The notes under the pieces are model-generated. The model saw only the letters and a program-made list of their open reading frames with translations. It had not been told where the DNA came from and made no database searches. DNA of 48,432 nucleotides from Promethearchaeota archaeon Loki_b31 (lineage in GTDB: Archaea > Asgardarchaeota > Lokiarchaeia > Sigyniarchaeales > SOKP01): the NCBI GenBank assembly GCA_005222975.1, contig NJBI01000023.1:1-48432 (forward strand). Reading direction: 5' to 3'. The translations under genes and the position numbers were made by a program. Shown here piece by piece: positions 1 to 48,432 of this stretch (within the stretch, counting starts at the first letter, position 1; each line of letters begins with the position of its first letter).

Positions 1-322
1 TATCTTTAAAATCAAACATACCACCTAAAAAGATGTCTCTCCATTTATCAGCTTTTTCAATTTCGGCGACAACATTTCCCGTTGTTACATCGTAAACTTT
101 GAAACTAAATCCCATAAATTTTCCTTGAGCTCAGGGCTCAATCTCATTATTTCTCTTTTAAGATATAGTAATTCCTATTGATACCAAATAAACCCATTGG
201 CTTTATTCCTACTGGGGCACTTATTGGAGCTTGTGTAACTACTGTAGTTAATTCAAAGCCATAACCCTGGCAAAACCGTTGATTTGGGGCTTTTGTTCTG
301 CTCCACAATTTGTACAATGCAT
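1..322 (-). pseudogene. Degraded zinc-ribbon + LURP-one/scramblase-like paralog (runs off the window start)
   Basis: Manual translation from ATG at 322: MHCTNCGAEQK, frameshift, then PNQRFCQGYGFEL...GLFGINRNYYILKEK, stops TAA TGA GAT TGA, then a jump to AQGKFMGFSFKVYDVTTGNVVAEIEKADKWRDIFLGGMFDFKD. The last segment closely matches the C-terminal part of the 2535-3308 protein, and about 100 internal residues are missing. Confidence 0.85.
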
Positions 323-582
323 TTTTTTACTTTTTTTTCAAATTGTCCCATATATTTATTCTTGATTTGTTCACCGCCCTGATAGAATTTATAACAAGAA
401 TGCATTGATATTACTCTTTCTTGGATGGTCAATATAGTATTAATTTACCATTTGCATATGAAATAATACTTATTATAATTTATATGAAATATTATGATTT
501 TGCTAAACATTTTTTTAGAATTTATTATTATATTATAAATAAGTAATCAACTTTAACATATATTGCTTGGAGAGAAAATCAA

Positions 583-1230
583 TTGAAGTGTCCTGAATGT
601 GGAAATAAAATTATAGAATTAGATCAAAAATTTTGTGAAAAATGTGGGTTTGATTTATCAAGAGAGGAATTTAAAAGTGAATTAAAATTATTCGATAATC
701 TCCAAAAATATTATATTTTGACGGAGAATTATTGGAAGCATGGAACTGGGAGAATTTATAATGAAAGAGGGCTGATCATTGGCTCAATTCATAAAAAAAA
801 AGAAGGTTTTAAAGGAAGAATTTTAATAAAGGATTCAGATAATAATATTTTAGCTAAAATAACTAGAAAATCTTTATCAATGCGTCATATTCACTTTTTA
901 AGTGATCCTACGGGAAATTTAATTGCTAAATATAAAAAAAAAATGGTTAGTAATTTTAGATCAATATTTTACTTAGAAGATCATGTGGGTACTCGAAAAT
1001 ATGAAGCTTATGGTGAGTTTATGGATTTTAAGTTTAACATTAAAGACATTACCACAGAAAAAATTATCGCTGAATTTGATAAAGTAGAAAGATGGAAAAA
1101 TGAAATTTCAAGCGAAATTTTAAATCTTTATGATGCTTACGCATTAAAAATAAAAGATACGATTATAGATAAGAGAATGCTACTTGGATTTGTTTTAGGT
1201 TCAAAATACATAATTTATGATGTTTTTTAA
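583..1230 (+). CDS. Zinc-ribbon + LURP-one/scramblase (tubby C-terminal-like) protein
   Basis: N-terminal CPECG...FCEKCG; repeated beta-hairpin segments with G..IA.I.K patterns; ends YALKI...DKRMLLGFVL; paralog of 2535-3308. Confidence 0.8.
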   Translation: MKCPECGNKIIELDQKFCEKCGFDLSREEFKSELKLFDNLQKYYILTENYWKHGTGRIYNERGLIIGSIHKKKEGFKGRILIKDSDNNILAKITRKSLSMRHIHFLSDPTGNLIAKYKKKMVSNFRSIFYLEDHVGTRKYEAYGEFMDFKFNIKDITTEKIIAEFDKVERWKNEISSEILNLYDAYALKIKDTIIDKRMLLGFVLGSKYIIYDVF

Positions 1231-1236
1231 AAAAAA

Positions 1237-1812
1237 TTAATATTTAAATTGATGTCTTCTTCTCTGTTTTTTTCTCTCTTCTCTAATTCTCTCAATTTCA
1301 TATTGTAGAACCATTACTGTACAAAGTATAATCATTGCCATTTGATTATTTAAATTTTGATTTATTTTCAATCCATATGTATCACGAACTCTCCAAAATT
1401 TCTTTGAAATCCTTGCAATTTCCGAACCATCTTTAATAATAGAATATTTCAATCCCATTATATTACCTTTAATATGAAAAATTCTTTCTTCTAAAGGATT
1501 TTCAAACCAATATTTTGGTTTAATAGATACAATTTTTCTTTTCATTTTTCCTAGAAATTTACTCTCATCGGGTTTACCGTTTTCATCTGGTTCGAAAAAC
1601 TTAAATGTCCCACGTAAAGATGCTAACTTCTGACGGATAACCATAATTGTTCTTTCATCAGCGTCTTTAAGACTAAATAAAGCACGAATAGATAATATTT
1701 TTCTTACAAAATTTCCAATTAAATTTTGTTCGGGATCCATAACACGGACAATGTCATGAATAGAGACTAATTTATCTCTTAATATGAATTCCTTCTGATT
1801 TTTTAACTCCAT
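1237..1812 (-). CDS. LURP-one/YxjI-like (scramblase fold) protein with polybasic C-tail
   Basis: F.LRDKLVSI..., IKGNIMGLKYSI.KDG.EIARISKKFW.VRDTYGL.I and a terminal hydrophobic helix are typical of the LURP-one family. Confidence 0.85.
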   Translation of the reverse strand: MELKNQKEFILRDKLVSIHDIVRVMDPEQNLIGNFVRKILSIRALFSLKDADERTIMVIRQKLASLRGTFKFFEPDENGKPDESKFLGKMKRKIVSIKPKYWFENPLEERIFHIKGNIMGLKYSIIKDGSEIARISKKFWRVRDTYGLKINQNLNNQMAMIILCTVMVLQYEIERIREERKKQRRRHQFKY

Positions 1813-2056
1813 TTATCATTAACACTTCTTTTATTCATTTTTTATTATTTTTTAATCGATTTAGAATTATTTAAATAGTTAATTGTTCATTTATGTCATC
1901 ATTATTTGTTTTTATTTTTATAAGTATAAAAAGTTTATAAATTTGTGGAAGAAAAAGTTTTTAATTTTCTTATTCATGGAAAATGAGTTTTGATGTTAAA
2001 TAATTTCAGTAGTATATTTCTGTGAAGGAAAAGTAGATACAGATTTATAATATAAA

Positions 2057-2479
2057 ATGGAATTTGGAAAAATTCTATTGACCGACCAAGAGTTATCGCT
2101 AGTAAAAAAATCAAACATAAGTTTAACAGAAATCGGTTCCTCAATTGAAGAATTCAAGGATGGGTTTATAAATCCTTTAGAATGTATCAAAAAAGCGTAT
2201 AGCGCGAAAATCCAAAGAATTTTTGTTGTAGTAGTTGAAACCAGAGACGATCATTTGTTCTCCATTACAATGGCAAAAAATAAAAACTTAGGTAGGCAAG
2301 AAAGTATTACTTTGAGTGAATTGATAAACGCAACTATTATAAAAACTATCAATATTAAAAATATGGCATCCTTTCCGAACGATTCAGAAATCGAACCAGT
2401 TTCTAATAAATGTGAATATTGTGGAGAAATTAATGATATTAGTTGGAAATTTTGTAAAAAATGCGGAAAGGAACGATAA
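2057..2479 (+). CDS. Hypothetical protein with C-terminal zinc ribbon
   Basis: C-terminal CEYCG...FCKKCG. Confidence 0.7.
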   Translation: MEFGKILLTDQELSLVKKSNISLTEIGSSIEEFKDGFINPLECIKKAYSAKIQRIFVVVVETRDDHLFSITMAKNKNLGRQESITLSELINATIIKTINIKNMASFPNDSEIEPVSNKCEYCGEINDISWKFCKKCGKER

Positions 2480-2534
2480 AATAATTTTAAACTATAAGAA
2501 AAGAAAATATTAGTTATAACATTGAATAAATTAG

Positions 2535-3308
2535 TTAGCGATGACGGCGTGAAGCTCCAAAAGGACCAGGGAATCTTCCACGACGGTAAGGTATACGACC
2601 CATCATTGGTCCACTACCCGCAGAGTCATGCATTACATTATCTATTGATAGAACAAATCCAACTAGTATCCTTCTGTCTGTTTCGTTATCCAGGATCTTC
2701 AAAGCGTAAGTGTCCGCAAAATCAAATAACCCCCCTAAGAAAATATCTCTCCATCGATCAGCTTTTTCTATCTCCGCTACCAATTTTCTTGAAGCAACTT
2801 CGTAGATTTTAAACGACCAGCCAAAAAAATCCCCTTCAGCCTCGTACCATCTATTTCCCATGTTATCTTCCAAAAAGAATTTTGATCTAAAAAAGGTTAA
2901 TATTTTCTTCTTAATTCTTGCGATTAATTCTCCATCTGGAGTTTTTAAATCCTGAGCGCCTCTTGCTGAAATGATTTTACTATGAATCGTAGCAACAACG
3001 GTACCATCAAGTTCTTGGAGTTCCACTCGTCGTCTTATGCTAAAGATTATACGATTCATTCGTCCAATTAATTTTCCCTCGTCATCCATTATATCCCCAA
3101 AACCCATATCCCACATCCGTTCCTTTATCAAAAAGAAGTTCCGATTAATATCGAATAAACTACCTTTTTTCTGAGGTGTTGGGGTTGGAATTGAAGAAGG
3201 GGTGCTTTCTACTCCTTTTTCTTGTGCTTTTTTCAATTCTGTACCGCATTTCTCACAGAATTTTTGATCTATACTAGCTTCATCTCCACAATTAGGACAA
3301 AATTTCAT
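2535..3308 (-). CDS. Zinc-ribbon + LURP-one/scramblase-like protein with Arg/Gly-rich tail
   Basis: FCPNCG...FCEKCG, a P/T-rich linker, LURP-one repeats, DTYALKI...LVGFVLSID, and tail GRIPYRRGRFPGPFGASRRHR. Confidence 0.85.
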   Translation of the reverse strand: MKFCPNCGDEASIDQKFCEKCGTELKKAQEKGVESTPSSIPTPTPQKKGSLFDINRNFFLIKERMWDMGFGDIMDDEGKLIGRMNRIIFSIRRRVELQELDGTVVATIHSKIISARGAQDLKTPDGELIARIKKKILTFFRSKFFLEDNMGNRWYEAEGDFFGWSFKIYEVASRKLVAEIEKADRWRDIFLGGLFDFADTYALKILDNETDRRILVGFVLSIDNVMHDSAGSGPMMGRIPYRRGRFPGPFGASRRHR

Positions 3309-3466
3309 TTTATCAGCCTTATTATCTACTTTATAAATAAAATTCAGTTTTTAATCATCAATAGTCAATTTAGTCTAATAAATTTAAGGATGGGAAAGAA
3401 ATTTTACTTAGATTTTAAAGAAATTTTTTAACTAAACTAAACTTTTAAATATAAAATAACAAAGAA

Positions 3467-4252
3467 GTGAGAAAAAAAATGTCAACAATACCAAGTTTGC
3501 TCAAACTAAAGGATTACATTACTCTAACTGGGACGACAATAGGTTTTGTTGCTTTAATTTGTGGTTCATATGGGACCCGAGACGCCATCTCTTTAGGTTT
3601 TTTTTTAATCTCACTAACTTTTGGAACGGATTTAATTGATGGGTACATCGCGAGAAAGACAGGAACAGTAAACGAAATTGGCAGAGAACTCGATTCTTTG
3701 AGCGATTCTCTCACATTTGGTATAGTGCCCGCCGTACTATGTTTTCAGGCGTTTAAGACAGGGATGTTTTACGATTACATTCTAGCAATTGGGTGTATTT
3801 GTTTCGCACTAGGGGCTATATTAAGATTAGCTCGGTTCAATATTTCAACAAGTACCGGATATACGGGTGTGCCAACACCAATAACCACTTTATTAATCCT
3901 CGTCTACTTTTACGCTAATTATTTTTACGCGTTTGCGTTTGGTGGGTTGAACTATCCTTTCCTTGAAATTGCTTATTCCATTATTCCTTTCCTTTTAATT
4001 TTCTTTGGATGGTTAAACATTACTACTTACATTAAATTTGGCGAAAAAGGCAAAATCGTTTATTACTTATTCATCATTTTAGCTCCCTGTTCTCCTATAT
4101 TTGGCATTATAGGTATTTTAAACCCTAATTTTATAGTATCTATGACCATTTCTCTGATATTTTTAGGTTTCTTTTTATTTTCGCTTAGTTGGTTGCTTCT
4201 TAACTCAGTTATTACACAAATATCGATGAAAAAGGAAAAGGGGCCAAGCTAA
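3467..4252 (+). CDS. pssA: CDP-alcohol phosphatidyltransferase, archaetidylserine/phosphatidylserine synthase-like
   Basis: Family motif DLIDGYIARK...G.ELDSLSD plus RLARFN and G.PTP, typical of PssA; multi-TM. Confidence 0.8.
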   Translation: MRKKMSTIPSLLKLKDYITLTGTTIGFVALICGSYGTRDAISLGFFLISLTFGTDLIDGYIARKTGTVNEIGRELDSLSDSLTFGIVPAVLCFQAFKTGMFYDYILAIGCICFALGAILRLARFNISTSTGYTGVPTPITTLLILVYFYANYFYAFAFGGLNYPFLEIAYSIIPFLLIFFGWLNITTYIKFGEKGKIVYYLFIILAPCSPIFGIIGILNPNFIVSMTISLIFLGFFLFSLSWLLLNSVITQISMKKEKGPS

Positions 4253-4309
4253 AACAAGTTAAATAAAAAGAGTCAGATTTACTTAAAACTATACTATTAA
4301 TTTGATAAT

Positions 4310-6247
4310 CTAATTAATTAGATGTTTTTTCCATTCTTCTATGCTTTCAACGATATGTTTAATATCCACTTCGCTTAAATGACCCAAATGGGTTTTATAT
4401 TGGTTAATTTTACTTCTTAACTTGTGTAAAGTTACGCTAAATCCTTTTTTTTCCAAAATTAGCTCCGCAATATTTTCTAATTCAGTACTAAATTCCTCTC
4501 CATTAAGGTTTTGTAGTTTTTGAACTAACGATTTAAAAGCAGTATCGATTAACATTCCTACATCATCGCCAGCCTTAGGAATCTGTTTTGGTGCTTTAGG
4601 AGCTTGTTTTAAAGCTTTTTGCTGTGTAGTTTCTTTAACCTTGTCTTGAATCTTTTGAGTTAATTCCGTAACTATATCTTGTGTCTGAGCGATACTTGTT
4701 TTTTTTTGGGACGCTTTAAAACTACTAGGAGTAATCGGTTTAGTAGGTCCTACTGTTTTGGAAGTAGTAGTTTCTCTTAGTGTTGCCATTATCCCCAGAG
4801 ATCTTGGCGTTTCGTGTAGACTCGAACTTGCTTTATCCCACACTGTATTAATAACCGAAAGTATAAGTTTAATTAAAGGTGCATAATCAGTAGCAAATCC
4901 GACAAAATCTTTTAACGAATCCTGTGAATTTTTCTGGATTATTCCCATAAGTACGTAATTATCGTCGCTTTTAATAATGACAACGCTCTCATTTTTGAGA
5001 GTTCTATATTCCAAGTTTTTAATTTCTTTAAATTTTTTAACATTACTATTAGTATGTGCCTCCGAAGAAGCAATTTTAATTTTAAGAGTTCCCGGTATAT
5101 CTGTAAATTCTTCTATCGATAAATGATCTTCAAGTTTAGGAACAACTAATAACAAATTCTCTTTAGCATGGGTAATTTTACTTAATATTTCTTCGTTAAC
5201 TCTAGAAACGCTGTTAATGTGCCAAAAATTATCTGGTTTCGCCTTTTCAGAAGATGTAATAATTTTATAATAACTTACCATTGCTTTATTAATAGGGTTA
5301 TTTAAAGCTGCCACGGAATCGACTGAACTACTAATTATCGCGTTAAAACTGTCAATAATAACATTTTCGAAATCTTTAAGATCGCTAGATAAGCTATTTC
5401 GCTTTTTTTTTACCATTTCAATTGTTTTATTAATTTTAGATTCATAACTATTTAACAAGTTTAACAATAACATCTGAAAGTCGTCCCGAAATTGAAAAGT
5501 CGAGTCAATAATATTTTTAAGCGATTCGATTGTATTATCAAATTCGTCTTCAATTAATTTATGTAAGTTAACAGTAAAAGCTTCAAGTATTTTTTCAAAA
5601 TTTTCTTGAAACACATCTTCAATTACGCTCTTAACCGGTTTCTCAGATTTTTTCAATTCTAAAGTTTCGATTTTTTTGTTTAAATCCTTTTTAATTGTGG
5701 TAATTAGCTTTATTAAATAAGAAAATTGATTTTGGGTTATACCTTTAATTGTTTTATGTAGCTCATCCAAAACAGTTTTTATTATTTTCAAGTTCTCCAT
5801 TCCCTGAACAACATCATCTATATCCTGTTTTTGGATAATTACATCCTCTTCGAAGTCTTTTCTTAATTCTTGGGTTGCGTTAAAAGTGGTGTCTAATTCA
5901 ATTATCGTATTTTCTTGAAATATTCTCTTTAAAGAATTTGAAAGTAATTGTTGTATTTGTTTTTTAATGCCGTCCAAGTTAGCATTTATATTATCGTAGT
6001 AATTTATAATGGGGTTTATTGGAGGAATGGTTAGGTATTGAAGTAATAAATCTGGGCTTTGAGGATTGATAGGTATTAACAAACCAGCATCTATAAGTTC
6101 ATTTAAAGATTTTGCATATTCTTCTTGAGAGATATTAGGTAAAATAGAATATAGTTCGAACGATGACAAGGGTTTTCTACCAACGCTTTGTAAATAAAGT
6201 TTCATCGCATTATCTGAAATTTGTAATTTTTTTAAAAATTCTTCCAT
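4310..6247 (-). CDS. TrmB-like protein: N-terminal wHTH, long coiled coil, non-catalytic PLD-like domain, S/T-rich linker, C-terminal helical domain
   Basis: N-terminus follows the TrmB wHTH pattern (L..L.IS...KLYL...L.ELIDAGL....Y..IPP). FWHI.S...V.EEI...I..AK..LLLVVP...DD..VLMG resembles the TrmB C-terminal PLD fold without HKD. GGTGA RBS upstream. Confidence 0.7.
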   Translation of the reverse strand: MEEFLKKLQISDNAMKLYLQSVGRKPLSSFELYSILPNISQEEYAKSLNELIDAGLLIPINPQSPDLLLQYLTIPPINPIINYYDNINANLDGIKKQIQQLLSNSLKRIFQENTIIELDTTFNATQELRKDFEEDVIIQKQDIDDVVQGMENLKIIKTVLDELHKTIKGITQNQFSYLIKLITTIKKDLNKKIETLELKKSEKPVKSVIEDVFQENFEKILEAFTVNLHKLIEDEFDNTIESLKNIIDSTFQFRDDFQMLLLNLLNSYESKINKTIEMVKKKRNSLSSDLKDFENVIIDSFNAIISSSVDSVAALNNPINKAMVSYYKIITSSEKAKPDNFWHINSVSRVNEEILSKITHAKENLLLVVPKLEDHLSIEEFTDIPGTLKIKIASSEAHTNSNVKKFKEIKNLEYRTLKNESVVIIKSDDNYVLMGIIQKNSQDSLKDFVGFATDYAPLIKLILSVINTVWDKASSSLHETPRSLGIMATLRETTTSKTVGPTKPITPSSFKASQKKTSIAQTQDIVTELTQKIQDKVKETTQQKALKQAPKAPKQIPKAGDDVGMLIDTAFKSLVQKLQNLNGEEFSTELENIAELILEKKGFSVTLHKLRSKINQYKTHLGHLSEVDIKHIVESIEEWKKHLIN

Positions 6248-6403
6248 ACTGGTTCACCATCTCATTACTTTAATCTAAACTACTATTTTACTTTTACTAA
6301 TAAGTAATATAAGTATTTATTTTTTAAATTTTGTTAGATAAAAATATTTAAAGAATATTTTTCTTTATTTTAATAATAAAACATTAAGGTTATCAGTAGT
6401 ATT

Positions 6404-7807
6404 ATGAACTCATATGAGGATGTTTTTTTCTATTTAGATTTAACTAAGGACTTCTTAAAAGTGAAAGAAGTAATTAAAGCAGTTAAATATTATATCACTG
6501 AAAAAAATAAAATTAACATTAAAGGATATTACGGATTATTGATCTTCCAAGAAAAAGGCAACCCTATCTTCATTACGGGTAAAAAAGATTCAGACATTAT
6601 AGAAAATGCTATCCAAGAAAATTGGAAAACTCGTCCTAAGAAGCAATCCTTTTTTGAAAATGGATTATTTTATATATTTTCGTACATAGCAGAGACTATA
6701 AAAAAAAAGTCAAAATACAATAGAATAATCATTATCACAGATACTCCTAGCGATCTATCTGATGACTATACCGAAGCTTTGTTTAATTTAGTTTCAAAAA
6801 TAAAAGTTTTTCCTACTTTTGTAGATATTATAAGAGTGTCCGAAAAAGAAGAGCGATTTTTTAAAGACGATGTTAAACTAAACATTTTAGCAAGCGATAC
6901 CAAAGGCGGGATCTTTTACATTTCTGATAAAAAAGATTTTATACCTACTATAAAAAGATTAGTCAAAAGCAAGCAAATAGTGAGCACCTTTGAAAATCAA
7001 CACGCTAGAATAAAAATTAATAAAGACGATTACTACTTCTATTCTCATCTAGCAAATAGTTTAAAACGCGCACCTCCCAACGATGTAGGATCAAAATGCC
7101 ACTTCTGTCAAGAAGAAATCTGTCCTTGTTGCGCCGATGTAAATGATAAACTGTTAGTTTGCGAAGAATGCGGTACTATATTTCATAAATGTTGCGTTAC
7201 GAATTATACAATTCAACATAATATAGGAATACCCCATATTTTTAGATGCCCTAGCCCTAACTGTGATATCCTCTTAAAAATAAATCAAGACGATATCGTT
7301 ACTCCTTACTACGATAAGATGGTATCTGCCGAAGAATATATAAAAACAGAAGAAATACAACCAGACCAATTAGAAGAAGAAAGTATCACGGCTTCTGATC
7401 ACTTAGAAATTGAAGAACCGTTGAAAGAAAAAAAAGAGATGCCTGACACTACAAAGATAGAAGAGTCAGAAGCAGAACAAAAAGCAATCAGGGTAGGTGG
7501 TTTTTTTGGAAGTTACTATGAAGTTAAAAAAGAGGGAGATAAACTCGTCTACCAAAAAACAACTAAACCCAATAACTCAATGAATGATAGTCAAAAAGTT
7601 ACAAAAAACTCTAAAATTATTACAGAACCCAAACTTAAAAAAGTTGAAATACCGCAATATTGGAAACCGTTAGAAAAACAAGATAGAAGCAGTACTGATA
7701 AAGGAAGGTCCAGCTTTTTTGTTTGCCCCGGATGCGGAATACACATTAGCGGTAAGGATAAGGATCGACATTCATGTCCATATTGTGGTTTTAAATTAAT
7801 TGATTGA
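6404..7807 (+). CDS. vWA-like domain + PHD/RINGv-like (C4HC3) finger + C-terminal zinc ribbon (paralog A)
   Basis: vWA elements VFFYLDLT, YGLLIF, RIIIITD, FVDIIRV, LASDTKGGIFY; then CHFC-x4-CPCC...CEEC-x4-H-x2-C...CPSPNC; terminal CPGC...CPYC. Confidence 0.75.
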   Translation: MNSYEDVFFYLDLTKDFLKVKEVIKAVKYYITEKNKINIKGYYGLLIFQEKGNPIFITGKKDSDIIENAIQENWKTRPKKQSFFENGLFYIFSYIAETIKKKSKYNRIIIITDTPSDLSDDYTEALFNLVSKIKVFPTFVDIIRVSEKEERFFKDDVKLNILASDTKGGIFYISDKKDFIPTIKRLVKSKQIVSTFENQHARIKINKDDYYFYSHLANSLKRAPPNDVGSKCHFCQEEICPCCADVNDKLLVCEECGTIFHKCCVTNYTIQHNIGIPHIFRCPSPNCDILLKINQDDIVTPYYDKMVSAEEYIKTEEIQPDQLEEESITASDHLEIEEPLKEKKEMPDTTKIEESEAEQKAIRVGGFFGSYYEVKKEGDKLVYQKTTKPNNSMNDSQKVTKNSKIITEPKLKKVEIPQYWKPLEKQDRSSTDKGRSSFFVCPGCGIHISGKDKDRHSCPYCGFKLID

Positions 7808-7957
7808 ATTTTTAAATCTTAATCTCTCAGAGTTTTTTAAAGAAATAAAAATTGATTAATTGAGAAATATCAATAAAAATAAATAAAAATTCTATTATTA
7901 TTTTATATAACTTTACATTTTTTTAGGATAAAATTTAGACTATATTTTAATATCAAT

Positions 7958-9310
7958 ATGTTTCGCAAAACATCAGTGAACTCAGAGGAATTTATCTTTT
8001 ATATTGATCTTACGACAGATTTTTTGAAGAAAAAAAGCCTTAGTAAGAGTATTAGTAGTTTTATTAAAGACAAGGAAAAATTTAACACTTTAAGTTCTTA
8101 TGGTATTTTGCTTTTTCAAGAAGACGATAACCCGATAACTGTCTATGACGCGAAAGATTTTGGGGCTCTTTCTGATGTTATAGATGAAAAGTGGCAAACT
8201 AGAGAAACTGAGAAAAGCCTTTTTGAAAATGGTTTATTTGAGATCCTGGCTTATATCTTTAGAAAGAGTAGAGAAGCCAGAAAAAATTATCGGGTAATAA
8301 TAATTTCAGACACGCCCAGTCTATTATCTGAAGATTATCATCACGCCCTTTACGATCTTTTAATCAAAGCTAAGAAGTTTGACGCTTTTATCGATATAAT
8401 TCGCTTAGGAGATCAGAAATTTTATGCTGATGATGTGAAGCTAAAAGTAGTCGCGAGCGAAACACACGGAGGCGTGTTTTATTGTACCGAGGCAAAACTA
8501 TTTTTAAATATTCTAAGGTCTTTAATTCAGAGTAAATCTGAATTTATTGTGGTACAACCTAAAGAAGACGATCAAATTTTCGAAGAAGATAAGATATTCT
8601 ACGAAAGACTCGCTGTAGATTTAATATCTTTAGATTCTGAAGAGGAGGAAAAGTGTGATATTTGCGAAAGAGAGCTTTGTCCCATTTGTGACGCTCATTC
8701 AGACGAAGTTCACAAATGTTTTAATTGTAATGCAAAATATCACGCTTGCTGCGCCGCGAATTATGCGATTGCTAACCCTATAGGATTCAATCATTTGTTC
8801 AGGTGTATTCAATGCGATACTTTATTAAAGTTAGACGAAGAATATGTAGAAATGATATATAGGGAAGAACACGAAGAAGAATTTGAGGCTGAATTAATGG
8901 AATTAGGTATTACGGATGAGATCATTGAAGAAGAGCTCTTTGGAGAGGAACAAATTGAAGAACAATCATTTGAGGAGGATGAAGAATTAGTAATTGGAAA
9001 AGAGATAATTGGTCCAGAAAAGCTTAGACCTCCACCCAGATTAGTTAAACCTCCACCCAATTTGACCCCTACTAAAAAGGTTAAAGTTGGAGGGTATTTT
9101 GGTGAAGAAATAAATATAATAAATAATGATCTTGTTCCAACGGCGATAAAAACAATCGTAAGTGATTCTGAAGGAACCATACAAGTGAAAGAAAAAATCT
9201 CGATTACCTCGTTGAAACCCCCTAGAAAGAGCACAATTAAATTTTGTCAAATGTGTGGTCAAACATTAAGTGGTACTTCTATTTGTCCTATATGTGGATT
9301 TAAAAATTAA
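7958..9310 (+). CDS. vWA-like domain + PHD/RINGv-like finger + acidic tract + C-terminal zinc ribbon (paralog B)
   Basis: Collinear with paralog A (FYIDLT.DFL, FENGLF, DDVKL...AS.T.GG.FY); CDIC-x4-CPIC...CFNC-x4-H-x2-C...CIQC; Glu-rich linker; CQMC...CPIC. Confidence 0.75.
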   Translation: MFRKTSVNSEEFIFYIDLTTDFLKKKSLSKSISSFIKDKEKFNTLSSYGILLFQEDDNPITVYDAKDFGALSDVIDEKWQTRETEKSLFENGLFEILAYIFRKSREARKNYRVIIISDTPSLLSEDYHHALYDLLIKAKKFDAFIDIIRLGDQKFYADDVKLKVVASETHGGVFYCTEAKLFLNILRSLIQSKSEFIVVQPKEDDQIFEEDKIFYERLAVDLISLDSEEEEKCDICERELCPICDAHSDEVHKCFNCNAKYHACCAANYAIANPIGFNHLFRCIQCDTLLKLDEEYVEMIYREEHEEEFEAELMELGITDEIIEEELFGEEQIEEQSFEEDEELVIGKEIIGPEKLRPPPRLVKPPPNLTPTKKVKVGGYFGEEINIINNDLVPTAIKTIVSDSEGTIQVKEKISITSLKPPRKSTIKFCQMCGQTLSGTSICPICGFKN

Positions 9311-9477
9311 GCAATTAATAGATATGTTTTTATATGTATTTTATTTTTTATGCTCCTGGTTGATATGAAATTGATAAGTAGAGTATTAATACCACATAAT
9401 TTTTAGATTTACACCAATTTTGTTTGTGAATTATTCAATTCCAATAAAATTAAAACAATGATAACTTCTACATTTCA

Positions 9478-10401
9478 ATGACCATAGAGGAATTAAATGA
9501 AGCTCATTTTAATCCAACAGTTTCCAAAATAAGCATGTTCTTATCAGGAATTTTTATGGGTAATGTAGGGATATTTATTTCATTATTAAGTGGGTATCCA
9601 ATTTATTCAATAGTCTTGTTCAGAGGTATTTTTGGAGCTGCTTTTCTAATTATATTTATGTTAATAACAAGATCTTTTTCTATTACTTTCTTTAAAGAGT
9701 GTTTCAAGATGCACTGGAAATATTTAATTATAATAGCAATTTCTAACCCATTGGTAGTATTTCTTTACTTTTGGAATATAACGCTCACTGGTTATGCTTT
9801 TGCAGCTTTTTTATTATATACTAGTGGAGTTTTTTTATTAATCTTTTTAGTAATAACGAAAGAAGATAAAGTATCAAAAATCAACTTTATTAGTTTCATT
9901 TTAGCAATCGTTGGGATATCCATTATAATGGAATTTTGGACCGGTCAAATTTTAATATTGGGGATATTTATTGGGATTTTTTCAGGTTTTTGCTTAGGTA
10001 TTTTGATTTTCTCTAAAAAAAAGATTTATAAAATTAGAGGAAAAGTTCAGTTAAAAATTAATTCGGATGGAAATTTTGATGCATTTTTAACTTTATGGTC
10101 AACTTTATTCTTAATTTTTCCATTTCTACCATTTAGTATTACAGATTTATTTAGAATCACAATTTTGGATTTAATATTTATTTTAGGGCTAGGGCTTATC
10201 CCTACTGCTTTAGCGTTTACATTTTATAATGTTGGAGTGAAAAAAGATAAAGGAGGTAACATTATAATTTTATCTTATTTTGAACCTGTTATGGCAACTA
10301 TTAATACAGCAATTTTTTTAAAAAATCTCTCTATTTTTACCATCATAGGAGGTTTTTTTGTTCTATTAGCTAATTATATTACGCTAAAATATTTAAAGTA
10401 A
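9478..10401 (+). CDS. DMT/EamA family transporter
   Basis: About 10 TM helices in two repeats; PTALAF.FY..G and SYFEPV.A motifs. Confidence 0.85.
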   Translation: MTIEELNEAHFNPTVSKISMFLSGIFMGNVGIFISLLSGYPIYSIVLFRGIFGAAFLIIFMLITRSFSITFFKECFKMHWKYLIIIAISNPLVVFLYFWNITLTGYAFAAFLLYTSGVFLLIFLVITKEDKVSKINFISFILAIVGISIIMEFWTGQILILGIFIGIFSGFCLGILIFSKKKIYKIRGKVQLKINSDGNFDAFLTLWSTLFLIFPFLPFSITDLFRITILDLIFILGLGLIPTALAFTFYNVGVKKDKGGNIIILSYFEPVMATINTAIFLKNLSIFTIIGGFFVLLANYITLKYLK

Positions 10402-10618
10402 GAGAAGCTCGTTATTTGGAAACTTTTTTTTTATATCTAAAATTAAGGATTTCTAACAGGATTTAGAGAATTTTTAAAAAACTTTTTATGATGTCAAATG
10501 ACAGGTAATAAAGAACTGGAAATTTAATCACAAAAATAATTGCACAAAATATGGAAAGAGTAAGGAATTATCGAAAAATTGAAATTCCTTCAAATATTAA
10601 TAAAACAAAAACAAATAC

Positions 10619-11344
10619 ATGTTCTCCATGTCAGATAAGGAAGAAAGGGAAATCTCAAGAATTAAAGAAGTCGAAAGTACCAATTTAGCTCGAGATGATA
10701 TAAGAGAGTTAGTTATTGAAACTAAAAAAGCGGTTGAAAAAGATAATGATTTATTAGCTAATAGAGTTCATCGTAATTTTTTAGACAATAACATCAAGTC
10801 CTTCGATATTGTAGGAGCTATAGGAGCTGGAAAAACTGCTCTGTTGGAAAAGATAGCGGAAAAGTTAACTCCAAAATTTCGAATGTTAGTCATTTGTGGA
10901 GATATTACTACTCGAGTAGATGCCGATCGCATAGAAAAGTATAACGCTGAAACTATTCAGATCAACACGGGTCGAGAATGCGCATTAAACGCGTATCACA
11001 TACACCAAATAATTAAAAACAAGGATTTGCAGAATTACGATGTTATCTTTATCGAAAATGTAGGAAATTTAATATGCCCATCGGAGTTTGTCTTAGGAAC
11101 TGATAAAAGGATAATCGTAGTATCCATCACAGAGGGCGAATGGGTTGTTGAAAAGCATCCTATGCTTTTTAAAATGTCAGATATCGCGGTAATTAATAAG
11201 ATCGATCTAAAAGAACGCTTAGGAACTAATGTTGAGAAAATGATCGCTGACGCTAAAAAAATTAACCCGGAAATAGAGGTTATTACAACAAGTGCTAAAA
11301 CTGGGGAGAATATTGATAAATTAATGGAATTAATAGGATTTTAA
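10619..11344 (+). CDS. hypB: Hydrogenase nickel incorporation GTPase HypB
   Basis: GAIGAGKT, ENVGNLICP, SITEG, KHP.LF, INKIDL, SAKTG. Confidence 0.9.
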   Translation: MFSMSDKEEREISRIKEVESTNLARDDIRELVIETKKAVEKDNDLLANRVHRNFLDNNIKSFDIVGAIGAGKTALLEKIAEKLTPKFRMLVICGDITTRVDADRIEKYNAETIQINTGRECALNAYHIHQIIKNKDLQNYDVIFIENVGNLICPSEFVLGTDKRIIVVSITEGEWVVEKHPMLFKMSDIAVINKIDLKERLGTNVEKMIADAKKINPEIEVITTSAKTGENIDKLMELIGF

Positions 11345-11391
11345 AGTTTAAAAGTGAAATATATAAAAAGTAAAACCTTAGATGAGGGAAT

Positions 11392-11811
11392 ATGAAGGAA
11401 GAATTAACTAAGATTGAGGAAATTATTGTAAATCCTAATGAAATCAAAATATCAAACATTAAAGAATTAATGGAAACATTCTTTGTTAAATTAAAGAATC
11501 GGGTTGACAACTATATTGGAGATTACCCAACTTTTATTGAACCCGTTTATTTAGAAGACAACGTTAAAATTGGAGACGATGTTCTCTTAGGACCAAATGT
11601 ATATGTCGGTGCCAATTCAGAAATCCCAGATTATGTTGAAATATCAAACACGATCATTTTTGATAACGTAAAAATTGGAGAGAACTTTAAATTGGAAAAT
11701 TGTATCGTTGCTAAAAATAGTTCTTTTAATTTTAAAAACCTTAACATGAAAAATAGCGTATTAATTGGAGTTGCCAATTTAAAAAACGAATTACAGAATA
11801 TTGGATTTTAA
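11392..11811 (+). CDS. Left-handed beta-helix (hexapeptide repeat) protein, NDP-sugar synthase C-terminal-like
   Basis: PVYLEDNVKIGDDVLLGPNVYVG...ISNTIIFDNVKIG repeats. Confidence 0.8.
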   Translation: MKEELTKIEEIIVNPNEIKISNIKELMETFFVKLKNRVDNYIGDYPTFIEPVYLEDNVKIGDDVLLGPNVYVGANSEIPDYVEISNTIIFDNVKIGENFKLENCIVAKNSSFNFKNLNMKNSVLIGVANLKNELQNIGF

Positions 11812-11879
11812 ATAATATCGTTATTGCAATTATTAATAAATTCTATGTTAATTGATACAATATAAATTGGTGCTGTTAA

Positions 11880-12707
11880 ATGAAAGATAATGAAAAATAT
11901 TTTAAAACAAATTTAAGAAGATGGAACGAATTAGTTGAGATTAATGCTAAATCCAAATTTTACGACTTAGATGGATTCAAATCGGGTAAATCGTCTCTTT
12001 TTCCAATCGAAAGAGAAGAAATAGGAAATGTGGATGGTAAAACGCTCTTACACCTACAATGTCATTTTGGAATGGACACCCTTTCTTTTGCGCGACTCGG
12101 GGCGAAGGTCACCGGCGTTGATTTCTCAGATAAAGCCATTAAGCTTGCTCGTCAATTAAGCGAAGAATTAAATATCCCTGCTAAGTTTATAAAGGCAAAT
12201 ATTTATGATATACCAGATGTATTACACGAAAAATTTGATATTGTTTTCACATCTAATGGTGTTATTGGCTGGTTGCCGGATTTATATAAATGGGCAGAAA
12301 TAATTGATTATTGTCTGAAACCCGGTGGTACTTTTTATATTACTGAGAATCATCCTTTCGGTAATTTAATCGACGAAAAGTACGATGGTGCTTTTCAGGT
12401 TGGCTACGATTACTTTAACGAAGGAAAACCTTATCGATTTGATGAAGATGATGCATCATACGCCGATCCCAATATTAAATTACAAAATTTTGAAACCTAC
12501 GATTGGTTTCATCCAATGGGAGATGTTATTAATTCATTATTAAAAGTTAATTTTGAGTTAGAATTTCTCCACGAGTTTCCATTTAGTTTTTTTCAGATTC
12601 ATCCCGATATGAAACAAAACAAAGAAACGAAATATTGGGAATTTCAAACTTTAAAGCATTCAGTCCCGATGATTTTTTCGATAAAAGCACATAAAAAGAA
12701 GGATTGA
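11880..12707 (+). CDS. Class I SAM-dependent methyltransferase
   Basis: LLHLQCHFGMDT, VTGVDFS, FDIVFTS, LKPGG motifs. Confidence 0.9.
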   Translation: MKDNEKYFKTNLRRWNELVEINAKSKFYDLDGFKSGKSSLFPIEREEIGNVDGKTLLHLQCHFGMDTLSFARLGAKVTGVDFSDKAIKLARQLSEELNIPAKFIKANIYDIPDVLHEKFDIVFTSNGVIGWLPDLYKWAEIIDYCLKPGGTFYITENHPFGNLIDEKYDGAFQVGYDYFNEGKPYRFDEDDASYADPNIKLQNFETYDWFHPMGDVINSLLKVNFELEFLHEFPFSFFQIHPDMKQNKETKYWEFQTLKHSVPMIFSIKAHKKKD

Positions 12708-12788
12708 TTCTTTATTCTTACTTTTATTTTTAATTTCTTTCTCCGAAAGTAATAAATCTTCTATATTTACACTTGAATGGGAAATTGA

Positions 12789-14317
<1,529 letters not shown>

Positions 14318-14366
14318 AACTTTAGAAAAACTTATTTTTTAAAAACTTTTTTATAAAAAAAAAGAG

Positions 14367-14621
14367 TTAAGGGAAAAGAATTGATACGCCAGTTTTCTTT
14401 TTTGCGGTCCACCGTTTCATTTCATCGTAGCAATCGACGCAGTACCAGGCTCCATCAATAGGATTGTAGGTCATGTCTTTATCTATTGCGACACATCTAC
14501 GACATTTGCATATAGAATTCTGTATTAAATTATTAAGTTCTTGTTCTCTGTCTCCAGATTTACTAGTAAATCTCCTTTTATATAACTTAGATTTTTCATT
14601 AGTTAGTGTATAAAATGACAT
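14367..14621 (-). CDS. Small putative zinc-finger protein
   Basis: CKCRRC...WYCVDC Cys pairs. Confidence 0.7.
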   Translation of the reverse strand: MSFYTLTNEKSKLYKRRFTSKSGDREQELNNLIQNSICKCRRCVAIDKDMTYNPIDGAWYCVDCYDEMKRWTAKKKTGVSILFP

Positions 14622-14717
14622 TTTTGTTTAAAAAGATTTACTTGTAGAAGACGGCTGCTTTAATTGCAGCCGCATTTTCTAAATTTTGTGATTACTTAAA
14701 ATTTAGTGATATTTAAT

Positions 14718-14987
14718 TCAGTCGACAATAAAAATTTGATGACTCAACTTGAGAAATTGTAAATAAACACCTTTATATTTAGCAAAATACTTTCTCACCC
14801 AACTCAGATGAATGCGGAGGCCTTGCTTTAACCGTTTTAATTCTTCGTCTTCAGGGAACTCGGCGATATTTTGGTCCAATTTTAAGATTTTCGCCTCAGT
14901 TTTTAAAATATACTTTTGAAAGGCTTCAAAATTATGCAGAAACACGATACCTTTTACTATAATATTTACTCCTTCTCCCGTTTTCAT
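14718..14987 (-). CDS. Small hypothetical helical protein
   Basis: 89-aa ORF with plausible composition; no recognisable motif. Confidence 0.45.
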   Translation of the reverse strand: MKTGEGVNIIVKGIVFLHNFEAFQKYILKTEAKILKLDQNIAEFPEDEELKRLKQGLRIHLSWVRKYFAKYKGVYLQFLKLSHQIFIVD

Positions 14988-15141
14988 TCGGTGTTTTAAT
15001 GAAGGATAACGCTCTAAGTCCTGACTTCGACAAAAAGATTTAAATATTAGATGGGTAATTTATTAAGTAGTTATTAAATTTAGATAATATTTAGATAAAT
15101 ATAAAAATTCGTGAAATTTATTTAATGAGGAGATATTTATT

Positions 15142-15774
15142 TTGCCTGAGGATTTAATTAATTTAATAGTAGATTTATATGAGAAGGAAGCTATAGAATT
15201 GGTACAAAAAAAAGTCGAAGTGGGAGAGGATCCCCTAAAAATCTTGGACCAAGTTAGACTAGCTATGGCTAAGGTTGGAGAGAAATTTGAGAACAAGGAA
15301 TTTTTCCTACCGGACTTGATCATGTCAGGTGAAATACTAAGACAGATAACCGAAATCTTGGAACCAAAGCTTAAAGCTGGTCTCAAGGCCGAAAGTCTGG
15401 GAAAGATTGTTTTGGGAACTGTTTTCGGCGATATACATGATATAGGGAAGGATATTGTTAGATTCATGCTGGAAACAAATGGATTTGAGGTTTACGATCT
15501 CGGCGTAGATGTACCAAAAGGAAAATTCGTGGAAAAAATCAAAGAAGTAAATCCAGAAATTATAGCTCTGAGCGGATTCTTAACTCTAGCATATAATTCC
15601 ATGAAAGAAACCATAGAAGAAATTAAGAAAGCGGGATTAAGAGAAAAAGCGAAAATAATGATTGGAGGAGGTCAGATGGATGAGCGAATAAGGAAATATG
15701 TGGGTGCGGACGCCTATGGAGAAGATGCAGTCGAAGCAGTGGTTTTGGCCAAAAAATGGGTAGGAGCTAAGTAA
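15142..15774 (+). CDS. Corrinoid (B12-binding) methyltransferase partner protein
   Basis: Cap domain (VGEKFE..EFFLPDLIMSGE) plus GDIHDIGK, DLGVDVP and IMIGG. Confidence 0.9.
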   Translation: MPEDLINLIVDLYEKEAIELVQKKVEVGEDPLKILDQVRLAMAKVGEKFENKEFFLPDLIMSGEILRQITEILEPKLKAGLKAESLGKIVLGTVFGDIHDIGKDIVRFMLETNGFEVYDLGVDVPKGKFVEKIKEVNPEIIALSGFLTLAYNSMKETIEEIKKAGLREKAKIMIGGGQMDERIRKYVGADAYGEDAVEAVVLAKKWVGAK

Positions 15775-15809
15775 GAATCCTCAGTAAAGAATTTGTAGGA
15801 GGAAAAAAA

Positions 15810-17147
15810 ATGGAAAAGAAATTGGAAGAGTTATTAACAGATGAAAAGCAGGATGAGATGTTTAAAAGGTGGCTCTCACCACAGGGCATAGAGTTTGCTA
15901 GTCCCGAAGCCGAGAAGTCTTATAAGGAAAGAGTAACAAGGATAAAGGATGCTATTCAATTGAAAAAAATGCCTGATAGAGTTCCGGTCGTTCTAATGGT
16001 TGGTTTTTTCCCCGCTTTTTATAGCGGAATAACCCCCAGAGAGGCTATGTATGACTACGATAAACTCTTTATGGCATGGAAAAAAATGGTTTTGGATTTT
16101 GAGCCAGATGCGCATATTGGTTGTTTCATACCAAGCCCAGGAAAACTCTTTGATATCCTTGATTATAAATTATATGCATGGCCTGGTCATGGAGTCTCTC
16201 CTAACCATTCATACCAGTGCCTTGAGAGTGAATACATGAAGGCGGATGAATATGATGCTTTGATTCAAGATCCATCAGGTTTCTTCAGGAGCGTTTATTT
16301 ACCGCGTATATTTGGGGCGTTAGAACCCCTTAAACAGTTAGCCCCCCTCACCAACATAATCGAATTGCCATTCACTGGCGGTAATATCCTACCATACGGT
16401 CTACCAGACGTTCAGGAGGCCCTTAAAGCACTTATGGAAGCAGGAAGTGAAGCCCTAAAATGGGGGGGTGTGCTCGGAACGTTCGATAAGGAGATGGCGG
16501 AAGCAGGATATCCTAACTTCTTTGGTGGAGCAACGAAGACACCTTATGATACCATTGGCGATACCCTCAGAGGTACTAAAGGGATAATGCTTGATTTATA
16601 CCGTCAGCCTGATAAGTTACTTAAAGCACTTGAAGTGGTAACGCCTTTAATGGTTAACATGGGCGTATCCATGACTAAGATGACCGGAAATCCTATTGTA
16701 TTTATACCTTTACATAAAGGAGCCGATGGCTTTCTCTCTGATGAGCAGTTTAAGACCTTCTACTGGCCATCTTTTAGAAAGCTCCTAATGGGCTTGATTG
16801 AAGAGGGTTGCGTGCCATTTTCTTATGCTGAGGGTGGCTTTAACACGCGCCTGGAAATTATTAAGGATTTGCCTAGAGGTAAGGTCATATGGGCGTTCGA
16901 CACAACAGATATGAGTAAAGCAAAAGAAATTTTAGGCGACTCTGCCTGCGTAGGGGGCAACATGCCCATCGCTTTGTTAAAAATAGGCACACCCCAAGAA
17001 GTAAAAGATTACGCAAAGCAACTATTAGATACTGCCGGTAAAGATGGTGGTTACATAATGATCAACGGTGCGGTAATTGAAGAGGCAAAACCAGAAAATG
17101 TAAAAGCTATGATTGATTTCACCAAGGAATACGGCGTATATAAATAA
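15810..17147 (+). CDS. Uroporphyrinogen decarboxylase-fold (MtaA/CmuA-like) methyltransferase family protein
   Basis: PDRVPV, LRG.KG.M.D, F.S.EQF.TFYWP, GT..EV, GGYI and AKPENV motifs; GGAGG RBS; follows the corrinoid gene. Confidence 0.85.
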   Translation: MEKKLEELLTDEKQDEMFKRWLSPQGIEFASPEAEKSYKERVTRIKDAIQLKKMPDRVPVVLMVGFFPAFYSGITPREAMYDYDKLFMAWKKMVLDFEPDAHIGCFIPSPGKLFDILDYKLYAWPGHGVSPNHSYQCLESEYMKADEYDALIQDPSGFFRSVYLPRIFGALEPLKQLAPLTNIIELPFTGGNILPYGLPDVQEALKALMEAGSEALKWGGVLGTFDKEMAEAGYPNFFGGATKTPYDTIGDTLRGTKGIMLDLYRQPDKLLKALEVVTPLMVNMGVSMTKMTGNPIVFIPLHKGADGFLSDEQFKTFYWPSFRKLLMGLIEEGCVPFSYAEGGFNTRLEIIKDLPRGKVIWAFDTTDMSKAKEILGDSACVGGNMPIALLKIGTPQEVKDYAKQLLDTAGKDGGYIMINGAVIEEAKPENVKAMIDFTKEYGVYK

Positions 17148-17455
17148 ATAAGTATTTTTAATTTTTTACTATTTTTTTTTAAACAGAATATAATTCGATG
17201 TGCTAAACGATAATCAAAATTTATAGGAGTTTCATATTCTGGTTCATCCAAAAGCTTCAATAGTTTATAATAATCATCTTCTTTCATTATATTTTAAACT
17301 CTTTTAGTAAAACAGATATGAGATTTTTACGATCTTCGAAAAAAATCTCCAAGTAAACCTATATTGCAACAGGGGCAAGATTATTACAGATTGTAAGTTT
17401 TGAATCGACCCGAAGGAAAAATTCATAGAATAAAAAAAATAATAATTATTAATTT

Positions 17456-18572
17456 TTAAGCGCTCAACAAGGTCTTTGCGTTGGTTTGCCATTCAAAGAC
17501 CATTTTAGAAGAGACGCCGCAAATTTTAGTAGCCACTTGTTCGGGGCCGGAACTTATCAACTCTTTTACAGAGCCTACTCCGACCTTTATTAAGTTCTTT
17601 GCGGTGCCGGCTCCAATTCCTTTAACATCGATGAGCGAATGCTTACCGTTGCTATTATCGGAAATTTTGCTCTCTTCGGCGTTAATCTCTTCTTCATACA
17701 ATGTTTCGACTTCGAAATCTAAGCCTTGAGCTTCGGGAACATTTCCCTTTTCCGTGTCGGCAATTCCTACGCTCGTCATGTAAAACTCTGCCTCTTCAGG
17801 TGGCAAGTCTGGCGCGTCCACTATTATAGCTCTACGCTTCAGCGAATTGTTCGAAGAGAACCCCTTTGTCTTGAACATAACTCTGAAATGGCAGCCATGG
17901 GCTACGATTTAGAAGTGATTGATGAAATATCTTATCACTATTTCCGCCAATTGCGTCGTTTCCCGAGAACATTCCCATCATCTTAGTTGAAACTTGATTG
18001 GTTAAAAGAATGGCGCAATTGTAAGTCTCCAAGATTCGAGAAAGGGCGTGTATCATATTGTTTAAAAAGCTTTGCCGGCGAGCTAACATGCCAATACCCA
18101 CATATTCGGCTCGTAATAGTGCCATTAAACTATCTACTACAATTAGACGCATGTTTCGAGTTTTGCATAACGTTTCGGCTTTTTGAATCATCTGCGATTG
18201 GTGGTCCGACGAATATATTCTGGCGTGGTAAATTTGCGATAGAACCTTTTTAGGAACAAGCCCAAACCTTTTAGCGATATGCTTGATTTTTTCCTTAGAA
18301 AAAGTGTTTTCGGTGTCGATGTAAGCTACTGCCGAACCGAGACCCCCCTTGCTCTTAGGAAGCTGGATGGTTACAGCGATCGTGTGAGCTAAGTTGGTTT
18401 TACCTGACTTAAAAGGCCCGTACACTTCGGTAAGTTTGCCAGTTTGGAACCCGCCACCTAAAATTCGGTTCAGTTCGGAAGAGCCAGTGGTAATGTACTC
18501 GGTGTTCTCGTCGATGTCTCCGGCAGGTATGAACTCAGTCATACCCAAAGCGTTACGCGCGTTCCAAATCAA
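17456..18572 (-). pseudogene. radA: RadA/Rad51-like recombinase, 5'-truncated and split by a 31-nt insertion; C-terminal HhH extension
   Basis: Walker A GPFKSGKT, YIDTENTF, Walker B LIVVDS, RRQ and TNQV. Removing 17909-17939 joins ORFs 17832-18572 and 17456-17878 into ...IGGNIVAHGCHFRVMFK...DAPDLP (361 aa). The N-terminal domain is absent, with an in-frame stop shortly upstream of TDKKLIWNAR. Confidence 0.85.
17909..17939 (-). other. 31-nt hairpin insertion in radA; candidate BHB/BHL-type archaeal intron
   Basis: AGTGATAAGATATTTCATCAATCACTTCTAA; its removal restores the frame. The insertion is clear, while intron status is inference. Confidence 0.55.
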
Positions 18573-18645
18573 TTTTTTGTCGGTATGATAAGAATGAATA
18601 ATTTTAAAATATTAATATTAAAAAAGACATAAATGAGAAATAAAA

Positions 18646-18864
18646 ATGATTTTTCAAGAGACTATTTTTCAAGAGACTATTTTTGCAATTACATGGTTTA
18701 GTGTAATTATTATAATAGTCATTATTTATGTAATAGCAATACCTATAGCTGTATGGGTTTACAACGATGCTAAGAAAAGAGATATGAATGCTGCAGTGTG
18801 GTTATTAATTGTGTTAATAACTAGCTGTATCGGATATATTATATATTTGATAGTTAGAGAATAG
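18646..18864 (+). CDS. Small 2-TM membrane protein (PLDc N-terminal-like)
   Basis: WVYNDAKKR.M.A..W..IV....G.I.YL pattern. Confidence 0.75.
   Translation: MIFQETIFQETIFAITWFSVIIIIVIIYVIAIPIAVWVYNDAKKRDMNAAVWLLIVLITSCIGYIIYLIVRE
18649..18684 (+). repeat. 15-bp tandem duplication (IFQET x2)
   Basis: ATTTTTCAAGAGACT x2 followed by ATTTTT. Confidence 0.9.
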
Positions 18865-19080
18865 TCATGAGAAGATTTTGGAAGTAAAAGTAGATTTATA
18901 ATTTTTGTTGGTTTATTAGCTTTTGATTTTCTTTTTTTTACAAAAATTAATTAAAATTGATCATTTTGGAGATAAAAGTAAAGATTTAAATTTTGTTCTT
19001 TCTAAATATTAAACGTTCAAAAATAAAGATTGTTCCTAAAAAGTATATGAAAACCAATTAAAAATAAAGGTGTATAAAAA

Positions 19081-19248
19081 ATGGTTAGGAAAAAGAAAGA
19101 AAAGAAAAAGAAAATGAAGCAAGAAGAGAAAGAAGAAGAGAAGGAAGAAGAGAAAGAAGAAGAGAAGGAAGAAGAGAAAGAAGAAGAGAAAGAGGAAGAA
19201 AAAGAAGAAGAGAAAGAAGAAGAGAAAGAGGAAGAAAAAGAAGAATAG
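19081..19248 (+). CDS. 55-aa microprotein with Lys-rich N-terminus and (KEEE)n repeat (not in ORF track)
   Basis: MVRKKKEKKKKMKQEE(KEEE)9KEE*; AAGGTG RBS-like upstream; repeat units differ only synonymously. Confidence 0.65.
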   Translation: MVRKKKEKKKKMKQEEKEEEKEEEKEEEKEEEKEEEKEEEKEEEKEEEKEEEKEE

Positions 19249-19617
19249 TAATTACTTAAATATATGTTAATTTAGACTTCTCTCGTTGTTTCCAAATAAT
19301 TATTGTTTTTTCGATAATCCAAATACATATACAAGGAAAAATAAAATCGTAATTTATTAAGATATATCCACAAAAATATAAATATTTTAATATCTGCATG
19401 TGTCTATAAAAATTAGGAAGGGAAAATTTATTCAAAGATAATTTGAGCTAAACATTGGATTTCGCCCTCTATTAAACTCTAGCGAGTTTAATCTCTCCCT
19501 GATTTTTTTATAATTGCTCATATTTCTTTTCCCTTCTCCTCGTAAGAGAATTTAGGAAAATAATAAAAACTAAATTTAAGTGAATCAGGATTAATACAAG
19601 GAAAGGAAGTGACTTAA

Positions 19618-19788
19618 ATAAGGTTAAAAGTATGTTTTAAATGTCATGAATATGTACCTATTCTTGAGGATAATTATATCAATAAAGAAAAATTGGAAAA
19701 GTTTGATTCATTACATTCTGGCCATCCTGTTCAGATTGTAAATGAAGAAGAGTTAGAGAATAAAAGAGAATGGAAATCATTTTTTTGA
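19618..19788 (+). CDS. 56-aa CxxC...HxxH metal-binding microprotein, ATA start or start-codon mutant (not in ORF track)
   Basis: ATA-RLKVCFKCHEYVPILEDNYINKEKLEKFDSLHSGHPVQIVNEEELENKREWKSFF*; GGAAGTGA upstream. Confidence 0.6.
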   Translation: MRLKVCFKCHEYVPILEDNYINKEKLEKFDSLHSGHPVQIVNEEELENKREWKSFF

Positions 19789-19885
19789 AAATAAGAAGAA
19801 AAAGGAGATGAGAATGAATAAAGAAATATCCAAACTTTTATATGTTACTAGTTAATAAAGGAATAATTTTGTGAGTCTGCAAAAT

Positions 19886-21082
19886 TCAGTGTTTTTCAAC
19901 TTTCAAAATTACCTTGTAGGACCCTCCAATATTGTATAAAAACGCAAGATTCATACCTAATAAATTTCCAACAAATCCAGCTGAAACTACAATGGAAATA
20001 TATATACTTGTGCCAAGTGCCTTTTTTTGTTTTCCAAAAATCTGATTTATCGCATATGTTAAAGCAGGCCACATTATTCCAAACTGATTTAAGATTTCTA
20101 ACAGTAAGAATAAGAAAATACTATCTGGAGTTATTATATAGATGTAAAAAAGGTTTTTTATAAGAATGAAAATCACGCCTAGCATCAAGGGATATATATA
20201 GTTATATTTTTCAGTAATTTTACTCGAAAGATAGAATAATGGTACTTCAAAACTAGCCCATAAACATGCGAGTATTCCTACAAAAACTAAACTTCCTCCG
20301 AGTTCTATTGCGTATATTGTTTTAATGCTAACTGCTAATACTAATCCAATTTCAAAAATACCCGCAATAATCAATAAACCGAGGAATTCGTATTTTCTAT
20401 GCAAAATTTTATTATTAGCAGCAAGAGATTTAATATTGCTATTTGTTTCTTTTCTTTCTATATTTAATATTTGTTTAAAATCCTTAGCTAAAATATAAAA
20501 ATAAAATGCTAAAATTATATACCCTAATGCACATAATAAAAACGCAAATGGAAATCCATACATTTCCATTAGATATCCTGCGATCGGAGCTCCAGTAGCC
20601 CATCCAAGGGATCCCATTATTCGGATTTTAGCATATTCTTTTGCTTTTTTCTTTTCAAAATTAGTAGTTTCAACTTTTGTGAGAATTTCTCGTTTTTCAA
20701 TCACCTCATATATTAAGGCAGTAATAAATGTCTCCCGACTTAACAAATTAGTTAAGAACACATAGATCATAATTGTTATAAAATTAACTTTAAAAGCAAT
20801 GAAAAGTACTCCAATTGCGTAAGTGAAATTACTAATTTGAATAAAAATTAGTCGATTATTCATTTTATCTGAGATATGGGAAAAAGTATTAGAAAAAATT
20901 GCGATAATAATAACAATTGCTAAATTATAACCAAATATTTCAGCGACACTAACCTTGTTTTGATTAAGCCAAATCAAAATGAAGACCATGTAAAAAACTG
21001 AAATAAAATAATTAAAAAAAGTAAATATCTTCAAATGAATTGTTTTTTTTCGAATTATTTCTAATAGGTCGCTTGAAGACAT
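19886..21082 (-). CDS. MFS transporter (possibly missing the last TM helix)
   Basis: ISDKM motif, RIMGSLGWA, FEVPLF; two 6-TM-like halves; abrupt hydrophilic end. Confidence 0.8.
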   Translation of the reverse strand: MSSSDLLEIIRKKTIHLKIFTFFNYFISVFYMVFILIWLNQNKVSVAEIFGYNLAIVIIIAIFSNTFSHISDKMNNRLIFIQISNFTYAIGVLFIAFKVNFITIMIYVFLTNLLSRETFITALIYEVIEKREILTKVETTNFEKKKAKEYAKIRIMGSLGWATGAPIAGYLMEMYGFPFAFLLCALGYIILAFYFYILAKDFKQILNIERKETNSNIKSLAANNKILHRKYEFLGLLIIAGIFEIGLVLAVSIKTIYAIELGGSLVFVGILACLWASFEVPLFYLSSKITEKYNYIYPLMLGVIFILIKNLFYIYIITPDSIFLFLLLEILNQFGIMWPALTYAINQIFGKQKKALGTSIYISIVVSAGFVGNLLGMNLAFLYNIGGSYKVILKVEKH

Positions 21083-21244
21083 AAGTAAATATGATAGTTT
21101 TTAATGGTTAAAAAGATTATATAGTTGCGAAATTGAATGCAATTAAACCAAGTAGAGCACCAACTTTTAAAATTAAGCTATTTTTTAATTTTTCTTGTTG
21201 AGAAGATATTATATTCTAATATAACTGAAACGAGAAAAATTGGG

Positions 21245-21538
21245 ATGAGTTATAGTAGTACAACCAAAAACACAGACGATTTAGGAAAAATAACTGAAAA
21301 AGAAATTTATGAAATACCTGCGACTTTAAATAAGGTAATAGAAAGTAGGTTGAAAATAATAGATGTCGCTAAAAGGATTATGTCAAGTGGAATAGAACAT
21401 ATATACCTAATAGGATCTGGAAGCTCATATTTAGCAGGTTTCACTATATCATATTTATTTAATAATATAGGTTCTATTCCTACATATGTAGTATTTGCTA
21501 CTGAATTTCAATATTTGATTAAACTACTTATTTTTTAA
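21245..21538 (+). pseudogene. N-terminal fragment of a SIS-domain (GlmS isomerase-like) protein
   Basis: EIYEIP...IYLIGSGSSYLAG...ATEF, then ends; far shorter than a SIS protein. Confidence 0.75.
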
Positions 21539-21550
21539 AATAATGTAAGT

Positions 21551-22248
21551 TTAATTGTTAATTTTTCGAATTAAAAAAAAGATATCGTAAGAGAACAATC
21601 TTGGAAGAAATTTGAAAGGATATTTTCTTTGAAAAATTATTTTTGTATTTTTTTGTTGTAGGACCTTAAAGAATTCTTTTTCTGAACTAATCAACCCGCG
21701 CCAATGTGGGTTCACTTGTATATTTTTTATAGTCCCTATAAGAATTCTAATCATTCTTAGCAATATACTTTCGGTTGGAACAGAAATAAAAAAAAGACCA
21801 TTCTTTTTTAGAATTCGTAATATTTCATCAATGGCAACCGAAGGATTTTCAACATGTTCTAATATATCAAGTGCAAAAATTAAATCGAAACTATCATCAT
21901 TAAAACTAGTTTTTTTTGAATATCTCCTTAAGTGTAGTCTTTAATTTTTATGATGGTGTTCTTTGTTAAAGTTGCCTTAATTCCATCATATAGAGCCTCA
22001 TCTAAAATATTAACTTCGCTTTTTGGAAAATTCAACTTAAAGTTTAAAGAAAATAGCCCCAACCCGCCTCCTATATCAAGAACTTAGGGAAATTTTTGTG
22101 AAACTGAAGAAATGTTTTAATTATCCTTCCAAAATACATTTTTCCAAAAAGAGGGATCATGTATGGACCAAAGCTAGAATAGTTTCGGTAACTTTCAGGA
22201 ATAAGTACTTGCAAATCTTGGGGTTTGATAAATTTGATTGATACTCAC
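21551..22248 (-). pseudogene. Frameshifted class I SAM methyltransferase
   Basis: Motifs VLDIGGGLG and FNDDSFDLIFALDILEHVENP...LKKNG.F.ISVP lie in different frames, with an internal TAA; boundaries approximate. Confidence 0.8.
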
Positions 22249-22262
22249 TTTATAAAAATAAA

Positions 22263-23231
22263 TTAAATGAAAAAATTAATGGGAAAGTAAAGAACTATTG
22301 AAAGAATTGCTGCTATGGGAAATGTTAAAAGCCATACTGAAACAATTTTCCACATACCTTTACGCGTTGGAGCACGCCTAGCTTTCGCTAAACCTACTAA
22401 TGATGCGACTAGCATATGCGATCCTGATAATGGAATACCTAATATTGTTCCAAAAAACAAAATGACTGCGATAGGAATTTGGGCTGCAAAAGCGGTGCTT
22501 GGATGTAATTCGGTAATAGTCCCTACGCTTTTTATAACGCCTCTCCCCAGTATCACTAGACCACTTGCAAGACTAAATCCAGTTATAATTAACAGTATAT
22601 TGAGATCAACAGCAATTCCCACACCTATCACAATTCCTACGGCGTTTGAGCAATCATTACCTGCCCTAGAAAAAGCAGTCCAGCAGATGACTGCTAATAA
22701 CATATACGAAAAAAACTTTTCTGACCTTTCGTAGCTTTTAAACCCGGTAAGTTTGGGTGTTATAGTTTTATGGATTAATTTATATGCATAATATGTTACA
22801 ATGTATCCTATTATGGGAGATAATAACCACCACATTCCCATTTCTAAAATTGTTGGCCAATTTACACCAATAGGACCACCCAATAAAATACCTACTCCAA
22901 TTATCGCGCCAATTGTAGCATGAGTAGTAGAAATAGGTAATCCAAACGCGGATGACAAAATCAACCATATTGCCGTAGAAATCAATACTGTCAAAACCAT
23001 GGAGTATTCTATTTTGAATGAAAACAAGTTCTCCCCAACTGTCTTACTTACTGCGCTGCCTAACAATACAGCTCCAAGAATTGAAAGAATAGTGGCCAGA
23101 ATCAGTAGTTCTTTCATCTTTAAAGTTTTAGAACCATATAAAGTTGCCATTGTCTCATCGTTAGCACCAATTCCAAAACTGATTATTATAGAAATTATCA
23201 CAAAGAGAATTATTATATATTCTAACGCCAT
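22263..23231 (-). CDS. PiT family inorganic phosphate transporter
   Basis: GAND, GLPISTTH, AGND, G.PLSGSH signatures. Confidence 0.92.
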   Translation of the reverse strand: MALEYIIILFVIISIIISFGIGANDETMATLYGSKTLKMKELLILATILSILGAVLLGSAVSKTVGENLFSFKIEYSMVLTVLISTAIWLILSSAFGLPISTTHATIGAIIGVGILLGGPIGVNWPTILEMGMWWLLSPIIGYIVTYYAYKLIHKTITPKLTGFKSYERSEKFFSYMLLAVICWTAFSRAGNDCSNAVGIVIGVGIAVDLNILLIITGFSLASGLVILGRGVIKSVGTITELHPSTAFAAQIPIAVILFFGTILGIPLSGSHMLVASLVGLAKARRAPTRKGMWKIVSVWLLTFPIAAILSIVLYFPINFFI

Positions 23232-23250
23232 TTTGTCTAACCTTCGTTTT

Positions 23251-23904
23251 TTATCTGCTTGGATATTTAATAATTAAACCTCTTAAATAATCAGAGACTT
23301 CTTCAGCCCACGCTGCTATTTCGTATATATATGTCACCAATTTTGAAGTTAGGTAGATTTTTGTTGGGTTATCTGTCTTTTTGAATACAACATCTAATAA
23401 ATCGAATTTAGCTTTGCGCGCTTTTCTTCTTACTGCTTCAATTTCAAATGTCTTATCATATGCAGCCTTAAAATCAGTTTCAATGAGAGTGGCACAATTC
23501 AATAGTTCTTCAACAGTTTCCACTGTAAAATCGATCAAATCATTGAATTCTTTTTTTACATCTTCATAAAGATCAAATGGAAAGACAGCAAAAAATCTGG
23601 CAAAAAATTCTATTTTATCATTAGTCTCATCGAGCATCATTAAAATATTATATCGGTCTTCTACCAAAAAAGGAAGTGCTCGTTTGTCTCTAAAAAGGAC
23701 TTGGACGTATTTTTCTTTAATTCTATCGCACTTTTTTTCTCCTTGAATTACCTTCTCTAAATCCTTTTTATTTAATTTTTTGTTAATGAATAGGTTAACT
23801 AATTCATGCAAAGTTATAATATTATTTAGCGATTGCGATAAAAATTCTCTGTTAACCTCGTCTAACTCGTTTTTCTTTTCTTTAAACAATTTCATTTTAT
23901 TCAC
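23251..23904 (-). CDS. DUF47/PhoU-like phosphate transport regulator
   Basis: E..CD.IK, LPF..EDR; helical; directly upstream of PiT. Confidence 0.85.
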   Translation of the reverse strand: MNKMKLFKEKKNELDEVNREFLSQSLNNIITLHELVNLFINKKLNKKDLEKVIQGEKKCDRIKEKYVQVLFRDKRALPFLVEDRYNILMMLDETNDKIEFFARFFAVFPFDLYEDVKKEFNDLIDFTVETVEELLNCATLIETDFKAAYDKTFEIEAVRRKARKAKFDLLDVVFKKTDNPTKIYLTSKLVTYIYEIAAWAEEVSDYLRGLIIKYPSR

Positions 23905-24109
23905 ATCTAAAATTTAACGAATCTATTCTTAAGAAATAATTATATGATTTTATATTCTATTTATTTTTTATCCAATAAAAAAGCTTATGCCTTTCATTAA
24001 AGTTGAAGTTATTCATGATTGTGAAAGATAAAAATAAGCCTTTTTTTGTTTAAACAATTCCTTCAAATTAAGATTGAACGAGTTTTTATAAATTTTAAAG
24101 TGAGTATGA

Positions 24110-24667
24110 GTGCCCGCTGTCGAAATAAATTTGGATGATATTATATTTGACCCCAAAGTTCAAACTTATTGCAATAATCCTAAATTTAAGTGCCCTAACT
24201 ATGGGCATTCGTGGGCATGTCCGCCAGAGGCACCTTATCTTGAAGAAAAAGTTTCCCAGTACGAAAAATTCTTTTTAATATATTACGAATTTAATTTAAA
24301 AGAGTATGTAGAAAGAATCAAGATAAAATCTCCAAAATACAGCGAGGAAAAGATAAGAAATTCATTTTACCGTAAAGATATTGTTAGAGATTATTTAGAA
24401 GAAGAGATTAATCTTTTCTTACAAAATTATAGTGAATCCTACAACGAAAAGTTTATTTTATGGGACGGTTATTGCAGAATGTGCATTAAAGAAGGGAAGA
24501 ACTGCACTTATGATGATGGCATACCTTGTTGTTATCCAGATAAAAAAAGATTTTCGATGGAAGCAGTAGGGATAAACGTTGACAAAACAGTTAAAAGCGT
24601 CGATATTGAAATAGAATGGCCTCCCGTTAATTTTGCCTATCGATTTGGATTAATTTGCTTAAAATAG
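24110..24667 (+). CDS. DUF2284 predicted metal-binding protein
   Basis: CPNYG.SW.CPP, C..C...C, SMEAVGINV..TV. Confidence 0.85.
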   Translation: MPAVEINLDDIIFDPKVQTYCNNPKFKCPNYGHSWACPPEAPYLEEKVSQYEKFFLIYYEFNLKEYVERIKIKSPKYSEEKIRNSFYRKDIVRDYLEEEINLFLQNYSESYNEKFILWDGYCRMCIKEGKNCTYDDGIPCCYPDKKRFSMEAVGINVDKTVKSVDIEIEWPPVNFAYRFGLICLK

Positions 24668-24782
24668 ATTTAGTGTTATTATTATAATAATTTTTATTAC
24701 TCATTATTTCTATACTTACCATAGGTGAGGACTTACAATTTTTAAAATTAGAACCTTAAATCAATCTGATAATAAGTGGGCA

Positions 24783-25214
24783 ATGGATTTAATTAATGAT
24801 GTGTGGGCATCAACAAGGATTGTTTCGAAAGGAAAGGTCCACGATACTAATGAACTTCCTGGAATAATCGCAATACATAAAAATAATAGAGTAGGATTGA
24901 TAATTTATAACATTATTGGTGACGAATGCGAAATAGTTTCATTGAATAGTTTGAAAGAAAATATTGGAATTGGAACCGCATTATTAAAAGAAATTGAGAA
25001 AATCTCTACTTCAAAAGGCTGTAAAAGATTATGGGCTATAACCACTAACGATAATATCGATGCTCTTCGTTTTTATCAAAAAAAAGGTTTTAAAATTGTA
25101 GCAATACATTTAAATGCTCTAGAACAGTCTCGTAGATTAAAGCCCGAAATTCCTTTTTTAGGATCAAACGATATTGAAATACGAGATGAAATAGAACTAG
25201 AAAAAACTCTATAA
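24783..25214 (+). CDS. GNAT family N-acetyltransferase (true start probably upstream)
   Basis: GIGTALL, TTNDN.DALRFYQK.GF, RLKPEIP, IRDEIELE. Confidence 0.9.
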   Translation: MDLINDVWASTRIVSKGKVHDTNELPGIIAIHKNNRVGLIIYNIIGDECEIVSLNSLKENIGIGTALLKEIEKISTSKGCKRLWAITTNDNIDALRFYQKKGFKIVAIHLNALEQSRRLKPEIPFLGSNDIEIRDEIELEKTL

Positions 25215-25256
25215 TCCTAAACAACATTTAAAAAAAGTAAAAAAATAAATATTAGT

Positions 25257-26570
<1,314 letters not shown>

Positions 26571-26755
26571 TCAAATTCCGTTAAGTGTGTTAACCATTTG
26601 TTTTTTTTTTAGTTGATAAGGTATTTTTATTAGATATTTATATCTAAATTATGTTCCAAAAAGGATTATTCATTAATAGTTATAAAATTTTTCTGTTAAA
26701 GATTTAGTTATACAATAATTTTTATAGTCTCATTTTTATCACATTTATAGTAAAA

Positions 26756-27637
26756 ATGCTGAGAAAAACGATTCTTTTTGACTTAAATCATAACGAGATG
26801 CTCGATATTGATTTTTCAGATTTTTCAGATTTTTCAAAACTTCTTCAAAATCTAAATCTCAAGATTAATAAAAACGAGAATAAAGATTTAACGAAAAAAA
26901 TTTTGGAAAATGTTGATGTTTTAGTTCTGGGTAATCCTATTGACGATTACTTTTCAAACATCGAAATCAAGGACATTGTTAATTTTGTTAGAACTGGAGG
27001 GAATTTAATTCTTGTAAGTGAATATGGAGCCGATTATCTTCAAAAAACTAATTTGAATGATATAGCTCCTAATTTTGGTATCCTATTTGAGAAGAATCTT
27101 ATAAAAGAACAAAATTCCAATAATCATAATCGTTCAAGTATATTACATATTCAAAACTTTCCTAAAAATAATATAATTAATGGATTAAGAGAAGTGGTAA
27201 TAGGTGGAACTTGTTCCCTCTTCTTAAATAAAGGTGCAAAACCACTTTTACAAACAGATCATAATAATTTCTGGTCAGAAATTTTTAATAGCTCTTCTGA
27301 AGAATGGATAAAGGATAAAGAACAACAACATACAATAGCCGCTTATTCTAAATTTGGGCAAGGTAAGGTAGTTGCTTTTGGCGATATCGATATTTTTTGC
27401 AGTGATGATAATATAGGTATTAATACTCTTGATAATCAGAAGTTCTTACATAGTATTTTTACCTGGTTGATTGATCCTGTAAAAAGGTCAGATGTAATGT
27501 CTTTCATCTTAGATCAAATTGGGCAAGTTCAAAACAGCGTCAAAGAAATCCATAAAACAATGAATAATGTAATTGAAACAATGAGTATTTTGGAAAAAAG
27601 GCTACGTCATTTAGAAGAGAATCAAAATAGCCATTAA
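26756..27637 (+). CDS. GIFT (GldG/IFT52-like, DUF4350) domain protein with C-terminal coiled coil
   Basis: ILFD..H.E, L..VDVLVLG.P...F...EI..I..FV..GG.L, TNLN.....FGI, GKVV.FGD..IF, N..F...IF.WL. Confidence 0.75.
   Translation: MLRKTILFDLNHNEMLDIDFSDFSDFSKLLQNLNLKINKNENKDLTKKILENVDVLVLGNPIDDYFSNIEIKDIVNFVRTGGNLILVSEYGADYLQKTNLNDIAPNFGILFEKNLIKEQNSNNHNRSSILHIQNFPKNNIINGLREVVIGGTCSLFLNKGAKPLLQTDHNNFWSEIFNSSSEEWIKDKEQQHTIAAYSKFGQGKVVAFGDIDIFCSDDNIGINTLDNQKFLHSIFTWLIDPVKRSDVMSFILDQIGQVQNSVKEIHKTMNNVIETMSILEKRLRHLEENQNSH
26810..26836 (+). repeat. In-frame 9-bp tandem repeat x3 (DFS DFS DFS)
   Basis: GATTTTTCA x3. Confidence 0.9.
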
Positions 27638-27770
27638 TTCCATCAAAAAGAACATTTGATTTAAAACCTTAATTTTTTCACTTTATAATTTTAGAGATAT
27701 TAAAGTAATTTTTAATTACATTACAAGTTTTATTTAAATTAATAAATTAAAAATCTATGAGACCAGAAAA

Positions 27771-29216
27771 ATGCCTTTAAAAACCCCAGAACAGTATTTA
27801 GAAAGCATAAAACGACCTGTAAATTTGTATATTTTTGGTGAAAAAGTCAAGGAATTTTGGAATCATCCTATTATAAGGCCCTCAATCAATACGGTTATGA
27901 AGATTTACGAATTAGCTCAGATGGAAGAGTATAAAGATCTTATGACCGCCACATCACATTTAACAGGTGAAACTATTAACAGGTTTACACACATTCACCA
28001 ATCTGTTGACGATTTAATTAAAAAGGTAAAAATGCAGAGGTTATTGGGTCAACAAACAGCGTGTTGTTTCCAAAGGTGCGTAGGTTTTGACACCGCTAAC
28101 GCTTTATATAGCGTAACCTATGAAATGGACAAAAAAAATGGAACTGATTATCATAACCGCTTCAAAAAGTATTGGACTGAAGTGCAATCTCAAGATTTGA
28201 TGGTGGGTGGTGCCATGACTGATACTAAAGGAGATAGAAGCAAAAGACCTAAAGACCAACCTGATCCAGACGCTTTTCTACATATTGTCGAGGAAATTGA
28301 TGATGGAATAATTGTTCGCGGTGCAAAAATCCACCAAACGGGATATTTAAACTCACATAGAGCAATTATTATGCCTACTCTTTCTTTACGACCCGGTGAA
28401 GAACAGTACGCTGTAAGTTTTGGTGTTAATACGAATGAAAAGGGAATAACACTAGTATATGGAAGGCAGTCGTGTGATACTAGAAAAATGGAACCCGGTA
28501 AATTAGACATTGGAAACTTCAAGTATGGCGGCCAGGAAATATTTGTAATATTTGATAATGTGTTTATACCAAATGATCAAATATTTATGAAGGGAGAAAT
28601 AGAGTTTGCAGGTAAATTAGTTAATAGGTTTGCTGGTTTCCATCGGCAGTCTTATGGTGGATGTAAAGTTGGTGTAGGCGATGTACTCATCGGTGCGTCA
28701 TCGTTGATTACTGAATACAATGGAACCGAAAAGTCGTCTCATATACGAGATAAAATTGTGGAAATGGTCCATTTAAACGAAACACTATATAGTTGTGGTA
28801 TTGCTTGCAGTTCGTTAGGTTTCCAACGGGAAGCAGGAAACTTTGAAATGGATATGCTTTTGGCAAATGTATGCAAATTAAATGTTACTCGTTTTCCATA
28901 CGAAATAGGGCGGCTTGCTGAAGATTTAGCTGGGGGGCTAATCTGTACAATGCCCTCTGAAGCGGACTTTAAGTCGGAGGAAATTGGGAGTTTAATTAAG
29001 AAATATCTTAATACATGTGAAGAAACATGCGTTGAGGATAGATATAAAGTTCTAAGATTTATTGAAAATCTAACAATGGGCGTGGCTTCTGTTAGCTATC
29101 GGACGGAATCAATGCACGGAGCAGGAAGTCCACAAGCGCAAAGGATTATGATATCAAGACAAGCTGATTTGGAAAATAAAAAAGAGTTAATCAAAGATAT
29201 TTTGGATATTAAATGA
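27771..29216 (+). CDS. abfD: 4-hydroxybutyryl-CoA dehydratase/vinylacetyl-CoA isomerase
   Basis: CFQRCVG.D, MTD.KGDRS, HRQSYGGCK, ESMHGAGSPQAQ. Confidence 0.93.
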   Translation: MPLKTPEQYLESIKRPVNLYIFGEKVKEFWNHPIIRPSINTVMKIYELAQMEEYKDLMTATSHLTGETINRFTHIHQSVDDLIKKVKMQRLLGQQTACCFQRCVGFDTANALYSVTYEMDKKNGTDYHNRFKKYWTEVQSQDLMVGGAMTDTKGDRSKRPKDQPDPDAFLHIVEEIDDGIIVRGAKIHQTGYLNSHRAIIMPTLSLRPGEEQYAVSFGVNTNEKGITLVYGRQSCDTRKMEPGKLDIGNFKYGGQEIFVIFDNVFIPNDQIFMKGEIEFAGKLVNRFAGFHRQSYGGCKVGVGDVLIGASSLITEYNGTEKSSHIRDKIVEMVHLNETLYSCGIACSSLGFQREAGNFEMDMLLANVCKLNVTRFPYEIGRLAEDLAGGLICTMPSEADFKSEEIGSLIKKYLNTCEETCVEDRYKVLRFIENLTMGVASVSYRTESMHGAGSPQAQRIMISRQADLENKKELIKDILDIK

Positions 29217-29322
29217 GATAACTTTAATGGAATATAACATCTAAACCTATATATTGTTAGACATATTATTTTACTATAATTTTTTATAAAATTAACTTAG
29301 TTCTAACTTAAATTTTAAAACT

Positions 29323-30717
29323 TTGGTGAAATATGTGAGTGACAAATCTTACGAAGAAATTTTTTCTGAATTTGAAGAAATTACGAACCACTATAATCGT
29401 AGTGATCAATATTTTGACATCTTGTACGATTCGGTTTCGTCTACAACCATAGTAAAAACTCCCTCCTCTGAAAACTTTTCAGTTAATACTAAAAAATCGG
29501 GTATAGTTGCTCGTACATTTTCAGGAATATGGAAAGAAGTAGCAATTGAAGAGAGTTCTGATATTGGCGTTATTAAAAATAAGATCCCAAAATTGACCAA
29601 AAAGGGAGATGCAATAGCTGAATTCGAAGGTTGGGAATTAAACAAAGAGATTAAGCCTAAAATCGATCCTTCGAACATACCTATAGAGGATAAAATCAAG
29701 AAAGTAAGGGAAATTTATGGTTATATCAAGAATTATGACGAGAGAATTATTAATGTTCAAGTAAAGTACTTGGAACTCTTAATTGAGCGAATTTTCGTCA
29801 ATAATGAAGGATGTAAATTGAGACAAGTAATTCCGCGCATGCGAATTATGGTTGTACCTATTGCTAAAGAAGGATCTGTTGTTGATTATGATTATTCGGT
29901 TATTACTGGAGAGATTGGGTATGAAATTTTTGATTTATTTGATCATGAATTATTAGAAAAAACGGTTAAAAACTCTCTTGAAATGTTGAAAGCTGAATTA
30001 CCCCCAGCAGGAAGACGAACAATTATTTTAGACCCCCCAATGGCGGGATTGATTGCTCATGAAAGCTTTGGACATGGTTTGGAAGCAGATCAAATATTAA
30101 GAGATCGAAGCTATTTAAAACAACACTTAAATAAGCAAGTTGCTTCCGATATCTGCTCGATCTACGACACACCATCGTTAAAGAAAAAATTAGGTTCTTA
30201 CTTTTTTGATGACGAAGGAATAGAAGCAGGTAACAATGTTTTAGTAGAAAATGGTATATTGAAAAATTTCATATATGACAGGAGATCTGCCTCAGATTTG
30301 AGCGCCATCCCTCAAGGAAATGGAAGACGAGAAAGTTTCGCCCATCCTATCAATGTTAGAATGTCAAATACTTATTTCGGTCTTGGTGATTATGATCTGA
30401 ATGAAATGATCTCAGAAACCAACGAAGGAATAATGTTGGTTCATGGGTTTTTTGGAATGGAAGACCCTCTAGGCGGAGGCATGCAATGTACATCAAAAAA
30501 AGCGTATCTAATTGAAAATGGGGAAAAAACAAAAATTTTGAAGGCTACAGCTCTAAGCGGAGATGTTCTTGAATTATTAAAGAATATCGATGCTGTAAGT
30601 AAGGACCCTACGAAACTTGATGGCGGGACATGTGGAAAAGGTAGTGAAGATTTCGTTCCCGTTACTTCTGGTGGTAGTTATATTAGAGTTAAAAACGCAT
30701 TGGTGAGTCCGGGGTGA
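29323..30717 (+). CDS. tldD: TldD metalloprotease subunit
   Basis: HESFGHGLEAD, FDDEG, GNGRR, RMSNT, CGK. Confidence 0.92.
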   Translation: MVKYVSDKSYEEIFSEFEEITNHYNRSDQYFDILYDSVSSTTIVKTPSSENFSVNTKKSGIVARTFSGIWKEVAIEESSDIGVIKNKIPKLTKKGDAIAEFEGWELNKEIKPKIDPSNIPIEDKIKKVREIYGYIKNYDERIINVQVKYLELLIERIFVNNEGCKLRQVIPRMRIMVVPIAKEGSVVDYDYSVITGEIGYEIFDLFDHELLEKTVKNSLEMLKAELPPAGRRTIILDPPMAGLIAHESFGHGLEADQILRDRSYLKQHLNKQVASDICSIYDTPSLKKKLGSYFFDDEGIEAGNNVLVENGILKNFIYDRRSASDLSAIPQGNGRRESFAHPINVRMSNTYFGLGDYDLNEMISETNEGIMLVHGFFGMEDPLGGGMQCTSKKAYLIENGEKTKILKATALSGDVLELLKNIDAVSKDPTKLDGGTCGKGSEDFVPVTSGGSYIRVKNALVSPG

Positions 30718-32054
30718 GAGAAAAAATGTCAAACGAAAGATTGGATTTAATTGAAAAAGGATTGAACTCAAAGAACATCGAAGAATACGAGATATATCTT
30801 GTGGAGAAGAATATTTACGAGACTATTTTCTTGAAAAATCAAGCAGATAATGAACGAGAAATAAGAGACTTTGAATATTTTATACGGATTCTTTCTCAAA
30901 AAAAAGATAAAACTGGTATAGGTGTAATTAAGGGAAATTCTCTGGATAAAGGACAAATTGATAAAAATATCGATATTTGTGCTATTTTATCAAAATTTAA
31001 TTCAAGTACCAAGTATTTTTTTCCTGGAAAGACACAGATATCAGATCTGAATACAGCAGATAAAAAAATCTTAGACGATCCCATAGCAATTAAGAAAGAT
31101 TTAGCAGAGGAGTTAATATCAGAGGCGTCCCAGCAAAAAGATGTAAAGACTACTTTTGGACGCTTTAGAATTCATAGCTATCATAGCTTCTTGAGAAATA
31201 GCAATGCCTTAAATTTAAATTCTAAGAAAACCTTCTTCTTTGTTGAATTTGCGTTAAAGGCACAAGAAAATGGGGAGTTATCTGAGTTTTGGGAAGTTGG
31301 ATATTATAAAGAGAAAGAACATTTAAAATTTAACGAAAGAGTGAACAATTGGGCAAGAAGAGCAAAAGATATATTAAGAGCAGAAGAACCTAAACCAGCC
31401 AATGACGCTATTGTAATATTTTCACCATCCGTCTTAAGAGCGGCAATTAATCCCGTGATTGGATTCCATGCGCTCGCTTTAGCTCATTTTGAAAAAGTTT
31501 CTCGCTATAATATTGGAGACAAAGTTGCAAGCGATAACATCACATTAATCGACGATGGGTTGTTAGATGGAGGTCTTAGTTCGAATTCATGGGATTCAGA
31601 AGGAAACCCTCAACAGGAAACAGAAGTCTTAAAGAACGGGGTTTTTCGAAACAGGTTGTACAATCAGAAATATGCAATTTTAGACAATGTGCAATCAACA
31701 GGAAATGCCAAAAGAGCAGAAAATGGCACGGTAGTTAATGGCAACAGTAATTTAAAAATATTACCGGGAGATATTTCCTTAGAGGAGATGATTTCAAATG
31801 TTAAGGAGGGGTATTACATCGAACAGTTTTCTTGGCTACATCCGGACAATATATCAGGTAATTTTGGAGCGGAAATTAGAAATGGATATTACATTAAAAG
31901 CGGCGAGTTTCAAAACCCAATTAAACTAGGAAATGTTAGTGGCAACGTACTTGAAATGGTAAAAAATTGCTTATATATATCTAAAGAGCGAGAGTTTTCC
32001 GAAAATGTTCTCTTCCCATATATGGCGTTTAATAATTTGAATGTTTCTTCTTAA
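30714..32054 (+). CDS. pmbA: PmbA/TldE family subunit
   Basis: Overlaps tldD; DSEG.P, STGNA, SGNF; lacks HExxGH. Confidence 0.88.
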   Translation: MREKMSNERLDLIEKGLNSKNIEEYEIYLVEKNIYETIFLKNQADNEREIRDFEYFIRILSQKKDKTGIGVIKGNSLDKGQIDKNIDICAILSKFNSSTKYFFPGKTQISDLNTADKKILDDPIAIKKDLAEELISEASQQKDVKTTFGRFRIHSYHSFLRNSNALNLNSKKTFFFVEFALKAQENGELSEFWEVGYYKEKEHLKFNERVNNWARRAKDILRAEEPKPANDAIVIFSPSVLRAAINPVIGFHALALAHFEKVSRYNIGDKVASDNITLIDDGLLDGGLSSNSWDSEGNPQQETEVLKNGVFRNRLYNQKYAILDNVQSTGNAKRAENGTVVNGNSNLKILPGDISLEEMISNVKEGYYIEQFSWLHPDNISGNFGAEIRNGYYIKSGEFQNPIKLGNVSGNVLEMVKNCLYISKEREFSENVLFPYMAFNNLNVSS

Positions 32055-32098
32055 TTCTTCTTAAAAACAAAAAAATAAAATTTTTATTATTACTTTTT

Positions 32099-33001
32099 TT
32101 ATAATCCCAGCACTTTAGCAGCATTTATTCCAAGAATTTTGTCTTTATCTTCTTCAGTAAAGTCTGTTAATCCCATTAGTTTGAGAGGAGGAGGTATTTT
32201 TAATTTTCTAATCCCTTTTACCCAATCCTTAAGAGATAAGAATGAAACAAAAAGAGGCCAATCTGAACCGAAAAGTATCTTATCAATACCACATGCTGAT
32301 TTCGCTTGAAAAAGAGTTTGAATAAAGGCGGCAGGAACCCTTTTTAAGACAGGCTCCCAAGCAGAGATGTCAAGATAAACGTTAAAATTCTTGCTAGCAA
32401 TCGATATAGCTTGATTTGTAAAAGGGTCTCCCATATGAGCCATAATTATTTTCATATCGGGAAAATCTATAGCAACTTTATCAACATAAATTGGTTGGCA
32501 ATATTTTATGTATGTACCTGGTGGTCCTGACCCTGTATGCATCAGAACAGGAATCTCCAATTCTTGTACGCGCTTATAAAAGGAGTAAAAATTTAGATCA
32601 TCTGGATAAAATCCAGTTAGCGGCCAAAGTTTTAGACCTTTCAATCCCAATTCTTCTATGCACCTTTTAAGTTCTTGAATAGCTTCTTTACCTCTTCTAG
32701 GATCAATTCCAGCAAATCCTATAAATTTATCGGGATATTCATTAACGATATTTGCAACATAATCATTGTAATCTTTATAAGTTAAATTAGCTGTAAAAGC
32801 AATATGGCCATCTAATGCTAGTAAAACCGTTTTATCAATTCCTGCTTCTTCCATCTCTCTAATCAATCTTTCTATTGATCCATCATATAATGTTGAAGGA
32901 TCTGATAAACCCATTTGCTTAGCTCCATCATCAATTAACTTCTTAAAACCTCCACTTATGATGGATTTATCCCAAATATGGCAGTGTGCATCTATAATCA
33001 A
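32099..33001 (-). CDS. Amidohydrolase family 2 protein
   Basis: IIDAHCH, MHTG, AHMG, LFGSDWP, ILG.NA. Confidence 0.9.
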   Translation of the reverse strand: MIIDAHCHIWDKSIISGGFKKLIDDGAKQMGLSDPSTLYDGSIERLIREMEEAGIDKTVLLALDGHIAFTANLTYKDYNDYVANIVNEYPDKFIGFAGIDPRRGKEAIQELKRCIEELGLKGLKLWPLTGFYPDDLNFYSFYKRVQELEIPVLMHTGSGPPGTYIKYCQPIYVDKVAIDFPDMKIIMAHMGDPFTNQAISIASKNFNVYLDISAWEPVLKRVPAAFIQTLFQAKSACGIDKILFGSDWPLFVSFLSLKDWVKGIRKLKIPPPLKLMGLTDFTEEDKDKILGINAAKVLGL

Positions 33002-33136
33002 TTTATTTTCCCTATTTACTATTTATTATATTTATAGATAAAATCTTTTTTTAAATATATCTTTTTTTTTATAATGAATTATTTATCTTGTCGCAAAAAG
33101 TATAAAGAGTAAAACCTTTTCCTATAAATCCAGCTT

Positions 33137-34864
33137 TTATTTATTTATATGTATAAAATTAAACCATCTTAGTTCTTCGACCTCAGGATCATCAAACTGA
33201 CGATATTCAATTTCATCTCCGAGTGTTTTGACAAGTTTTCTAGCATCGTTCAAATATTTAGTAAATTCTACATTTCGATCAATCAATTCCTCGTCAAAAC
33301 AATTTCTTAAATTTGTTTTGAGCACTGATTTAATGTCTGGTTTGTTGTATAAGAGAGTATCTTTGAAATTGAGATGTGTCCATACTCCCGAATTAATGTT
33401 AAAAGAATATTCTCTAAGAAATAGATATCCATAATCTGCGACAAATTCAATCGCCTGACAGATAAATTTAAACTCTATATCGGAAAATAAATAATGGAAA
33501 TTAACACGGCACCATCCTGGACTAATTCCGAGTTTACCTTGTTGACCAATTTTTCGGAACTTTTGAGATTGTTCTTCGTCAATGTTGAGCAATGAGTGTC
33601 CATATGGTCCAGCACACATGCAGCCAGCACGACTTTGAATTCCAAACAAATCATTGAGCAGTTTAGTGATGAATTTTGGATGTAAATACTTATCTCCCCG
33701 TTTGATCATAAAAGACACAATAGAGATGCGATTTTCTGGGTCGATTGGACCAAGAATTTTGATTTTTGAATGTTTAGATAATCGCTCCAAAGCTCGGGTT
33801 GTATACTCTAATTCTTTCGATTCAATATTATCAATTCCAATAGCATCCTTTAGATCAATAACTAATGCGGCTTTAATTGTTTGCAAGACTCCGGGAGTAC
33901 CCGATTTTTCTCTAGATTCAATATCTTTTAAATAATCCACTGTGGTTGAACTAACAAAATCAACAGTTCCACCTCCGGCAGAGGTTGGAGAGAGCTCAAG
34001 ATTGTAAACTCGTTCGTTAAAGACTAAGATTCCTGACGATCCTGGACCTCCCACGAATTTGTGAGGCGATATAAAAATTGCATCAAAAAAAGTATCAGAA
34101 TCATTATTCATATTAATTTTTACATAGGGAGCACTAGCGGCGAAATCAAAACAAACTAAACCACCATATTTATGCATTATACGAGCAATTTCATAAACTG
34201 GAGATTTTAAGCCAGTAACATTCGATGCTGCTGAAAAAGACCCGATTTTTAACCTTTTTTTATACTTTGCATCTGAAACTTGACTTTCTAAATCCTTTAA
34301 GTCAATATAACCATCGGAAGTAAGTTGAATGGTTACAACTTCCGCAATAGCTTCTCGCCACATTATATCGTTAGAATGGTGTTCATAAGGACCTATAAAA
34401 ACAACAGGTTTCAATCGATCTATTTCTAGTTCAAGTTTCTTTCTCAAATTTTGATCTATAACATTTTCCTCAGATGAATTGTCTAATATTGATCGAACAA
34501 GATTTCTCGTTGCTGGAGGTAGACGTATACCTATAATTTCCTGGAATTTGGATATCGCTCCCGTTTCACCTGTACCCGTGGCTATAATTCTGCAATTTTT
34601 CTCTGCATTAAAAGCTTTTTTTATTATAGTTGCCGCTTGATGTAAGATTTCCGTCATATGACGACCAGTTACATCGTCCTCTGTGTGAGTATTGGCATAT
34701 TCCCGTTGAATTTTGATTAAAAATTGTTCAATAAATTTAAGAGATCTACCAGATGCAGTATAATCAGCATATGTGAGTAAATGCATTCCATAAGGAGTCT
34801 GGAAAATAAAATTCTGTCCTATAATAGCATTTCTTACTTCTTCAAGGGTTAAAAATGGTTTCAT
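33137..34864 (-). CDS. Class V PLP aminotransferase / cysteine desulfurase-like protein
   Basis: YADYTASGR, EHHSN, SNVTG, SPHKF.GGPG, GIQSRAGCMCA. Confidence 0.9.
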   Translation of the reverse strand: MKPFLTLEEVRNAIIGQNFIFQTPYGMHLLTYADYTASGRSLKFIEQFLIKIQREYANTHTEDDVTGRHMTEILHQAATIIKKAFNAEKNCRIIATGTGETGAISKFQEIIGIRLPPATRNLVRSILDNSSEENVIDQNLRKKLELEIDRLKPVVFIGPYEHHSNDIMWREAIAEVVTIQLTSDGYIDLKDLESQVSDAKYKKRLKIGSFSAASNVTGLKSPVYEIARIMHKYGGLVCFDFAASAPYVKINMNNDSDTFFDAIFISPHKFVGGPGSSGILVFNERVYNLELSPTSAGGGTVDFVSSTTVDYLKDIESREKSGTPGVLQTIKAALVIDLKDAIGIDNIESKELEYTTRALERLSKHSKIKILGPIDPENRISIVSFMIKRGDKYLHPKFITKLLNDLFGIQSRAGCMCAGPYGHSLLNIDEEQSQKFRKIGQQGKLGISPGWCRVNFHYLFSDIEFKFICQAIEFVADYGYLFLREYSFNINSGVWTHLNFKDTLLYNKPDIKSVLKTNLRNCFDEELIDRNVEFTKYLNDARKLVKTLGDEIEYRQFDDPEVEELRWFNFIHINK

Positions 34865-35040
34865 TATTTCACCTTTAAATTTAACGAGAAAGTTTAAGCA
34901 TATCCTTAATTTAATTTAACCTAATTAATGATAAAAAAGTTTTTAATTAGGAATTCGTAAATTATTTTTAAGTTTTAATTACCTTTCCGTCAGGGAGAGA
35001 AACTCCAGATGATATAATTCCTTCTATTGTCAATGATCTA

Positions 35041-35670
35041 TTAAAAAAATTTTCTGGATTTGCCTTGTAGATTAAAGTCTGCTATTGCACCACTTCTATT
35101 TGTAAATTCCCAATTCTTTCCAAAATCGTTGTATTTCCAAGAGTGAGTGTTACAAATCTTAATATCAGAAAACATCATACTAAATAAAGAGTTTTCTATA
35201 CGTTGCGGATTCTTTCCATCCCCTCCTGGTGCCAACGAGAGATTCATTTCTCCATAGGGCATCTTAATTTTATAAGTATTGCCTTCTTGCTCTAAAGTTA
35301 TATCGACATATTTAATTCCCAAAACCTTTCTCACTAATAAGCCACCAGGAATATTATTAACAAAAAAAGGTTCTAAATACTTTCTTTGTTCTTCAGATGC
35401 ATCTTTACTAATGTATATTCCTCCTTCTCCACCTTTCGCCACTAAATCGGCAGCCCTTGGAGAAAATAAATCAACTACATTAATGGCTAATACTCCCCCG
35501 ACATCAACATCTTGAAATTTACCTTCAATAATCTGAAACAATTGTAATGATTTACAAGGAGATTCCATGTTTCTACCGAAATACATCGAACAATGTCCTT
35601 CTGCAGCACACGCTTCGTACCATACTCCTTTTATACTCCAATCTATCCTTTCTTTAGTTTGTTTAGACAT
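35041..35670 (-). CDS. DUF1326 family protein
   Basis: W.I.G..YEAC...C....G....C, I.EG...DVD, YI...A..EQR..L. Confidence 0.75.
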   Translation of the reverse strand: MSKQTKERIDWSIKGVWYEACAAEGHCSMYFGRNMESPCKSLQLFQIIEGKFQDVDVGGVLAINVVDLFSPRAADLVAKGGEGGIYISKDASEEQRKYLEPFFVNNIPGGLLVRKVLGIKYVDITLEQEGNTYKIKMPYGEMNLSLAPGGDGKNPQRIENSLFSMMFSDIKICNTHSWKYNDFGKNWEFTNRSGAIADFNLQGKSRKFF

Positions 35671-35756
35671 ATATTTTCACCCATTTGTTATCTGTATTAA
35701 ATTTAAGATAATTCTATTAAGGATTAAAGTATAGAATGCTTTTTTTAAAAATAAAA

Positions 35757-37001
35757 TTAATTCTTCTTCTTACTTTCTACTTTCACTTCAACTAAATTAT
35801 AGTCCTTAGAACCTAATCCAATATCCTCTGCTGCTTTCAATTGTAATTCCCAGTGTTTAGATTCTTTCCCATTAAGATTTAAGTCCAATTCTTGTGTTTC
35901 CGGATCAAATCTAGGTACATAAGAAAACCATTCATGTGTGTTATCTTTAGATATATTTTTAACATCACCTAAAATTGAATGAGGGTTCATTAAAGAAGAA
36001 TGAATTAAATCAATGGCAACTTGATCTATAGCAACGGGATCCAGTGAGGATAAAACACCAATATCGCTCACAAATGGAATATCGGAACCACCTGTACAAT
36101 CGCATTGCCACGTTACATCTATAACATAATTGATATAAAATATTTTATCCTTTCCAAAATAATCAACAACACCCGCAGCGTTATCTACCATCTGAGTTAT
36201 AAACTCCTCCCGCGTTGATGCTCCAGTATCTATTACATTATTTTTACAAACTGATTTACACATATAACAGTATCTACATTTATTCTCATCGCGCTTTAAT
36301 TTACCATCTGTTCTTTCAGTTAAAGCATTTGTGGGACAAATTTTCAAACAATCTTCGTAATCAGAAATTGGTGCGTCGTAATTAAATTCAAATTTTTTGC
36401 CAACATGCGCTTGAACTTTACCTCCTTTGCTTACGCACCCAATTCCTAAATTCTTTATAGCACCACCAAACCCAGCTCCAGCGTGCCCTTTAAAGTGTGT
36501 AGCTAATATCATGTGGTCAAATTCTCTCAATCTACCCGCAACTAGTATTTCTTTAAATCGCTTACCATTAATTCTTTGTATCGCTATATCGGTACCAACG
36601 CTACCATCTAGCATTAAAACTTTTGCTCCCATGGTTTCATCGGTAAAACCATGCATTTTAGCTATTTCTAAATATTCCTTTTCTGTTGCACGACCACTGT
36701 ATTCCGTATGAGACCCTGTAAACGCCTCTGGAGCTCCCCAACCGCACGATTCTGCTACAGATGGAACTGCTTTTAAACCCTTTACATAATCGCATAGAAA
36801 TCTAATATAACTAGGACGTAAATATCTAACGTTCTCTAAAGCTCCGAAGTGCGTTTTGATTACAACTTTATCTCCTTTATTCACTTTGTTCTTAAATCCG
36901 ATTTTATCTAGTGCTAAAGGACCTTTAACTTTACTTAAACTCTCTTCATGAGTGTGTGTTCGTGCTGTAAAGTAATAGACATCTGATTTCAAAAATACCA
37001 C
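35757..37001 (-). CDS. DUF362 Fe-S protein with ferredoxin insert
   Basis: K.HFG, THFKGH...GFGGAIKNLG.GC, CRYCYMC...C, CDC, DPVAID. Confidence 0.85.
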   Translation of the reverse strand: MVFLKSDVYYFTARTHTHEESLSKVKGPLALDKIGFKNKVNKGDKVVIKTHFGALENVRYLRPSYIRFLCDYVKGLKAVPSVAESCGWGAPEAFTGSHTEYSGRATEKEYLEIAKMHGFTDETMGAKVLMLDGSVGTDIAIQRINGKRFKEILVAGRLREFDHMILATHFKGHAGAGFGGAIKNLGIGCVSKGGKVQAHVGKKFEFNYDAPISDYEDCLKICPTNALTERTDGKLKRDENKCRYCYMCKSVCKNNVIDTGASTREEFITQMVDNAAGVVDYFGKDKIFYINYVIDVTWQCDCTGGSDIPFVSDIGVLSSLDPVAIDQVAIDLIHSSLMNPHSILGDVKNISKDNTHEWFSYVPRFDPETQELDLNLNGKESKHWELQLKAAEDIGLGSKDYNLVEVKVESKKKN

Positions 37002-37148
37002 TTTTATGCTAATTAATGACTAATTTAATGATTTTTATTAGATTAATACAACATTTAAAATAAATTTGGAGTTTAAGGTTAACAATAATTATTTTAACGG
37101 TGTTTAATTCTAATATTACAAGAGAAAAAAAAAAAGAAAGAAAAGAAC

Positions 37149-37379
37149 ATGGCTCGTTGCCCAGAATGCGCTGGTAACATGAAATACAATCCAGACAATC
37201 GTCTTATGGTATGTAGTTCATGTGGATTGTCATTATCTCGTTACGAATTAGATCAATTTTGGCATAAGATACGAAATGAACGGGGATTAGAAACTGATGA
37301 AGTACAGAAAGCAAAAAACCGACGCAAGGATTGGTTGGATTGGTACTCAAAGTCAAAGGAAGAAAAAAAAAACTATTAA
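37149..37379 (+). CDS. Small zinc-ribbon protein
   Basis: CPEC-x13-CSSC followed by a helical tail. Confidence 0.75.
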   Translation: MARCPECAGNMKYNPDNRLMVCSSCGLSLSRYELDQFWHKIRNERGLETDEVQKAKNRRKDWLDWYSKSKEEKKNY

Positions 37380-37531
37380 TTAATTGATTAATTTAACACA
37401 TATAAAAAATCCTTTGAGTTAGTTCAAATTCTCCAAGATGAAAATTTCTTATTTTTAATAAATTCTTGAGTATATTTTTAAGCTCAAAAAAGCGAAAAGA
37501 TTTATCCAACTTTTACAAATAAAAAGATTTT

Positions 37532-38722
37532 TTATTCAAACTTTCTGTTAAAAATATCTATTAAAAATTCTTCTAATTTAACTGCTGGAATATCTAACAA
37601 AGTAATTTCAAGATGTCGACCTCTCTCTGCTTCCTCAATTCTTACAGTTTTCGTAGAAATAATTTCTAATTGATTTAGTTGTCGTATATATTTCCTAAAA
37701 CTCATTTTTACATGTGGTTCTAATGAATAAGTTTCGCATATTATTTGATATTCTTCGAAAGCATCATCAACTAAAGTGAATGGTTCCTTATGGTTAATTA
37801 AAGACCTAGCTATCCCATATAGTGCCAGAAGCTCTTGATCGTTTAATTGATCAATAATATCTGCTCTAAAAGTGGGGTAAACTTCATTTGAAGCTTCTCT
37901 AATAATCTCAGCATTTACGCTAGATAAGTTATTTTTATCCGCGTAGAGCCCACTTTTTCTCAAAATCTCAATTCCATGACGCATATTCTCGTGATCAGCA
38001 ACGATTTGACTAACCATATTTAAAATGTCATCACTGATAACGTACTCTTTAAACGCCTCCTCGCTTCTATATTCTAAAATTTGTTTTGCATCGTCAAAAT
38101 TGTAGGGTTTAAGAGTAATCTTTTCGTTTAATCGACTTAAAATCCTTTCCGTCTCAATCCTCATCCAGTCTCTGTTGCGAGATATTAATAAAATCGAGAG
38201 TTTAGCATTTTGATGTCCATATGTTTCGGAAATATCTAAAAAAGCTAAAATTTCGTCGGATTTTAATAGGTGAATTTCGTCGATAACTAATAACATATAA
38301 CCTTTTTCTCTTATTAACTGTGTTAATATTAATTTGAGCGCTTCGTCGTCGCTAAAACCGCGCCCAGATCCGTGAGTATATTTAGCCAAAAGTTCTCGTA
38401 CAATTTTACTTTTTGAGCGAAAATTTATACAATTAAAATATTCAACAAAGATATTAACATCTTTTTCTAAGGCAATACTCTTAAAATTTCTACCGAAGTA
38501 TCTTGCTGTAACAGTTTTTCCAACCCCACCTTTTCCTAAAATCAAGCAACTGATCGTAGGTTGCTCTTTTTCTTCAAGAATTCTTCTAAAGTTATATATT
38601 AAGCTTTTAATCGTCTCGTCTCGACAATATAACTTTTCTGGTACATAACTCATATCAAGCGAGCTTGCTTTCTTAAACACTGATTTCGTCATGAATTGTT
38701 TTCGAAATTCATCCTCGTCCAT
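37532..38722 (-). CDS. cdc6: Orc1/Cdc6 replication initiator
   Basis: YVPEKL..R, Walker A GKGGVGKT, Walker B IDE, PY....IL..R, C-terminal wHTH with RGR. Confidence 0.93.
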   Translation of the reverse strand: MDEDEFRKQFMTKSVFKKASSLDMSYVPEKLYCRDETIKSLIYNFRRILEEKEQPTISCLILGKGGVGKTVTARYFGRNFKSIALEKDVNIFVEYFNCINFRSKSKIVRELLAKYTHGSGRGFSDDEALKLILTQLIREKGYMLLVIDEIHLLKSDEILAFLDISETYGHQNAKLSILLISRNRDWMRIETERILSRLNEKITLKPYNFDDAKQILEYRSEEAFKEYVISDDILNMVSQIVADHENMRHGIEILRKSGLYADKNNLSSVNAEIIREASNEVYPTFRADIIDQLNDQELLALYGIARSLINHKEPFTLVDDAFEEYQIICETYSLEPHVKMSFRKYIRQLNQLEIISTKTVRIEEAERGRHLEITLLDIPAVKLEEFLIDIFNRKFE

Positions 38723-38752
38723 GATTAACTATCCTCGTCTATGATTAACTAT
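38711..38752 (+). repeat. 20-bp tandem repeat overlapping the cdc6 start
   Basis: ATCCTCGTCCATGATTAACT / ATCCTCGTCTATGATTAACT; the core CGTCTATGAT recurs at 38839. Confidence 0.9.
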
Positions 38753-38877
38753 TAATAATGTATAAGTAAATATAGAACAAATTAAGTTTAAACTTTCTTA
38801 TACTTTTAAGTTTTTATTAAAAGAATATTAGATAATCACGTCTATGATAAAAAAATAAATTATTAAAAACTTGGTTT

Positions 38878-39804
38878 TTATAGTTTCAAATCATTATTAT
38901 TTAATGGATGCATCGTTGAATACGATTGCTTTAATTTAGTAATATCGTTCTTAGCATAGATTCTGGTTGTATTTGGAGAGCTATGGCCTAAAATGTCCTG
39001 CAATTCACTAATATCCATCCCAGAACGCCTAAGATGTGTCGCTCCAGTATGTCTAAATATGTGAGGCGTTATAATTTTCGAATCTGGAAATCCACACTTC
39101 TCTTTTATCGATTTTATATCAGCCTGAACAACGCGAGGATTTAATTTTTGATTTCTTGTATTAACCAATAAATAATCTTCAGAACTATAAGATATCCGAT
39201 TTCTCAAGTGTTCCTTAAAAAGCTCTAAAGTCTTTTGATCGATGGGAACAATCCTTTCTTTACCCCCTTTCCCTTTTAACCTTATATATCCATTCTTAAA
39301 ATCGATATCTTTAATTTTAATGTCACACAATTCGCTTACACGAGCCATAGTGGAATATAACAATCTCACAGTTAAGTAATATCTTAGACTCTTTCTTGAA
39401 TTAAATAGCTTCCAATCATTCAGCTTGTTAAAAATAACTTCAATATCAGAAACATCTAGAAATTTAGGGAGACTCTCTTCTAGTTTGATCTTTGGGGATT
39501 TAATTGTTACCATAGGATTTTTAGTAATAAATTCATTTAAAGTTAAAAACTTAAAAAACGATCTTAATGAAGCGATTTTTCTACTTATACCCTTTTTTGA
39601 ATAATCTAAATCTTTCAGTTTTTTTAAAAAGAGCCTTATCCTTTGTCTCAAAACTGGCGATTCAAGGTCCACATCTTCTACAAGGTTAATGAACTTTTCA
39701 AGATCGTATCGATACGCTTTAATGGTAGATGGCGCACACCCTTCTTCTACTTCTTTTGAAATTAAAAAATCTTCGATAAAATCTGAAACCTTATAATTAA
39801 CCAT
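38878..39804 (-). CDS. xerA: XerA/XerC/D-type tyrosine recombinase
   Basis: SAM-like N-domain (TIKAY..DL, RKIASLRSFFKFL); catalytic R (RVSE), K (GKGGKER), HIFRH, LGH and Y (TTRIY). Confidence 0.88.
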   Translation of the reverse strand: MVNYKVSDFIEDFLISKEVEEGCAPSTIKAYRYDLEKFINLVEDVDLESPVLRQRIRLFLKKLKDLDYSKKGISRKIASLRSFFKFLTLNEFITKNPMVTIKSPKIKLEESLPKFLDVSDIEVIFNKLNDWKLFNSRKSLRYYLTVRLLYSTMARVSELCDIKIKDIDFKNGYIRLKGKGGKERIVPIDQKTLELFKEHLRNRISYSSEDYLLVNTRNQKLNPRVVQADIKSIKEKCGFPDSKIITPHIFRHTGATHLRRSGMDISELQDILGHSSPNTTRIYAKNDITKLKQSYSTMHPLNNNDLKL

Positions 39805-39822
39805 AATAAAAGAAATAGCATC

Positions 39823-39852
39823 GTGATATTACATAATATGGTGTAATATCTC
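39823..39852. promoter_or_regulatory. Inverted repeat upstream of xerA (candidate recombinase-binding or dif-like site)
   Basis: GATATTACA-TAATATGG-TGTAATATC: perfect 9-bp arms, 11 bp with one mismatch, 8-bp spacer. Confidence 0.55.
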
Positions 39853-39957
39853 TGTATTACCAAAGTTTTAAAAGTGGTCCCAAAAAATAAGAATTATGCT
39901 AAGCAAACTTTAAAAATTATAAGCAAATTTAAATTCTTTACTTTCTATGTGTAACAC

Positions 39958-40221
39958 ATGACAATAGTTAATATTAGCAATCATGGAAGAATCACAATCC
40001 CATCAGAAATGCGGAAAAAATACGGATGGAAAGATGGTGATAAAGTGATAATTATTGATCACCCTTTAGAAGGAATAAAAATATTACCATATCTCTCAGA
40101 AAAGAAACTACAATCAATATTAGATATGGAAACGAGTATCAAGATAATTGAAGAAATTTCTAAAGAACGCAAACAAGAGATAGAAAATGAAAAAGAAAAA
40201 CTATACCAAAGGCAGTTTTAA
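39958..40221 (+). CDS. AbrB/MazE/SpoVT family antitoxin
   Basis: GRITIPSEMRKKYGWKDGD.V; 1-bp overlap with the PIN gene. Confidence 0.9.
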   Translation: MTIVNISNHGRITIPSEMRKKYGWKDGDKVIIIDHPLEGIKILPYLSEKKLQSILDMETSIKIIEEISKERKQEIENEKEKLYQRQF

Positions 40222-40622
40222 TGAAAAATACAATTTTTCTTGATACAGGCGTAATTATTTTGTATCAAAGTAATCATGAAGAAATACTCAAAGAGATCCA
40301 AACTAAAATGAAAAATAAATACAGTTTCATATCATCGGAATTGAATTATATTGAGTTTTTCAATCATTTATGCAGAGAAAAAGGAAAAATTAACGCTCAA
40401 ATTATAATGGAAAATCTACGGAAAGGAGACATAATTGATTTTATACCCGTTAGCGAGAATATATCAATATTGGCTGGAGAACTTAAATGTAAATATAATT
40501 TCCTCTCAATGGTAGATGCAATTATAATTGCTGAAGCTCTAACCCGGAAAATATTTATCTATACTACAGAGACTCACTTTGAAGATATAGATAATCTTAA
40601 AGTTAAAAAAATTAATTATTAA
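40221..40622 (+). CDS. vapC: PIN-domain (VapC) toxin
   Basis: FLDTG, E, LS..DA..IA.A, YTTE.HF. Confidence 0.88.
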   Translation: MKNTIFLDTGVIILYQSNHEEILKEIQTKMKNKYSFISSELNYIEFFNHLCREKGKINAQIIMENLRKGDIIDFIPVSENISILAGELKCKYNFLSMVDAIIIAEALTRKIFIYTTETHFEDIDNLKVKKINY

Positions 40623-40798
40623 GGATATATCTTCGTATTATTAAGAAGAATTAGTTTATGAAGGTTAAAAAATAGATTTTATTTATTCTTTCTCCGTATT
40701 ACAATACTTTTGTGGTCTCTTCTCACTATAATGTCAAATATTTCTTATAAAATCAGATATATCTGTTGGCTTTAGCATTTTTATTTACTGGAATACTA

Positions 40799-41170
40799 TT
40801 ATTCTGTTTTATGTAGTTTACCTGACTTAAGCATTTTATTGAGATATGGAATGTCATCTTTAGGATTTCCAGACATTTTACTTGATTCTACTTCAGTTTT
40901 TTTTCTTGGATGGAAATGGTGCGGACGAGAATCAACATCCCTATGATCATCATAGTTATCAAATCTACATCTATCTAAATCAAGCTTGGAAAATAGGATA
41001 TTATAACCATATTCACCATGATCATTATAAATGACATAAATTTCAATACCATCGGATAATACGATATGAAGCTTCCTAGAATCTAGATTTAAAGTCAAAG
41101 TATTAATCTCCTTATCAAAAAGTTGCTCGAGAATTGCTTTTGCTTCTAATAATTTAGAAATTGCAGACAT
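40799..41170 (-). CDS. DUF6516/TumE-like putative toxin
   Basis: Y.Y......RFDN...H.....PHHFH motif. Confidence 0.7.
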   Translation of the reverse strand: MSAISKLLEAKAILEQLFDKEINTLTLNLDSRKLHIVLSDGIEIYVIYNDHGEYGYNILFSKLDLDRCRFDNYDDHRDVDSRPHHFHPRKKTEVESSKMSGNPKDDIPYLNKMLKSGKLHKTE

Positions 41171-41424
41171 TACTCCCCAATAAAGCTCGCTTTTTCTCCT
41201 AACAATCGTTCACGTTCGTCATTGAGATTTTTCATTTCAATAGCATCCATTTCTGCTTCTGAGAGTGTTCCATCTTTAGCGTGTTTTAAAAATTCAGTAG
41301 AAGACATATAATTCCACTTACTTAATATTCGATCTATCTCTTCTTTAAGATGGTTTAATTTAAAATCAAGTAAACTCATTAAAAGTTCCTCATCAACCGA
41401 TACACGTGCCATTATTATCTCCAC
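41170..41424 (-). CDS. Putative antitoxin partner of the DUF6516/TumE-like gene
   Basis: Small helical protein (IL.KW...S..EFL..A..G...EAE.DA) with a 1-bp overlap to the downstream gene. Confidence 0.6.
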   Translation of the reverse strand: MEIIMARVSVDEELLMSLLDFKLNHLKEEIDRILSKWNYMSSTEFLKHAKDGTLSEAEMDAIEMKNLNDERERLLGEKASFIGE

Positions 41425-41539
41425 ACTTAATGTGTAATTTTTCCTATAAATATCTAATGCTTTTTCAAATTATTCCTTATTTTTTATATCATTAATAGAA
41501 TTACATTAAATTTAATACAGATAACAAATGAGTGAAATT

Positions 41540-42484
41540 TTATTCTTTCTTTGTTTTTCGTAGGTATTTACAAGCGTTTATCCCGGCACGCGCGCCTTCT
41601 GCCGCAGCAAAAACTACTTGAAATAGCCCTCCAGTTACATCTCCGGCCGCATATACTCCTTGAATATTTGTTTGTTGATTCTCGTTAGCAGCGACATTAC
41701 CATTTTCATCCAATTCCACTCCCGCTTTTTTGAATATCGAATTAGAAGGTACGTGTGATAAGATGAATAGACAAGCTAATTCGTACTCTTTTATTTCTTG
41801 GTCTTCTTGCTCTGGTTTTATTGTTTTACATAGAATTTTCTGGATTATACCATCGGAATCCGAGATAGCTTCAACGATTTCCATATTGTCAATAATTTCG
41901 ATTCCTTTTTCTTTAACTTCAGTAGCTAAATCAGGTAAATCTTTAAATCCTACGTTAGTAATGATATGTGTTATACAACCCATTTGATCAAGAGCAAGCG
42001 CGTCTTCCAAAACTTCTTCGTCCGAACCATATAAATAGACATTTCTCTCTTTAAATAATGGACCATCACATAACGCACAATAAGACACGCCAAAACCAAT
42101 TAATCCACTTTCTCCTTTAATTACTTCTTTCCTTACTCCCGTGCCAGTGGCGATTAATACCACATCAGCAGTAATATTTGAATTTCTAGTTGAGACCATA
42201 TTCATGCCCATACCTAACATTAGTGCGATGACATCTCCTTTTATAATTTCGACATTATCGAAGCTTTCAGCGTGTTTCCTAAACTTTTTTAGAAGCTCTA
42301 ACCCTCCAATATCTGCCTCTCCCAACCAATTTTTTATTTCTTTCGTTTTCTCTAAAGCAGAAGGCTCTTTTCCGTCTAATATAATAGTGCTCCTGTTTGC
42401 TCTACCACAATAAACTCCCGCACTTAATCCCGCTGGGCCTGCACCTATTATTAAAACCTCACATTTATACTCTTTTAATTCCAT
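41540..42484 (-). CDS. trxB: Thioredoxin reductase
   Basis: IIGAGPAGLSA, IATG, GVSYCALCDG, GVYAAGDVTG. Confidence 0.9.
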   Translation of the reverse strand: MELKEYKCEVLIIGAGPAGLSAGVYCGRANRSTIILDGKEPSALEKTKEIKNWLGEADIGGLELLKKFRKHAESFDNVEIIKGDVIALMLGMGMNMVSTRNSNITADVVLIATGTGVRKEVIKGESGLIGFGVSYCALCDGPLFKERNVYLYGSDEEVLEDALALDQMGCITHIITNVGFKDLPDLATEVKEKGIEIIDNMEIVEAISDSDGIIQKILCKTIKPEQEDQEIKEYELACLFILSHVPSNSIFKKAGVELDENGNVAANENQQTNIQGVYAAGDVTGGLFQVVFAAAEGARAGINACKYLRKTKKE

Positions 42485-42831
42485 TTGACAAAACCTAATA
42501 CCTTTCTTATATTTTAATGATTTGTAATTTAATTAAAACTTTTTTTTATTTTATATTAGAACAGAAAATTTCAATCTTAAATTTAAAATAAATATTACAT
42601 TCTTTGGAGTCTTAATGATATTTGTGTAAAATAAATTAATAAATTTATTGAAATTACTAAAGGAAATTAAAAATAACCTAAATTGAAATGTGTAAGATAT
42701 AATTTAAATGCCCTCTTATATGAAATAACTTGAAAATTTATAATTGAGTTTGAATTAACTTTAAACAAGGATTACCGAAAAGTTAAACTTAACATTTTTT
42801 AATTATAAAAAATTCTAAAGAGCCATCAAAA

Positions 42832-45333
42832 ATGAGTGATCTAGATAATAAATCCAAAGTTAAGAAAGAAGGGCCAAAATATCATATAGCTGAACCTCAT
42901 CATTTATCTCCAAGGTCAAAGTGGTTAAGAGACTATTACTTTAAGGGTGTTGAGCGCGAATGGAACAATCAATACATGCCGTTTACTACAGGGACTGATT
43001 GGGATATGATATGGAACGAAACAGATTATTATGTCGCCCCCGAACTTCACTTCTACATTGGTAATAAGGGAAAGGGAGTTTTTGAGGGGTCTTTAAGATC
43101 CATGGCATTACCTGTTAAATTACCCGATAATTTCTGGGAGTTATCCTTACCCGAGCGTAGAATACGCTTTTTTGAAGAGGTTATACTTAATTATGTTCCT
43201 CAAGAAATTATTTCTGAGAACGATTTAATTGCAGGTGGTCGATTTAACACTCAACTAAGTAACTGTTTAACAAAAAAAGAAACTAAAAAATACTGGAAAA
43301 AGAATTTAAGTGTCCGACATAAATTTTATAAATTCCATAAGTCTGGATTCGGAAATTTGGGGGCTACGAGTGGTCATCTCATCCCAGATCACGAAACAAT
43401 AATTAACAAAGGCTTTAAGTACATTTACGAAAAAGCAGAAACACAATACGACCAATTAAACGAACGCGAGAAAAAGGGTCCTAAAGGTCAAGAATTACGA
43501 GCAATGATGAAAGCTGCGGAAGTCCCAAGAAAATTAGCGATGAAGTACGCCGAAGAATGTAGAGGGCTTAAAGAAACTGCGTCATCGTCAGAGAGAGTAG
43601 AAGAACTCGAACAAATGGCAAAAAATCTTGAAAAAGTCCCTTGGGAACCGGCAGAAACATTTTGGCAGGGAGTTCAAGCAATTTGGTTAACCCATATGTT
43701 AATCATGGCGGAAGAATCATATCCTGGGCCAGGTACCTCTTTTGGTCGGACAGATCTGCATCTTTGGCATTTGTATAAAAAAGATGTTGTTGATGAGAAA
43801 ACTATTTCAAAGGAGTTTGCGAAAGACATTTTAGGAAGTTTCTGGTTTCATTGCAACTCTGCGTACGATGCCCAAATCATAGTAGGAAAGCAAGGTATAA
43901 CTTCGTCCTTTGGACAATTGATGACGCTTAGTGGGTGCGGACCTAACGGGGAAGACTTAACCAACGAATTAACTTATACTATTTTGGAAGTCGTAGACGA
44001 ATGGTCACCTATTTTAGAACCAAAACCTAATGTTCGACTGCATCGAAATTCACCAGAGAAGTTATTGAATATTATAGTTGATATGGTGTCTCGATCGCAA
44101 GGAGCACCATTCCTCATAAATTTCGACGAAAGGAGCATTGCTGGAATGATAACAGAAGGAATCTCGCCCGAAGATGCTTGGGATTACGCTTGTGTTGGAT
44201 GCTTAGAAAATACGATGCAAGGAAACGATCGATCCGGTACTGTAAACTGCAACCCAAATTTAACAAAAAGCATTGAATTGACTCTTTGGAACGGAAAGAA
44301 TATGCCTGGCAATGATGTAGTTACTAAAACTGGACAACAGATAGGACCAAAAACGGGAAACCCTGATATCCTTCAGACTTGGGAAGATTTTTGGAACGCT
44401 TGGAAAAAACAAATTGAATTTCTTATTAAATATAGTGTAGATACATATAATTTAACCGAAGAACTTAGAGCTGAATTCTTTCCCACGCCATATTTATCCA
44501 CTTTAGTTCGAGGGTGTATTGAAAAAGGATTAGATATTAGAAGAGGCGGTCCTGAATTGAGGTTTATAACAGTCGAGGGTGTTGGATTCGCAACAACAGT
44601 CGATTCTTTACTAGCAATTAAGAAATTTGTCTACGATGATAATAAATACACAATTACTCAAATTAAGGATGCTCTCATTGACGACTTCGAGGGGAAAGAA
44701 TTTGCTGTTATCCAAACGATGTTAAAAAATAGAGCACCTAAATACGGAAATGATGTCGACGATGCTGACGAGCTGGCAAGAAAGATAATGAAAGTATGGT
44801 CTGACGAAACTTGGAAGTATAAAACGCCTACGAATTTTCAATTTAGACCTGGTATGTTATCTTGGAATTATTGGGCGGGTGCTGACGCTAGTTTTACAGT
44901 TGCTACCCCAAACGGCCGAAATAAGGGGACATTTCTGTCTAACGCAATTTGTCCTTCAAATGGAGCAGATCTTAAAGGACCAACCGCCGTAACAAATTCT
45001 GTAGGTGTGGTTCTGGGGGGTAAAACGGAAAGTGGAGAATATATTAATTACTTACCTAACGGAAGTAGTCATACGATTACTTTTAATCCAACAATACTGA
45101 AAAGCCCAGAACATAAAGAAAAATTTAAATCTTATTTGAAAGGTTATGTTGAAAATGGTGGTACATGCTTGCAAGTAAACATGCTTGATGTAGAAATGCT
45201 AAAAGACGCTCAAAAACATCCAGAAAATTATAATAATCTCTTAGTTCGAATTACGGGTTATAATGCTTACTTCAATGCTATAGGGAAAGAATTACAAAAC
45301 GAAATAATCGCTCGAGAATCACATCAGATTTAA
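42832..45333 (+). CDS. Glycyl radical enzyme (PFL2-like, substrate unknown)
   Basis: SFGR.D, Cys loop VGCLE, PKYGND, ATPNGR, Gly loop LLVRITGYNAYF. Confidence 0.92.
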   Translation: MSDLDNKSKVKKEGPKYHIAEPHHLSPRSKWLRDYYFKGVEREWNNQYMPFTTGTDWDMIWNETDYYVAPELHFYIGNKGKGVFEGSLRSMALPVKLPDNFWELSLPERRIRFFEEVILNYVPQEIISENDLIAGGRFNTQLSNCLTKKETKKYWKKNLSVRHKFYKFHKSGFGNLGATSGHLIPDHETIINKGFKYIYEKAETQYDQLNEREKKGPKGQELRAMMKAAEVPRKLAMKYAEECRGLKETASSSERVEELEQMAKNLEKVPWEPAETFWQGVQAIWLTHMLIMAEESYPGPGTSFGRTDLHLWHLYKKDVVDEKTISKEFAKDILGSFWFHCNSAYDAQIIVGKQGITSSFGQLMTLSGCGPNGEDLTNELTYTILEVVDEWSPILEPKPNVRLHRNSPEKLLNIIVDMVSRSQGAPFLINFDERSIAGMITEGISPEDAWDYACVGCLENTMQGNDRSGTVNCNPNLTKSIELTLWNGKNMPGNDVVTKTGQQIGPKTGNPDILQTWEDFWNAWKKQIEFLIKYSVDTYNLTEELRAEFFPTPYLSTLVRGCIEKGLDIRRGGPELRFITVEGVGFATTVDSLLAIKKFVYDDNKYTITQIKDALIDDFEGKEFAVIQTMLKNRAPKYGNDVDDADELARKIMKVWSDETWKYKTPTNFQFRPGMLSWNYWAGADASFTVATPNGRNKGTFLSNAICPSNGADLKGPTAVTNSVGVVLGGKTESGEYINYLPNGSSHTITFNPTILKSPEHKEKFKSYLKGYVENGGTCLQVNMLDVEMLKDAQKHPENYNNLLVRITGYNAYFNAIGKELQNEIIARESHQI

Positions 45334-45430
45334 ACATGCTTTTAAAAAATCTTTTAACCTTTATTTTATAGAATAAAAACTATGTTTTCAATAAAATTTT
45401 TTTAATTAAAATTTTAAAAATAAATTTTAT

Positions 45431-46720
45431 TTAAACTTCTAAGTTTTCTATTATTGTTGCTACGCCTTGTCCACCACCAACACAAGCATTAGCAATACCA
45501 TAATGAGCTTTTTTATCTTTTAAAATTCTCGCTAATGTTCCTGTTAATCGTACCATTGTTGATCCTAATGGGTGACCAATAGCCGTTGACCCTCCCATTA
45601 TGTTAACTTTATCTTCGGGAATATTAAATTTATCTATACAATTTAAAGCAACGATGCAAAAAGCCTCGTTAATTTCCCAGTATTCAATATCGTCAGCAGA
45701 CAATCCCGCATATTTTAACGCTTTTTGAGTTGCTGGAACTGGACCTCGCCCCATTACTGTAGGATCAACGCCCGCCCATCCAATTGATACAATTCTTGCC
45801 ATTGGTTCAATTCCTCTTTTCTTAGCCTCTTCAGCTTCCATAAGAACTGCTGCCGTTGCTCCCGCATTTAAGGGTGAAGAATTTCCAGCAGTAATAACGC
45901 CTTCCTCGGTGCCTTCTCTTTTTATATATCCTTGTTTTCCCCCATTTTTCTCTAAGAAAAAAGGTTGCGATATACGACGTAATTGAGATACTGCTTCTAA
46001 CGTAGATTTTCTTGCGTTCATATCTCTATCTATAATCATTTTCTCTTCAACATTGCCAGGAGCGTGCCCTTCAATTGGAATAATCTCACCTTTAAACCAT
46101 CCTTCTTCGTGATTCTTGACAGCTAAATTATGGCTTCTTACGCCAAACTTATCTAAATGTTCTTTAGTAAATATAGGAACTTCTTCTTCGTATAGTTTTT
46201 GGGCTGTTTGGAGCATGTTAAATGATGTTTGTAGATCTAAATCGGGTCTATAAAACATACTTTCCTTATCTTCTGTTGAATAATTACGATCTATCCCTAT
46301 CCCGCGAACGCGAGTCATGTGTTCAAACCCTGTGGTCAATACGCAATTACTATTTCCCGTCATGATTTCCATAATTCCGACATGCATCCCGGATCCTGCT
46401 GAAGCGCACTGTCTATCAATAAAAAACGACGGAACTTCATAAGGAAATCCTGCTAAGAACAGAGGACCACGGCCTCCATACGTCCAATTTTCCAATACTC
46501 CCGAAGCAACTCCTATTGATACTTCCTCTATGTCTTTTTTCTCTATTCCTTTTTCTGCTAATTTACCATCAAAAAATTTCATTAGTAATTCAGCGAGGAG
46601 TTCATCTCCTCTAATTTCACCAAAAACATCCCTTTCAGGTTGAGTTGGTCTTGAACGAGAAAATGCAGTACGGGCATAATCAATTAACCAAACTTCTTTC
46701 AATTTCAATTCACCATTCAA
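45431..46720 (-). CDS. Thiolase (acetyl-CoA C-acyltransferase)
   Basis: RQCAS, TAGNSS, NEAF, GHPLG, CVGGGQG. Confidence 0.93.
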   Translation of the reverse strand: MNGELKLKEVWLIDYARTAFSRSRPTQPERDVFGEIRGDELLAELLMKFFDGKLAEKGIEKKDIEEVSIGVASGVLENWTYGGRGPLFLAGFPYEVPSFFIDRQCASAGSGMHVGIMEIMTGNSNCVLTTGFEHMTRVRGIGIDRNYSTEDKESMFYRPDLDLQTSFNMLQTAQKLYEEEVPIFTKEHLDKFGVRSHNLAVKNHEEGWFKGEIIPIEGHAPGNVEEKMIIDRDMNARKSTLEAVSQLRRISQPFFLEKNGGKQGYIKREGTEEGVITAGNSSPLNAGATAAVLMEAEEAKKRGIEPMARIVSIGWAGVDPTVMGRGPVPATQKALKYAGLSADDIEYWEINEAFCIVALNCIDKFNIPEDKVNIMGGSTAIGHPLGSTMVRLTGTLARILKDKKAHYGIANACVGGGQGVATIIENLEV

Positions 46721-46772
46721 TTTTCAATAATATTTTATAATATAGAATTTTCAATAATATTTTATAATATAG
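46719..46772 (+). repeat. Perfect 27-bp tandem duplication in the divergent thiolase/SDR promoter region
   Basis: AATTTTCAATAATATTTTATAATATAG x2. Confidence 0.92.
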
Positions 46773-46818
46773 AAGAAATATTTTAATTTTTATTAGGATA
46801 AAACTAATTAAATAAAAA

Positions 46819-47772
46819 GTGAAATTAAAATTGGGAATGTTAAGTGGTAAAGTCGCCATTATAACCGGCGCTGGTCGGGGTGTTGGTCGAGAAGAAGCTT
46901 TAGCTATGGCTAAGGAAGGATGTAATTTGATCTTAAATGATCTCGGAGCAGGAGCCGCTGATTTAGATAAAGAGATGAAAATTGCTGATGAGATTGTGGA
47001 AGAATGTAGAAAGATTGGGGTAAAAGCGATTGCAAATTACGATTCTGTGGTCGATTACAACAAAACTAAAAGTATGATCGACCAGGCGATCTCAGAATTT
47101 GGTAAATTAGATATTGTTGTGAATAACGCAGGGATTTTACGCGATAGAATGATTTTTAACACGACGGAAGCTGAATTTGACGATGTTATCGCAGTTCATT
47201 TAAAAGGAACTTTTAACTTAACCCGACATGCGGCAGTTTATTTTAGAAAAATGGGAAAAGAAAATCCTAAACTAAAGAATTTTGGCAGAATTATTAACAC
47301 ATCATCCGATTCTGGATTGTATGGGAATGTAGGGCAATCGAACTATGGTGCTGCTAAATCCGGAATTGCTACTTTCTCAGTAATAGTAGCACGTGAGTTA
47401 GTTAAATATGCTACTGTAAATTGTGTCGTTCCAAGCGCCAGAACTCGCATGACTACTGATTTAGCTCCAAATTTAGCTGAAAAGATGAAAACTCAAACTA
47501 AAAAAGGTTTTGACATTTTTAACCCGTCTCATTTTGCACCTTTAGTTGTATACCTTGCATCCGATGCTGCTAAAAATATTAACGGAGAAGTTTTTAAAGC
47601 CATAGGTGATAGTGTTTGGGTCTATCGTGGATGGCGCGCTGTTAAAATGATAAATAACAATGGGATTCCTTTTACACCTCAAGAATTGGACGATCGAGTT
47701 AAATCAGAACTAATGAAAGATTTGCCATCAAAAATCGAGGGTGCTGTATCTCATGACACCTTACTAAGTTAA
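46819..47772 (+). CDS. SDR oxidoreductase (3-hydroxyacyl-CoA dehydrogenase/MFE-2-like)
   Basis: TGAGRGVG, NDLG, NNAGILRD, YGAAK. Confidence 0.92.
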   Translation: MKLKLGMLSGKVAIITGAGRGVGREEALAMAKEGCNLILNDLGAGAADLDKEMKIADEIVEECRKIGVKAIANYDSVVDYNKTKSMIDQAISEFGKLDIVVNNAGILRDRMIFNTTEAEFDDVIAVHLKGTFNLTRHAAVYFRKMGKENPKLKNFGRIINTSSDSGLYGNVGQSNYGAAKSGIATFSVIVARELVKYATVNCVVPSARTRMTTDLAPNLAEKMKTQTKKGFDIFNPSHFAPLVVYLASDAAKNINGEVFKAIGDSVWVYRGWRAVKMINNNGIPFTPQELDDRVKSELMKDLPSKIEGAVSHDTLLS

Positions 47773-47881
47773 TATTTTAAAATTTGATAAAATTTTATTA
47801 ACACTTTGAAATAACATTTAATAAAATTAAATTAGCTCCAATAATTTTTTTATTTAAAATTAAGCTTAAAATCAATATATT

Positions 47882-48432
47882 ATGGCAGAATCTAAAGCTC
47901 TAATTTTCCAGATTCAAAAAATGTCCACTGAAGATGGACCTGGTATTAGAACAACGGTTTTTTTTAAACAGTGTCCATTAAATTGTATATGGTGCCACAA
48001 TCCCGAATCTATTCTAAAAAATAAGCAATTAGAGTGGTTCAAACATAAATGTATAGGTTGTAAGATCTGCATTGAAACATGCCAGAAGGGAGCATTAACC
48101 CTCGATGAGGACGGGATGCATATCGACAGAGATAAATGTGATAGTTGTGGATTGTGCTCAGAAGAATGCCCTAGTACTGCGTTACATATGTTTGGAGAAT
48201 TATGGGATTTAGAGGATTTATATTACGAAATTCAAAAAGATAAAGTATATTACACCCAATCTCATGGCGGTATTACTGTTTCAGGTGGCGAACCTACGCT
48301 CCAACTTGATTTTTTATTAGACTTTTTGAAGAAGTGTAAAGAAAACGGGATTTCAACGGCATTAGACACGTGTGGATACGCTTCCAAGAATATATATGAA
48401 AAATTATTGCTCTTTGTTGACTTAATACTCCT
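47882..48432 (+). CDS. Glycyl-radical activating enzyme (radical SAM with 2x[4Fe-4S] insert), partial at window end
   Basis: Manual translation: MAESKALIFQIQKMSTEDGPGIRTTVFFKQCPLNCIWCHNPE...CIGCKIC...CDSCGLC...GGITVSGGEP...DTCG. Confidence 0.93.
   Translation, partial: MAESKALIFQIQKMSTEDGPGIRTTVFFKQCPLNCIWCHNPESILKNKQLEWFKHKCIGCKICIETCQKGALTLDEDGMHIDRDKCDSCGLCSEECPSTALHMFGELWDLEDLYYEIQKDKVYYTQSHGGITVSGGEPTLQLDFLLDFLKKCKENGISTALDTCGYASKNIYEKLLLFVDLIL

Follow-up and report, generated by a model that had tools for sequence, protein, structure and literature searches.

A tandem pair of vWA proteins with RING-type fingers in a Lokiarchaeial genome as candidate ubiquitin-ligase-like adaptors

In this study, we describe two adjacent genes, here called A and B, of Promethearchaeota archaeon Loki_b31 (GTDB lineage Archaea; Asgardarchaeota; Lokiarchaeia; Sigyniarchaeales; SOKP01), whose products combine a MIDAS-degenerate vWA domain with a C4HC3 cross-brace finger. 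They lie in the window analysed here, a stretch of 48,432 nucleotides (assembly GCA_005222975.1, contig NJBI01000023.1, positions 1-48,432, forward strand). Proteins of the Rpn10/p44/MERIT40 type combining vWA and RING domains are seen as scaffolds that serve the ubiquitin, proteasome and TFIIH machineries of eukaryotes, and our literature search found no paper on archaeal counterparts of them; the A/B family is undescribed. We tentatively favor, with less than even confidence, the reading of A and B as a pair of ubiquitin-ligase-like vWA-RING adaptors. According to this proposal, they would be recent duplicates in a family of cytoplasmic vWA and RING-finger proteins specific to one order of Lokiarchaeia. 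The vWA face would dock a client or a complex subunit. The finger, a RING-type domain into which a third metal site is inserted, would bind another protein, for which E2~Ub from this genome or a catalytic paralog is the most plausible candidate; A and B may act together. To our knowledge, the E3 layer of archaeal ubiquitylation is almost unknown; should A and B prove to bind E2~Ub or substrates, archaeal ubiquitylation would gain two candidate substrate adaptors. Binding to XPD/XPB-type helicases instead would make them relevant to how the TFIIH core originated.

Organization and conservation of the locus

Gene A (6404..7807, + strand) encodes 467 aa and gene B (7958..9310, + strand) 450 aa, both with the order vWA domain, finger, linker and zinc ribbon. 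The initial annotation had described two collinear paralogs facing a divergent gene, and this arrangement was confirmed: A and B share 34% identity over their full length (E 6e-68), and a spacer of 156 bp (6248-6403) separates A from the gene of a 645-aa protein (P0001; 4310..6247, − strand). The alignment of five orthologous divergent spacers revealed a conserved block of about 70-75 nt (6290..6366) which contains AATATT-TAAAG-AATATT and TAATAAGTAATATAA. It has 54 invariant columns even though the proteins encoded on either side share only 55-60% identity, and it probably comprises shared promoters or an operator. In an alignment of five orthologous A-B spacers, about 45 nt are conserved (7870..7913) with a TATA-like TTTATATAA, which suggests that B has its own promoter. 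Purifying selection on A and B is strong, with a family-wide identity of 55-70% and 12 invariant metal ligands.

The 645-aa protein has 208 homologs, all of them from Asgard archaea and with identities of 46-98%. Its probable organization is an N-terminal wHTH, a long helical middle part, an alpha/beta domain, a disordered linker and a conserved C-terminal helical domain. For its earlier description as a TrmB-type protein with wHTH, coiled coil and PLD fold, the searches gave weak matches only: the wHTH regulator 2d1h (E 0.06) and Regulator_TrmB (PF11495) in 3 of 25 homologs (best E 0.008). TrmB was also annotated on 25-33% of the members of its ESM-Atlas clusters, and P0001 itself gave no match to TrmB (PF01978) at E<=1.

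Conserved linkage of the three genes, as had been anticipated, was found within one family but not in its sister family. The divergent pairing of the 645-aa gene and A is kept in the examined genera of the window's family; the linkage is looser in one genus, with two genes in between. It is pssA, and not A/B, that the 645-aa gene follows, and a LOR-pssA block is conserved beside the three-gene group. Since synteny extends over the entire region in this family, the adjacency may be inherited instead of functional. In the sister family the neighborhood is unrelated to this one and holds either SDR and ABC genes or those of Ras and actin. The lipid genes adjacent to the trio encode LOR/scramblase-like paralogs and a CDP-alcohol phosphatidyltransferase.

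Domains of A and B

The vWA domains occupy aa 1-190 of A (6404..6973, + strand) and aa 1-195 of B (7958..8542, + strand), the latter assigned from alignments and its homology to A. In the AF2 model of A this region has a pLDDT of 70-93 and shows the Rossmann-like alpha/beta fold of about 180-200 residues characteristic of vWA domains. Structural alignment with VIA superposed it on dozens of vWA chains with Z of 16-18.7 and rmsd of 2.7-3.1 over 170-180 residues, among them p44 (Z 17.4-18.7), ArnB (17.5), Rpn10 (17.1), MERIT40 (16.3) and vWF-A1 (16.1). The p44 alignment extended over residues 1-286 of the model and 55-387 of p44. Foldseek likewise placed p44 at the top (E 3e-10, 361 columns through the vWA domain and the finger), followed by Rpn10, MERIT40, integrin and vWF, all at about E 1e-6. 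An intact MIDAS (DxSxS with the distal Thr and Asp) is absent from both proteins, as initially annotated: A has D12-L-[T/A/S]-x-[D/E], with only D12, S82 and D113 invariant, and B has D17-L-x-[T/S/G]-[D/E]. At the sequence level, the A/B profile retrieved no PDB vWA chain at E<=10, and neither Pfam nor NCBIfam has a model that reached its cut-off on A or B. Ssl1-like (PF04056), Tfb4 and C1_4 gave no match at E<=1 on the two proteins, nor did Ssl1-like on any of 44 members of the family.

The finger lies at aa 229-292 of A (7088..7279, + strand) and at 8645..8830 (+ strand) in B. The spacing predicted for it, C-x2-C...C-x2-C-x4-H-x2-C...C-x(2-4)-C plus an extra CxxC, was found to be invariant in 44 A and B sequences. 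In A numbering the invariant ligands are C232, C235, C240, C243, D248, C253, C256, H261, C263, C264, C282 and C287; in B the corresponding columns, invariant or nearly so, are C233, C236, C241, C244, D249, C254, C257, H262, C264, C265, C283 and C286. Eight of them (C232, C235, C253, C256, H261, C264, C282 and C287) follow the cross-brace order and are also invariant in 19 canonical relatives. The additional CxxC, Asp and Cys suggest a third zinc, as in Rbx1 and APC11, and the finger probably binds three zincs.

Regarding the class of this finger, initially given as PHD or RINGv, its place in the cross-brace RING/PHD superfamily was upheld, with structure favoring RING over PHD. Folded alone (pLDDT 78.7), the A finger was compared by VIA, independently of Foldseek, with 48,161 chains, and the best 50 were nearly all RING, U-box and SP-RING E3 domains. 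FANCL was the best match (Z 7.0, rmsd 2.5, 62 residues), a value that is modest for a 65-residue domain and does not reach 8, the line under which the tool advises caution. The others included a second FANCL chain (6.8), listerin (6.3), Deltex (5.7), APC11 (5.5) and Nse1 (5.5), and the C-terminal RING of p44 (327-387) gave Z 4.9. The ESM-Atlas shape search led to Prok-RING_1 and zf-RING_2 clusters, and Foldseek on the finger alone returned nothing below E 0.19. In the sequence, the C-x2-C-x4-H-x2-C spacing is PHD-like, the best profile match was the PHD of MTF2 (E 0.015), then that of KDM5D, and Pfam PHD gave matches in 12 of 44 members (best E 0.0016), none of which reached the 24-bit cut-off. 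The models zf-RING_2, zf-C3HC4, Prok-RING_1 and zf-RING-like gave sub-threshold matches only, in 4-5 of 44 members (best E 0.008-0.019). The positions which we equate with the RING-E2 contacts are conserved, namely a hydrophobic residue at C1+2 (F/I/L), an aromatic one at C6+4 (Y268) and, in A, a Pro after C7. An Arg/Lys linchpin after the last Cys is common in active RINGs; in A and B this residue is Asp, Glu or Gln.

Finally, the charged disordered linker and the terminal zinc ribbon that had been proposed were both recovered. The linker is acidic, and in A its pLDDT falls below 50 at 318-368 and 388-437. It carries a conserved GG(F/Y)FG hairpin: in A, an R-I-G-G-F-F-G motif with a beta-hairpin at aa 362-386 (7487..7561, + strand; model strands 371-377 and 380-386), and in B, V-G-G-Y-F-G (9074..9142, + strand). 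G365, G366, F368 and G369 of A are invariant in both proteins, as are the equivalent G378, G379, F381 and G382 of B. The C-terminal C4 ribbon comprises the conserved C441, C444, C458 and C461 in A (7715..7798, + strand), where NCBIfam HVO_2753 zinc finger matched weakly (E 0.003), and C430, C433, C443 and C446, invariant in the alignment, in B (9239..9301, + strand).

Canonical relatives, distribution and ubiquitin genes

The A/B profile aligned with that of a set of canonical relatives with a probability of 99.9% by hhalign (E 9e-34, 279 columns over the vWA domain and the finger). Two such paralogs, of about 400 aa and with DxSxS kept, are encoded in the Loki_b31 genome. Both pass Pfam Ssl1-like (35.0 and 38.1 bits, cut-off 27), one has a weak Tfb4 match (24 bits), and one is just over the Prok-RING_1 cut-off (29.8 vs. 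29.1 bits). Against PDB sequences, the profile of the canonical relatives found Rpn10 (3e-16), p44 (6e-13), MERIT40 (1.4e-8), the chain 8s05_A (3e-7) and Ssl1 (6e-7); their middle finger matched the FANCL RING (E 0.002) and their C-terminal RING matched RNF38 and Arkadia (1e-4). The nearest eukaryotic ESM-Atlas clusters were all GTF2H2/Ssl1 (0.85-0.89), then Tfb4 (0.82). From Foldseek, this transitive profile link, the Pfam matches of the paralogs and ESM-Atlas, we read the A/B vWA as descending from the intracellular clade shared with Rpn10, TFIIH p44/Ssl1 and MERIT40, in agreement with the initial annotation. The two MIDAS serines and the C-terminal RING-H2 that the canonical paralogs possess have disappeared from A and B, which have gained in their place the acidic linker, the GG(F/Y)FG hairpin and the zinc ribbon.

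The whole family was present in all 43 sampled genomes of one order, with 4-9 paralogs per genome; 157 genomes drawn from 25 other families in the phylum yielded none of its members. A single A/B-type gene occurs in some genera and in the sister family, and an A-B heterodimer is therefore not obligatory. The Loki_b31 genome carries a complete Ub-E1-E2-JAB cassette, and hhalign matched the cassette's own RING protein to the C-terminal RING found in the canonical paralogs (92.8%, E 4e-7). No ubiquitin-system genes were found near A/B, near the two canonical paralogs of Loki_b31 or near three canonical relatives inspected on metagenomic contigs.

Possible functions of A and B

The reading as ubiquitin-ligase-like adaptors is favored by the vWA fold, the link to the canonical relatives, the RING matches, the conserved E2-contact positions, the ubiquitin cassette and the purifying selection. 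It must be weighed against the Pfam RING and PHD matches that stay under their cut-offs, the non-significant Foldseek search with the finger and its modest Z, the unlinked ubiquitin genes and the missing Arg/Lys linchpin, as well as against the fact that the eukaryotic vWA relatives are mostly scaffolds and not enzymes. As the RING-H2 that resembles the RING of the ubiquitin operon is lacking, A and B may be non-catalytic. Their finger shares its ligand set with the FANCL RING, a C4HC3 'PHD-like' RING E3; unlike FANCL, A and B have neither ELF nor DRWD domains and possess the extra CxxC, Asp and Cys ligands. Prokaryotic Prok-RING_1 proteins gave sub-threshold matches in relatives of A/B. Plant RGLG1/2 and WAV3-family E3 ligases also combine vWA and RING in one cytoplasmic protein, although the RGLG vWA is copine-type with its MIDAS intact and the RING is a C-terminal RING-HC, and WAV3 proteins differ from A/B in domain order and finger type. 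The vWA domain of the 26S proteasome ubiquitin receptor Rpn10/PSMD4, the best profile match of the canonical members, shares with them D-x-S-x-x-M...DF-P-x-RL, a signature that A and B lost. Like A and B, Rpn10 continues from its vWA into a flexible acidic tail; unlike it, A and B show no recognizable UIMs and have the finger and the ribbon. MERIT40/BABAM1, of the BRCA1-A and BRISC deubiquitinase complexes, is a MIDAS-poor scaffold vWA of the same clade, but it has no fingers, and no JAMM partner gene adjoins A/B.

As an alternative, A and B would form a heterodimer through vWA-finger contacts, as p44 (GTF2H2, yeast Ssl1) and p34 (GTF2H3, Tfb4) do in TFIIH. Without any part in ubiquitin chemistry, this heterodimer would brace or regulate an XPD/XPB-type helicase or a factor of transcription or repair. 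We consider this unlikely. Like the tandem A and B, p44 and p34 are a paralogous vWA pair in which a MIDAS-poor N-terminal vWA is followed by zinc fingers including a cross-brace RING-like domain. Moreover, Foldseek ranks p44/GTF2H2 and Ssl1 first for the complete model and p44 first, although non-significantly, for the finger alone, the Pfam and ESM-Atlas results of the family lead to Ssl1 and Tfb4, and an XPD-type helicase gene exists in the genome. That gene, however, is unlinked to A/B, Rpn10 ranks above p44 in the sequence-profile search, and the VIA Z across vWA domains are tied within 2 units. Furthermore, p44 has a C4 finger and a C-terminal C4C4 RING (C1_4, PF07975), whereas a single C4HC3 finger together with a distal C4 ribbon is present in A and B, and neither the long acidic linker nor the GGFFG motif belongs to p44/p34. 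The suggestion of a p44/p34 forerunner is weakened because the family was found in only one order of the phylum; the ancestor of a pan-eukaryotic complex would predict otherwise.

A role as a transcription or chromatin cofactor appears quite improbable to us. In that case the finger would be a PHD-type reader or a protein-DNA adaptor, with the TrmB-like wHTH protein binding the spacer. The PHD-like ligand spacing and the MTF2 and Pfam PHD matches agree with it, as do the divergent arrangement kept within the window's family and the conserved spacer block of about 70 nt; on the other side, every PHD match is sub-threshold, structure favors RING E3 domains, the wHTH assignment is weak, and the linkage, perhaps inherited, loosens in one genus and is gone in the sister family, the 645-aa gene following pssA. 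Even less credible, in our opinion, is a regulatory or membrane-associated vWA and zinc-finger complex of the ArnA/ArnB or Sec23/24 kind, tied to the adjacent lipid genes. ArnB (8s05_B, 'archaeal ortholog of the Sec23/24 core motif') does tie with p44 (rmsd 2.8, 168 residues), the canonical profile reaches 8s05_A, and the LOR-pssA block is conserved beside the trio. Nevertheless, Sec23 and Sec24 themselves are not among the best matches, A and B contain neither an ArnA-type FHA domain nor the C-terminal domain of ArnB and are free of membrane segments, and the sister-family neighbors are unrelated.

With respect to evolution, we regard as rather improbable that the Lokiarchaeial vWA-RING family, made up of the canonical Ssl1-like paralogs and the derived A/B pair, is the archaeal sister of the eukaryotic p44/Ssl1-p34/Tfb4 (and Rpn10) vWA proteins. 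Under this hypothesis an Asgard vWA-RING E3-like protein would be ancestral to both the scaffold of the TFIIH core and the ubiquitin receptor of the proteasome, and A/B would be an independent archaeal case of duplication leading to a heterodimer. The restricted distribution of the family makes the case for direct ancestry weaker and speaks more of lineage-specific innovation than of eukaryogenesis. The order that holds the vWA-RING family also holds the eukaryote-like Ub-E1-E2-JAB cassette.

Gene organization and linkage

The three genes of the locus are present as open reading frames (ORFs) exactly where the initial annotation had placed them: P0001 (4310-6247, minus strand; 645 aa, a candidate wHTH/TrmB-like protein), P0002, referred to as A (6404-7807, plus strand; 467 aa), and P0003, referred to as B (7958-9310, plus strand; 450 aa). 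P0001 and A are separated by an AT-rich divergent spacer of 156 bp, A and B are collinear with a gap of 150 bp, and their products align end to end with 34% identity (E 6e-68). An antisense ORF of 141 aa lying wholly within B (8809-9234, minus strand) was without support and was taken as spurious. In addition, B is followed by an EamA-family transporter gene (9478-10401), a place occupied in four related contigs by aminotransferase or small unknown genes; the EamA gene 3' of the pair is a local rearrangement. Positions 1-4252 carry LOR/scramblase-like paralogs with zinc ribbons and a CDP-alcohol phosphatidyltransferase gene, and these keep synteny with P0001 throughout the family.

The four MAGs examined shared synteny over more than 15 kb, with LOR/scramblase-like genes, the CDP-alcohol phosphatidyltransferase gene, P0001 (minus), A (plus) and B (plus) in the same order. 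In one genus, a lone A/B-type gene is still divergent from a P0001-like gene, and in another two unrelated genes separate them while the P0001-like gene still adjoins pssA. In the L022 genus the 645-aa homolog adjoins the transferase gene even with the vWA gene displaced. In the sister family of the same Lokiarchaeia order, A/B-type genes lie next to SDR and ABC genes or next to those of a Ras GTPase and actin, and P0001-like genes gave remote matches only. The linkage of the three genes, read in the initial annotation as one module, is thus conserved within this family, loosened in one genus and absent from the sister family; it is therefore a family-level feature and may be inherited synteny. 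At one sister-family locus (L021, G089:C35, 3701-7074), the lone A/B-type gene and a gene for a Ras-family GTPase (197 aa) are transcribed divergently, and the GTPase gene adjoins one of the actin family (382 aa, Pfam Actin E 9e-80); this different setting of eukaryote-like signature genes is possibly meaningful.

Both spacers contain conserved blocks: that of the divergent spacer (6290-6366) spans about 70 nt and includes AATATT-TAAAG-AATATT, and that between A and B spans about 45 nt and includes a TATA-like box. The conservation of these blocks suggests that they are constrained promoters and that B would have a separate one.

Placement of the vWA domain

Neither Pfam nor NCBIfam gave a match near or above cut-off for A, B or P0001, and the full-length A/B profile found among PDB sequences only matches with E>0.1 (PHD, RING and Nse1 fingers; RPB12-type ribbons). 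Close homologs of the three proteins number hundreds each, all from Asgard MAGs, and an HMM of the vWA domain plus finger retrieved just 167 clusters at E<=1e-3 from 1.84 billion representatives. The weaker matches were Asgard proteins of about 400 aa, here called canonical relatives, which keep DxSxS intact, share the middle finger and carry an extra C-terminal RING-H2, some of them scoring above the Pfam cut-offs for Ssl1-like, zf-RING_2 or PHD_NSD. They align with A/B by hhalign over 279 columns (99.9% probability, E 9e-34), and their profile matched in the PDB Rpn10 (E 3e-16), p44 (E 6e-13), MERIT40 (E 1.4e-8), ArnB-type 8s05_A (E 3e-7), Ssl1 (E 6e-7) and Tfb4 (E 2.6e-4), as well as RNF38/Arkadia through the C-terminal RING (E 1e-4) and FANCL through the middle finger (E 0.002). 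Since the placement runs from A/B to the canonical relatives and from these to Rpn10, p44 and MERIT40, the proposal of a vWA domain of the p44/p34/Rpn10/MERIT40 clade was right, but only transitively. Judging from these searches, A and B appear to have diverged past the reach of direct HMM detection.

Two paralogs of the canonical type are encoded in this genome, one on contig C6 (16753-17913) and one on C13 (64431-65606), with Pfam Ssl1-like scores of 35.0 and 38.1 bits, respectively (cut-off 27). That of C13 (397 aa; Ssl1-like at 38 bits, Prok-RING_1, zf-RING_2) is divergent from the gene of a 402-aa Gtr1/RagA/Arf-like small GTPase (C13:62931-67106, L012; L018:7014-9619), and is followed about 1.2 kb downstream by a TPR/SNAP-like gene. 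Fusions were also found in the family: P0453 (519 aa) joins an N-terminal patatin phospholipase to an A/B-type vWA domain (334-501), and P0455, P0456, P0461 and P0464, of about 1,100 aa, carry the family's finger at about 220-350 and then a zinc ribbon.

The AlphaFold2 model of A, built with an alignment, had a confident alpha/beta domain at residues 1-190 (pLDDT 70-93), a finger with pLDDT 66-86, disordered linkers and a beta-hairpin at 371-386. Foldseek against the PDB placed TFIIH p44/GTF2H2 and Ssl1 at the top (E 3e-10 to 1e-7, 340-360 columns), followed by p34/Tfb4, Rpn10 and MERIT40 alongside integrin, vWF and ANTXR at about 1e-6. Structural comparison with VIA gave Z scores of 17.4-18.7 for p44, 17.5 for ArnB, 17.1 for Rpn10, 16.6 for p34, 16.3 for MERIT40, 16.1 for vWF-A1 and 16 for Ku, which confirms a vWA fold for the modelled domain and does not tell the clades apart. 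The language-model neighbours of A in ESM-Atlas, in order, were its own clusters, the canonical clusters, in which 76-92% of members carry Ssl1, and, as leads only, eukaryotic GTF2H2 (0.85-0.89) and Tfb4 (0.82) clusters.

Conserved residues and the finger

Conservation was assessed in a 45-sequence alignment of the A and B families together and in its trimmed version. In both, motifs of the N-terminal domain such as SFFENGLF, TDTPS and DDVKL are invariant, D12-L-[T/A/S]-x-[D/E] stands at the MIDAS position in place of DxSxS, and the acidic low-complexity linker holds an invariant G-G-[F/Y]-F-G. A UIM in this linker was rejected by eye, as the sequence fails to fit the motif and is unconserved. 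The terminal ribbon cysteines are C441/C444/C458/C461.

The invariant finger residues in both alignments are C232, C235, C240, C243, D248, C253, C256, H261, C263, C264, C282 and C287. We assign C232/C235, C253/C256, H261/C264 and C282/C287 to the C4HC3 core because in 19 distant relatives these alone among the metal ligands are invariant. C240/C243, D248 (or H278) and C263 fall in the loop between ligand pairs and may form a putative third metal site; the ligand order pair-pair-single-pair-H-x-[H/C]-C-pair is one that we take to resemble Rbx1 and APC11. If the ligands are assigned correctly, each chain would bind about four zinc ions, three of them in the finger and one in the ribbon.

When the finger was modelled alone (residues 196-312, pLDDT 78.7), Foldseek gave no significant match, with p44 first at E 0.19. 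VIA, run exhaustively against 48,161 chains, gave best matches that were nearly all RING-type domains: FANCL (Z 7.0, rmsd 2.5 over 62 residues), listerin (6.3), Deltex (5.7), APC11, Nse1 and HOIL-1 (5.5), Slx1 and MAT1 (5.2) and the p44 C-terminal RING (4.9). A search of ESM-Atlas by shape returned the family's own paralogs (TM 0.67-0.68) and then Prok-RING_1 and zf-RING_2 clusters, and the sequence profile of the finger had marginal PHD, C1 and RING matches, the best being the MTF2 PHD (E 0.015). The modelled shapes and the marginal profile matches together indicate a cross-brace fold of the RING/PHD superfamily, with PHD-like ligand spacing and RING-like shape, in agreement with the PHD/RING-type finger originally proposed.

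Distribution and possible function

Among 201 genomes of the phylum, those with a match to A were 39 of 40 from its own family and two of three from the sister family, with none beyond these except one marginal ribbon match. The canonical profile (E<=1e-10) was found in 40/40 and 3/3 genomes, respectively, and in 0/157 across 25 other families. Matches numbered about 2-9 per genome. A quick maximum-likelihood tree set a canonical clan apart from a derived clan. The derived clan comprises the A/B-type group, a P0403-type group and a group of third paralogs of about 385 aa (e.g., P0419), which are built on the same vWA-finger-acidic linker-ribbon plan. Given that the A and B clades share one sub-clade of the A/B-type group (SH-aLRT 94), and that two genera, like the sister family, carry only one A/B-type gene, the A/B duplication is recent and occurred within one family. 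In G135 (C118:14636-16464), the copy upstream of a B-type gene matches only A residues 251-398 and has an in-frame TAA inside; it may be a decaying A.

On contig C60 (L019, 3576-7765) the genome also has a ubiquitin operon with the genes Ub (3576-3908), E1 (ThiF; 3984-5216), E2 (UQ_con; 5294-5821) and JAB in this order; after it comes the gene of P0515, a membrane protein that ends in a RING. This C-terminal RING is similar to that of the canonical paralogs (hhalign 92.8%, E 4e-7) and gave no alignment with the A/B finger. P0515 itself (371 aa) is polytopic, carries a Thr/Arg-rich linker as well as the RING-H2-like finger, and looks like a membrane-anchored candidate E3.

On account of this operon and of its RING like the canonical one, we tentatively favour a family of ubiquitin-ligase-like adaptors, in which A and B would count as derived members, perhaps non-catalytic, that retain a FANCL-like finger, at somewhat less than even chances; no ubiquitin or repair genes were seen beside three canonical relatives and the two canonical paralogs of this genome. 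The helicase or transcription scaffold of p44/p34 type suggested initially, to which the p44 matches of A would correspond, seems unlikely; an XPD-type helicase gene is present in the genome (contig C77, region of 25729-26274), unlinked to A/B. The proposed A-B heterodimer was modelled at full length with family alignments, and its score of 0.00 bears neither way on pairing. A role as PHD-type cofactors for the TrmB-like neighbour would suit the ligand spacing of the finger and not its shape, and we regard it as improbable. Least credible, at a slight chance, is an ArnAB/Sec23/24-like module linked to the lipid genes, with which the ArnB similarity would agree among vWA clades that scored alike. 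A remainder of the probability is allotted to none of these four readings.

The combination of vWA and RING is known from p44/Ssl1 and from the plant RGLG and WAV3 E3s. We found no account of the A/B family in literature on Asgard vWA/RING, TFIIH p44, Rpn10 and Ssl1, including a 2026 structural-clustering preprint; it is an undescribed, order-restricted variant of this architecture. With respect to p44/Ssl1, RGLG and WAV3, the A/B family adds the putative third metal site, the GGFFG hairpin and the terminal ribbon.
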